From positions 12,875 through 76,874 of the forward strand of contig JBAZOP010000004.1 of the NCBI GenBank assembly GCA_041648665.1: a stretch of 64,000 nucleotides of DNA. Direction: 5' to 3'. The notes beneath the pieces were generated by a model. That model had not been told where the DNA came from. It ran no database searches and saw only the letters and a program-made list of their open reading frames with translations. Source of the DNA: a bacterium (GTDB lineage: Bacteria > UBA10199 > 2-02-FULL-44-16 > JAAZCA01). Shown one piece after another: positions 1 through 64,000 of this stretch. The position numbers and the translations under genes are program-made. The first letter of the stretch is position 1. The number at the start of each line of letters is the position of its first letter.

Positions 1-231
1 GAGCAGGACGGCAAGCTCCACCCCATCCAGCAGGCCTTCATAGATTGCGGCGCGATACAGTGCGGCTTCTGCACGCCCGGCATGGTGCTCGCCGCAAAGG
101 CGCTTTTAGATTCAAATCCCGATCCGACGAGGGAGGAGATAAGGACGGCGCTGTCGGCCAACCTCTGCAGATGCACCGGATATCAGCAGATATTCCAGGC
201 CGTGGAAAAAGCGGCCAGGCTGCTGAAATAG
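1..231 (+). CDS. C-terminal fragment of a [2Fe-2S]-binding small subunit of a xanthine dehydrogenase/CO dehydrogenase-family molybdenum hydroxylase (5' end lies outside the window)
   Basis: Frame 1 is open from base 1 to TAG at 229-231. It reads ...IQCGFCTPGMVLAAKALL...NLCRCTGYQQI..., the second-cluster Cys motifs of this family. It is absent from the ORF track because there is no start codon in the window. Confidence 0.85.
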   Translation, partial: EQDGKLHPIQQAFIDCGAIQCGFCTPGMVLAAKALLDSNPDPTREEIRTALSANLCRCTGYQQIFQAVEKAARLLK

Positions 232-255
232 GGGCGCTGCGACCACAGACACGAC

Positions 256-1365
256 ATGGGGACAAATATGAAAAACAAGCTCATCATAACGATCCTTTCA
301 GCGGTCGCGCTCGTCGCAATCATGGTCGGGACCATCGCGCTCGCGTCCAGGGGAGCCATCAATGCAATCGAGCGGCAGAGGCACGACATCATCGGTCTTG
401 CGATCGACGTGGGCGACTACGGCGTCAATCTGTTTTCCGCATCTCTGGTGCTCAAAGACATCAAGATATACCCAGCCGGCAAGGAGGATGACGAGCACAT
501 CCTCGCAAAGGCCGACGCCCTGCGCGTTGCGCTCTCGCCCCGCGATCTGCTGGTAAAGACGATCCATGCGCGCAAGATCGTGCTCGTGAATCCGAAGATC
601 AACGTCATCAAGGAAACGAAGACCGACTTCAACTGGGATGCGCTCGACCTTGGGGCGGACGAGGAGAAGGCCAAGACCGAGGCCGATGAGGACAAGGCGG
701 ATGAGTGGGAGGTCAGGATCGATTCGGTCAAGATCCGCGACGGAGAGATCGCATACGTCGACAAGTCCGAAGGCCACAGGTTGAGGCTCACCAAGCTCAA
801 TATGCAGGTGAGCGACATACGGCCGAACGACAACCCCGACGAACTGCCCACACAACTCAACATCGACGCCAAGATAGACGACAACAAAGGCATGCTGAAC
901 GTGAGGGGCAGGCTGAACCTCTTCGCAGAGGGCGTCAATTTCAAGCTGCGCTCGATAATCGGCAACTCGCCGATCACTTACTACCGCTCGTTCTACGCGG
1001 GGAGCACGCCCTTCCCGATCGTCGGCGGCACAATCTCCATCACCAGCCAGGCCACTTCCAAGAAGAGCGAACTCCTGGCCAACAATCACGCCACGATCTA
1101 CAACCTACGCGCAGGCGGCGGGATAAAGGGAGACCTGATCAACGCCTTTGTGCTTAAAAAACGCGCGCCCGTGGAAGCGGACGTCACGGTGAAGGGCAAC
1201 ATCGAAAAGGGGGACTTCAACGTGGGTTCCAAGATCTCCGCCGGCATAGGCGATGGAATACTGGCTCAGGCCAAGGCGATACCCGACCTCCTGAGCCCGG
1301 CTGAAAAGATAATGAGCAAGACAAAATCCATCGGCGAGGGAGTAAAGGGTCTGTTCAAACGCTAG
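256..1365 (+). CDS. membrane-anchored protein of unknown function, AsmA-like/DUF748-like
   Basis: 369-aa ORF. An N-terminal hydrophobic anchor (KLIITILSAVALVAIMVGTIALA) is followed by a long beta-rich soluble region reminiscent of AsmA/DUF748 proteins. The family call is from recall only. Confidence 0.5.
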   Translation: MGTNMKNKLIITILSAVALVAIMVGTIALASRGAINAIERQRHDIIGLAIDVGDYGVNLFSASLVLKDIKIYPAGKEDDEHILAKADALRVALSPRDLLVKTIHARKIVLVNPKINVIKETKTDFNWDALDLGADEEKAKTEADEDKADEWEVRIDSVKIRDGEIAYVDKSEGHRLRLTKLNMQVSDIRPNDNPDELPTQLNIDAKIDDNKGMLNVRGRLNLFAEGVNFKLRSIIGNSPITYYRSFYAGSTPFPIVGGTISITSQATSKKSELLANNHATIYNLRAGGGIKGDLINAFVLKKRAPVEADVTVKGNIEKGDFNVGSKISAGIGDGILAQAKAIPDLLSPAEKIMSKTKSIGEGVKGLFKR

Positions 1366-1376
1366 ATTCGCGCCCT

Positions 1377-2642
1377 TCAGATCGCGTCCACGTCCAACTT
1401 GTTCCCTGCTACATATGAAGCTTCGATCGCCCTGCTGTCGCCGCGGTACATGAGCAGCGAGAGTATCTCGTCGCACGCCAGCTCCGACTGCCTGCAGTTC
1501 GGATCGATACCGGAGAGGTCCACTGCGCAGAAGTCCGCGAACTTAGCCGGAGCGAAATTGCCGATCTCTCGCTCCATGGACATCGCGGCGGCCCCGCCCA
1601 TGGTGGCGAGCCAGAAGGCCTTCCTGGGGCCAACAGCCGCGCGCGGCTGCGCGTAGTCGGCATGGCGCATAGCCGTAAAGATCGATATCGAGGTGCCGGC
1701 GCCAACGTCGGTGCCGAGGCCGTAGATTATCCCCGCAGACTCGACCTTGTCCGCAGGCATATTCCCGCTCTTGAGAAAGAAGTTGGAGGTCGGGCAGTGC
1801 GCGATCTTTGTGCCCGACTTGCCCAAGCGCGCAAACTCATCGTCAGAGAGATGGATCGCATGCGCCAGTATCGTGCGCTCACCCAGCGCGCCCGCGTCCT
1901 CGAATAGCTCCACATAGTCGCGGTACTTTGGGAAGAGCTCGTGCACGCGCGCATTTTCATCCAGCGTCTCCGCGATGTGGCTCTGGAAATAGGCGCCGGA
2001 TTTGCGGGCGAGATCGGCCGCGCCCTTTATCAGCTCCATGCTGCAGGTCGGCGCGAACCTGGGCGTGAATGCGTAAGAGATCCTGCCGTCGCACGCGCCG
2101 TGCCAGCGCGCGCAGAGCCTCTCGCTCGCTGCGAGCGAATCAGAGGTCTTCTCGATGAGGACTGTCGGCGCATTCCGGTCCATCATCACCTTTCCGATGA
2201 AGCAGCGGACGCCGGAACCGTACGCTATCTCGAAGCAGCGGTCAGTCGCGTCCTCGTGCACGCTGGAATAGAGGCCAGAAGTCGTGGTGCCGTTGAGGAT
2301 GAGTTTTTTGAAGAAACGGCGCGCGATGTCATCGACGACCGCTGGATCGGAGAAAGCAGTCTCTGCAGGGAGAATAAACCTCTCCAGCCACTTGAGCAGC
2401 GTGGCGCCATGCCTGCCGCGCGCGTCGAGCTGCGGAATATGCGAATGACAGTCGACAAGTCCAGGGATGATGAGCCTGTTCGAGAGATCGACGACGCGGC
2501 CTTTGGCTTTGGAATCAAACGCGCCGCAGGATGCGATGCGGCCGGAGGCGTCCACGGACAGCATCCCGTCCCGGATGTCGTCCGTCCTCTCAGGACTCAG
2601 CGGATTTATTATTCGGCCTCGGAAGATCGTATGTTCTGCCAT
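1377..2642 (-). CDS. guaD: guanine deaminase-type amidohydrolase
   Basis: 421-aa ORF. It has the metal-binding HxH (VDCHSHIPQ), then the HIAE, AHAIHL, HCPTSNFFLKSG and GLGTDVGAG motifs typical of guanine deaminase. It is adjacent to a xanthine-dehydrogenase-type operon. Confidence 0.75.
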   Translation of the reverse strand: MAEHTIFRGRIINPLSPERTDDIRDGMLSVDASGRIASCGAFDSKAKGRVVDLSNRLIIPGLVDCHSHIPQLDARGRHGATLLKWLERFILPAETAFSDPAVVDDIARRFFKKLILNGTTTSGLYSSVHEDATDRCFEIAYGSGVRCFIGKVMMDRNAPTVLIEKTSDSLAASERLCARWHGACDGRISYAFTPRFAPTCSMELIKGAADLARKSGAYFQSHIAETLDENARVHELFPKYRDYVELFEDAGALGERTILAHAIHLSDDEFARLGKSGTKIAHCPTSNFFLKSGNMPADKVESAGIIYGLGTDVGAGTSISIFTAMRHADYAQPRAAVGPRKAFWLATMGGAAAMSMEREIGNFAPAKFADFCAVDLSGIDPNCRQSELACDEILSLLMYRGDSRAIEASYVAGNKLDVDAI

Positions 2643-2684
2643 GCGCTGAAGCTACGCGCCTGCCCCGGAAAATTCAAGGGCAGT

Positions 2685-3086
2685 TCACTCGGCAGCTGCA
2701 GGATTGGGAGAGACGGTCAGGGTATAATGGAATTCGCCGCCCATCGATGAATCGACCACGTCGGTCGCCTTGACCGTGATCTCGTATCTGCCCTCTTTCT
2801 CCGGGATGCCCTCGATATAGACCTTGCCCTCCACCTCCGCATCCATCTGAAGGATGAGTCCCACAGGCAGCACGCTGTGCCCCCACGCATAGCCATATCC
2901 GTGCCCTCCGTGAGCCTCGAACACGCAGCTATACTCCTCCGCGACCACTGCGCTGGACATGTCGCCCGTCTGCTCAGGCAACGGTTCGATCCTGATGCTC
3001 CCCTGCGCCTGGTCGAGCGCCTCGACAGAACCGGCGATGAGCATGATAATGATGATAATGACTACAGGAGAATACAGCCTTCCCAT
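2685..3086 (-). CDS. small secreted/anchored protein, function unknown
   Basis: 133-aa ORF with an N-terminal hydrophobic signal/anchor (VVIIIIIMLIAGSVEA). It lies directly upstream of guaD on the same strand. No catalytic motif was recognised. Confidence 0.4.
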   Translation of the reverse strand: MGRLYSPVVIIIIIMLIAGSVEALDQAQGSIRIEPLPEQTGDMSSAVVAEEYSCVFEAHGGHGYGYAWGHSVLPVGLILQMDAEVEGKVYIEGIPEKEGRYEITVKATDVVDSSMGGEFHYTLTVSPNPAAAE

Positions 3087-3269
3087 ATCCCCTCCGATCG
3101 GACAGGCCGACGAAGAGATAAATGAGCAAAATGGATGCCAGTTTTTGATGATAATTTAACCTTATAAATCGGGATGTTACAAGCTTGGCTGATTTTCGAA
3201 ATGATAAGGGCGTCAATGAATTGGAGCCTGGCGCCACATATGTTATGACTCCTTACAAAGAGGGGGACT

Positions 3270-4061
3270 ATGGACGTAGATAACAAATCTAATGAACTCA
3301 GGAAATCCAAGATCCCTTATTGCCTTGCCACTGTGGTCAAAGTGAAGGGTTCGGCGCCCAGGCACGCAGGCGCGAAGATGATCGTGACCGCAAGCGAGAG
3401 CTTCGGCACAGTCGGCGGCGGCGGAGTCGAGCACCAAGCGATAGATGACGCGCGCAAGATCCTGCGAAGACGCTCGCCGGAACTCAAGAAATACGATCTC
3501 ACGGAGCAGGGCATCCAGCCGTGCGGCGGGGAGGTGGAGATATTCCTCGAACCGATCGTGCCCCCCAAACGCATCGTGGTCTTCGGCGCAGGGCACGTGG
3601 CTGAAAAACTCTGCCCCATGCTCGCAGAAGCGAACTTCGAGGTCACGCTCGTGGACGAGCGCGAAGATCGGCTCGCAGCCGACGCGTTCAAGGACGTGTT
3701 GCACAAGATCAACGAGCTGCCCAGCGATTTTCTACCCAAAATAGAGTTCGCAGAGGACCTCCACGTGGTCTGCATCACCCACAAACACGTGCACGACGAG
3801 GCAATCGTGCGATACTGCCTAAAGAAGCCGTCCAGGTATCTCGGCGTCATAAGCTCGCGCAGCAAGTGGAAGCTCTTCTCTGAAAAATACAAGGCAGAGG
3901 GTTTCACGGACGAACAGATCTCGCACGTCTCCGTGCCGATCGGACTCGACATAGGAGCTGAAACCCCGTTCGAGATCGCAGTGGCGATAGTTGCGCAGCT
4001 GATACAGCTACATGAAAAACCGGATGACTTTGAAACCGGCAGATGCCACTTCAAGTTGTGA
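3270..4061 (+). CDS. xdhC: XdhC/CoxI-family molybdenum-hydroxylase maturation (accessory) protein
   Basis: 263-aa ORF. It has the N-terminal XdhC_CoxI-like segment (LATVVKVKGSAPRHAGAKMIV...GTVGGGGVE) and a Rossmann-like C-domain (IVVFGAGHVAEKL). Confidence 0.85.
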   Translation: MDVDNKSNELRKSKIPYCLATVVKVKGSAPRHAGAKMIVTASESFGTVGGGGVEHQAIDDARKILRRRSPELKKYDLTEQGIQPCGGEVEIFLEPIVPPKRIVVFGAGHVAEKLCPMLAEANFEVTLVDEREDRLAADAFKDVLHKINELPSDFLPKIEFAEDLHVVCITHKHVHDEAIVRYCLKKPSRYLGVISSRSKWKLFSEKYKAEGFTDEQISHVSVPIGLDIGAETPFEIAVAIVAQLIQLHEKPDDFETGRCHFKL

Positions 4062-4072
4062 AGGATGAATTC

Positions 4073-4690
4073 ATGAAGCCCACGGATCATTCCATTTTCG
4101 GCATAGTGCTCGCAGCAGGAGCATCGCAGCGCATGGGCGAACCAAAGGCCCTGCTTGCGACCGCTTCGGGCAAGACCCTGCTCGAGATCCAGTGCAACAT
4201 GCTTGCGGAGTCGGGCTGCAGGAGGGTCGCCGTGGTCGTGGGCGCGGACGCAGGCACGATAAGGAAGGCCCTCCCCGCGCTCAGCGCAGAGCTGATAGTG
4301 AATTCCGAATGGGAGAAGGGACAGTTCTCGTCGCTCGTCGCAGGAATCCGCAATGCGCTCTCTGCGGGCGCCTGCGGCGCGATCATACTCCCGGTGGATG
4401 CGATCGGCATCCCGACAGAGGTGGTGACAGCCCTCATAGAGACCGCTCTGAGGAATCCGCACCTTGAGGCCGTCGTGCCTGAGTACGAGGGGAAAAAGGG
4501 ACACCCTGTCTATCTCTCGAAGAGCTTCTGCGAGGCCCTGGCCGCGTTGGACCCTGGCCAGGATTCGGCGCGTCTGGATGCGCAACTGAAGGCTGCGTGC
4601 AACGTGATGGGCCTGCCGGTCAATAGCCCATCGGTCGTAAGGAACATAAACACTATGGATGATTGGAAGAGGTTTTCCTCACAGACCTGA
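4073..4690 (+). CDS. MobA/MocA-like nucleotidyltransferase (molybdenum cofactor cytidylyl/guanylyl transferase)
   Basis: The ORF is 4043-4690. The ATG at 4073 (MKPTDHSIFGIVLAAGASQRMGEPKALL) avoids overlap with xdhC, which ends at 4061. It carries the LAAGxSxRMG nucleotide-binding signature. Confidence 0.8.
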   Translation: MKPTDHSIFGIVLAAGASQRMGEPKALLATASGKTLLEIQCNMLAESGCRRVAVVVGADAGTIRKALPALSAELIVNSEWEKGQFSSLVAGIRNALSAGACGAIILPVDAIGIPTEVVTALIETALRNPHLEAVVPEYEGKKGHPVYLSKSFCEALAALDPGQDSARLDAQLKAACNVMGLPVNSPSVVRNINTMDDWKRFSSQT

Positions 4691-5519
4691 GGAACCTCAC
4701 GATCAGCCCGCCGGCAGCGAACTTCCTGTATTGAGCCGTGGAGCGCATATCGTCGATGGGCGCGATCTCGTCGGCGAGCGATTCGCGCGCCCTCCCTAGC
4801 AGCCCCTCGCTCAAGACTTGCCCCTTGAGCAGCGCCTCGGTGCCGGAGGCGCGCACAGGCACTGGGCCCACGCTGCCCAGCGCGATCTTTATCCACTCTA
4901 TGCCGCCGTGGCGGATCCTCGCGCGCACGCACATGGAGACCTTTGATATCGCCTGCGCGCTGCGCTGGCCGATCTTGTAGTAAGCGGCGCGCTCCTTGCT
5001 GTCGGACTTGGGGATGCGGATGCGCGCGAGCAGCTCGCCCTCCTCCACCGCGGTCTTCCTGTAGCCCGTAAAGAACTTGTCCGCAGGAACCCATCGCTCG
5101 CCCTCGAGGTTCTTGATCAGGAATTCGGCCCCGTGCGCGAGCAACACCGGCAGAGTGTCTCCGGCAGGCGACGCATTCATCACGTTGCCGCCTATGGTGC
5201 CCCTGTTCTGGATCTGCGCCCCGCCTATGGTGAGACACGCCTCCGCCAGCGCGGGCAGATGCTTCCGCACCGCATCGTTCGCCGCGATAGCCGCGTGCGT
5301 CTCCATCGTGCCGATCTCGACCGCCTGCGGCATGAGCGCAATGCCGCGGAGCTCCTCTATGGAGGAGAGGTCGACCACGCCCGAGAGCTCGCGCGCGGCC
5401 GTGCGCCTTTGAACGATGAGGTCGGTGCCGCCGGCGAGCGCCGCGAACTTACCCTTGTACATCACCAAGAGCCCCATGGCCTCGCCCAGGGTGGGCGGCT
5501 TGTGATATTCGAAGCTCAT
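4653..5519 (-). CDS. FAD-binding medium subunit of a xanthine dehydrogenase-family molybdenum hydroxylase
   Basis: MSFEYHKPPTLGEA...ALAGGTDLIV...TIGGNVMNASPAGD are FAD_binding_5-type motifs. The internal ATG at 5519 forms an ATGA overlap with the stop of the upstream 2Fe-2S gene (5516-5519). Confidence 0.85.
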   Translation of the reverse strand: MSFEYHKPPTLGEAMGLLVMYKGKFAALAGGTDLIVQRRTAARELSGVVDLSSIEELRGIALMPQAVEIGTMETHAAIAANDAVRKHLPALAEACLTIGGAQIQNRGTIGGNVMNASPAGDTLPVLLAHGAEFLIKNLEGERWVPADKFFTGYRKTAVEEGELLARIRIPKSDSKERAAYYKIGQRSAQAISKVSMCVRARIRHGGIEWIKIALGSVGPVPVRASGTEALLKGQVLSEGLLGRARESLADEIAPIDDMRSTAQYRKFAAGGLIVRFLRSVRKTSSNHP

Positions 5520-6001
5520 CTCTTCTTTCCCTTCCGCCTGGCTGCGCACTCCTCTATCGCGTCCACGATCTTCGCATAGCCTGTGCAGCGGCAGAGATTT
5601 CCCGCGATCGCCTGCGAGATCTCATTTCGCGTGGGCGACGGGTTTTTGATCAAGAGCGCCTGCGCGGCGATCAGCATGCCTGGCGTGCAGAAACCGCACT
5701 GGACCCCGCCCTTGTTCACGAAGCATTCCTGCAGCGGCGAAAGATGCGCAGCACTCCCCAGCCCCTCCACGGTCACGAGCCTGTCGCCGTCGGCTAGCTG
5801 GCCCCACAGCACGAGGCAGGAGTCCACCGCAGCGTCATTGAGGAGCACCGAACAGGCGCCGCACTCCCCCTCGCCGCAGCCCTCCTTGGTGCCGGTCAGC
5901 CCGAGCCTTGCGCGGAGCACGTCGAGCAGGCGCATCTGTGGCTCCGCATCGACGATGCGCTCTGTGTTGTTGACAAAAATCTTTTTTATGATCGAAGACA
6001 T
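5516..6001 (-). CDS. [2Fe-2S]-binding small subunit of a xanthine dehydrogenase-family molybdenum hydroxylase
   Basis: Contains CGEGECGACSV, CGFCTPGM and CRCTGY motifs. The ATG at 6001 lies 2 nt after the stop (6004-6006) of the large-subunit gene. Confidence 0.9.
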   Translation of the reverse strand: MSSIIKKIFVNNTERIVDAEPQMRLLDVLRARLGLTGTKEGCGEGECGACSVLLNDAAVDSCLVLWGQLADGDRLVTVEGLGSAAHLSPLQECFVNKGGVQCGFCTPGMLIAAQALLIKNPSPTRNEISQAIAGNLCRCTGYAKIVDAIEECAARRKGKKR

Positions 6002-6003
6002 CG

Positions 6004-8274
6004 TCACTCGCCTTCCTTCTTCTTCCACTCCTCGTACAGCTTCTCCGGCGTGATCGGCAGGCTGCACATGCGCAGGCCCGTGGCGCTGTAGATCGCGTTC
6101 GCTATCGCAGGAGCTCCGCCGTCCATCGGCAGCTCACCCAGCCCCTTTGCACCCATGGGCCCAAGGCTGTACGGCTCCTCGATTATGATCGTCTCCATCT
6201 CGGGCGCGTCGATCGCGGTCGGTATGATATACGTCTGCAGCCTGTCGCTCTTCACAAGCCCCGCGTCCATCGCCACGCGCTCCATGGTCGCCCAGCCGTG
6301 CGCCTGCAGCGTGCCGCCCTCGATCTGACCCGCCGCGAGCACCGGGTTGATGGCGCGGCCCATGTCCTGCGCGAGCCACATCTTCCGGACGCGCACCTCG
6401 AGGGTGTCCATGTCCACCTCCACCTCCGCCACGTCGCAGCCCCAGGAATAGGTGGGATAGGCGTCGCCGCGATATGTCTTGTCGTCCCACCTGAGCCCCG
6501 GCGGCATCTCGTATTCATCGGTGACGACATGGACGCCTTTCTTGAAGACATACGCCTTTATGAGTTCCCCCGCCTCCGCGATGCGCTTGCGGCCATCCAC
6601 GAGATACCTGCCGCTGAACGAGAGCTTGTCGCGTTTTGTTCCGAACTCCTTTGCGGCGAACCTGAAGAGCTCCTCTTTGATCCTCGCCGCGCATTTCCCC
6701 AGCACGACGCCCATGATCATGGTGGTGCGCGACGCCACGGTGGGACCGCTGTCAGGGACATACGCGGTGTCGGGCGTGGGCAGGGTCACAATATCCGCAT
6801 CCACGCCGAGCTGATCCGCAGCGATCTGCCGAAGCACCGTGTGCGCGCCCTGCCCCATCTCGGTGCATGCGGTGAGTATCGCGATCCTGCCCTCCTGCTC
6901 CAGCCTCAACGAGGCCTTGCCCTTGAGCTTCGCCTCGCCGGAGCCGGTGAAACCCGCACCGTGCATGAAGAGCGCCATTCCTATCCCGCGTTTGATATTG
7001 CCGCAGGGCCTGGCCGACTCCTTAGCGCGCTTGTCGAACTTTGAACGCTTCGCGGCCTCTTCGAGCACGCGCAGCGCCGCGACGCTCTCGGTGAGTTTCT
7101 GTCCGGTAGCGGTCGTATCCCCCTTTTTCAGGCAGTTCTTCCTTCGAAACTGAAGAGGAGAAAGCCTCGCCGCCTCTGCCACGCGGTCCATGTGGACCTC
7201 CAGCGGGAAAAAGGCCTGCGGCGCCCCGAAGCCGCGGAACGCGCCGTTGGGCGGAGTGTTTGTGGCAAAGGCCCTGGCGCGGACCCGAACGTTCGGGCAG
7301 CGGTACGGTCCCGCGCAGTGGATCGCGCCGCGCGAGAGCACGACCGGAGTGAGCGTCACGTACGCGCCGGCGTCGAGCTCGAAGGAGATGTCCATCGCCA
7401 CGAGCGTGCCGTCCCTCTTCATCCCGGTCCTGTGCGTCACCCGCGAGGGATGCCGCTTGGTGGTGACCCTTATGTCCTCGTCGCGGTCATAGACGATCTT
7501 CACAGGATGCCCGCACTTGCGCGAGAGCACGGCGCAGTAGCCGGCAAGTATCGACGGATAGTCCTCTTTGCCGCCGAATGCGCCGCCAACCACGGACTGG
7601 CGCACCGATATCCGTTCCTCCGGCACCCCCATGAGCACCGAGAGCGCGTGCGACACGTAGTAGGGGCACTGCAGCGACCCCACGACCGACAGGGCCCCGC
7701 CCTCTTTCCATTCCGCGATCATGCCCTGAGTCTCGATGTATATGTGTTCCTGCGGCCCGGTCTCGTAGGAGCCCTCCACCACGATCTCCGCTCTCCTCAA
7801 GGCCGCCTCGACGTCGCCTTTTTTTATGTCGCAGCGATGGATGACGTTGTCCTTCGCGAATATCTTCGTCTTGGCCGCCTTCGCCTCGTCGATCGTGAGC
7901 ACCGGGCGGAGCGCCTCGCTCTCCACGCGCACAGCCCTGACCGCGGCCCTGGCCAGCTCGCGGGTAGGCGCCGCGACGAGGAGGAGGGCCTCGCCCGCAT
8001 GCCTTATCTCTTTTTCGACGATGAGCGGCAGGTCCTCGCGGATCATGGCCACGCAGTTTTTGCCGGGGATGTCCTCTGCGCCCGCGACCGCAACACGGTT
8101 CCAGTCGAACGCCGGATCGAGTTCGATCGATATCACCCTGCCTCGGGGGATGTCGGAGCGAACGATCGCGCCGTGCCACATGCCGGGCATCTGTATGTCG
8201 TCTACGTATGCGGCGGCGCCTGTGACCTTCTCCCCCGCGTCGGCGCGCGGAATGCTTCGTCCAACTTCGGCCAT
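6004..8274 (-). CDS. molybdopterin-binding large subunit of a xanthine dehydrogenase/aldehyde oxidoreductase-family enzyme
   Basis: 756-aa ORF. It has the a/b-hammerhead N-terminus (GRSIPRADAGEKVTGAAAYVDD) and typical GGAFGGKE and GQGAHT motifs. It is the first gene of a large-small-FAD operon. Confidence 0.9.
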   Translation of the reverse strand: MAEVGRSIPRADAGEKVTGAAAYVDDIQMPGMWHGAIVRSDIPRGRVISIELDPAFDWNRVAVAGAEDIPGKNCVAMIREDLPLIVEKEIRHAGEALLLVAAPTRELARAAVRAVRVESEALRPVLTIDEAKAAKTKIFAKDNVIHRCDIKKGDVEAALRRAEIVVEGSYETGPQEHIYIETQGMIAEWKEGGALSVVGSLQCPYYVSHALSVLMGVPEERISVRQSVVGGAFGGKEDYPSILAGYCAVLSRKCGHPVKIVYDRDEDIRVTTKRHPSRVTHRTGMKRDGTLVAMDISFELDAGAYVTLTPVVLSRGAIHCAGPYRCPNVRVRARAFATNTPPNGAFRGFGAPQAFFPLEVHMDRVAEAARLSPLQFRRKNCLKKGDTTATGQKLTESVAALRVLEEAAKRSKFDKRAKESARPCGNIKRGIGMALFMHGAGFTGSGEAKLKGKASLRLEQEGRIAILTACTEMGQGAHTVLRQIAADQLGVDADIVTLPTPDTAYVPDSGPTVASRTTMIMGVVLGKCAARIKEELFRFAAKEFGTKRDKLSFSGRYLVDGRKRIAEAGELIKAYVFKKGVHVVTDEYEMPPGLRWDDKTYRGDAYPTYSWGCDVAEVEVDMDTLEVRVRKMWLAQDMGRAINPVLAAGQIEGGTLQAHGWATMERVAMDAGLVKSDRLQTYIIPTAIDAPEMETIIIEEPYSLGPMGAKGLGELPMDGGAPAIANAIYSATGLRMCSLPITPEKLYEEWKKKEGE

Positions 8275-8325
8275 ACGGAGGTTCTAACGGCCGGCCGTCC
8301 TGAAATCAAGGGCAAAGACCGCTCT

Positions 8326-9231
8326 CTATACGCGACGAGCCACGAGCAAGATGACTTCGCCCCGCTTCGAGAAATAGAGCAGGAGGTTGGCGATGAGACA
8401 GAAGGGCGCGATTATCAAAAAAAGCGCCATGCGAAAAAACACCCGCCAGGTCAAGCCGCCGTTCTGGAGAAAACGGAAAAAGACATGATCGCTTTTCGTG
8501 GCCTTGCTGATCAGGCTCTGCGCCGAAATAAACGTAGAATACTCAAGCGAGAAGGTATGCGCCTTCCCCACAGTCAACCCGCACCGCTCCAGGAGCCGCG
8601 TGAGGGATTCCGGGGTGAAGAACCAGCGATGGTGCTCGAGATCAAGACCCAGCCAATATTTTCCAGTCATCCGGCGGGTCCATGAGTTCAAGTTGGGCAC
8701 TTCGACTATGAACGCGCCCCCCTTGCAGAGAAGCTTTGATATCCGACGGACGTACGATTCGGGTTCGCGCAGATGCTCCAGGACGTGCCACATGATCACC
8801 ACGTCGAAGTTTTCCTCCCCGAAGTCCAGCTCCAGCAGGTCGCGGTCGTATATCTCAAGGCCGAGGAAATTTCGCGAAAATTCATATGCCGGCCTCGATA
8901 TCTGAGTTCCGACGGTCCTGGTGAAACCGAAAAATTTTCGCAGATAATAGAGAGTGAAGCCGCGGCCGCTCCCCACGTCGAGTATCCTTTTCGCATGCCG
9001 GCAGACGCTGACGATCTTGAAGGCGCGAAACAGGCGGAAGAGGCGGATGACGGATTCGACGCCGAATAAAAACCGTCCCGCTATCTCATTGTGGTAATAG
9101 TCTTCATACAGCGCCCTATCCTCCTCCTCCGTCCGCGACGCCTCCAGGAAGATCAGGTCGCAGCTCTCGCATCGAAGCAGACGCTTCCCATCGAAGCTGT
9201 CGAACGGCGTCGCATGATTATGATCGCACAT
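8326..9231 (-). CDS. class I SAM-dependent methyltransferase with a C-terminal hydrophobic tail
   Basis: SAM motif I (ILDVGSGRGF), followed by VIMWHVLEHL. There is an N-terminal Cys-pair region (MCDHNH...RCESCDL). The start at 9231 avoids overlap with the upstream radical SAM gene. Confidence 0.75.
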   Translation of the reverse strand: MCDHNHATPFDSFDGKRLLRCESCDLIFLEASRTEEEDRALYEDYYHNEIAGRFLFGVESVIRLFRLFRAFKIVSVCRHAKRILDVGSGRGFTLYYLRKFFGFTRTVGTQISRPAYEFSRNFLGLEIYDRDLLELDFGEENFDVVIMWHVLEHLREPESYVRRISKLLCKGGAFIVEVPNLNSWTRRMTGKYWLGLDLEHHRWFFTPESLTRLLERCGLTVGKAHTFSLEYSTFISAQSLISKATKSDHVFFRFLQNGGLTWRVFFRMALFLIIAPFCLIANLLLYFSKRGEVILLVARRV

Positions 9232-9245
9232 GATCTCGGTCCCTC

Positions 9246-10610
9246 TCACCACCTGCCCATCAGGAGCGCCCTGGCGTCGGAGAACAGGTCCCCCCTGCAA
9301 AGGCTCCTCGCAAAACGGCGCGCTATATAGCCCGGCCGGAAGTAAAATTCGCGAAACGCCCTTTTATAATAAACGACGAGTTCCTCCCAGCTGAGATTCG
9401 GATGTCTGAAGAGCGGTTTTTCGACCTGATGGCAGTTGTAGAGCGCCCAGTCATCCGTGAGGATCGATCCGCTCGAGCGAAGTTCCTCGTAATAAGGGGT
9501 CCCGGGGTAAGGGATGCATATGTCGAACTTGGCGATATCCAGCGGCAGCCGCTTCGCAAAGGAGATCGTCCTCTCCATCGACTCGGCGTCCTCGCCCGGC
9601 AGGCCGAAGATGAAGAAGCCGAAGGTGGCGACGCCGGCCTCGCGCGCGAGCGTGACGGCGTTTTCGATCTGGCCCAAAGTGGTCTTCTTGCCCACGATAT
9701 CCAGGATGCGCTGATCCCCTGACTCGATGCCGTACCCCACCTGCCAGCAGCCCGCGCGCTTCGCCAGCCTGAAGAATTCGCGATCCACGAAATCGACGCG
9801 GATCCCGTTGATGAGCGACCAGGGGAATCTGAGCCCGCGGCGCAATATCCCCTCGCAGATCCTCTTGGCCCGATCGATATCCTGCGTAAAGCTGTCGTCC
9901 GTAATGTGGATCTCCCGAAATCCGCTCTTGAGCAGAAAGGCCATCTCGTCCACGACGCGCTCCGGATCCTTGGCCCTGAAGGCGCTTCCGAACGTCAGCT
10001 TGCTGCAAAAACAACAGTGATACGCGCACCCCCGGCTCGTCTCAATGAGGCCCACCGGATTTTTCCTGGAGGAGAGGCGCGAGTTCCGATAGCGATCGAG
10101 GGCGAACAGGCGCCATGCCGGATAGGGGAGCGCGTCGAGGTCCAAGACGCGAGACCCGTCGACCCGAACCGCTAGGTCGCCGCGCCTGGGCGGCGAGGCG
10201 AAAAGCCCCGGCACGACATCGTCCGCCTCCCCCACGACTACGGCGTCGAAGGCCGGCTCCCTCATGGCCTCGCCCGGAAGCGCAGTCACGTGCACCCCTC
10301 CGACTATCGTTGCGATGCGTGGGTCCAGCGCCTTGACATGCCCCATGATCCGCACGACGGAGGGATAATCAGGGGTATTCGCCGTCGAGGCGACGATCTC
10401 GGGCCGGAACCGGGCGAGCTCAGTTGCGATCGGAGGGCCGAGGTCGCCGTACAGGTCGAGGTCCAGGAGGCGAAGATCGTGCGAATCCGCCAGCCGACCG
10501 GCGATCGTGGCCAGGGTGAGGCTCGGATAGCTGGGTGCGCCGACACGGACGTTGGTGGCTAGATAGACGTTCCTCCGGGAGGGTGGATTGACCAGCAAAA
10601 TGCGTGACAT
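9246..10610 (-). CDS. B12-binding-domain radical SAM protein
   Basis: CxxxCxxC cluster motif (SRGCAYHCCFCS) follows an N-terminal cobalamin-binding-like domain (MSRILLVNPP...). The ATG at 10610 was chosen; the ORF extends to 10664. Confidence 0.8.
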   Translation of the reverse strand: MSRILLVNPPSRRNVYLATNVRVGAPSYPSLTLATIAGRLADSHDLRLLDLDLYGDLGPPIATELARFRPEIVASTANTPDYPSVVRIMGHVKALDPRIATIVGGVHVTALPGEAMREPAFDAVVVGEADDVVPGLFASPPRRGDLAVRVDGSRVLDLDALPYPAWRLFALDRYRNSRLSSRKNPVGLIETSRGCAYHCCFCSKLTFGSAFRAKDPERVVDEMAFLLKSGFREIHITDDSFTQDIDRAKRICEGILRRGLRFPWSLINGIRVDFVDREFFRLAKRAGCWQVGYGIESGDQRILDIVGKKTTLGQIENAVTLAREAGVATFGFFIFGLPGEDAESMERTISFAKRLPLDIAKFDICIPYPGTPYYEELRSSGSILTDDWALYNCHQVEKPLFRHPNLSWEELVVYYKRAFREFYFRPGYIARRFARSLCRGDLFSDARALLMGRW

Positions 10611-10697
10611 CTTGCCCCAAGGATAAGGGGATATATATTCTTTAGCAATCAGATTCGTTGCCAACTGCGCTCCATTTCCTTATTATGCAAGTCGTCA

Positions 10698-12323
10698 ATG
10701 TCGGCCCACAAGCTCAAGCTGATCTCTTGGATCCTCTTCTCCCTGGCCTGCCTGCTCTTCATTTTTTTGAACTGCGTGTTTTATGTGAATGTCGGGGCCC
10801 TATGGCGCGACGAAGTCAGCAGCCTCACCGTAGCGGACATGCCGACGTTCTTCAGCACCCTGGCCAACTTTGAAATAGCCGGCGCCCCATCGCTGTTCAC
10901 CGCGATCCTCCATTTCTGGATAAAAATCGGGACGGCCGCCTCGGACGCCTGGCTCCGCCTGTTCCCTCTCCTCATCTCCCTGGGGATAGCGGCTGCATTG
11001 GTCTGGCGGGGGATCAAATTCGGAAGGCGCCCCCCGCTGCTGGCCCTGGCGCTCCTGGCCTTCAACCCGACCGTCTTCTACTGGGGCGCCTCTCTGCGCT
11101 CGTACGGACTTGCCGTGATTTTTATCGTTGTGCTTTTCAGCTTGCTGCAAAAGATGCTTGAGGAGCCGTCGTTCAAGAACGCCGCCTTTGCGGCCGTCGC
11201 CGCAATCCTTGTCGTGCAATCGAGTTTTCAAGGCGTCCACCTGGTGGCCGCTCTTTGCGCAGCGACCGCCGTCGCCGGCATCGCGGCCGGCAAAAAGCTC
11301 TGCGCGCTGTTCGCCTTAGCGGCAGGAGCGATCGCTGGCCTCTCGCTAATCCCCTATGCCCTGGCGCTGCTTAAAGACGGCGACTGGATCGCCACGATTG
11401 AGGCGCAGCTCATGGAAATCTCCTTCTGGAAAGTGGTTCACAATTCGTTCGGCTCCGCCGGATCAGCCATGACCCACCTGTGGACATTGCTCATCACCGG
11501 CGTGTTGATCGCGCCCGTGCTCTACATGCTGTCAGGCCAGGACGCCGAAAAAAGGCGCGAGCGGTTCGCGACAAGCCTGTACGCCGCAGGCGCCATACTG
11601 CTCTCAGCCCTGGGGCAGATCCTTTTTATATGGTTCGTCAAGATAGGCCCCTCCCCGTGGAGGACCATCCCTCTGATAGCGCTCTTCGCGATGGCGGTGG
11701 AAGCTGCGTCAGGCGCCTTAGGCGAGAGCCGCCGCGCATGGGTCGGAAGGATGGCCGCAGCATGCCTCATTATCTCCATATGCCTCCCCACGATCTGGAG
11801 CCGGGCCCACGTCCGTCTGACGAATATCGATATAATCGCCGCCAACATAATGCACAACGAACGGCCGGGAGATTTTGTCGTGGTCGTGCCCTATTTTTGC
11901 GGCATCTCGTTCGACCGCTACTACGCCGGCAAAACGCCATGGATGACCCTGCCTCCCATACCGCAAGGAGAGCTGGCGGAATACGACAAGGTGATCCGGC
12001 GACACATGGAATCCCCGCAAAAGGCGATCGACCCCTTGATCGAGAAGATGACAAAAACCCTGCGATCCGGCGGCCGGGTATGGATGGTCGGCGGTCTCCC
12101 CTGGATACCGGAAAAAGACGAACAGGCGCCCGAGCTCATCCCAGCCCCCCACCCTGTTTATGGCTGGAGCATAGAGGGGTACTTGCCTGATTGGCATAAA
12201 AATGTAGGGGATCTGCTACGGAAACATGCCGACCAAATCATGCAGGTCATCATTCCGCAAAAACAAAAGGTCATGTTGCATGAGAACATTCCCCTGGCCC
12301 TGATCGAGGGATGGAAGCCGTGA
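10698..12323 (+). CDS. polytopic membrane protein, GT-C (ArnT/PMT-like) glycosyltransferase candidate
   Basis: 541-aa ORF with roughly 10 or more hydrophobic segments in the first ~370 aa. An early acidic loop motif (LWRDEVSS) and a soluble C-terminal domain fit the GT-C architecture. The assignment is tentative. Confidence 0.5.
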   Translation: MSAHKLKLISWILFSLACLLFIFLNCVFYVNVGALWRDEVSSLTVADMPTFFSTLANFEIAGAPSLFTAILHFWIKIGTAASDAWLRLFPLLISLGIAAALVWRGIKFGRRPPLLALALLAFNPTVFYWGASLRSYGLAVIFIVVLFSLLQKMLEEPSFKNAAFAAVAAILVVQSSFQGVHLVAALCAATAVAGIAAGKKLCALFALAAGAIAGLSLIPYALALLKDGDWIATIEAQLMEISFWKVVHNSFGSAGSAMTHLWTLLITGVLIAPVLYMLSGQDAEKRRERFATSLYAAGAILLSALGQILFIWFVKIGPSPWRTIPLIALFAMAVEAASGALGESRRAWVGRMAAACLIISICLPTIWSRAHVRLTNIDIIAANIMHNERPGDFVVVVPYFCGISFDRYYAGKTPWMTLPPIPQGELAEYDKVIRRHMESPQKAIDPLIEKMTKTLRSGGRVWMVGGLPWIPEKDEQAPELIPAPHPVYGWSIEGYLPDWHKNVGDLLRKHADQIMQVIIPQKQKVMLHENIPLALIEGWKP

Positions 12324-12336
12324 TTTCGATCTTCGG

Positions 12337-12735
12337 CTACGATCGGCCGTACTTAGCGACGCATTCGCCTATGGCTCCGAAGAGGTCTTCCTTGCGGATC
12401 GGCTTCTGCAGGATGATGGCGTGATCGAGTTTCTCTATCGTCGAGAGCGACTCGGGATCAAGGCAGCTCACGACGATCACCGGCAAACTCATGGTCTTCC
12501 GGTTGCCCCTGAGATAGACGAAAAAGGACTCGCCCGAGAGCGGCTCCATGATGATGTCGAGCACTATTACATCGAAGCGGCCGCCCTCGACCCTGCGCAG
12601 CCCCTGCATCGCGTCGCTCATGAGCTCGATCTCAAAACCCGATTCGCCCGCGAACATGCCCCTGTAGATATCCAGCATGTCCTGGTTGTCCTCCACGATC
12701 ATCACCCTGATCTTTTTTGCAGGCTCTGCCCTCAT
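12337..12735 (-). CDS. stand-alone response-regulator receiver domain (CheY-like)
   Basis: 132-aa ORF. It has an acidic pocket (IVEDN), a phospho-acceptor context (DVIVLDIIMEP) and a conserved Lys region (LQKP). There is no output domain. Confidence 0.85.
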   Translation of the reverse strand: MRAEPAKKIRVMIVEDNQDMLDIYRGMFAGESGFEIELMSDAMQGLRRVEGGRFDVIVLDIIMEPLSGESFFVYLRGNRKTMSLPVIVVSCLDPESLSTIEKLDHAIILQKPIRKEDLFGAIGECVAKYGRS

Positions 12736-12913
12736 ATAAACGCCCCTTGGGGGAAAACACGCTCCTTATACTTATTATATTACAAAAAGGCTCAAAAACC
12801 CAGCCCCGGCAAATCCGCTGATACCCATCAACTAAATGATCCGCTTGCCTCTGGGAAAATGCGGTGTTATAGGGGGCAACCCGAAATAAACGGGTGTAAT
12901 ATCGGTAAAATCA

Positions 12914-12984
12914 GCGGGTGTAATTCAATGGTAGAATGGAAGCTTCCCAAGCTTCATACGTGGGTTCGATTCCCATCACCCGCT
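12914..12984 (+). tRNA. tRNA-Gly (anticodon CCC)
   Basis: The cloverleaf was read by eye. The acceptor is GCGGGTG/CACCCGC, the anticodon arm is GAAGC-TTCCCAA-GCTTC, and the T arm is GTGGG-TTCGATT-CCCAT. The discriminator is T and CCA is not encoded. Confidence 0.9.
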
Positions 12985-13073
12985 CAAAGGAATTTCAAGC
13001 AGTTATAAGAATACCGCCGCTTTCATCCCTCTGATTTTCCCACAATACTCCCACAATTTTTCAAAAAGCCGGG

Positions 13074-14216
13074 TCAAACTGCGCTTTCTACGACTCGGAA
13101 TTTTGTCTTTTGCAGGTCCCGAATCGTCGGCAATAAATTCACTGCGCGCCGCAGTTGATCCGTTTGAACCTCGGTATAAATCTCCATCGTTAACCGAACG
13201 TCGGCATGGCCCAGCAAGGTCTGTGCTTCCTTGGGATGCGCTCCGTGCCGCGCCAACAGGGAGCAGAAAGTCTTGCGCAATCCGTGCAACGTCACTCCCT
13301 GAATCCCCGCCTTGCTGAAGAGCCGGTTCATGCTGGGGCGGAATATGCCGACCGGACGGCCATCCCCATGACAAAACACATACTCCCTCTGTGCCGTGGT
13401 GCGCGGCAAATAAGGGCGGGGGCTGGTTCCGTTGCCGTATTGCATATTGGGCCAGTTTTCTTTGAGAAATTCGAGCGTGTCTTCCAAGTCAGGAGCCATC
13501 GGGATAACCCGCGATTCCCTGTTCTTGGTTTTGCGCTCATGGCCGGACACAATCTTGAGCAAGTGGTCGTCCCAATTGATATCCTCGAATTTCAACTGGG
13601 AGAGTTCGCCCGGCCTCATGCCCGACTGGACCATGACCAAGAGCACCGCCTTTTGCCACGGGGTAGCCATGTCCAGCAAACGACCCAATTCCGCCTCTGT
13701 CAAAGAACGACTGCCGCCTTTTTCTTCGGTCCAACGACGGACACCTTGCGCCGGGGATACGGCCAAATACCGCCATTCAACTGCTTTCTGAAACAGAAGC
13801 CGCAAGACGCTAAGCAGGATATTCTTGGAGCGGTTGTTGAGCAGCTGGGTGCCGATGAATCGTTCCAGACCTTCGCGATTGATCTGGTCCAAATGGCAAC
13901 CCTGAAACTCCTGCCGCAATTTCCCCAACCGATCCCGATAAAGCCTCACCGTACCGGGGGCGCGTGTCCCTTGCGCAAAATCGGCAAGGAACTTATCGCA
14001 AAACTCGCCCAAAAACAGCCGCACCGTGGGCGTTTGCTGGTGCGTCCCGTTCAGCAATTCATTCAGTACGGCCATCCTTCGTATCTCGGCTTCTTTCTTG
14101 CCGATGCATCCCAGCTGAATGTTTCTGTCACTACGCCCATATTCCCGTACCACAAGGTAATACCGCTTCTCGCCCTTCTTGGTTCGGTAATGCCGTACGT
14201 AGACGTTTGAAGTCAC
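13074..14216 (-). CDS. tyrosine-type site-specific integrase
   Basis: 380-aa ORF with the catalytic-domain motifs GMRPGEL, HGLRKTF and LLGHADVRLTMEIYTEV (R..HxxR..Y). The GTG start overlaps the excisionase stop (GTGA at 14213-14216). Confidence 0.9.
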   Translation of the reverse strand: MTSNVYVRHYRTKKGEKRYYLVVREYGRSDRNIQLGCIGKKEAEIRRMAVLNELLNGTHQQTPTVRLFLGEFCDKFLADFAQGTRAPGTVRLYRDRLGKLRQEFQGCHLDQINREGLERFIGTQLLNNRSKNILLSVLRLLFQKAVEWRYLAVSPAQGVRRWTEEKGGSRSLTEAELGRLLDMATPWQKAVLLVMVQSGMRPGELSQLKFEDINWDDHLLKIVSGHERKTKNRESRVIPMAPDLEDTLEFLKENWPNMQYGNGTSPRPYLPRTTAQREYVFCHGDGRPVGIFRPSMNRLFSKAGIQGVTLHGLRKTFCSLLARHGAHPKEAQTLLGHADVRLTMEIYTEVQTDQLRRAVNLLPTIRDLQKTKFRVVESAV

Positions 14217-14455
14217 CTAGCCAGCTCCTTTCTAGGGTCAAACGTCGTCTCCTCTGTGGGTGCCACTTTGTGGCTGCACCTCCGTTTCAGCCAAGTCAGG
14301 ACTTCGGAAGGAACGTATCGGCATCCTTTGCCGACATAAAAACGCGGCATCCCTTCACGATTGTATTGATCTACCGTGGACTTGGCACATTGCAGGAAGT
14401 CACAGAGTTCCTTATGCGTCAAGGGCCTCCCGGTTTTATTGCATGCGTCCGTCAC
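14213..14455 (-). CDS. excisionase/AlpA-like helix-turn-helix DNA-binding protein
   Basis: The ORF is 14213-14581. The in-frame GTG at 14455 forms a GTGA overlap with the stop of the upstream ORF. The sequence LTHKELCDFLQCAKSTVDQYNREGMPRFYVGKGCRY resembles MerR/AlpA-type excisionase HTH domains. Confidence 0.65.
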   Translation of the reverse strand: MTDACNKTGRPLTHKELCDFLQCAKSTVDQYNREGMPRFYVGKGCRYVPSEVLTWLKRRCSHKVAPTEETTFDPRKELAR

Positions 14456-14817
14456 GCAACCGCCTCCGCTTGCTGCCTTGCCAACTCCAGAATCCTCGCC
14501 AATATCTCCGAGGCGTTGCCGTCCCCGATCTTTCGCAGCGGAATGCCAGCAAGGGGCTTGTCCATGAGGTCTGAGGACCAATAAGGCAGGACGATCTCAA
14601 GCCACTCAATCAGGTGCCGGACTTTCCCGGGGTACTTCCGAGCAACGATTTTGCCAACATCCGTTCCCCAGCCGTCTCCCACGAAATAAAGCCCGTGCGC
14701 CTTGAGGACAAAGGGCCTGCGGCATATCTCTCTCACCGGGAGCTGGACGAAGTCAGCCCACTCGATCCTTTCAAATCGTCCCTCGATTAGCTCAAGGATT
14801 TCGGAGCTGGCTTTCAT
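14452..14817 (-). CDS. hypothetical protein of the island core operon
   Basis: 121-aa ORF, translationally coupled on both sides (TGATG at 14815-14819 and GTGA at 14452-14455). No motif was recognised. Confidence 0.5.
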   Translation of the reverse strand: MKASSEILELIEGRFERIEWADFVQLPVREICRRPFVLKAHGLYFVGDGWGTDVGKIVARKYPGKVRHLIEWLEIVLPYWSSDLMDKPLAGIPLRKIGDGNASEILARILELARQQAEAVA

Positions 14818-16352
14818 CAGAAGCCCTCCGGCAAGTCGGGTCCCGGCACATATCCCTCATCTTCGTCGCCCTGATGTGGCAATGAAGGCGGAGAAAACGA
14901 CAGCTGCGATGTCCGGGAGAAGGAATCCTTGTACCGCTGCACTGCATCGCCATCCCATGAAGGCGATGTCTCACACACACCGTCATTTTGAGTAACACCT
15001 GCAAGCAAGTCATTTTGAGCGGTTAGGGTGTTACCCGAAATGCGGTTGTGCTCCGGGGGAGGTGTTACTCGATTTGCCCGTGTGTGCGTCAGGAGAGGAT
15101 GAAAATCTTTTTTTAACGTGAATTTGTACGGCTCGCCATCCGTATCAGCGTCCAGAACCGCAAGCACCGCCAGCTCTTTAAGGTGATGCAAGGCCGTTTT
15201 TTTGGCCATCCCCTTTAGTCGGGCAACTTCCAAGGCAGTTGTTTGACCGCCAGCTTCAAGCATGGCCTCAAAGACAAGTCGCCGATATTCCGGCATTGAG
15301 CTGAGGCAAACGTGTCCCACAAACTGCAAATCCTCCAACTCAGCGGCACTTGCCCCGCGAATCAGTGCCGAACCCGCTATAAGTGCTTGAAGGACTTGGG
15401 CGGCTCGCCAACCGTGCTCAATCGCGGGCGCCCCATGGCGGTCATCATCCGTTGTATTGCCATCGCTCAGAGACAGTCCACCGCGTAGCAGAGTCAGGGC
15501 CTCACAGTATAGGCCGATTGAAGACGCAATTTCCTCGGACACTCCAATCTTATGAATAGACAAAGAGCGTCGAGGGACGCTCTCAAATAGCGTTTCTAAA
15601 AACACCCTAACTTTGTCAGCGCACTCCTCGCGGTTGACAGACGGCTTCTTTGTACCACGAATCAACGCAGCATAATCACGGGCGCTAGGACGCTTTGAAT
15701 CCGTTGAAATGAAAAAGAGCCGCGTTCCGAGAGCAGCCATCAGACCGAAGACTTTAGGACGCGGCGGCGTTGTAGCGCCAAGCCAGACAAAATTGATTGG
15801 GTCGGAATAGCCGCGCGTTCCTTGTGTGCCGCTAGATGTTACGAGTCCCTCGCCGTCAAGCACACTTGTAAGCTGAGCGAAGGCAACGCGAATATCATCT
15901 TCACGCCCGGAAAAGAGAGGCGCCAACTCCTTTGTGCAAAGGCACGCATCGCGCAACTTTGGCAGCAAATCTATTTTTTCAAGCTGTTCCTTTTTGACAT
16001 TTGAAGCATGAGAGACAAATGCCTTCGGCGTAAAACTATCGCATCTGACGATCCCGACAAGGCCGGACCTCATAATCCATGTCAGCGGCTCAGTTTTGCC
16101 GGAGCCTGACGGACCCATAGCGATCATAGTTACAGGCAAAGGGAAATCTGAAAGACATAGGGACGCAGTTGCAGCAAGATAAGCATGGAGCTGAGGCCAC
16201 AATGCTGGGAATGAACACCGCACGGCCTCCCTCATGTCCTCATATACACGCTTGAGAGACGAGTGTGCGATTGTTAGGCAGGGTTGCTCCAAAGCAGCTT
16301 GAAGCGTTGGCGCGATTTCATGCGGCATGACAAGCCCCCTCTCGCTGTTCAC
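14817..16352 (-). CDS. P-loop NTPase, SF3-helicase-like replication protein with a C-terminal winged-helix
   Basis: Walker A motif (MGPSGSGKT). The downstream layout (CTKELAPLF, LTSVLDGEG..., FVWLGATTPP) resembles the helicase half of phage/plasmid primase-helicases. The C-terminal segment TTALEVARLKGMAKKTALHHLKEL looks HTH-like. No primase domain was seen. Confidence 0.65.
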   Translation of the reverse strand: MNSERGLVMPHEIAPTLQAALEQPCLTIAHSSLKRVYEDMREAVRCSFPALWPQLHAYLAATASLCLSDFPLPVTMIAMGPSGSGKTEPLTWIMRSGLVGIVRCDSFTPKAFVSHASNVKKEQLEKIDLLPKLRDACLCTKELAPLFSGREDDIRVAFAQLTSVLDGEGLVTSSGTQGTRGYSDPINFVWLGATTPPRPKVFGLMAALGTRLFFISTDSKRPSARDYAALIRGTKKPSVNREECADKVRVFLETLFESVPRRSLSIHKIGVSEEIASSIGLYCEALTLLRGGLSLSDGNTTDDDRHGAPAIEHGWRAAQVLQALIAGSALIRGASAAELEDLQFVGHVCLSSMPEYRRLVFEAMLEAGGQTTALEVARLKGMAKKTALHHLKELAVLAVLDADTDGEPYKFTLKKDFHPLLTHTRANRVTPPPEHNRISGNTLTAQNDLLAGVTQNDGVCETSPSWDGDAVQRYKDSFSRTSQLSFSPPSLPHQGDEDEGYVPGPDLPEGF

Positions 16353-16722
16353 GGTCGGTCCGCGCTGCCCTCCTTAGACGTGCAATAGTGGCATCAATTT
16401 CCGCAAGCAATTCTCGCCTATACAGCACCTTAAGCGCGTCGTCGTATGCATAAAGCTGTTCATCAATTTCAGCCCATACGCGCTTCAAGTCTTCATCGCT
16501 CAACCGGCCTTCGTTATGCAGTTTGCGAGCGATCTGCGTCTGCAGGCAGGCTCGATCTGCAACGAGGCGGTCAAGCCATTTCCAACGTTCGACAGCATTT
16601 CTGCGGTAAACATGTAAGGCAACAATTGCCACTTCATGGTCAAAGAAATTTAGTTCTTGATACGTCCCTGAATTAACGTTATTCATTATCTGCATTTCCT
16701 TTCTGCCCCGGTCCGCCGACAA
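16318..16722 (-). CDS. hypothetical protein (island)
   Basis: 134-aa ORF. The likely true start is the third Met (MNNVNSG, about 16686), which lies 9 nt after an AGGAA. The protein is helical and charged. No motif was recognised. Confidence 0.45.
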   Translation of the reverse strand: MSADRGRKEMQIMNNVNSGTYQELNFFDHEVAIVALHVYRRNAVERWKWLDRLVADRACLQTQIARKLHNEGRLSDEDLKRVWAEIDEQLYAYDDALKVLYRRELLAEIDATIARLRRAARTDREQREGACHAA

Positions 16723-16739
16723 GCTGCCGGGGCATTTGT

Positions 16740-16952
16740 TTATGAGTTCCGCGAATCCTTCTCAAATATTTCATCCGGTTTTAGCCCTAGTATTTGCCCA
16801 ACGCGAACAAGGCGCGCATCGCCATTACGGACGCGCTGCGCTCCAATAACCCACTTACTCAAGAGTGAGGGATTAACATCGGCTTTTAGAGCCACACGAT
16901 ATTGCGGCTCGTGCCAGAGCTTCAATCTATCTTTGAATTGTTGAGATAGCAT
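16740..16952 (-). CDS. small Cro/XRE-like HTH regulator
   Basis: 70-aa ORF with an HTH-like core (YRVALKADVNPSLLSKWVIG). It is the first gene of the minus-strand island operon. Confidence 0.6.
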   Translation of the reverse strand: MLSQQFKDRLKLWHEPQYRVALKADVNPSLLSKWVIGAQRVRNGDARLVRVGQILGLKPDEIFEKDSRNS

Positions 16953-17034
16953 CTATTCCTCCAGTTTGCTTACCGGAGGTTTATAGAATAAGAATTACAA
17001 TGACTAGTAAGTGGAGGTTTCAGATGGGTGTGAG

Positions 17035-17054
17035 ATCAACACCCAAGTGTTGAT
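17035..17054. promoter_or_regulatory. 20-bp palindrome (ATCAACAC-CCAA-GTGTTGAT), candidate operator or terminator at the module boundary
   Basis: A perfect 8-bp inverted repeat with a 4-nt centre. It lies between the stop of the 227-aa gene (17066) and the start of the Cro-like gene (16952). Confidence 0.35.
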
Positions 17055-17065
17055 GGCAGGCCAGA

Positions 17066-17749
17066 CTATATTTGCAGTCTCTCGAACTCTCTTTTGACAA
17101 TCGTCTTGATCGTACTGCTTTTGAGCACGCGTCGATCACTGTTGCAAGGATGCTGTTCGTAGAGAAATGCCAATGTGTCTATTGCCTCTTGGTGGCTCTT
17201 TCCGCAGTCCACAACCAAGCAGGAAACAAGGCAGGCAATATTCATATCACGAGATTCATTCCAAGATATTTTAGGCATTTGATTGCGCTGCTGTGCAGTC
17301 TTCATCACATCTTCCAATACATCCTCTGCATCACACATTACATGCCTCACAGATAGCGGTCGTTTCATAATGACATGCTCGTAAGTGTAGTTCTTATTAA
17401 ACCAACGAGTCAGTTCGAGCAGTTTTTTTACTTTCTTCATGTTGTCGCGAGAGAACTGAAAACGTTTCTCGCTAGCCAAATGGTACCATTCGATAATGTC
17501 AGCAAGGATAAAACAGAAGGGTCTTATGCTCTTAATCCCACTTTCACTCAATTTATTGAGGTAGGAAAGAACGGCTTCGTCATCACAGCCAATTTTATAA
17601 AACCAACCGCTGATTCTCTTTACGCCATCTACCACGGTTTCCGTGCGTATTGGCGTGTACTGCTGGTATTTTGTCAGACCACATCTCAAGGCTATTTTGA
17701 GTTTCTCATAATCCGATCCAGGTCTTTCGGACCTTCTCCCTTTTTTCAC
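17066..17749 (-). CDS. hypothetical 227-aa protein (AT-rich island cargo)
   Basis: A long ORF in a visibly AT-richer segment. No signal peptide and no known motif were recognised. Confidence 0.55.
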   Translation of the reverse strand: MKKGRRSERPGSDYEKLKIALRCGLTKYQQYTPIRTETVVDGVKRISGWFYKIGCDDEAVLSYLNKLSESGIKSIRPFCFILADIIEWYHLASEKRFQFSRDNMKKVKKLLELTRWFNKNYTYEHVIMKRPLSVRHVMCDAEDVLEDVMKTAQQRNQMPKISWNESRDMNIACLVSCLVVDCGKSHQEAIDTLAFLYEQHPCNSDRRVLKSSTIKTIVKREFERLQI

Positions 17750-17837
17750 CCCGCCCCTCGCAGTCTCCCTGAAAGATTGAAGGGGCAGGCGGATAGGGAT
17801 GCCGCTTTTCGGGAGCGACCCTAGCCCCGTCTTTATC

Positions 17838-18125
17838 TCACTTCTCTTTTTCGCTTATCCTCTTAGCTGTTATATTAACAAACATTCCCGCACCAATACA
17901 TGCGATCATGCCGATGACCCAGCCCGCACCGTTGTCCGGCCCGGGTGAAAACCTATAGCCCGTTTCTGACGGTGACACATACCGCGATCTACCCCGTCCC
18001 CCTCCTTCGTAATTAACCCATCTCGGATAATTAGGATTGTAGATATGTGAAAAAGCAACCAATGCGCACACAAAAGCTATAAGCCAAAGCGTCCAGGCGA
18101 TCACCTTCAACTGTTTGCGCGACAT
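17838..18125 (-). CDS. small membrane protein (two hydrophobic segments)
   Basis: The ORF is 17838-18230. The start at the Met at 18125 (MSRKQLKVIAWTLWLIAFVCALVAF...) avoids overlap with the XRE gene ending at 18148. A second TM segment lies near the C-terminus (GWVIGMIACIGAGMFV). Confidence 0.5.
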   Translation of the reverse strand: MSRKQLKVIAWTLWLIAFVCALVAFSHIYNPNYPRWVNYEGGGRGRSRYVSPSETGYRFSPGPDNGAGWVIGMIACIGAGMFVNITAKRISEKEK

Positions 18126-18147
18126 GTTTCTCCCCCCATATGTGAAC

Positions 18148-18360
18148 TTACCTCTTTCGATATTCCAATATATCGTCCAGCCGACAACCAAAAACAGTGC
18201 AGACCTTATCAAGCACATCAGTGCAGACATTGTAATCTTTATGATTCTTTGCCTTTATCAGCAAAGCGGCTGTGTTAGGGCTTACACCCGCTGCATCCGC
18301 AAGCCGCCTCGCTGAAAACCCCTTTGATTTAGCCATATTACCTATTTTATATTTAATCAT
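18148..18360 (-). CDS. XRE-family HTH transcriptional regulator
   Basis: 70-aa ORF with an HTH_3-like core (KGFSARRLADAAGVSPNTAALLIK). There is no Shine-Dalgarno before the ATG, which sits about 8 nt from a -10-like TATATA, so the transcript may be leaderless. Confidence 0.75.
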   Translation of the reverse strand: MIKYKIGNMAKSKGFSARRLADAAGVSPNTAALLIKAKNHKDYNVCTDVLDKVCTVFGCRLDDILEYRKR

Positions 18361-18363
18361 AAG

Positions 18364-18424
18364 TGTCCTATATAACAGACGGTTGGCGTTGACAAGTTAT
18401 TCCAGGTGTCCTATATAAAGGACA
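18364..18424. promoter_or_regulatory. divergent promoter/operator region with two related 18-bp palindromic sites
   Basis: Site A is TGTCCTATATAACAGACG (18364-18381). Site B is TGTCCTATATAAAGGACA (18407-18424). GTGTCCTATATAA is repeated exactly. A TTGACA (18389-18394), 17 nt, TATATA (18412-18417) promoter faces the recombinase and overlaps site B. Confidence 0.55.
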
Positions 18425-18439
18425 TATGGAGGGACAAAT

Positions 18440-19006
18440 ATGAAGATTGCAATCTATTGCCGTGTTTCAACCGAAGATCAGAAAGCCGACCTTCAGCTCG
18501 ATGCCCTTCGCCAATATGCCAAGGCCCGGGGGCTTGAGGTACATAAGGAATATGTTGACCATATCAGCGGGGCCAAGGAGAGCCGCCCTGCCCTCGATGA
18601 GATGCTTGCCGATGCCAGGCGCGGGAGGATCGGCGCGGTCTGCGTGTGGAAAATTGACAGGCTTGGCCGCTCAGTCTCCCATCTCCTTAAGGTCCTGTCC
18701 GAGCTGCAAGCCCTTGGGGTTGCATTTGTGAGCCTTCAAGAGGCAATCGACACGGCCACGCCTGCGGGTCGCATGGTTTTTACCTTCCTTGGGGCCGTGG
18801 CGGAATTTGAGCGGGCGATTATAGCGGAGAGGGTCAAGGCAGGGATGAAGGCAGCCAAGAGCCGAGGGAAGCATTGCGGACGCCCGAAGGCCAGCCTTGA
18901 CCTCAGCCTTGCCCGTCAACTCCGCTCTGAGGGCAAATCCTTGCGCCAGGTGGCTGCTCTCGCTGGGGTCTCGACTGCCACGCTTTCAAGAGCACTCGCG
19001 GCATAA
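18440..19006 (+). CDS. serine recombinase (resolvase/invertase family)
   Basis: The N-terminus is MKIAIYCRVSTEDQ, containing the catalytic Ser. It also has VWKIDRLGRS and a C-terminal HTH (KSLRQVAALAGVSTATLSRAL). GGAGGG lies 6 nt upstream of the ATG. Confidence 0.9.
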   Translation: MKIAIYCRVSTEDQKADLQLDALRQYAKARGLEVHKEYVDHISGAKESRPALDEMLADARRGRIGAVCVWKIDRLGRSVSHLLKVLSELQALGVAFVSLQEAIDTATPAGRMVFTFLGAVAEFERAIIAERVKAGMKAAKSRGKHCGRPKASLDLSLARQLRSEGKSLRQVAALAGVSTATLSRALAA

Positions 19007-19030
19007 GGACGGCCAGCCTGATAAAGAAAC

Positions 19031-19060
19031 GCCCCGCCATCGAGCGGGGCTTTCTTGTTT
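19031..19060 (+). terminator. rho-independent terminator downstream of the serine recombinase
   Basis: Hairpin GCCCCGC-catcga-GCGGGGC followed by TTTCTTGTTT. Confidence 0.7.
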
Positions 19061-19156
19061 CAAAAGGGTCCCTAAAACCGAGCCTCAAACTCCCTGTAAT
19101 TACGCACCCTCAATCGGGCTGTTTCGCTGTCTCAAAAGGTGAAGGTTTTGAAATCT

Positions 19157-19630
19157 CTAAGGACCCATTAAGTCTAAAACTTGTCTCTCATATTCACAGG
19201 ATGAAATGATAGCGTCCTTATTGATTAATGATCGAGCTTTCAAAATCCAATACCTTAACCAATGAATACGCGTTTCAAAAAGATTTTCTGATAATTTTCT
19301 ATAAAGGGGTGAATAAGTACCGTCGGCCATTCCAGCAGAAATTATTTGATCCTTTTCAAGGCATGTCCAGTTATCCGCGTCATAAATGGAGCAGTTCTGA
19401 TAGGTAATCGAACCAATTGAATCTATTTTCTTCGTGACAACTTGCCCTACTGGATAAATTTTATACTCATGCTTTTCCGGGCCTTCCATTAACAACCTAA
19501 CCTTAACGGGTCGGCTAGATGTTCGATCACATACAATTACATAAACGGTTTTCTCATGTGCAATATCGCAACCAGCACTAAGAGCAATGCACACTATTAC
19601 AATCAAACCTAACGCCAAGTGAATCTTCAT
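19157..19630 (-). CDS. putative lipoprotein, function unknown (AT-rich cargo)
   Basis: 157-aa ORF with signal peptide and lipobox (MKIHLALGLIVIVCIALSAGC). Confidence 0.55.
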   Translation of the reverse strand: MKIHLALGLIVIVCIALSAGCDIAHEKTVYVIVCDRTSSRPVKVRLLMEGPEKHEYKIYPVGQVVTKKIDSIGSITYQNCSIYDADNWTCLEKDQIISAGMADGTYSPLYRKLSENLFETRIHWLRYWILKARSLINKDAIISSCEYERQVLDLMGP

Positions 19631-19663
19631 AATATATTTTTCCCAATTCCTTTCCGTTGATAG

Positions 19664-20029
19664 CTATTTCTTACAAGGAAATTTTTCTTTTAAAGAAAGC
19701 AGCACGCCAGAACGAGCAGGTGTTTTTTTCTCCTTGGGATACTTTTGCAGCCATTTCGAAAATATTCCGATTGCATCGTCAACGGATACCCCACTGTTAG
19801 GCATGCAGATGAATCGGCTCTGAGGATAGAGGTCGGACGTGATCCTGTTACCATCGATAACACCGTCAATATATGTGGCGCAATATACATCGGATATGAG
19901 AGCTTTAGGATCGGAGGGCGCTTTCCCCAACTTGTGACATTCGTCATAAAGTTCGCCTGCGGTTTTATCACCCGCAAAAGCAACGCTTGATAAAGACAAA
20001 ATCAATCCAGCAATAAGTATTATTTTCAT
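19664..20029 (-). CDS. secreted Rap1a/Tai4-like (type VI amidase immunity-like) protein
   Basis: The start at MKIILIAGLILSLSSVAFA gives a signal peptide. The pattern GELYDEC...YCATYIDGVIDG...FICMP..VSVDDAIGIFSKWLQKYPE...LLSLKEKFPC matches the conserved Cys and spacing layout of Rap1a-family immunity proteins as I recall it. Confidence 0.55.
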   Translation of the reverse strand: MKIILIAGLILSLSSVAFAGDKTAGELYDECHKLGKAPSDPKALISDVYCATYIDGVIDGNRITSDLYPQSRFICMPNSGVSVDDAIGIFSKWLQKYPKEKKTPARSGVLLSLKEKFPCKK

Positions 20030-20106
20030 AATCTCCCTCCAATGAAATTGACAAGTCAACTAATCATGACGGTCAAATAGGGTCAATAAAATACGTCTTT
20101 TGTGGC

Positions 20107-20382
20107 GTGGTGCAAAAAGACGCATCAAGGCAATGGATAGCCCCAATGGCTATCCGACTGACAGATAAGGAAATTGAGAGATTCTTTAAGCGCCTCGGCC
20201 AACGCGTGCGGAAGCTTCGCATGGATCAGGGCTTGGTTCAAGAGGACATGCTGTCCCATGGCTTTTCTACGCGTCATTATCAGCGGATCGAGGCAGGCCT
20301 GCCCATAAATCTGAAGACAGCATATAGGCTTTGCAAGGTTTTCGGTATCTCTATATCTGAATTATTTGAAGGGCTAGAATAA
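20107..20382 (+). CDS. XRE-family HTH regulator
   Basis: 91-aa ORF with GQRVRKLRMDQGLVQEDMLSHGFSTRHYQRIEAG, an HTH_3-like segment. An alternative Met lies at 20146. Confidence 0.65.
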   Translation: MVQKDASRQWIAPMAIRLTDKEIERFFKRLGQRVRKLRMDQGLVQEDMLSHGFSTRHYQRIEAGLPINLKTAYRLCKVFGISISELFEGLE

Positions 20383-20709
20383 AGTCGGCTCTCCGTCCAT
20401 CGTTTCTTGTAATGACTGCCACTCATTAAAAAGCTGTCTTAGTTGGCGAGCCTCATTTCTTGCCTCTCTTGAATAATGGCCGTGCTTCAAATGCGCCCGC
20501 CTGATCCGCTCCAACCCCTCGGGAGTCCGGGGGCCTGTGCTGCACCCGCCGTGCATCCGACACCGCCCGTTGCGCATGGCAGGCCCCATGCAGGAAGTCC
20601 CTCGCCTTGTCTTTGCGCCGCATCTGGGAGCTTTTGAAAAGTCCCCCGGCAAATTCCCGTTTTTCAGCCAGCCCCGCCGCTGGGCATGGGGTTTATCCGC
20701 CCTTTCCAT
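20374..20709 (-). CDS. HGGxSTG-motif small protein (zinc-ribbon-like), typical of integrative elements
   Basis: The sequence CGAKTRRGTSCMGPAMRNGRCRMHGGCSTGPRTPEGLERIRRAHLKHGHYS carries the diagnostic HGGxSTG motif. Confidence 0.7.
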   Translation of the reverse strand: MERADKPHAQRRGWLKNGNLPGDFSKAPRCGAKTRRGTSCMGPAMRNGRCRMHGGCSTGPRTPEGLERIRRAHLKHGHYSREARNEARQLRQLFNEWQSLQETMDGEPTLF

Positions 20710-21334
20710 GCTTGACCCCTCCCCCCTCCCCTATGAGTCCGACAATCGCCTGACCGCCTTCGTTGACGTGGACGTGCTCGACAATGACCTTTTGCTGGCC
20801 TTGCCCTCGATAACGGTTGAGGGCCTCGATCTGGGCTGTGAAGGTCCGCATGAGTTTCGTGGCCCTGGAGATGTTGGCGTCAACGCCATCACAGGTCTGC
20901 CCCTCCAACATTGCCCTTGCCATGAAAGTCATTGCCAGATTGTGAGTCCCGACCATTTGCACGGCAAGCATCCCCTCCAATTCATCCTTAGGCTTAATGC
21001 CGTGCAATGCGGCGAGGGCGATATTACATCTGTCAACCTTTGGCATCTCTCGGTACGGTACAGTTCGTTGTGCCTGATCTAGGAATACTCCCGACAAATC
21101 ACCGTCAATAGTCCCAGTTGCTTCAACAAGGGCCATATAATCGCAGGAATTGTCAATCCGCGTCACGTCCTTATCGTCGCCTGCCTTGCGACTTAGCTTG
21201 GGCGGCTTGGGTGCTTCCCTCACCCGGCGAACAAAGGCCGCCATGCGGGCAATCTCTGCACTGGAAGGAGACGCGGCCAGCTCAGTGTTTTGCTCCACCG
21301 CTGCCAAAGTTATTTGATCGTTAGTCGCTTTCAA
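20693..21334 (-). CDS. hypothetical protein commonly paired with HGGxSTG proteins
   Basis: 213-aa ORF overlapping the downstream HGGxSTG gene by 17 nt. Its conserved-looking C-terminus is KLMRTFTAQIEALNRYRGQGQQKVIVEHVHVNEGGQAIVG. Confidence 0.6.
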   Translation of the reverse strand: MKATNDQITLAAVEQNTELAASPSSAEIARMAAFVRRVREAPKPPKLSRKAGDDKDVTRIDNSCDYMALVEATGTIDGDLSGVFLDQAQRTVPYREMPKVDRCNIALAALHGIKPKDELEGMLAVQMVGTHNLAMTFMARAMLEGQTCDGVDANISRATKLMRTFTAQIEALNRYRGQGQQKVIVEHVHVNEGGQAIVGLIGEGGGVKHGKGG

Positions 21335-21377
21335 TTTATGGCCCCCACTTTCTCATTCGCATCTATCCCAAAAAGCA

Positions 21378-21410
21378 AAAAGGCTGGGCTCAAATTGGCC
21401 TCAGCCTTTT
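21378..21410. terminator. strong hairpin with A-run/T-run flanks (bidirectional terminator downstream of tRNA-Gly GCC)
   Basis: AAAAGGCTGGGCT-caaatt-GGCCTCAGCCTTTT. It lies between the island's last gene and the tRNA 3' end. Confidence 0.6.
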
Positions 21411-21440
21411 CTAACTTCCTGATTTTTTTCTACATCTTTG

Positions 21441-21512
<72 letters not shown>

Positions 21513-21567
21513 AAGTTTTCAATGTCTAAAAAAAGCTGCGGGGGTTTATCATCGCCCCCAAACCATG

Positions 21568-22161
21568 TCAAGCGACCGCGGGCTTTCGCCTGAGCCCGTT
21601 AAAAAATCCGGCCGCATAATGAATACCTGAGCCGATCGAAAGGATGACGGAGGGCAGCATGAACGCCCATCCTATGAGCCTCCAGTCGATGCCGAAGAAC
21701 GGATAGTGCGCCAGCAGCCCGACGCAGGCCACCGTGGTGAATACAGCCTTGTACTTGCCCCAGTGGCTCGCGGCGATCACGACCCCCTCGTCGATGGCGA
21801 TCCCGCGCAGCGCCGTCACGGTGACTTCGCGCACGAGGAAGACGACCGCCAGCCAGGCCGGCAGCCTGCCGAGCGGTATCATCATGATCACAGGGACGAG
21901 GAAGAGAAGTTTGTCGGCGAGCGGATCCAGGAATTTGCCGAAAGTGCTGGAGATCCCCCTCTTCCTGGCCAGATAACCGTCGAGCATGTCCGAACACATG
22001 GCCACTGTGAAGAAGAGGGCTGCGGTGAATGAGAGCTGTCTGTTGAGGCGAATGCCCGGATCAGAGTCGTCGAGAAAGAGCATGAGCACAAATATGACCG
22101 GCACGGCGAGCAGCCTCGCCATGGTTATCCAGTTAGGCAGGTTGAGATAAGCTCCGGACAA
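21568..22161 (-). CDS. pgsA: CDP-diacylglycerol--glycerol-3-phosphate 3-phosphatidyltransferase
   Basis: Carries the CDP-alcohol phosphatidyltransferase signature [27 protein letters not shown]. The 197-aa protein is polytopic. Confidence 0.85.
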
Positions 22162-22253
22162 GCGCCCTCCCCACGAGCCTGAAGGCTGTATGCCCTGCCC
22201 GCCGTTTTGTCAAAGAGATTGTAAAGCCCGGATATCTCTGGTACTTACCGCGC

Positions 22254-23828
22254 GTGGAGAACAACTACGATTATCTCGTCATAGGCAGCGGGATCGCGGG
22301 GCTGACCTTTGCCTTGACCGTCGCGGAGAGCGGGTCGGTCGCCCTTCTCGCCAAGCGCGAGGTTGAGGAGACCGCGACCACATATGCCCAGGGCGGCATC
22401 GCCGCGGTGGTCAGCGAGGCCGATTCCTTCGAAAGCCACATACAGGACACCCTTTCCGCAGGGGACGGGCTCTGCAAGGAGCAGGTGGTGAAGGATGTGG
22501 TGCGCGACGGACCCACCCAGGCGCGAAGACTGGTGGACTGGGGCGTGCGCTTCACGCAGGGCGAGAAATGGCCCTTCGACCTCACGAAAGAGGGCGGGCA
22601 CAGCCACCGGAGGATCCTCCACGCCGGCGACACAACCGGCCGCGAGATCGAAAACGCGCTGCTAAAGGCCCTATCAGCACACAAGAACGTCTCGATATTC
22701 GAGCACCACATAGCGGTCAACCTGGTCACCGCAGGCAAGCGCTGCATCGGCGCCTACGTTCTGGATATAAAGAAGGGAAAGATAAAGCCGTTCGCCGCGC
22801 GCACGGTCGTGCTCGCGACCGGCGGCGCAGGCAAGGTCTACCTGTACACCTCCAACCCCGACGTCGCCTCCGGCGACGGGATCGCCATGGCATACAGGGC
22901 CGGCGCGGCGGTCGCAAACCTGGAGTTCGTGCAGTTCCATCCCACGTGTCTCTATCATCCCAAGGCGAAGTCCTTCCTCATATCCGAATCGGTGCGCGGC
23001 GAGGGGGCCGCGCTCACATTGAAGAGCGGCGAGCCTTTCATGCAGAAATACGACGAGCGCGGGGACCTCGCCACGCGCGACGTCGTGGCCCGCGCGATCG
23101 ACGCGGAGCTCAAGCGCACGGGCGACGATTACGTCTATTTGGATGCGCGCGCCCTCGGCGCGGACTATCTGAGGGAGCGCTTCCCCAACATCCTGGAGAC
23201 GTGCCTGGACTTCGGCATAGACATCACGAAGGAGCCGATACCCGTGGTCCCGGCGGCCCACTACTTCTGCGGCGGCGTCGCCTGCGACATCGAGGGGAGG
23301 ACGAACGTTGACGGGCTCCTGGTCTGCGGCGAGAGCGCATGCACCGGGCTTCACGGCGCGAACCGGCTGGCCTCCAACTCGCTGCTCGAGGCAGTGGTCC
23401 TCTCGACCAGGGCCGCGAAGGCCGCCATCCTCAGGCTCTCCGAAGAAAAGGATAGGCTGCCCCCGATACCCCCGTGGGACCCGGGCGGAGCCACGGACTC
23501 CGACGAGGAGGTCGTGATCACTCAGAACTGGGACGAGATACGCCGGACCATGTGGAACTACGTGGGCGTCGTCCGATCCGACAAGAGGCTCATCAGGGCG
23601 AAGAACAGGATCATCCTCCTCAAGAAGGAAATCGACGAGTACTACTGGAACTTCACGGTCACCTCAAACCTGGTGGAGCTGAGGAACATAGCGCTCGTGG
23701 CGGAGCTCATCATAAGATCCGCCCTCGCGCGCAAGGAGAGCCGGGGCCTGCATTTCACCATCGATCACCCGGAAAAGAAGGACAAGTTCAGGAAGGACAC
23801 GATCCTCAAAAGGTCTTTCAGAAGATAG
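22254..23828 (+). CDS. nadB: L-aspartate oxidase
   Basis: FAD fingerprint [13 protein letters not shown], then HYFCGGV and [10 protein letters not shown] motifs. 524 aa with a GTG start. Confidence 0.9.
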
Positions 23829-23829
23829 G

Positions 23830-24393
23830 TCAGCGGATATTCCATTTCACCGTCGATGCGCCGACGACGCTCATGATCGTAAGCTCAATCTCGTTTCCCA
23901 ATGGGACCTTCGGGAAGGTGACCCTGTATCCCCTCGACCACCTGTCGAGGTAAGGGAACATCTTCCGCTCGTACGGAGTGATCTGCAGCTTCTCCACGAG
24001 CATCGGCTTTACGACTTCCCCGTCGCCGGTCTTGAGCTCGATGCGCCAGAACGAATCCTCATAGGTCGAGAAATCCTTATACTCATCCTTGGTGTACATC
24101 GACACGAAGAAATCCCAGCCTTCGCCGTGGCGCTGGCCCTGCTCCATCTCAAAGCGCTCGGCGTCTATCGGGTCGAGATGCTTTATCTTCCGGTGCTGTT
24201 TTTTGAAGACTTCGCGGAACGCGTCGTCGAAGAATGTCGCGTGCCAGATGAGCTCTGCGTCCCAAGCGCTGGTATGATAGATGCGGCCGGTCTTCGTCAT
24301 CTTGTTGAGATCCCACCGGTACCCGGCCTGCGAGGCTGACGGCGCCAAAAACAGGACCAACGCTATCGCTGCGCATGTGAGACGTCTTGACAT
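23830..24393 (-). CDS. secreted hypothetical protein
   Basis: 187-aa ORF with a signal peptide (MSRRLTCAAIALVLFLAPSASQA). It overlaps the end of the upstream hydrolase gene by 31 nt. Confidence 0.5.
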   Translation of the reverse strand: MSRRLTCAAIALVLFLAPSASQAGYRWDLNKMTKTGRIYHTSAWDAELIWHATFFDDAFREVFKKQHRKIKHLDPIDAERFEMEQGQRHGEGWDFFVSMYTKDEYKDFSTYEDSFWRIELKTGDGEVVKPMLVEKLQITPYERKMFPYLDRWSRGYRVTFPKVPLGNEIELTIMSVVGASTVKWNIR

Positions 24394-25283
24394 ACCTCGA
24401 TCCTCCCGCCCAGATGATATTGATTGCCGTGCGCGGATATCGTCCGCGCCCTCTCATAGATCCAGTCGCGCATATCCCTCGCGACCTCCTGCCAGCCGTG
24501 ATCGTGCAACAGGTCGTGTGACATGCCGTCGTAGACCTTGCACGCCTTGTCGATCGAGCTGGCGCGCGCGGCGAACCACGAACTCGCCTGCGGGTCGCAT
24601 ACGCGATCGGCCGTGCCGGCGAGCATGAGCAGCGGCTCGTGCAGCCTGTGCGGCATGCCGCCCACCAGCCCCGCGTTCCTCTCGATCTCGAGACCTGCCG
24701 CGATGGAGAGCCTGGTGTGGAACAAGGGGTCCCTGGCCAGCGCCTCGACCTCTTCGGCTTCCCTCGTGAGATCAGCAAGCTTTACGCCGCTCTGTATGGT
24801 GAACCACGGAGCCACGGCGGAGAGCCTCGTCGCCACCTTCCTCTTCCAGCCGGGGATATTCACCGTCGGCTGCAGCGCAGCTGAAATCGTAACGATTCCT
24901 GCGATCCTCGCGGCATGCGTCAGGACGTAATTGATAGAGATCAGCGCGCCGAGGCTCTGACCCACGATGAAGATGGGCGTTTCAAGAGAGACGGCCGAAG
25001 AGGAGAACTGCACGAACGCGGCCAAGTCATCGACCCATTCGTTGAAGCGCTCGACGTGGCCCCTCCTCCCTTCGCTGAGGCCGTGCCCGCGTTGATCGTA
25101 CATTGCGACCGCTATGCCTGCGTCGGAGAACGCCTGCACGAGCCTCGAGTACCTGCCGCAGTGATCGCCCAGCCCGTGGACATATACGACGAGCGCCTGC
25201 GGATCGGAGGGGATCCAGTGCTGATAGAAGTGTTTGATCCCGCCGGAGAACGTCGCGTACTTTATGGAGATATTCATCGGCAT
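24363..25283 (-). CDS. alpha/beta hydrolase (lysophospholipase/monoacylglycerol lipase-like)
   Basis: HGLGDHCGRY oxyanion region, nucleophile elbow GQSLG, and a C-terminal HD pair (MSHDLLHD). Confidence 0.8.
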   Translation of the reverse strand: MPMNISIKYATFSGGIKHFYQHWIPSDPQALVVYVHGLGDHCGRYSRLVQAFSDAGIAVAMYDQRGHGLSEGRRGHVERFNEWVDDLAAFVQFSSSAVSLETPIFIVGQSLGALISINYVLTHAARIAGIVTISAALQPTVNIPGWKRKVATRLSAVAPWFTIQSGVKLADLTREAEEVEALARDPLFHTRLSIAAGLEIERNAGLVGGMPHRLHEPLLMLAGTADRVCDPQASSWFAARASSIDKACKVYDGMSHDLLHDHGWQEVARDMRDWIYERARTISAHGNQYHLGGRIEVCQDVSHAQR

Positions 25284-25328
25284 CGCAAAATCCTGTTAAT
25301 AAATCCGTGCGGAGAATGCAACGCAAAG

Positions 25329-26396
25329 CTATTTTTCTTTTATGAATTCCCTGAGCAGTTCCTTCTGTCGCTTGCTCAGATTCTTGGGCGTCTTGACCAC
25401 GAAACGGACTATCTCGTCTCCCTTTTTGCCGCTCGACCTCAGGCGAGGGATGCCCGCCCCCTTTATGCGGATCTCATCTCCCGTCTCCGTCCCGGCCGGC
25501 ACCTTTATTTCGGCCTCGTCCTTGAGGCCGGGCACCTTTATCGTGTCGCCGAGCGCGGCCTGCGGGAATGAGATCGGCATGGTGAGGACTATGTCGTCGC
25601 CTGACCTCTCGAAGAGCTGATGCGGCGTGACGCTCACGAAAACAAAGAGGTCGCCGGCCGGCGCCCCGCGTTCCCCCTGATGTCCCTTGCCCCGGAGCAC
25701 GAGCTGCATCCCGTTCTCCACACCCGCCGGAATCTTCACGCTTATCTTGTCGTGGCTCGGCCTGCGCCCCTCTCCCTTGCACTCCTTGCAAGGTTTCTCT
25801 ATGCGCTCGCCCTCTCCGCGGCACTCCGGACAGGTGGTCTGGATCATGAAGAAGCCCTGTCGCTGCATGATGGCTCCGCTGCCGCCGCAAGCCCTGCAGC
25901 TCTCCCTCTTCGAACCCGGCTCCTGGCCGCTGCCGCCGCAGACCTCGCAGAGCGCCACGCGCGAGATCGATATCTCCTTCTCCACGCCCTCCGCCGCTTC
26001 CATGAAAGATATCGTGAGGTCGTACCTCATGTCGGCGCCGGCGCGCGCCCTCCTCCTGCCGCCCCTTCCGCTCCGGAAGCCGAAGTCCGCCATGGAGCCG
26101 AAGAACTCCTCGAAGATGTCCCCCATCGAACCGAAGATGTCGCCGATGTCCGTGAACCCGTGGAACCCGGCGCCGGCGAGCCCCTCGTGGCCGTAGGCGT
26201 CGTATATCTGCCTGCGCCTGGAATCCGAAAGCACCTCGTAGGCCTCGGAGGCCTCCTTGAACCTCTCCTCTGCGGCAGGATCAGGGTTCCGGTCAGGGTG
26301 AAAATCGAGCGCGAGCTTGCGATAGGCCTTCTTGATGTCGGCATCGCCCGCGCTGCGCGCGACCCCCAGAACTTCGTAGTAGTCCCTCTTGATCAT
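25329..26396 (-). CDS. dnaJ: molecular chaperone DnaJ
   Basis: J domain (DYYEVLGV...HPDRN), a Gly-rich linker, and four CxxCxGxG zinc-finger repeats ([32 protein letters not shown]). Confidence 0.9.
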
Positions 26397-26569
26397 ATCG
26401 AGTCCCCGCGCATATCAGCCGGCAGTTCAATCGTCAACATATTGACAATCCTCTCAAATAGAGAATCGTTTCTCATCTTAATTGCTTGTTTTATAATATT
26501 TTTTATCTAAATGCTATGGCACGCGCTTTGCTTAAGATATAATCGGTGGCAAAACCAAGAGGTGAATTT

Positions 26570-27943
26570 ATGAGAAAAACCATCATTCTCCTCGGGCTCA
26601 TGGCGACGGCAGTCATCCTCGCCGGATGCCAGAGCAGCGTAACCGGCACGGTCTTCCTGGACAAAAACGGAAACGGCGAGATGAACAGCGGCGAGTCCGG
26701 CATCCCATTCGCAAAACTCATGGTCACGCGCGACAGCAAGCTCGTCGCAGAGCAATATGCGGACAAGGCCGGGCTCTTCAACGTCCCGGTCAAGGCAAAG
26801 TCAGGCTACCTCTGCGTGGAGACCGACCTCTCCTTCGCAGAGGCAAACTTCGCCTACGTGATGCAGTCGCTGGGACAGGAAGTCTCGGCGCAAGTGCCAA
26901 AGGCCGTGACGACCTCAACTTCAGATAGCGACGGCGACGGCATAATCGACACCGCGGACAACTGCCCGTACGACGTCAACACGGACCAGCTCGACACGGA
27001 CGGCGACGACATAGGAGATCTCTGCGACGATGATGAAGACGAGGAAAGCGAGGAAGAAACCACGACCACCACGACGACGACGGAACCCGACGGCTGGAGC
27101 GGCTCCAAGTACTGCCGCAACGTCAAGTTCAAGGGGTTTGAGGTGGACATACCGGTGTCGATGAACTTCTCAAAGGTCCTCGCAGAGATGCCGAAGCGCC
27201 TCAAGATCGAATGCTATGCAGGAGAGACGTGCGTCGTGAAGATACCGTATCCGCAGGGTTGCGTGCTCGACCCGCTCAACCTGCCCGAGGGAGTCACCTT
27301 GGATCAGTCGGCCACGCAGACCGGCGTGGACTCCTACGACCAGATATTCAACATCGTCAATTTCAGCGAGGCCACGACGAGCTCCGAAAAGGCGCAGACC
27401 GGCGGCCCCTCCCTCTCGGCAAGCGGGTTCACTATGGTCACGCTGAATCTCGCGGTGGACGAGGATATCGAGATCGGCGCCACTGAGGTGAAGCTCGAGC
27501 CCTCAGCCGAATGCTACGAACAGGAACTCGAGATGGAGGCAATCCCCATAGACCTGATACGCGACGTATCGGTAGCCGTCTATCAGAGCCTCACCACGCC
27601 GATACCCTCGTCCGGCATGCTCGCCGCCGGATCGAACGCCCAGGTGAAGGTGCTGGTGGAGAACCGCGGCCACAGCGCGGTCTCAAAGGGCGACCTCCGC
27701 TTCAGCCCGCCAGCGGGTTCGGTGATACAGGCCCCGGCCGGATGCCTCAACTACGGCACCTTTGTCCTCTGCCGCGCCGAGACGATCGACCCGGGCGAGA
27801 TATTCTTCAAGGACATCACTTTCAAGCTGCCCTCGCCTGCGGCCGACGAAGAGGTGATCTGCGAGGCATCCTTCAGCGCCGACGGCCTGGATGAGGACGA
27901 GCTGGCCGAGAGCGTCTCCTTCAAGATCGACGGCACCACGTAG
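26570..27943 (+). CDS. lipoprotein with thrombospondin type-3-like calcium-binding repeats
   Basis: Lipobox (MRKTIILLGLMATAVILAGC), an SdrD-B-like segment (GTVFLDKNGNGEMNSGESG), and TSP3-like DSDGDGIIDTADNCPYDVNTDQLDTDGDDIGDLCDDD. These are followed by an acidic/poly-Thr linker. Confidence 0.6.
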   Translation: MRKTIILLGLMATAVILAGCQSSVTGTVFLDKNGNGEMNSGESGIPFAKLMVTRDSKLVAEQYADKAGLFNVPVKAKSGYLCVETDLSFAEANFAYVMQSLGQEVSAQVPKAVTTSTSDSDGDGIIDTADNCPYDVNTDQLDTDGDDIGDLCDDDEDEESEEETTTTTTTTEPDGWSGSKYCRNVKFKGFEVDIPVSMNFSKVLAEMPKRLKIECYAGETCVVKIPYPQGCVLDPLNLPEGVTLDQSATQTGVDSYDQIFNIVNFSEATTSSEKAQTGGPSLSASGFTMVTLNLAVDEDIEIGATEVKLEPSAECYEQELEMEAIPIDLIRDVSVAVYQSLTTPIPSSGMLAAGSNAQVKVLVENRGHSAVSKGDLRFSPPAGSVIQAPAGCLNYGTFVLCRAETIDPGEIFFKDITFKLPSPAADEEVICEASFSADGLDEDELAESVSFKIDGTT

Positions 27944-27965
27944 CCGCACGCCGATATCCCCAAAG

Positions 27966-27996
27966 CCCTTGACTACACTGCAAAAAGACCCCATAT
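27966..27996 (+). promoter_or_regulatory. sigma-32 (RpoH)-type heat-shock promoter candidate for dnaK
   Basis: CCCTTGACT (27966-27974), 14 nt, CCCCATAT (27989-27996). This compares with the consensus CCCTTGAA-N13-15-CCCCATNT. It lies about 45 nt upstream of the dnaK ATG. Confidence 0.5.
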
Positions 27997-28039
27997 CAGC
28001 CCTGCGTTCAGATTCATCAATCCGGCAATGGAGGCAAAT

Positions 28040-29946
28040 ATGGGAAAGATAATAGGAATCGATCTGGGCACCACCAACTCCTGCGTATCTGTTATGGAGG
28101 GCGGCGAGCCCAAGATCATACCGAACGAGGAGGGCAGCCGCACCACCCCTTCGGTGGTGGCGTTCACAAAGGACGGCGAGATCCTGGTGGGCCAGATCGC
28201 CAAGCGCCAGGCAATCACCAACCCCGACAACACGATCTACTCCATCAAGCGCTTCATGGGCCGCAAGTACGACGAGGTCCCTGAGGAGATCCGCATAGTC
28301 CCGTACAAGGTAGGCCACGCGAACAACGGCGACGCGGAGGTGATAGTCGGCGACAAGACCTTCGCCCCGCCGGAGATCTCGGCGCACATACTCCGCAAGC
28401 TAAAGCGCGCCGCCGAGAACTATCTCGGCGAGCCGGTCACCGAGGCGGTGATCACCACTCCGGCCTACTTCAACGACAGCCAGCGCCAGGCGACCAAGGA
28501 CGCCGGGAAGATCGCGGGCTTCGACGTGAAGAGGATAGTCAACGAGCCGACCGCGGCCGCGCTCGCCTACGGCCTCGACAGGAAGAAGGACGAGACGATC
28601 GCGGTGTTCGATTTCGGCGGCGGCACATTCGACATATCGATCCTGGAGGTCGGCGAGAACGTTGTCGAGGTGCACTCCACAAACGGCGACACGCACTTGG
28701 GCGGCGACAACATCGACCAGAGGCTGATGGAATACCTCATCGACGAATTCAAGAAGGATCAGGGCATCGACGTGTCCAAGGACAAGATGGTGCTGCAGCG
28801 CCTCAAGGAGGCCGCCGAGAAAGCGAAGATCGAGCTCTCCCAGACCATGGAGACCGAGATCAACCTGCCGTTCCTCACCGCAGACGCCTCGGGCCCCAAG
28901 CACATGAACTTGAAGCTCACGCGCGCCAAGTTCGAGGCGCTCGTGGACGACCTGCTGGTCAAGACGCTGGAGCCGTGCCAGAAAGCGCTCAAGGACGCGG
29001 GTAAATCCGCCTCGGAGATCGACGAGGTGGTGCTGGTCGGAGGCTCCACGCGCATCCCTAAGGTGCAGAAGATCGTCAAGGACTTCTTCGGCAAAGATCC
29101 CACATGGGCGTGAATCCGGACGAGGTCGTCGCCGCAGGCGCCGCTGTCCAGGCCGGAGTGCTGGCCGGCGAGGTGAAGGACATGCTTCTGCTGGACGTGA
29201 CCCCCCTCTCGCTGGGCATCGAGACGCTGGGCGGCGTGATGACGAGGCTGATCGAACGCAACACCACGATCCCCACGCGCAAGAGCCAGGTCTTCTCCAC
29301 CGCGGCCGACAGCCAGACCTCGGTCGAGGTCCACGTCATGCAGGGCGAGCGCGAAATGGCGGGCGACAACCGCACGCTCGGCCGCTTCCACCTTGACGGC
29401 ATACCGCCGGCGCCGCGCGGCATCCCCCAGATCGAGGTCACATTCGACATCGACGCCAACGGCATCGTCCACGTCATGGCCAAGGACAAGGCCACGAGCA
29501 AGGAACAGAAGATCACGATAACCGCGAGCTCCGGCCTTGAGAAGAACGACATCGACAGGCTGGTCAAAGAAGCGAAGTCCCACGAGTCCGAGGACAAGAA
29601 GAGACGCGAGGAGATCGATCTGCGCAACCAGGCCGACGGGCTCGTCTACAACACCGAGAAGGTTCTGAAGGAGAACCGCTCCAAGGTCGCGGATGAAGAC
29701 GCGAAGCGGATCGAAGAGGCCTGCGAGGCATGCAAGAAGGCGATAGAGGAAAAGGACGCCGCAAAGATAAAGAAGACGATGGAGGAGCTCACCCAGGCCT
29801 CGCACAAGATGGCCGAGGCGATGTACAAGGCCACCTCGACGGAGCCCGGACCGCAGACGACGGGAAGCGCGGAGGAGCCCAAGAAGGATGAGGAGAAGAA
29901 GGACGAGAAGGTCGTGGACGCCGAGTTCACAGAATCAAAGGACTGA
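28040..29946 (+). pseudogene. dnaK: dnaK (Hsp70) interrupted by a single-base frameshift; it may be an assembly error rather than a true pseudogene
   Basis: Two ORFs (28028-29113 and 29104-29946) together give a full-length DnaK. The first ends ...FFGKDPTWA* and the second begins [16 protein letters not shown]. One extra C in the CCC run at 29099-29101 would restore [19 protein letters not shown] lies 6 nt before the ATG at 28040 ([14 protein letters not shown]). Confidence 0.9.
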
Positions 29947-30645
29947 CATGAGTCCCTGGACCTCGTCGTGCGTCAGGTGCCGCCACTTGCCCGGCGTGAG
30001 CCTGCCCAACCTCACCGGACCTACCGCGATCCTGCGGAGTCTGATCACCGGATAGCCGATCGCGTCGAACATCCTGCGCACCTGGCGGTTCCTCCCCTCG
30101 CGGATCGATATCTCCATGAGCGCGTTTCCGTCGCCCTTGTCGATCCTGCGCACGCGCGCAGGCAGGGCAGCGCCGTCTGAGAGCGGGACGCCGTTCTTCA
30201 ATGCGTCGAGGTCATGGGGAGCGGGTTCACCCTTGACTCGCACGCGATAGGTCTTCCATATCTCATGCTTGGGATGCGTGAGGATGTTGAGAAAGTCGCC
30301 GTCGTCGGTGAGTATGATGAGGCCCTCTGAGTCGAAGTCGAGCCTGCCGACCGAATTGAGCCTTCCCTTCCACTCCGAAATCAGGTCCCATAGGAGCGGC
30401 CTGCCCTCGGGATCGCTCTTGGTGACCATGGTGTTGTGCGGCTTGAAGAACGCGATGTACGTGCGGCCCTGCGGAATCTGAAGCAGCTTGCCTGCGAGCT
30501 CGACGCGGTCGCGCGACGGATCGACCGTGGTCCCCTTGCCCGCGACCGCGGCCCCGTTCACCGACACCTCGCCACGCGCGATCGCCGCCTCGGCAGCCCG
30601 CCTCGACAGCTCACTCGACAGGGCGATAAACCTCTGGAGGCGCAT
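29935..30645 (-). CDS. rluB: rRNA pseudouridine synthase (RluB/RsuA family)
   Basis: S4 domain ([22 protein letters not shown]) and catalytic motif [10 protein letters not shown]. The start at 30645 was chosen; the ORF continues to 30939 inside scpB, so the start is uncertain. Confidence 0.8.
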
Positions 30646-31564
30646 CTTCTCCGGCAGCCGGATTGTCTGTTGATACGGCCGCGGCTTCGGACGCCTCTTT
30701 TTCAGAGGTCGTTTCCATCTTTCCGGTTCCATCTTGCGCATCCCCGCCCTCTCCCTGCACCGGGTTTTCGACCGCTTCCAGCGACTCCTCTTGCTGCGAG
30801 GGGAATATCTCCCGCTCGAGTCGCCTGAGCCCCTTGATCTGGCTCTCGAGTTCCGAGAGCGCCTCCATGTCCTCTTCGTTCTCCTCGCCCTCGTCGAGCG
30901 GGCGACGTTTGATGACCTCGGTCTCTTCCTCCTCTTCATCCGAGCCGATGACCTCGGTCAGGTCCTCCTCGTCGTCGCCCGACCCCTGCGCCTTAGCGCC
31001 TGCGGAGGCCCCGAGCTGCTCGCGGCGCTCCCTCATCAGATCGTCAAGGTCCTTCAGCGTCGGGAGGTCCTTGAGCGTGTTGAGATTGAAGATCTCCAAA
31101 AACTCCTTGGTCGTGCCGTAGAGGAGCGGCTGCCCCGGCTCCTGGCTGCGGCCGACTATGCGGAGCAGCTTTCTCTCGAGCAGCGTCTTGAGCACACCAC
31201 CGGAATCCACGCCGCGGATCTTCTCCACCTCGCTGCGCATGATCGGCTGCCTGTATGCGACGATCGCCATCGTCTCCAGCGCCGGCCCCGAGAGGCGCAT
31301 GGGCTTGGGTATGGCCAGCCTGCGCAGCCACTCGGCGCACTCCTCCTTGGTGCGAAACTGATAGCCGCCAGCGACCTTGGAGAGACCGATCCCCCTGGCC
31401 GGATTCTCGTTCCACTCCTTCTCTATCTCGACCACGCACTCGCAGACCTGGGCCTTCTCCACCCCTGCGTCCGCAAGGGCGATCGCGATGGCGCTGTCCG
31501 TGAGCGGCTCCTCAGAGACGAATATCATGGACTCGATGATGGGTTTGAGCTGTGAATTATCCAT
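30611..31564 (-). CDS. scpB: segregation and condensation protein B with a long acidic C-terminal tail
   Basis: The start MDNSQLKPIIESMIFVSEEPL and two winged-helix repeats form a typical ScpB core. About 130 Asp/Glu-rich residues follow. The start overlaps the scpA stop by 8 nt. Confidence 0.85.
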   Translation of the reverse strand: MDNSQLKPIIESMIFVSEEPLTDSAIAIALADAGVEKAQVCECVVEIEKEWNENPARGIGLSKVAGGYQFRTKEECAEWLRRLAIPKPMRLSGPALETMAIVAYRQPIMRSEVEKIRGVDSGGVLKTLLERKLLRIVGRSQEPGQPLLYGTTKEFLEIFNLNTLKDLPTLKDLDDLMRERREQLGASAGAKAQGSGDDEEDLTEVIGSDEEEEETEVIKRRPLDEGEENEEDMEALSELESQIKGLRRLEREIFPSQQEESLEAVENPVQGEGGDAQDGTGKMETTSEKEASEAAAVSTDNPAAGEDAPPEVYRPVE

Positions 31565-32369
31565 CTTGCCTCCCTGTGGATCCATCAGCATCCGCCTTCG
31601 GGCTGTCGAAGCCGGTGGCTTCCTTCTCGACCAGCCGGAGCACTTCCTCCTCCGGCACATCATCCATCGTGTATTGTATGTGGATCAGGCCGCAGGTGCT
31701 GCTCTGATACACCTTGATCATCTTCATGCGCGCCATCTCCAGCAGCGCGATGAACGTGATGACTATGTCGTAGCGGGTGATCGCCTCCGGCAGGAGCTCC
31801 TCGATCGAGGTGGTGGCGCCCTTCCGGAGCAAACCCACTATCTGGTAGATGCGGTCGTTGACCGAGATGCGGTCCACCGCCACGTCGTGGAACTCCCCCT
31901 GCGGCGCCTTCTTGAGTATGTTCGAGAACGCCTCCACCAGCTCGTATATGTCCCCTTCGACAGGGCCCTGCGACTCCACGAGCACCCTCTCCGGCTGCAT
32001 CGGCGTAAAGACGTCGCGTCCCAGCATGGCGCGCTCGAGTATCTGCTCGGAGGCCTGTTTGTAGCGCTGATACTCGAGAAGCCGCTTCACCAGGTCCGCC
32101 CTCGGGTCCAGCTCATCCTCCTCGCCTTCGGCGTCGCCCTCGGGCAGCAGAAGCCTCGACTTGATGTGCGCGAGCTCCGCGGCCATGAGCAGGAACTCGC
32201 CTGCGAGGTCGATGTCCAGCTCCTGGAGAGTGTCGATGTAGCGCACATACTCCTCGAGCACGAACGCTATCGGGATATCGTAGACGTCGAGGTCGTTCTT
32301 CTTGATGAGGTGCATGAGCAGATCCAGCGGCCCCTCGAAGACCTCAAGATTTACCCTGTAGTCATCCAT
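31557..32369 (-). CDS. scpA: segregation and condensation protein A
   Basis: The N-terminus is MDDYRVNLEVFEGPLDLLMHLIKKNDLDVYDIPI, as in ScpA. 270 aa. Confidence 0.9.
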   Translation of the reverse strand: MDDYRVNLEVFEGPLDLLMHLIKKNDLDVYDIPIAFVLEEYVRYIDTLQELDIDLAGEFLLMAAELAHIKSRLLLPEGDAEGEEDELDPRADLVKRLLEYQRYKQASEQILERAMLGRDVFTPMQPERVLVESQGPVEGDIYELVEAFSNILKKAPQGEFHDVAVDRISVNDRIYQIVGLLRKGATTSIEELLPEAITRYDIVITFIALLEMARMKMIKVYQSSTCGLIHIQYTMDDVPEEEVLRLVEKEATGFDSPKADADGSTGRQDG

Positions 32370-33360
32370 AGACCACTCCCATCACCTTGCGGACCTTCTC
32401 CATCACAAGGCGCGCGACCTCTCGCGCCCTCTCGGAGCCGGCCCTGGCCATCGCCAGCAGCTCATCGTCCTTGCCTTCCCAGCGCTCGCGTCTGGCCCTT
32501 ATGGGCGTCCAGAACTCGATCGCATTCTGGATGCAGAGCTTCTTGCAGTCCACACAACCGATGCCGGCGGAGCGGCATTGCGAAGCGATCTCCGCGACCT
32601 TCGCGCGGTCGGTGTAGAGCTTGTGATACGCGAAGATGTTGCAGACATCCGGGTCGCCGGGGTCCTGCCTGCGCTTTCTGGCCGGATCCGTGATCGCGGC
32701 CATCATCTTCTTGCGGATCTCCTCATCGCTGTCGGCCATGTATATGGCGTTGCCGAAGCTCTTGCTCATCTTGCGGCCGTCGATGCCGGGGATGCGCGGG
32801 GCCTCGGTCAGCATGGGCTTGGGTTCGGAGAAGACGTCGTGTTTTGTGATGAACGCGAAGCGGCGCACGAGCTCCCGCGCGAACTCCAGATGCGCGAGCT
32901 GGTCCTCGCCCACGGGCACAAAGTCCGCCTTGTAGATGAGGATGTCGGCGGCCTGCAGGAGCGGGTAGCCGAGGAACCCGTACATGTTGAGGTCGCGGTC
33001 GGCGAGCTGGGCCTGCATGTCCTTGAACGATGGCACGCGTTCGAGCCAGCCCAGCGGGGTCAACATCGAGAGGAGCAGGTGCAGCTCCGCGTGCTCAGGG
33101 ACCCACGACTGGATGAAGATGGTGGATTTTTTCGGATCGAGGCCTGCCGCGAGCCAGTCCTTGAGAACCTCTTTGACCGACTCGCAGATCCCCTCGGTGT
33201 GCTCGTAGCCTGTGGTCAGGGCGTGCCAGTCCGCCACGAAGTAGTAGCAGTCGTACTCGTCCTGCAGACCGACCCAGTTTTTGAGCGCGCCGAAGTAGTT
33301 GCCCCAGTGGAGCCTTCCGGTCGGGCGATTGCCGCTGAGTATCCGTTTCTTTGCCGCCAT
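32362..33360 (-). CDS. trpS: tryptophan--tRNA ligase
   Basis: HIGH-like motif (GRLHWGNY) and KMSKS present. The start is at MAAKKRILSG. 332 aa. Confidence 0.9.
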   Translation of the reverse strand: MAAKKRILSGNRPTGRLHWGNYFGALKNWVGLQDEYDCYYFVADWHALTTGYEHTEGICESVKEVLKDWLAAGLDPKKSTIFIQSWVPEHAELHLLLSMLTPLGWLERVPSFKDMQAQLADRDLNMYGFLGYPLLQAADILIYKADFVPVGEDQLAHLEFARELVRRFAFITKHDVFSEPKPMLTEAPRIPGIDGRKMSKSFGNAIYMADSDEEIRKKMMAAITDPARKRRQDPGDPDVCNIFAYHKLYTDRAKVAEIASQCRSAGIGCVDCKKLCIQNAIEFWTPIRARRERWEGKDDELLAMARAGSERAREVARLVMEKVRKVMGVVYG

Positions 33361-33373
33361 CTTGCCCTCTGGC

Positions 33374-34045
33374 TCAACTAGGGAGCAGAAATCCGGCCAC
33401 ATAGAGGACCGGGACGAGGATGTACCTTAGCAATCCGGTTACGAACAATACAAGCAAAATCATGAAGCTGTAGCGCGAGAAGCGGTCGAACGAATCCAGA
33501 CTCGATGCGGGGAGGATGCCTCTCAACACCGAGCCTCCGTCAAGCGGCGGCATGGGCAGGAGGTTGAATACCGCAAGCACGAGGTTGAGGACAACGCCCA
33601 TCTCGAAGATGGCGTACATCCCGCCGAATATTGTCGCGCCGATGCTCCCTGATACGAGCCACGACATAGGGAGGCTCGGCAACAGGGCCACGAAGAGCCT
33701 GACAAGGGCCGCGAATACGAGGGCCAGCAATATGTTGGAGGCAGGGCCCGCGATCGCAACCCACAGGTTCGACTTTCTAGCCTCTCCCTTGAGCCTGTAG
33801 GGGTTGACCGGCACCGGCTTGCCCCAACCTATCACCGGCGCGCCGGTGAGTATGCCTATCGAGGGCAGGATAACCGTGCCTATCAGGTCCATGTGCGGGA
33901 ACGGGGAGAGGCTGATCCTGCCGAGGAGCTTGGCGGTCGGATCGCCGAATTTATCGGCGATATAGGCGTGCGCAGCCTCGTGGAACGAGAGCGAGAAGAG
34001 GAACAGGGGGTAGAAGAGGACGAAGTCGATGATCCGGCTGTGCAT
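33374..34045 (-). CDS. site-2 protease family (peptidase M50) membrane metalloprotease
   Basis: HExxH within a TM segment (SFHEAAHAY). The 223-aa protein is polytopic. Confidence 0.8.
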   Translation of the reverse strand: MHSRIIDFVLFYPLFLFSLSFHEAAHAYIADKFGDPTAKLLGRISLSPFPHMDLIGTVILPSIGILTGAPVIGWGKPVPVNPYRLKGEARKSNLWVAIAGPASNILLALVFAALVRLFVALLPSLPMSWLVSGSIGATIFGGMYAIFEMGVVLNLVLAVFNLLPMPPLDGGSVLRGILPASSLDSFDRFSRYSFMILLVLFVTGLLRYILVPVLYVAGFLLPS

Positions 34046-34091
34046 TGAGACCTGCTATCTGAAACCGCCCGGAAAGTCAATTCGCGGGCTT

Positions 34092-34985
34092 TCACGCCCT
34101 GGGATGGAACTTCTTATACAGATCCTGCAGGTGCGCGCGGGAGACGTGCGTGTAGATCTGGGTCGTGGAGATATCGGCATGCCCCAGCATGGCCTGCACG
34201 ATCCTGAGGTCGGCGCCGCGCTCGATGAGATGCGTTGCGAACGAGTGGCGCAGCATGTGTGGGGTGACGTTGATCGAAATCCCGGCCTTTCGCGCGTGTT
34301 CCTTTATGAGCTCCCACAGCCTCTGGCGGCATATCCCGCCTCCGTGATTGGAGAGGAAGAGCCTCTCGCATATGCGCTTGCCCGCGAGCCTGGGCCTTCC
34401 GTCGGCAAGGTACTCCGTCAGCGCATCGATCGCGCTCCTTCCCATGGGCACAATCCTCTCCTTCGAGCCCTTGCCCATCGGCATCACGTAGCCCTGCTGG
34501 AGGTTTATGCGGTCGGTCGTGACCGTGCTGATCTCGGAGATGCGCAACCCCGACGCGTAGAACAGCTGGATGATGGCGTGGTCGCGAAGACCCAAGACCG
34601 TGCGGCGATCCGGGGCGGCCAGCAGCGCGTCCACCTGTTCGAGCGAGAGGAAATGAGGGAGCTTCTTCCAGCGCGCCGGGAACTCGATCTGCGCGGTCGG
34701 GTCCTTCTCTATCGCCTTCTCGCGCAAAAGGAAGGCGAAGAGGCCGCGTATGACCACTAGGTATCTGGTCACGCTGCGCGAGGTCAGATCCCCTTTGTGC
34801 AGCAAGACCAGAAACGAGAGCACCTCTTTGTCGCTCGCGACCTGCGCGTCCGTCACGTCCGCGGCCGCCATGTGCTCCGCGAACCTGCGCAGGTCGTGGC
34901 CGTACGCCTCCAGCGTGTTCGGAGAGAGGTGTCTTTCGACCCTGAGGTGGGTGAGGTATTTGTCGATGGCGTGGTCGATCAACAT
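34092..34985 (-). CDS. xerD: tyrosine recombinase XerD/XerC
   Basis: N-terminal SAM-like domain (YLTHLRVERHLSPNTLEAYGHDL), then GLRISE, HMLRHSFATHL and LGHADISTTQIYTHV motifs. Confidence 0.85.
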   Translation of the reverse strand: MLIDHAIDKYLTHLRVERHLSPNTLEAYGHDLRRFAEHMAAADVTDAQVASDKEVLSFLVLLHKGDLTSRSVTRYLVVIRGLFAFLLREKAIEKDPTAQIEFPARWKKLPHFLSLEQVDALLAAPDRRTVLGLRDHAIIQLFYASGLRISEISTVTTDRINLQQGYVMPMGKGSKERIVPMGRSAIDALTEYLADGRPRLAGKRICERLFLSNHGGGICRQRLWELIKEHARKAGISINVTPHMLRHSFATHLIERGADLRIVQAMLGHADISTTQIYTHVSRAHLQDLYKKFHPRA

Positions 34986-35022
34986 TCTTGCCTCAATCTG
35001 AAAACTAATCTAATACATCGGC

Positions 35023-35808
35023 ATGCGCATAATCAAGGATCTCGGTGCAGGCTTCAGATATCTTCTCAAAGGCTTCACCTTCCTGGCGGGCAATCCCAGG
35101 CTGTGGGCCTGGGCCGTGATGCCGACCGTCATCAACATCATACTGCTCGCGGCCATGATCGCCCTCTTCGCCCACTTCTACGGGGACCTGTACACGTGGC
35201 TCGCGGCAAGGCTCGGAATCCACGGCTTCGCCGTCGCGGACGCCTGGTGGCAGCACCTCATAAACTGGATCATCTGGGCAGGCAACATGCTCTTCCAGAT
35301 CCTGATCGTGCTGCTCAGCCTCATCATCTTCCTCATAGTCTCGTATGCCGCGAGCTTCGTCGTGGCAGGCCCGTTCAACGACATGCTCTCGGAGCGCGTG
35401 GAGGTCATGGTCACGGGCATCCCGCCCCCTCCCTTCACCTTGAAGAAGTTCCTCTCCGACCTGTGGCGCACGATAAAGGTCGAGTCCACGAAGGCCGGGG
35501 TCCTGCTGGCCATACCGGTGGTCCTGTTCGTTGTGAGCTTCATCCCCATAGTCGGCGGCCCGCTGTACGTGGTCCTCATCTTCTTCTTCGGCGCATGGGA
35601 CCTGGGTTTCTCCTACGCAGACCTCCCCTTTGGCCGCAAGGCCGTGCCCTTCAAAACTAGATGGGCGTTCGCCAGACGCGAGAAGTGGGCGCTCATCGGC
35701 CTCGGCGCGGGTTTCATCGTCCCCTTCTTCGCCCTCATCTTCGCGCCCCCCATGGTCGTCGGCGGGACGCTCTTGTACGTCGAGAAATACCTTAAAGAAA
35801 AAACTTGA
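35023..35808 (+). CDS. EI24/CysZ-like membrane protein
   Basis: 261-aa polytopic ORF with the N-terminal GAGFRYLLKGFTFL...P motif typical of the CysZ/EI24 family (from recall). Confidence 0.6.
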   Translation: MRIIKDLGAGFRYLLKGFTFLAGNPRLWAWAVMPTVINIILLAAMIALFAHFYGDLYTWLAARLGIHGFAVADAWWQHLINWIIWAGNMLFQILIVLLSLIIFLIVSYAASFVVAGPFNDMLSERVEVMVTGIPPPPFTLKKFLSDLWRTIKVESTKAGVLLAIPVVLFVVSFIPIVGGPLYVVLIFFFGAWDLGFSYADLPFGRKAVPFKTRWAFARREKWALIGLGAGFIVPFFALIFAPPMVVGGTLLYVEKYLKEKT

Positions 35809-35849
35809 AGGATTGACACCCATCGCGTTGATATTGCATAACACCCGTC

Positions 35850-36491
35850 ATGCCGGTACGGCGTTCTAAAGACACTGTAACACAAACCCAAAGGCATAAG
35901 GCCTCCTTCGTGTATCCCTGCGCATCCGATCCTACGCACGGCAACAGGCTCATCGTGGAGATCGGGCCGGGACGCGGGGACTTCCTCTTTCATCTGGCCG
36001 AGTCAAATCCCGACGCGGAGATAGTCGGCATCGAGATCAAGGGAAAGCGCGTGGACAAGCTGATCGCCAGGATCGAGCGGCGCAGGTTCGCGAACGTGAC
36101 CATCATCCAGGACGATGCTAGGGCCGCCCTCCCCCGCCACTTCGCCCAGGGAACGGTGAACGAGATCCACATCCAGTTCCCGGACCCGTGGCCCAAGAGG
36201 CGACACGAGAAGCACAGGCCGATAAACGAGGAGCTGCTCGCGGACTGCGCGAGGGTACTCAGGCCCGGCGGCACGCTCAGCTTCATAACTGACCACAGGC
36301 CATACGCCGAGCTCTCGTCAGGCATGCTCGCGCGCACCAAGGGGCTGACAAATTGCTACGAGGCCCCTTTTGTCACTGATCTTGCCGACGCATTCCCCAC
36401 CCTTTTCAGCGAGAAGTGGAAGGCCGAGGGCCGCACGATATATTACCAGAGGTATATCAAGCCATTGCCTTCCCCAAGGGTAACCGTGTAA
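35850..36491 (+). CDS. trmB: tRNA (guanine-N7)-methyltransferase
   Basis: Contains EIGPGRGDF, IHIQFPDPWPKRRHEKHR and LRPGGTLSFITD motifs. Confidence 0.85.
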   Translation: MPVRRSKDTVTQTQRHKASFVYPCASDPTHGNRLIVEIGPGRGDFLFHLAESNPDAEIVGIEIKGKRVDKLIARIERRRFANVTIIQDDARAALPRHFAQGTVNEIHIQFPDPWPKRRHEKHRPINEELLADCARVLRPGGTLSFITDHRPYAELSSGMLARTKGLTNCYEAPFVTDLADAFPTLFSEKWKAEGRTIYYQRYIKPLPSPRVTV

Positions 36492-36534
36492 AAAATAACA
36501 CGAAACTTTATAAGTGAACCGCCGATAACGAGCC

Positions 36535-45099: not shown

Positions 45100-46023
45100 A
45101 TGCGCCCCGTTAATGTAATTGTCATGACGATGAACAGCGAGAACGAACTCTTCCTGAAGACCGCCTTCAAAATAGCGGCCAAGATTTCGGCAGCCGCCAT
45201 CATGATCCACGCGGACCCCTTGGACGATATGGAGTTTGCCGATCCTGTTCCCAGGAAGCGCAAGCTCGTGCTCATCACCAGGAAGAAAAAACGGGAGGGC
45301 CTGGACGAGGACAAGGGCGCCCTCTTCTCCAAGGCCACCGCGGTCCTCACTCTTCCGCGAATAGCCCTCACCAGGGTTTCGCTCATCAAGATAGGCACGA
45401 CCCTGGCGCTCTCGCAGGAGATCGTGAAGCCGGGCGACAAACTGGTGTTCGCCGTCGGCCCGGCAGACTCGGGGCCGCTGGACCTCATACAGTCGGTGGA
45501 CACCTCCAAAGATTCGGAGCTCATATTGGGCCGCAGCGTGGCCAGGCTCTCCGAGACGGTGCAGCCCGAGCTCTTCCAGGCCGTGCTCAACCTCACCATC
45601 GAGCTGGCCGAGACAGGCCGCGAGGGGAAACCGCTTGGCACCATCTTCGTGGTCGGCGACCACGAGAAGGTGATGCAGCTCTCCAAACAGATGATCATGA
45701 ACCCGTTCCGCGGCTACGAGGAGGAGGAGCGCAACATCCTCACCTGCTCCATGAAGGAGACCATGCGCGAGTTCGCGGCCATGGACGGCGCATTCGTCAT
45801 CGCGGACGACGGCACGGTGCTCGCCGCCGGACGCTATCTCGGCGCGGCGACGGACGAGTCTCACCTGCCGCGCGGTCTGGGAAGCCGCCACATTGCCGCC
45901 GCGGGCATCACGACCTTGACCCGCGCCGTCGCGTTTGTTATATCGGAGTCCTCCGGGGACGTGCGGATATTCAAGGACGGCAAAATCATAATGCACATCG
46001 AGAAGGCCCCATCCAAAAAGTGA
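45100..46023 (+). CDS. DAC (DisA_N) domain protein, putative diadenylate cyclase with a pyruvate-kinase-C-like N-terminal domain (CdaZ/DacZ-like architecture)
   Basis: The C-terminal half has DGA (AMDGAFVI) and an RHR-like motif (GSRHIAAAG), then SESSGDVRIF. The N-terminal ~140 aa has an alpha/beta pattern resembling the PK C-terminal domain. Confidence 0.7.
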   Translation: MRPVNVIVMTMNSENELFLKTAFKIAAKISAAAIMIHADPLDDMEFADPVPRKRKLVLITRKKKREGLDEDKGALFSKATAVLTLPRIALTRVSLIKIGTTLALSQEIVKPGDKLVFAVGPADSGPLDLIQSVDTSKDSELILGRSVARLSETVQPELFQAVLNLTIELAETGREGKPLGTIFVVGDHEKVMQLSKQMIMNPFRGYEEEERNILTCSMKETMREFAAMDGAFVIADDGTVLAAGRYLGAATDESHLPRGLGSRHIAAAGITTLTRAVAFVISESSGDVRIFKDGKIIMHIEKAPSKK

Positions 46024-46042
46024 TGATCGGAGCAGAGACACC

Positions 46043-46261
46043 ATGTCAAGGAAAGAGCTGATGGAAAGCAAAGAGGTGAAGTTCGACGTGAGGCTGATCG
46101 AACGCGAGCTGAGGGAAGGCAAGATCAGCCGAAAGGATTACGAGGCCTATATTAGCAGCCTCGCCGACGACGAGTCCCGCGGGATGCTGGTCGAAATCCC
46201 CCGGGAAGGCGACGAAGAACCGGCCCAGGCGGAAGAGGGCCTCACCTTCACGCACGGCTAG
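46043..46261 (+). CDS. small charged hypothetical protein
   Basis: 72-aa ORF starting 20 nt after the DAC gene. No motif was recognised. Confidence 0.4.
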   Translation: MSRKELMESKEVKFDVRLIERELREGKISRKDYEAYISSLADDESRGMLVEIPREGDEEPAQAEEGLTFTHG

Positions 46262-46929
46262 CCCCCACTGATCTCCACCATCTCGCAGCCGAACGCCCCC
46301 GCGGCGGCGCGCACGATCGCGCGTTTGATCTGCCCAATATGCTGCGGCCGGCCGAGCACGCGCTCCATGGTCGTGACCCCCCTGTCGCTGATCCCGCACG
46401 CCACTATGTGCCGATAAGGCGCAAGGTCGCAGCTCGCGTTCAGCGCGAAGCCGTGCTGCGTGACGTTGTGGGAGATGTGGAGGCCGATCGCAGCGATCTT
46501 GTCGCAGCCGACCCAGAGGCCCGGATGATCCTTGTCGCGCGCGGCCTCTATGCCGAACCCAGCGAGCGCATCCATGAGCATCCCCTCGATCGCGCGCACG
46601 AACTCCTTCACGCCAAGCCCGATCGAGCCCAGATCAAAGATGAAATAGCCAACGACCTGCCCGGGGCCGTGATAGGTCGCCCTGCCGCCCCTGTTGGTGA
46701 CGAAGAGATCTATCCCCTCCTTCGCGAGCTCATCCTCAGGCGTGAGCACGTCGGAGGAGATACCCCTCTTGCCCTGCGTGATCACCGGAAGATGCTCGAG
46801 CAGGAGCAAACGGTCCCGGATCTCTCCGGCGAGCCTCTGCCCGCGCAACCGTTCCTGCAGCGACCACGCATCGGCGTAGCGGACCGCGCCCAGGTCCTGC
46901 CATTCGATGATAGGTTTTTCGCGGCTCAT
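46258..46929 (-). CDS. lipB: lipoyl(octanoyl) transferase
   Basis: Contains RGGRATYHGPGQ and KIAAIG motifs. The ATG at 46929 forms an ATGA overlap with the upstream gene's stop. The longer ORF to 47292 is an artefact. Confidence 0.9.
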   Translation of the reverse strand: MSREKPIIEWQDLGAVRYADAWSLQERLRGQRLAGEIRDRLLLLEHLPVITQGKRGISSDVLTPEDELAKEGIDLFVTNRGGRATYHGPGQVVGYFIFDLGSIGLGVKEFVRAIEGMLMDALAGFGIEAARDKDHPGLWVGCDKIAAIGLHISHNVTQHGFALNASCDLAPYRHIVACGISDRGVTTMERVLGRPQHIGQIKRAIVRAAAGAFGCEMVEISGG

Positions 46930-47513
46930 CTGCTGTTGTAGCGCTCGTCGTGCATGCGCCTTCTGCGGAGGATCTCGAACCCGAGCATCATGTATCTGAC
47001 GCCGCTTACGAGGATGAGAGCGGAGGTGACGATGACCGCGTAGATCAGCCAGACGGACAAGCGCAAGCCCATGAAGGCGAGCCCCGGGTCCATCTTCACC
47101 GCGAGCCCCAGCGCCGCCACCAGGAGCATGGAGAAGGTCGCTATCTTGGAGACCACGATCGCCCTCAGGGGAAGCTCCACCTTGGTCTTGGTGAGATAGA
47201 TGATCCCGGTGACTATCATCAGGTCGCGGGCAAGGGCGAACAATACGAACCAAAAGGGAAGGATCTTCGCGACGCCGAGAGATATGAAACACGTCTGGAT
47301 GAGCGCTTTGTCGGCTATCGGGTCGAGGAGCGCCCCCATCTTCGACGGGCTCTTGGTGAGCCTGGCGACGGTCCCGTCGATCAAATCAGTTGCGCCCGCC
47401 ACGCAGAAGACGGCCAGCGCCCAGCCGTCCTGGCCGATGACGAAGAGGGCCAGAAAGACCGGCGTGAGCACAAGCCTGAAGATTGTGAGGACGTCCGCCG
47501 GCGTTACTCTCAT
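46926..47513 (-). CDS. CDP-alcohol phosphatidyltransferase family protein (second paralog in the window)
   Basis: Carries the signature DLIDGTVARLTKSPSKMGALLDPIADK. 195 aa and polytopic. Confidence 0.8.
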   Translation of the reverse strand: MRVTPADVLTIFRLVLTPVFLALFVIGQDGWALAVFCVAGATDLIDGTVARLTKSPSKMGALLDPIADKALIQTCFISLGVAKILPFWFVLFALARDLMIVTGIIYLTKTKVELPLRAIVVSKIATFSMLLVAALGLAVKMDPGLAFMGLRLSVWLIYAVIVTSALILVSGVRYMMLGFEILRRRRMHDERYNSR

Positions 47514-47584
47514 TCAGTTCTCCCCCGTATCTTTATATTAAATACATGATCTCCGATACAATATCCAGAGGAAATGCCTGCGCA

Positions 47585-48856
<1,272 letters not shown>

Positions 48857-48861
48857 TGAGG

Positions 48862-51800
48862 TCAGGACATGAATCGGGTCACGTTGTGCCCGAAGAGGCG
48901 GTTCACATCCGCGACCAGCTGCGGCGACGGCGAGATCTTGAGCTCGTCGGGCAGCGAGAGCACGGTCTCGGTGCGGTCCGGTATCACGAGGTGCACGAAC
49001 CCGCGGCACTCGCCGGGGAAGCGCGCGATCACGCTCTTGAGCTGCGAAAGATGGCCGGGCGTCACCTCGGGCTGGGAGAGGAAGAAATGCACGCTCTTGG
49101 TGAGCCGCTGCGGGACCTCGTCGAGCAGCATCACCTCCCTGGCGATCACCTTCACGTTCTCGCCGTCGGCGTCCGTTGTACCTATGACGAAGAGCGGGCG
49201 ATCCCCCTTGACGAGCTGAGAGCAGTTCGCGAACACGTCCGAGAAGAGCACCGTCTCCACCGAGCCCTTCAGATCCTCGATGGTCGCGAAGCACATGCGG
49301 TCCCCGCGGCGGGTGGTGATCTCGCGGAGCTTGTTCACGACCCCGCCGAAACGGACCTCGGCGCCGTCCCCCGCCTCGGCGATGGTCGCCATGTCGCAGC
49401 TCGCATACTGCCCAAGCATCTGCTCGTACTGTGCGAGCGGATGGCCGGTGATGTAAAAGCCGAGCGATTCCTTCTCATAGGCGAGCATCTGCCTCTCGCC
49501 CCATTCGGAGACGTCCGGCATCTCCGGCTCAGGCATCGCGCCCGCGCCCTGCGGCATCGAGTCGAAGAGCCCGGTCTGCCCGCTCTGCCGGTCGCGCTGC
49601 CTGGAGGCCGCCATCTCCATCGCCATGTCGAGCGCCGCGAGCATGGCCGCGCGCGGGACGCCGGCGAAATCAAAGGCCCCGCACTTGATGAGGCTCTCTA
49701 TCACGCGCTTGTTCACGCGCCTGGTGTCGATGCGCTCGCAGAAGTCGAAGAGGGAGGCGAACCTGCCGGCCTCGTTCCTCGCCTGGACGATGCTCTCGAT
49801 GGCTCCCTCGCCGACGTTCTTCACCGCGGCCAGCCCGAAGCGGATCGTGTTGTCCCCCACCACGGAGAAATCGCGGTCGCTCTCGTTCACGTCGGGGGGC
49901 AGGACTTTGATGTCGTGGGCGCGACAATCGTTCATGTACGCGAGTATCTTGTCCGTGACGTCCTTCTCAGAGGTGAGCAGGGCCGCCATGAACTCGGTGG
50001 GGTGATGCGCCTTGAGGAAGGCGGTCTGGTAGGCGACCATGGCGTAGGCCGCGCTGTGCGACTTGTTGAACCCGTACTCGGCGAACTTGGCCATGAGGTC
50101 GAAGATCTGCTCCGCCTTCGCCTTGCCCAGCCCGTTGGCCACGGCGCCGGTCACGAAGCGGTCGCGCTGCTTCTGCATCTCCTCGGGCTTCTTCTTGCCC
50201 ATGGCGCGCCTGAGCAGATCCGCCTCGCCCAGGGTGTAGCTGGCGAGCAGGTTCGCGATGTGCATCACCTGTTCCTGGTAGACGATCACTCCGTAGGTGT
50301 CCCGGAGGATATCCTCGAGCTGCGGCAGTATGTGCCTGATCTCGGTGCGGCCGTGCTTGCGGTTGATGAAGTCGTCCACCATGCCGGAGCCTAAGGGGCC
50401 CGGTCTGAAGAGCGCCACCAGGGCCACGATGTCCTCGAACGCGGTGGGTTTGAGCTTCATCACGAGGTCGGTCATGCCGGAGCTTTCCAGCTGGAACACG
50501 CCCTGTGTGTCCCCCTCGGAGAGCTTCTCGAAGACCTTCGGATCGTCGAGCGGCAACGCGTCTATCTCGATCCTCTCGCCGCTCCTCTGCTCGATGATCT
50601 TTATCGCGTCCTCTATGACCGTGAGCGTCTTGAGGCCGAGGAAGTCGAACTTCACGAGCCCCATCTTCTCCACCGCCTTCATGTCGAACTGGGTCACCAC
50701 CTCGTCCTTCGACCCGCGGTAGAGCGGCAGGAACTCGGTGAGAGGCTGGTCCGAGATCACGACGCCGGCCGCGTGCGTGGATGCGTGCCTGGGAAATCCC
50801 TCGAGCCCCCGCGCTATCTCCAGCATGTGCGAGACCCTCTCGTCCTTGCGCGCCATCTCCGAGAGGCGGGGCTCGATCTTCAGCGCCTCGTCCAGCGTCA
50901 TGTCTATCGTGGCGGGGATGAGCTTGGCGATCTTGTCCACCTCGGCGTAAGGGATGCCGAGAACCCTGCCCACGTCGCGCACCACCGCGCGCGCCTTCAT
51001 CTTGCCGAAGGTGATGATCTGGCCGACGTTGCCGTACTTCTTCGCAACGTAGTCGATGACCTCGCCGCGGCGGCGCTTGCAGAAGTCGATGTCCACGTCC
51101 GGCATGCTGATGCGCTCCGGGTTGAGGAAGCGCTCGAAGATGAGCCCGTGCTCGATAGGGTCGATGTTCGTGATGCCGAGGCAGTATGCGGTGAGAGATC
51201 CGGCGGCGGAGCCGCGGCCCGGCCCGACCGGCAGGTTCACGCTCCGCGCATAACCTATGAAGTCGGCGACTATGAGGAAGTAGCCGGCGAAGCCCATCTT
51301 CACGATGACCTTGACCTCCTCATCGAGCCTGGCCTCGTACGCCTTTCTCGTCTCGTCGCGGGCCTCGGGCCTGCGCTGAGATATCGAGGCGAACCTCTGC
51401 TCCAGACCCTGCCTCGCCCTCGCCTCGAGATAGGTGGCTAGATCCTGTCCCTCGGGCGGCACGAACTTGGGGAAATGGTAGGTCTTGAAGTCGAAATCGA
51501 GGTTGAGCCTCTCCGCGATCGCCACCGTGTTGGAGAGCGCCTCGGGGCAGTGGGAGAAGAGCTCGGCCATCTCTTCCGGGCTCTTGAGATAGAACTCCTG
51601 GCTGCCGAGCCTCATGCGCTCCGGGTCGTCCAGGTTCTTGCCGGTCTGTATGCACAGGAGCGCGTCGTGCGCAGCCGCGTCCTTGCGCGTGATGTAGTGG
51701 ACGTCGTTGGTGGCCACGAGCCCGATGCCGAGCTCGCCGCCCAGCTTTATCAGCCCCCCGTTCACCCCCTCCTGGTCAGGGAGGTTGTGATCCTGGAGCT

Positions 51801-52329
51801 CCAGGAAGAAGCGGTTTTCAGGGAATATGGCGGCCAACTCCTCTGCCGCACCCTTGGCCGCATCCCAGTTGCCCGCTGCCAGGGCCTGGGCGACCTCCCC
51901 TTTCAAACACCCGGAGAGCACGATCAGCCCCTTGCTGTGCTCGCGTAATATCTCTTTATCAATTCGAGGCTTATAATAGAACCCCTCTAAATAACTTGAA
52001 CTGACCAGACGACACAGATTCCGATATCCCTCCCTGTTTTTGCACAACAGGGTGATGTGGGAGAGCGACCCCTCCTGTCCCAGGTTCCTCACGAGCCTCG
52101 ACCCCTTGGTCAAAAGATAGGCCTCACAGCCTATGCAGGGCTTCACCCCTGCCTTGGAAAGGGTCTGATAGAACTCTATGGCGCCGAAGAGGTTGCCATG
52201 GTCGGTTATGGCCAGCGCCGGCATCTTGAGCTCCTTGGCGCGATTGGCCAAGGCCTCGATGGGAGCCGCCCCGTCGAGGAGGCTGTAAAAGGAGTGCACG
52301 TGCAGATGTACGAAATTGGAGTGATACAC
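48862..52329 (-). CDS. dnaE: DNA polymerase III alpha subunit
   Basis: 1155 aa. It has a PHP domain N-terminus (FVHLHVHSFYSLLDGA), polymerase core motifs and an OB fold. The start is GTG. Confidence 0.95.
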   Translation of the reverse strand: MYHSNFVHLHVHSFYSLLDGAAPIEALANRAKELKMPALAITDHGNLFGAIEFYQTLSKAGVKPCIGCEAYLLTKGSRLVRNLGQEGSLSHITLLCKNREGYRNLCRLVSSSYLEGFYYKPRIDKEILREHSKGLIVLSGCLKGEVAQALAAGNWDAAKGAAEELAAIFPENRFFLELQDHNLPDQEGVNGGLIKLGGELGIGLVATNDVHYITRKDAAAHDALLCIQTGKNLDDPERMRLGSQEFYLKSPEEMAELFSHCPEALSNTVAIAERLNLDFDFKTYHFPKFVPPEGQDLATYLEARARQGLEQRFASISQRRPEARDETRKAYEARLDEEVKVIVKMGFAGYFLIVADFIGYARSVNLPVGPGRGSAAGSLTAYCLGITNIDPIEHGLIFERFLNPERISMPDVDIDFCKRRRGEVIDYVAKKYGNVGQIITFGKMKARAVVRDVGRVLGIPYAEVDKIAKLIPATIDMTLDEALKIEPRLSEMARKDERVSHMLEIARGLEGFPRHASTHAAGVVISDQPLTEFLPLYRGSKDEVVTQFDMKAVEKMGLVKFDFLGLKTLTVIEDAIKIIEQRSGERIEIDALPLDDPKVFEKLSEGDTQGVFQLESSGMTDLVMKLKPTAFEDIVALVALFRPGPLGSGMVDDFINRKHGRTEIRHILPQLEDILRDTYGVIVYQEQVMHIANLLASYTLGEADLLRRAMGKKKPEEMQKQRDRFVTGAVANGLGKAKAEQIFDLMAKFAEYGFNKSHSAAYAMVAYQTAFLKAHHPTEFMAALLTSEKDVTDKILAYMNDCRAHDIKVLPPDVNESDRDFSVVGDNTIRFGLAAVKNVGEGAIESIVQARNEAGRFASLFDFCERIDTRRVNKRVIESLIKCGAFDFAGVPRAAMLAALDMAMEMAASRQRDRQSGQTGLFDSMPQGAGAMPEPEMPDVSEWGERQMLAYEKESLGFYITGHPLAQYEQMLGQYASCDMATIAEAGDGAEVRFGGVVNKLREITTRRGDRMCFATIEDLKGSVETVLFSDVFANCSQLVKGDRPLFVIGTTDADGENVKVIAREVMLLDEVPQRLTKSVHFFLSQPEVTPGHLSQLKSVIARFPGECRGFVHLVIPDRTETVLSLPDELKISPSPQLVADVNRLFGHNVTRFMS

Positions 52330-52335
52330 AGCCCT

Positions 52336-53877
<1,542 letters not shown>

Positions 53878-53885
53878 CAAACGCC

Positions 53886-55361
<1,476 letters not shown>

Positions 55362-55409
55362 CTATATCTGCACAGCCGCCGATGTCAAGGGCTAGAGACG
55401 GTTGGGATC

Positions 55410-57587
55410 TCACTGACCCCTGCGCGGAGCGACTTCAGGGGCCAGATCGCCGGTCCTGCCCTCGTCGATTGCCGGCGGAACGTTGATCACGGCGCCAGAC
55501 TGGGGCTGAGACTGGGCAGCGCCCTCAGACTCCTGCACAGGTTGATACACAGGCTGATAGACCGGCTGATAATAGGGCTGAGTGGGGATCGGCGCCGACT
55601 GCGGCATCGGCGCAGGTGCTGGGACGGGCGCCGGCGATGGGGCCGGGACAGGGGCGCTCGATTTCGGCGCCTCATAGATCGGCTCGAGCACAGGCTCATA
55701 GACCGGCTGGTAAACAGGCTCCATGAGCCTCTGCACCTTCGGCATATGGCCGCCGTAGCGCGCATCCGAGATCGTGAAGACCACCCTGCGGTTGAGCCTG
55801 CGGCCCTCTTCCGTATCGTTGGCGGCAGCCGGATCTGCGGAACCGTAGGCCACCGGCTGCAGTTCCACGCCGGGCCTGAGACCGTGCGAACGCATATATT
55901 CGATCACAACGCGGCACCGTTTGAGCGAGATCGTCTCGTTGGCGGAGGGGGTCCCGATCGCGTCCGCATGCCCGCCTATCTTCACGTTGCTGATCCAGGG
56001 GGTCGAATTGATGAACCTGATCACCTCTTCGATGCCGGGTATCGAATCGGAGCGGATCACGGAGCTGTTGAAATCGAAATAGACCGGCGTGAGCGTCTGT
56101 ATCTCTCCGCCGCGTATCCCGCCGTAACGCTGGCTCTCGAGCATGGCCAGCCGATCCACCTCGCCCCAGTCGATCTCGCCGTAGGTGTCGACCAGCTCAT
56201 AGTATTTCGGGCACGCCGGATCGTCCACGCCGCTCTTGAAATTCTCAGGCGGCGGGCAGGTCTTTGCGAGCAGCCTCGAATCCTCGAAGTCGTAATATTT
56301 GGGGCAGGCCTGGTCGTGTATCTGCGCGTTGAAGTTGGCCGGGTCGTCCGGACACACGAGGCTCATCTCCGCCAATCCCAACGAGACTATGTTGCGGACC
56401 TCTTCGGGCGAATAGAGTTCCGAGAGGTCGAAGACCTTGGGGCACGCCTGGTCGTGGTAGCGCGGATCGAAGTCCTCGGCCTTCGCCGGGCAACGCAGGA
56501 CCAGCGTGGCCAGCTCCTTCAGTTCATAATACTTCGGACACGCGTCATCGTGAACACCCTCTTTCCACTCCGCCGGATCGGGCGGACAGTCCTTCGCAAG
56601 ATTATAGAGTTGGCTCTTCGTGAATCCGGCATATGCGGAGGAGCACAGCGGGCCCCGCGTCATCTCCTTGGCCTTGAACTTCGGCGTCATCAGCCTGTAC
56701 TTGGCGCCCAGCACAGAGCGAAACCTGGCGCCCTTGACGCCGCAGATAAGACACGTGCCGAAGCCTGCGTGCAGCGTGACGCCTGTCTGCTTCACGTTCC
56801 AGCGCACTCCGGCCATGGCTTCGGTCGGGTTGTTGTCCACGTTGCTGAAGAGATTGGAGAAGCTGCCCTCGGCATTTACCTCGCCGAACGCGTCGATGCC
56901 GTAGTCGAAGTTTCCCTCAGCGCCCAGGCCCACGAGGAACTTATGCTGGAGGGAGACGTTGGAGGCCGTGGTCTTCTTGCCCCCCTGGTACCCCAGGTTC
57001 AGCGTCATCCCGAACCTGGGATGTATCCTCCCGTCCAGCACCGCGACGAGACCGCCGGTGAAGCCCGGTTCGCCCACGAAATGCGAGGACTTTCCGGTCG
57101 GGAAGGTGATGAACGGCACGAAGGCGAGCCCTATGTGTTTGCGACACGCATCCAGCACCCTGGCCTTGGCCTCGAGCCTGATGTCGCCCATATCCATGAC
57201 ATTGCTTCTGGTTGCGCCGGTCGTGTACGGATCGAGCAGCGAGTTGATGAGCACGAACGGGACGTCCACCCCGAACTCCAGGAAGTCCAACGCCCCGATG
57301 GCGGCCACGAAATCGGCCGCGAGCATGTTGTTGATGACCTTCTGCGTGGGCTGAGTGCCGAAACGCACGTTGAGCGGATCGTAAGCGTAATCGAAATAGA
57401 GGCCCGCGTCGAACTGCAGCGCACGCAGCGTCTGGGTGTCATAGAGCATGAGATACGTGTTCGGGCCTGTGGCGGGCCTGAAGAACCTTGAGTTGAAGGT
57501 GAGGCTGTCGGCAAATGAGGCGGCGGAGGGCAGCGTCGCGGCAGCGACAAGAACGGCGGATAAGACCGTTTTCCTGATCGAAAACAT
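55410..57587 (-). CDS. OmpA-family outer-membrane protein with an internal Cys-motif repeat region and a Pro-rich tail
   Basis: Signal peptide and an N-terminal barrel-like region. Four repeats of CP...D.ACPK(Y/V)(Y/F)(E/D)(L/F) lie at aa ~334-466. The OmpA_C domain has (VYFDFNSSVI...GHADAIG...NRRVVF). The tail is YQPV/PAP-rich. Confidence 0.8.
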   Translation of the reverse strand: MFSIRKTVLSAVLVAAATLPSAASFADSLTFNSRFFRPATGPNTYLMLYDTQTLRALQFDAGLYFDYAYDPLNVRFGTQPTQKVINNMLAADFVAAIGALDFLEFGVDVPFVLINSLLDPYTTGATRSNVMDMGDIRLEAKARVLDACRKHIGLAFVPFITFPTGKSSHFVGEPGFTGGLVAVLDGRIHPRFGMTLNLGYQGGKKTTASNVSLQHKFLVGLGAEGNFDYGIDAFGEVNAEGSFSNLFSNVDNNPTEAMAGVRWNVKQTGVTLHAGFGTCLICGVKGARFRSVLGAKYRLMTPKFKAKEMTRGPLCSSAYAGFTKSQLYNLAKDCPPDPAEWKEGVHDDACPKYYELKELATLVLRCPAKAEDFDPRYHDQACPKVFDLSELYSPEEVRNIVSLGLAEMSLVCPDDPANFNAQIHDQACPKYYDFEDSRLLAKTCPPPENFKSGVDDPACPKYYELVDTYGEIDWGEVDRLAMLESQRYGGIRGGEIQTLTPVYFDFNSSVIRSDSIPGIEEVIRFINSTPWISNVKIGGHADAIGTPSANETISLKRCRVVIEYMRSHGLRPGVELQPVAYGSADPAAANDTEEGRRLNRRVVFTISDARYGGHMPKVQRLMEPVYQPVYEPVLEPIYEAPKSSAPVPAPSPAPVPAPAPMPQSAPIPTQPYYQPVYQPVYQPVQESEGAAQSQPQSGAVINVPPAIDEGRTGDLAPEVAPRRGQ

Positions 57588-57595
57588 GCTTCAAA

Positions 57596-58879
57596 TTACC
57601 AAATGTGCGTCAATCTGGCAACCGATTTGCCGGACTTCTTCGGTTTCTTCTCCTTCTCATGCCTGCGTTCGACCTTGAACGAATAGAGCTTGCCCGAGTT
57701 GCTGAGCATATAGACCTTGTTCTCATGCACGAACGGGTCGCCGAAGCTCCCCTTCTTCACGAATCGCTCGTAGGCGATGTCCCCTGTCTCGCTCTCGATT
57801 ATGAAGATCTTGTCGGTCGTGGAGACCACCGCGATAAAACCCTGGCCCGCAGCCGGCGAGGATATGGCCGGTTTCTCAAGATCCTGCTGCCAGAAGATCT
57901 TTCCGGTTGCGGGATCGAGCGCGTACAGGCTCCCTCCGCCGGAGCTGTAGAGCCTCCCCTCGTGCACCCGGATGTCGCCGACGCCGCCCCCCTCGCTGGT
58001 CCAATCCACGGAGCCGCTCCCCGGGTTGAGCGCATAGAGCGCGCCGTCCGCCGAAGCGGTATACAGCCTGTTCTCGTAGAGCAACGGCGTGCTGTCCACG
58101 TCGTAGACCATCTCGCGCATGTTGCCCAGTTTCCTGACCCACGCGATCGATCCGTCCGATTCGCGGATGGCGCGGATATCGCCGGTCGAGGTGCCCTGGT
58201 ATATCAGCCCGTTCGAGTAGACGGGCGCGGCGGCCCTTCTCACGGAGAAACCGAACTCCCTCTCCGAGGTGTCAGTGTGCCAATGCTCCGAACCGCTCCC
58301 CGCGTCCAGGGCGTAGAGCCTGCCCGACATCGTGGAGACATAGACCCTGCTGCCGGCGACGAGCGGCGCGGCGAGTATTTCGGTGTCGAGCTTCTGGCTC
58401 CAGCGGACGGCGCCGTCCTCCGCGTTGAGGGAATAAAACACCCCCTTGGCATCGCCCACGAAGACGCTGCCCTCGGAATACTCGGCCCTGGACTGCACGG
58501 GCCCCTCCGTCCTGATCTCCCACAGTTTCTTCGCCCGCGGAAGCGCGAAGGCGTAGAATCTGCCGGCATCCGCGCCTATGAAGAGTTTGCCATCGGCCAC
58601 GAGAGGCGTTGAGAACTGATACGGCTTCTTGTTCCAGAAGGAAGACTTCTTGAGGCTGGATATGCGGTCCTTGCTCACCTTCCAGCGGCGAGGCGCCTCT
58701 CCCGTGAGGCCCGATGCCCGCCTCTGCTCGTTGCGCCTCTGCGATTCCTGGCTCGTGAAGTGGCGCTTGTACGGCTGATGCTCCGCGATCGCCGCAGAGG
58801 AAAGAGCGAAGGCGCAGATCGCCGCAGCGAGAGCGACCGACATCGCCGTCGTCAGATGTGTCCGTTTGCCGTAAGCCAT
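57596..58879 (-). CDS. PQQ-like beta-propeller repeat protein, BamB-like
   Basis: Repeated G.(L/V)YA(L/F)(D/N)...G...W blades (FYAFAL, FYSLNAEDGAVRW, LYALDAGSGSEHW, LYALNPGSGSVDW, LYALDPATGKIFW). The synteny with yfgM-like and der matches many proteobacteria. Confidence 0.7.
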   Translation of the reverse strand: MAYGKRTHLTTAMSVALAAAICAFALSSAAIAEHQPYKRHFTSQESQRRNEQRRASGLTGEAPRRWKVSKDRISSLKKSSFWNKKPYQFSTPLVADGKLFIGADAGRFYAFALPRAKKLWEIRTEGPVQSRAEYSEGSVFVGDAKGVFYSLNAEDGAVRWSQKLDTEILAAPLVAGSRVYVSTMSGRLYALDAGSGSEHWHTDTSEREFGFSVRRAAAPVYSNGLIYQGTSTGDIRAIRESDGSIAWVRKLGNMREMVYDVDSTPLLYENRLYTASADGALYALNPGSGSVDWTSEGGGVGDIRVHEGRLYSSGGGSLYALDPATGKIFWQQDLEKPAISSPAAGQGFIAVVSTTDKIFIIESETGDIAYERFVKKGSFGDPFVHENKVYMLSNSGKLYSFKVERRHEKEKKPKKSGKSVARLTHIW

Positions 58880-59430
58880 AGCAGGCGCTCCTCGCTGACC
58901 GCACGGACGCCCTTGTCCTGCTCCCCGGCATCCTCGATGATCATCTTGTAAAGGTCCTCAGCCGCCTTGTAGTCGCCGACCTTCTCCAGGCACGAGGCAG
59001 CCATGAGCTCGCTCGCCTTTGATATGAGGTTGGAGGGATCGGCCGCGGCCTTTCGATAGATGTCCGCAGCGGCGGCGGGGTCGTCGTTCGCCAGCTTGAT
59101 CTCCGCGAGTTTGTGAAGCGCCGCGATGCGCAGCATCGGCTGGTTCCTGGAGCCGTCGGACAGCTTGAGGAACTGTTCCTCCGCCTCCGCGTTCTTGCCT
59201 TCGGACATATAGTAAAGCCCCAGGTCCATCATCGCCTTCTTGCCGGCGAAGTATCTGGCGTAGCTCGATGCTACCTCCTTGAGTTTCTCCACCCTCTCCG
59301 CAGAGGCCGCGGGCAGACTCTCCGCCTCGTAGAGCGCGTCGGCCGCGGACATGGAGCGATGCCTGCCGTAGGCCGTAGCTCCCATCATCACCGCCATGAC
59401 CAAGAGCGCGACCGCGCCCAGCTCAAGCAC
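58852..59430 (-). CDS. YfgM-like membrane-anchored TPR protein; the start is uncertain
   Basis: TM anchor followed by TPR-like helices. The reading frame stays open 168 nt further upstream (to the stop at 59596-59598). That stretch encodes a plausible N-terminus (HDEFKDWTVHALIWIRHHW) with no ATG, GTG or TTG. Confidence 0.55.
   Translation of the reverse strand: MLELGAVALLVMAVMMGATAYGRHRSMSAADALYEAESLPAASAERVEKLKEVASSYARYFAGKKAMMDLGLYYMSEGKNAEAEEQFLKLSDGSRNQPMLRIAALHKLAEIKLANDDPAAAADIYRKAAADPSNLISKASELMAASCLEKVGDYKAAEDLYKMIIEDAGEQDKGVRAVSEERLLWLTANGHI

Positions 59431-64000: not shown

Follow-up and report, generated by a model that had tools for sequence, protein, structure and literature searches.

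An int-alpA RNA precedes a swappable orphan gene in the putative regulatory head of a satellite-like island outside Pseudomonadota

Introduction

Phage satellites of the PICI, P4-like and PICMI kinds are small islands that adjoin tRNA genes and carry an integrase, an Xis-like protein and a helicase (PMC10085698; PMC6092414). Those of the AlpA type are induced by helper phages via an unknown route (PMC6092414; PMC11773190), and how the helpers switch them on is an open question (PMC6092414; PMC10803314). Two groups of such islands, the Vibrio PICMI with their iolg/icg genes and the yicC islands of Escherichia coli, hold a lone ORF of unknown function that varies between near-identical islands and lies upstream of genes for a small regulator and a primase or helicase. 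In PICMI, genes of 13 unrelated families occur between int and alpA, and iolg is required for helper-induced excision (PMC10803314). In the yicC islands, the variable gene stands behind the int-alpA RNA (Rfam RF02996), a motif from the 2017 survey of Weinberg et al. (PMC5737381), whose main text does not discuss it, and one that Rfam types as an sRNA of unknown function. Another RNA found before replication genes is the immunity CI RNA of P4, a small structured leader RNA with a basal stem and two hairpins, which is processed from the leader and halts expression of the replication genes by premature termination (PMC4825925). Finally, P4-like satellites and PICIs have defence hotspots, fixed sites whose contents change between close relatives.

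Here we analyse an island within a window of 64,000 nucleotides (the whole stretch of DNA studied) from a bacterium of the lineage UBA10199, a small phylum with 93 species represented that is not part of Pseudomonadota. Three minus-strand genes at one end of this island had been proposed, in an initial annotation, to form a defence or abortive-infection cassette made of an XRE regulator, a small membrane protein and an orphan effector. Our comparison with related islands favours another reading, which we regard as moderately probable: the block would be the regulatory head of the replication string of a satellite-like island, in which an RNA leader gates a swappable gene that serves the island's own cycle. 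We call the position of this gene, directly behind the RNA, the slot.

An AT-rich block at the head of a long gene string

The three minus-strand ORFs, for the XRE protein, a 95-aa protein and a 227-aa protein, are real, and their sizes, their spacings of 22 nt and 88 nt and their low G+C content were all reproduced as first annotated. The G+C of the three genes is 0.42-0.49, against 0.59-0.63 in host genes, and their GC3 is 0.41-0.51, against 0.75-0.86, which supports the earlier description of an AT-rich, foreign-looking block; its setting on a mobile island is supported as well. The first gene (18148-18360, minus strand) encodes a Cro/C1-type HTH regulator of 70 aa that matches Pfam HTH_26 over residues 5-68 (43.2 bits for a cut-off of 22, E=4.8e-11), so that its assignment as a regulator stands. 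The sequence also agrees that this gene has no Shine-Dalgarno (SD) sequence. A promoter-like site, TTGTCA-N15-TATATA, ends 8 nt upstream of its ATG; a leaderless XRE mRNA made from this site would fit, although the fit is not proof.

Between the XRE gene and the divergent gene that faces it lies a control region (18361-18439) with two related 18-bp dyads, at 18407-18424 (TGTCCTTTATATAGGACA) and at 18363-18380. The divergent gene (18440-19006, plus strand) encodes a small serine recombinase of the resolvase/invertase type (188 aa; Pfam Resolvase, E=3.7e-51). It is about 80% identical in nucleotides in island B, a second related island of the same MAG, and a serine recombinase also adjoins the slot region in the relatives L008, L009, L011 and L013; the gene belongs to the backbone of this island family. 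XRE homologues are found at the equivalent position in island B, L008 and L014. In island B, the XRE protein has 42% amino acid identity with that of the window, and the intergenic control sequence differs.

The XRE gene had been taken for the head of a self-contained module, but the co-directional string that it starts runs on into genes for replication, excision and integration. On the minus strand the order is XRE, the 95-aa gene, the RNA leader, the 227-aa gene, a 70-aa HTH-like gene, a 134-aa gene, a replication helicase gene, a 121-aa gene, Xis and Int. The 70-aa HTH-like protein (16740-16952, minus strand) is homologous to proteins B69, L8_72 and L14_68 of the related islands (E 1e-15 to 1e-6) and has no similarity to E. 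coli AlpA; the SD of its gene, GGAGG, can pair with a CCTCC 12 nt upstream (16958-16979). It is followed on the string by the 134-aa ORF (16318-16722, minus strand) and by a Walker-A replication helicase of 511 aa (14817-16352, minus strand). A protein database search returned 127 homologues of the helicase, a few of which are fusions with Prim-Pol, Toprim, zf-CHC2 or DnaB-N domains, and pattern scans of genome contigs and viral contigs returned no relatives. The integrase gene (13074-14216; Phage_integrase, E=6.5e-26) lies about 90 nt from a tRNA-Gly(CCC) gene.

Altogether, and like PICI, P4-like and PICMI satellites, the island is small (about 8.5 kb), adjoins tRNA genes, contains genes for an integrase, an Xis-like HTH protein and a helicase for replication, and lacks virion and lysis genes. 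It may differ from them in its master regulator and its replication module: neither an AlpA homologue nor a primase domain was found in it, some homologues of the 511-aa protein carry fused primase domains, and an XRE gene and a serine recombinase gene occupy the control region. A protein with an HGGxSTG motif matches a small-terminase PHROG (E=5.7e-6), an ORF of 122 aa has only a weak match to HTH_17 (E=0.005, below the cut-off), and a search for att direct repeats of the island found none of at least 11 nt. From this gene content the island is a candidate phage satellite.

A structured RNA leads into the 227-aa gene

The 88 nt between the 95-aa and 227-aa genes had been described as a plain spacer, which overlooked a full-length int-alpA RNA within them (17767-17831, minus strand). 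The cmscan match reaches 51.9 bits, above the gathering score of 35.8, and covers model positions 1-71 of 71. The RNA folds into a three-way junction of stems P1, P2 and P3, and the CCCU in the loop of P3 pairs with the AGGG of the 3' tail to form a pseudoknot. It recurs in island B, in L008 and L014, in three other genomes of the host phylum and in 177 of 5426 E. coli genomes. We compared nine instances, from the window, island B, two metagenome islands, the three other genomes of the phylum and satellite-type islands of E. coli. The pairs of P1 to P3, of the pseudoknot and of a downstream SD hairpin covary over these nine, with the qualification that the last two elements come from a hand-made segmentation and that five of the sequences are closely related. 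In the hand-curated segmentation, pairing is complete throughout (5-8 of 5-8 pairs in P1, 3-4 of 3-4 in P2, all of P3), and the stems themselves vary, e.g., GCGG/CCGC in one instance and GTCTGG/CCAGAC in another.

The remainder of the leader (17750-17766, minus strand, from the hand-curated segmentation) holds the SD hairpin, whose 4-bp stem pairs 17760-17763 with 17751-17754 and whose loop carries the Shine-Dalgarno GAGGG (17755-17759). It stands 1 nt before the GTG of the 227-aa gene. In all nine instances an ORF begins 16-24 nt past the end of the model, and the hairpin forms 4/4 or 5/5 pairs with covarying stems. The SD region (17750-17759) can alternatively pair with the 3' strand of P1 (17779-17789), and this SD-sequestering hairpin is the minimum-energy fold in the window (-37.6 vs -24.1 kcal/mol). 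The alternative is strong in this island lineage alone and is not seen in the instances G045 and G048 or in E. coli. Because the RNA directly precedes an ORF in nine instances and is extended by a hairpin that bears the SD, a cis-acting leader is indicated. This arrangement departs from the sRNA typing of Rfam, a typing that would allow for action in trans. The position is different too: some 3.5 kb separate the RNA from the integrase gene, and it does not lie between int and alpA.

The genes on either side of the RNA vary among related islands

The comparison of the window with island B shows how the block varies. Between the end of the XRE gene and the start codon of the slot, their DNA is about 97% identical. 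The slot genes themselves are unrelated, and the stop codon of the small HTH gene marks the return to about 97% identity, with the region of the 134-aa and 511-aa genes about 95-97% identical. The slot of island B holds an unrelated gene of 258 aa instead of the 227-aa gene, and the 70-aa HTH gene, inside the swapped segment, changes along with the slot gene. Island B keeps the 95-aa gene, at 96% identity. In L014, the XRE gene and a slot gene are present and the 95-aa gene is absent; in L008, a gene of 275 aa stands where it would be. Since the 227-aa gene is swapped in island B and the 95-aa gene is optional, the three genes do not travel as one conserved unit, and their proposed linkage in one cassette does not hold in island B, L014 or L008. 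A lack of conserved linkage is what the initial annotation had itself named as a refutation of the cassette. The 95-aa gene is an optional element, inserted after the XRE gene and ahead of the RNA leader.

This inserted gene (17838-18125, minus strand) starts at an ATG that follows GGGGGGAG; the open frame could be as long as 130 aa. Hydropathy places two membrane segments in its product, near residues 8-26 and 67-87. The copy in island B is its sole relative. Searches of Pfam, PADLOC, PHROG and NCBIfam gave no family match for it, and tblastn against phage records gave none either. Together with the results for the 227-aa protein given below, this bears out the initial statement that neither protein matches anything known.

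Phage lambda expresses rexA and rexB with cI, and the XRE, 95-aa and 227-aa genes might likewise form a defence, abortive-infection or superinfection-exclusion cassette driven by the promoter of the repressor. The AT-rich, foreign-looking nature of the block speaks for this, and so do the accessory-type genes that other loci have immediately 5' of the RNA, namely a RelB/YafQ pair in G045 and another two-segment membrane protein in G020 (the latter at the corresponding place and with no similarity to the 95-aa protein). The turnover of the slot is of the kind seen in arms-race genes, and satellites are known to carry defence genes (PMC10085698; PMC10803314). Yet the three genes are unlinked in relatives, and the PADLOC search advised at the outset produced no convincing match: in PADLOC-DB v2, the 95-aa and 227-aa proteins had none, the XRE protein had one at chance level (E=0.021), and ten further slot or neighbouring proteins had none at E<=0.01. 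The slot shares with the defence hotspots a fixed site with changing contents, but such hotspots vary in the number and size of their genes and hold recognisable systems, whereas there is always a single ORF behind the RNA and none belongs to a known defence family. Moreover, the slot lies inside a regulatory string that leads to replication genes and not at the edge of the element; the defence genes of PICIs have been reported between att and int (PMC10085698). We thus consider a defence cassette rather unlikely. The position of the slot gene suggests that it serves the island's own cycle, which is more likely than a role in stand-alone defence. Defence or exclusion may still be conceived of, above all for the 95-aa membrane protein, with nothing positive to support it.

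The slot holds an intact ORF without relatives

The 227-aa ORF (17066-17749, minus strand, GTG start) encodes a protein predicted to be all-helical and soluble. A word-indexed search of 5.8 billion clusters and a full HMMER scan of 1.84 billion representative proteins each returned only the protein itself, and there was no match in Pfam, PADLOC, PHROG, NCBIfam or the PDB; a single-sequence AlphaFold model was unusable (pLDDT 44). Just past its stop codon there is an 8-bp hairpin, ATCAACAC-TTGG-GTGTTGAT (17035-17054, minus strand), with no T-run after it. The lack of homologues anywhere searched and the low-confidence model are what one would expect of a nonfunctional frame, be it a decaying remnant or a chance frame. 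However, the longest open frame in 17000-17850 has 260 codons, and among 2000 shuffles (mean 88, maximum 214) none reached that length; the frame is not due to chance. The slot ORF is intact in every relative examined, and in all nine instances it has an SD and a start codon at a conserved distance from the RNA, which makes a nonfunctional frame scarcely credible.

The ORFs behind int-alpA RNAs are mostly of 203-317 aa. Their proteins are unrelated to one another and have no protein-family match, and hhalign found no sequence or profile similarity between the 227-aa protein and the others. A C-terminal motif, "YPD[DE]", seemed by eye to be shared by several slot proteins, and we rejected it as evidence of homology: its profile fails a leave-one-out test, in which only L11_208 ranks first (E=0.21) and the 227-aa protein comes 31st (E=50), and the hhalign probabilities are below 1%. 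Between the E. coli islands, Int is 91-95% and AlpA 88-94% identical, and the slot proteins either share 26-30% identity or fail to align; they retain detectable families. In every case the slot is upstream of genes for a small regulator, a primase-helicase or both.

Toxin genes precede antitoxin genes in higBA and mqsRA, and the 227-aa protein could in the same way form a toxin-antitoxin-like pair with the 70-aa HTH protein. Both genes were swapped together between the two islands, and the smaller product is HTH-like with a weak PHROG match. Against this, the proteins of the locus match no type II toxin or antitoxin family, the 70-aa family is conserved while its partners are mutually unrelated, and in G045 the primase gene directly follows the slot gene, with no small partner between them. 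Such a pair therefore seems highly improbable.

In satellite P4, translation of the first ORF, in the kil/eta region, prevents premature termination. If the same applied here, it would be the translation of the 227-aa ORF that matters and not its product: ribosomes on it would prevent premature termination, and the leader would gate the replication genes. That only translation mattered would explain the freedom of the slot sequences, and it agrees with ORFs that are unrelated but alike in length and with a leader RNA immediately preceding the first long ORF ahead of the replication genes, a place at which P4 has its CI RNA (PMC4825925), of similar build. Several observations disagree. First, and in contrast to the CI RNA of P4 and the C4 RNA of P1, the locus has no match to the Rfam C4 model at E<=1 and no long complementary sites flanking the RNA; the operon has no antisense target of at least 10 nt, and its matches of 8-9 nt are at the level expected by chance from shuffles. 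The features seen here indicate control at the ribosome-binding site and not the antisense-driven termination of P4. Second, the differences between islands arise by replacement and not by drift. Third, the slot proteins of E. coli fall in detectable families, and deletion of iolg in PICMI has a phenotype (PMC10803314). We find it very unlikely that translation alone is at stake.

Discussion

Our preferred reading, of a regulatory head with a leader-gated slot gene, can be put as a sequence of steps. The XRE protein would repress or autoregulate the gene string. The int-alpA RNA would gate translation in cis, through competition between the junction fold and the hairpin in which the SD of the 227-aa gene is hidden. 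The orphan 227-aa protein would be the local allele of a fast-replaced slot gene of satellites of the int-alpA/AlpA type, and, judging from its position, it may act in the cycle of the island, e.g., in activation or excision, or in the recognition of a particular phage. The 95-aa membrane protein would be accessory cargo, possibly for exclusion, expressed alongside the regulator.

The likeness to described systems has clear bounds. The RNA is a full-length match above the gathering score with a covarying P1/P2/P3 junction, and the slot shares with those of the yicC islands and of PICMI the features set out above. On the other hand, iolg/icg overlaps or adjoins int and lies between int and alpA, whereas here five genes and about 2.8 kb separate the 227-aa gene from int, and the small protein that follows it is not AlpA. 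As the slot is not beside the integrase and the small HTH protein is not a homologue of AlpA, its equivalence with iolg/icg or with the E. coli slots rests on the shared RNA and on gene order.

For annotation, the lesson is that location on an island is by itself no ground to score AT-rich orphan cargo as a defence candidate. No function has been assigned to the int-alpA RNA since it was catalogued in 2017, and this locus shows it in another phylum and in another island layout. It could be a sensor leader, with a protein, a ligand or an RNA as its signal, that releases translation of the hypervariable slot protein upon infection by a particular phage, with the protein then switching the island on. 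We hold this to be quite unlikely as it stands; that the leader gates a phage-specific slot gene is nevertheless a hypothesis testable in the E. coli islands carrying the same RNA. If it were true, the sensor leader would supply the induction route that is missing for AlpA-type satellites, acting far outside Proteobacteria, and each allele of the slot would tune its island to a different phage.

The three genes are not inherited as one cassette

The XRE gene (18148-18360, 70 aa), the 95-aa ORF (17838-18125) and the 227-aa ORF (17066-17749, GTG start) lie on the minus strand as the initial annotation had placed them, with measured spacings of 22 and 88 nt. Its description of an AT-rich block also stands, since the three genes have 42-49% G+C (GC3 0.41-0.51) against 59-63% (GC3 0.75-0.86) in host genes. 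The first product matches Pfam HTH_26 (E=4.8e-11). The second has the two predicted hydrophobic segments (residues ~8-26 and ~67-87), which flank a Gly/Pro/Arg-rich loop. The XRE gene indeed lacks a Shine-Dalgarno (SD) sequence, and a TTGTCA-N15-TATATA motif ends 8 nt 5' of its ATG, a position compatible with a leaderless mRNA, though not proof of one.

Neither the 95-aa protein nor the 227-aa protein, in which no recognisable motif had been seen, matches Pfam, PADLOC, PHROGs or NCBIfam. The former has a single relative (96% identity), in a sister island of the same genome. For the latter, neither 5.8 billion clusters nor a complete HMMER scan of 1.84 billion representatives gave any match besides the protein itself, and no PDB sequence matched; judged by sequence, it is a true orphan, member of no family. 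Its AlphaFold model, built without an alignment, is all-helical with pLDDT 44, below usable quality for a structure search. A non-functional frame is very improbable: none of 2000 shuffles reached the length of the 260-codon open frame at this gene (shuffle maximum 214). Every functional reading of both proteins comes from their position.

The 511-aa Walker-A replication helicase encoded downstream has 127 homologues, part of them fused to primase domains. Their contigs share a backbone of a serine recombinase gene, in some with an XRE gene, then a single ORF (207-304 aa) that belongs to no family, genes for a small protein and for a 104-134-aa protein, and the helicase gene, followed, where the contig reaches, by a 121-aa gene, xis and int. 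The three genes had been read as one defence-like cassette, and the search for their linkage in relatives, including the sister island, contradicts this. They are not inherited together, because the 95-aa gene is missing from locus L014, where the XRE gene and the following ORF are both present, and in L008 a 275-aa gene takes its position; the initial annotation had itself named unlinked inheritance as the outcome that speaks against a cassette.

An int-alpA RNA precedes an exchangeable gene

An Rfam scan places a full-length int-alpA RNA (RF02996) in the 88-nt spacer (17767-17831, minus strand; 51.9 bits; gathering score 35.8). The same RNA precedes the corresponding ORF, hereafter the slot gene, in the sister island, L008 and L014, and further copies occur in three other genomes of the source's small phylum; among 5426 complete E. 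coli genomes, 177 have it. In the five E. coli genomes examined, int is followed by the RNA and by genes for a hypothetical protein (281-317 aa) and an AlpA-type HTH protein, then by Icd-like or antirepressor genes and, where the examined stretch extends that far, a Toprim/DUF927 primase gene. The slot ORF starts 16-24 nt past the model end in all nine instances examined (measured in genome G020 from the likely ATG, not from the first in-frame GTG).

The sister island, island B, was located through the 95-aa relative on two contigs of the same MAG (C5:56160-62765 and C9:1-2020; L002/L006). It is related to the window's island, yet its XRE gene, control region, slot gene and integrase all differ. 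It is bordered by an identical second tRNA-Gly(CCC) copy on one side and, on C9, which also carries its own integrase, by a 27-nt repeat of the tRNA-Gly(GCC) 3' end. Between the two contigs the central part of its helicase gene is missing, probably through assembly collapse. As the MAG comprises 205 contigs with 4.6% contamination, the two islands may come from different strains. In the DNA alignment, the recombinase genes are ~80% identical, and the control regions and XRE genes differ (XRE 42% amino acid identity). Identity rises to ~97% from the last XRE codons through the 95-aa gene and the entire spacer, as far as the following ORF's start codon. There similarity ends: an unrelated 258-aa gene replaces the 227-aa gene, the 70-aa gene behind it is exchanged for a distant 69-aa homologue, and ~97% identity resumes at the small gene's stop codon and reaches into the 134-aa and helicase genes. 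A toxin-antitoxin pair, toxin gene first and the 70-aa protein as partner, could occupy this exchanged segment, which we regard as an improbable arrangement. The segment also contains a perfect 8-bp hairpin (17035-17054; ATCAACAC/GTGTTGAT) immediately 3' of the 227-aa stop codon; no T-run follows it.

BLASTP, phmmer and hhalign found no relation, or almost none, among the slot proteins (227, 258, 219, 207, 203 and 213 aa, and those of E. coli) and their positional counterparts in relatives without the RNA (304, 208 and 240 aa). None of these proteins matched Pfam, PADLOC or PHROGs, and a C-terminal "YPD[DE]" motif spotted by eye failed leave-one-out testing. The RNA-less 304-aa ORF (L009, 6412-7326) scores 22.8 bits with PF20109, a transcriptional-regulator-like domain, and so narrowly misses the Pfam cut-off of 23.8 bits. 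E. coli islands give the same picture as islands A (the window's) and B: Int is 91-95% and AlpA 88-94% identical, whereas slot proteins are 26-30% identical or unalignable.

Directly 5' of the RNA, the genes vary between loci and look accessory: islands A and B encode the 95-aa membrane protein there, L008 the 275-aa protein and genome G045 a RelB/YafQ toxin-antitoxin pair, L014 has no gene, and G020 encodes another two-segment membrane protein, unrelated to the 95-aa one. A defence or exclusion cassette is unlikely; if any part of the block is exclusion-type cargo, the 95-aa gene would, from its position, be the better candidate. The RelB antitoxin/YafQ toxin pair (L021, G045:C143, 30-577) directly adjoins the RNA, behind which a slot ORF of 203 aa precedes the gene for a DnaG-type primase. 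In G020, a genome of the source's family, the RNA (L020, G020:C122, 6081-7774) adjoins rtcB, also found near island B; the membrane protein has 113 aa, and only short ORFs (~107 and ~105 aa) lie behind the RNA. Because int and rep genes are absent there, this locus may be the remnant of a decayed island.

The leader could bury the Shine-Dalgarno sequence

Nine leaders, five of them from close relatives, were segmented by hand and each verified against the DNA, with pairs picked by eye. P1, P2 and P3 are kept with differing sequences in these nine. An extra 4-5-bp hairpin, fully paired in all nine (stems such as CTGC/GCGG, CAAC/GTTG, ATCGT/ACGAT and GCGT/ACGC), has the SD (GAGGG or AAGG) in its loop, 0-5 nt upstream of the start codon. 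Bases of the P3 loop pair with the Rfam model's 3' tail (CCCU/AGGG, CCUG/CAGG, ACCUUA/UAAGGU, GCCUUA/UAAGGC), which indicates a putative pseudoknot with compensatory changes. The minimum-energy fold in the window, island B, L008 and G020 is not this junction; it pairs the SD region with the P1 3' strand (-37.6 against -24.1 kcal/mol, the junction figure having no pseudoknot term). In G045, G048 and E. coli the junction itself is the best fold. Taken together, these structures suggest a leader able to gate translation of the following ORF. Translation of the ORF might matter rather than its product, as in P4, but neither an Rfam C4 match nor antisense targets are present, and we consider this rather improbable. 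A CCTCC-N12-GGAGG hairpin (16958-16979) pairs the SD of the 70-aa HTH gene and may be a second translational control point.

Control region and island borders

Between the XRE gene and the divergent recombinase gene lie two dyads (18363-18380 and 18407-18424; half-sites TGTCCTTTA/TGTCCTATA/CGTCTGTTA). Tn3/gamma-delta resolvases recognise TGTCYNNTA half-sites, to which these are similar. The dyads could be recombinase sites, besides or in place of XRE operators; the 18-bp spacing is more in keeping with an HTH repressor. At 20374-21334 is encoded an HGGxSTG-domain protein (NCBIfam NF041373, E=9.7e-15; PHROG small terminase subunit, E=5.7e-6), which with its 213-aa partner may form a packaging or hijack module for the island. 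No direct repeat of at least 11 nt was found between the tRNA-Gly(CCC) end and the other island end (12986-21440); the two convergent tRNA-Gly genes contribute only an inverted CCCGCTCAAAG.

Discussion

On balance, we lean towards the block being the regulatory head of the island's replication and excision gene string, with a leader-gated swappable ORF serving the island's own cycle. Under this model 1) the XRE regulator would act at the divergent, dyad-bearing promoter; 2) the 95-aa membrane-protein gene would be an optional insert; 3) the int-alpA leader would gate the swappable ORF; and 4) the product of this ORF would work in the island's own cycle. Three arguments favour it. First, the place of the slot before regulator and replication genes is fixed. 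Second, its content is a single ORF. Third, the closest tested analogue is the gene between int and alpA of Vibrio PICMI satellites, where 13 unrelated families fill this position and helper-induced excision requires iolg (PMC10803314). How AlpA-type satellites come to be induced by their helpers has yet to be explained (PMC6092414; PMC11773190).

The window RNA belongs to a described family, and the island resembles phage satellites, but neither an AlpA homologue nor a primase domain was recognised in it, att repeats were not found, and no helper is known. The locus adds the association of int-alpA RNA and swappable gene in a further phylum, an island of different layout, with an XRE-headed string and the slot far from int, and a slot occupied by a complete orphan behind a leader whose strong alternative fold would bury the SD.
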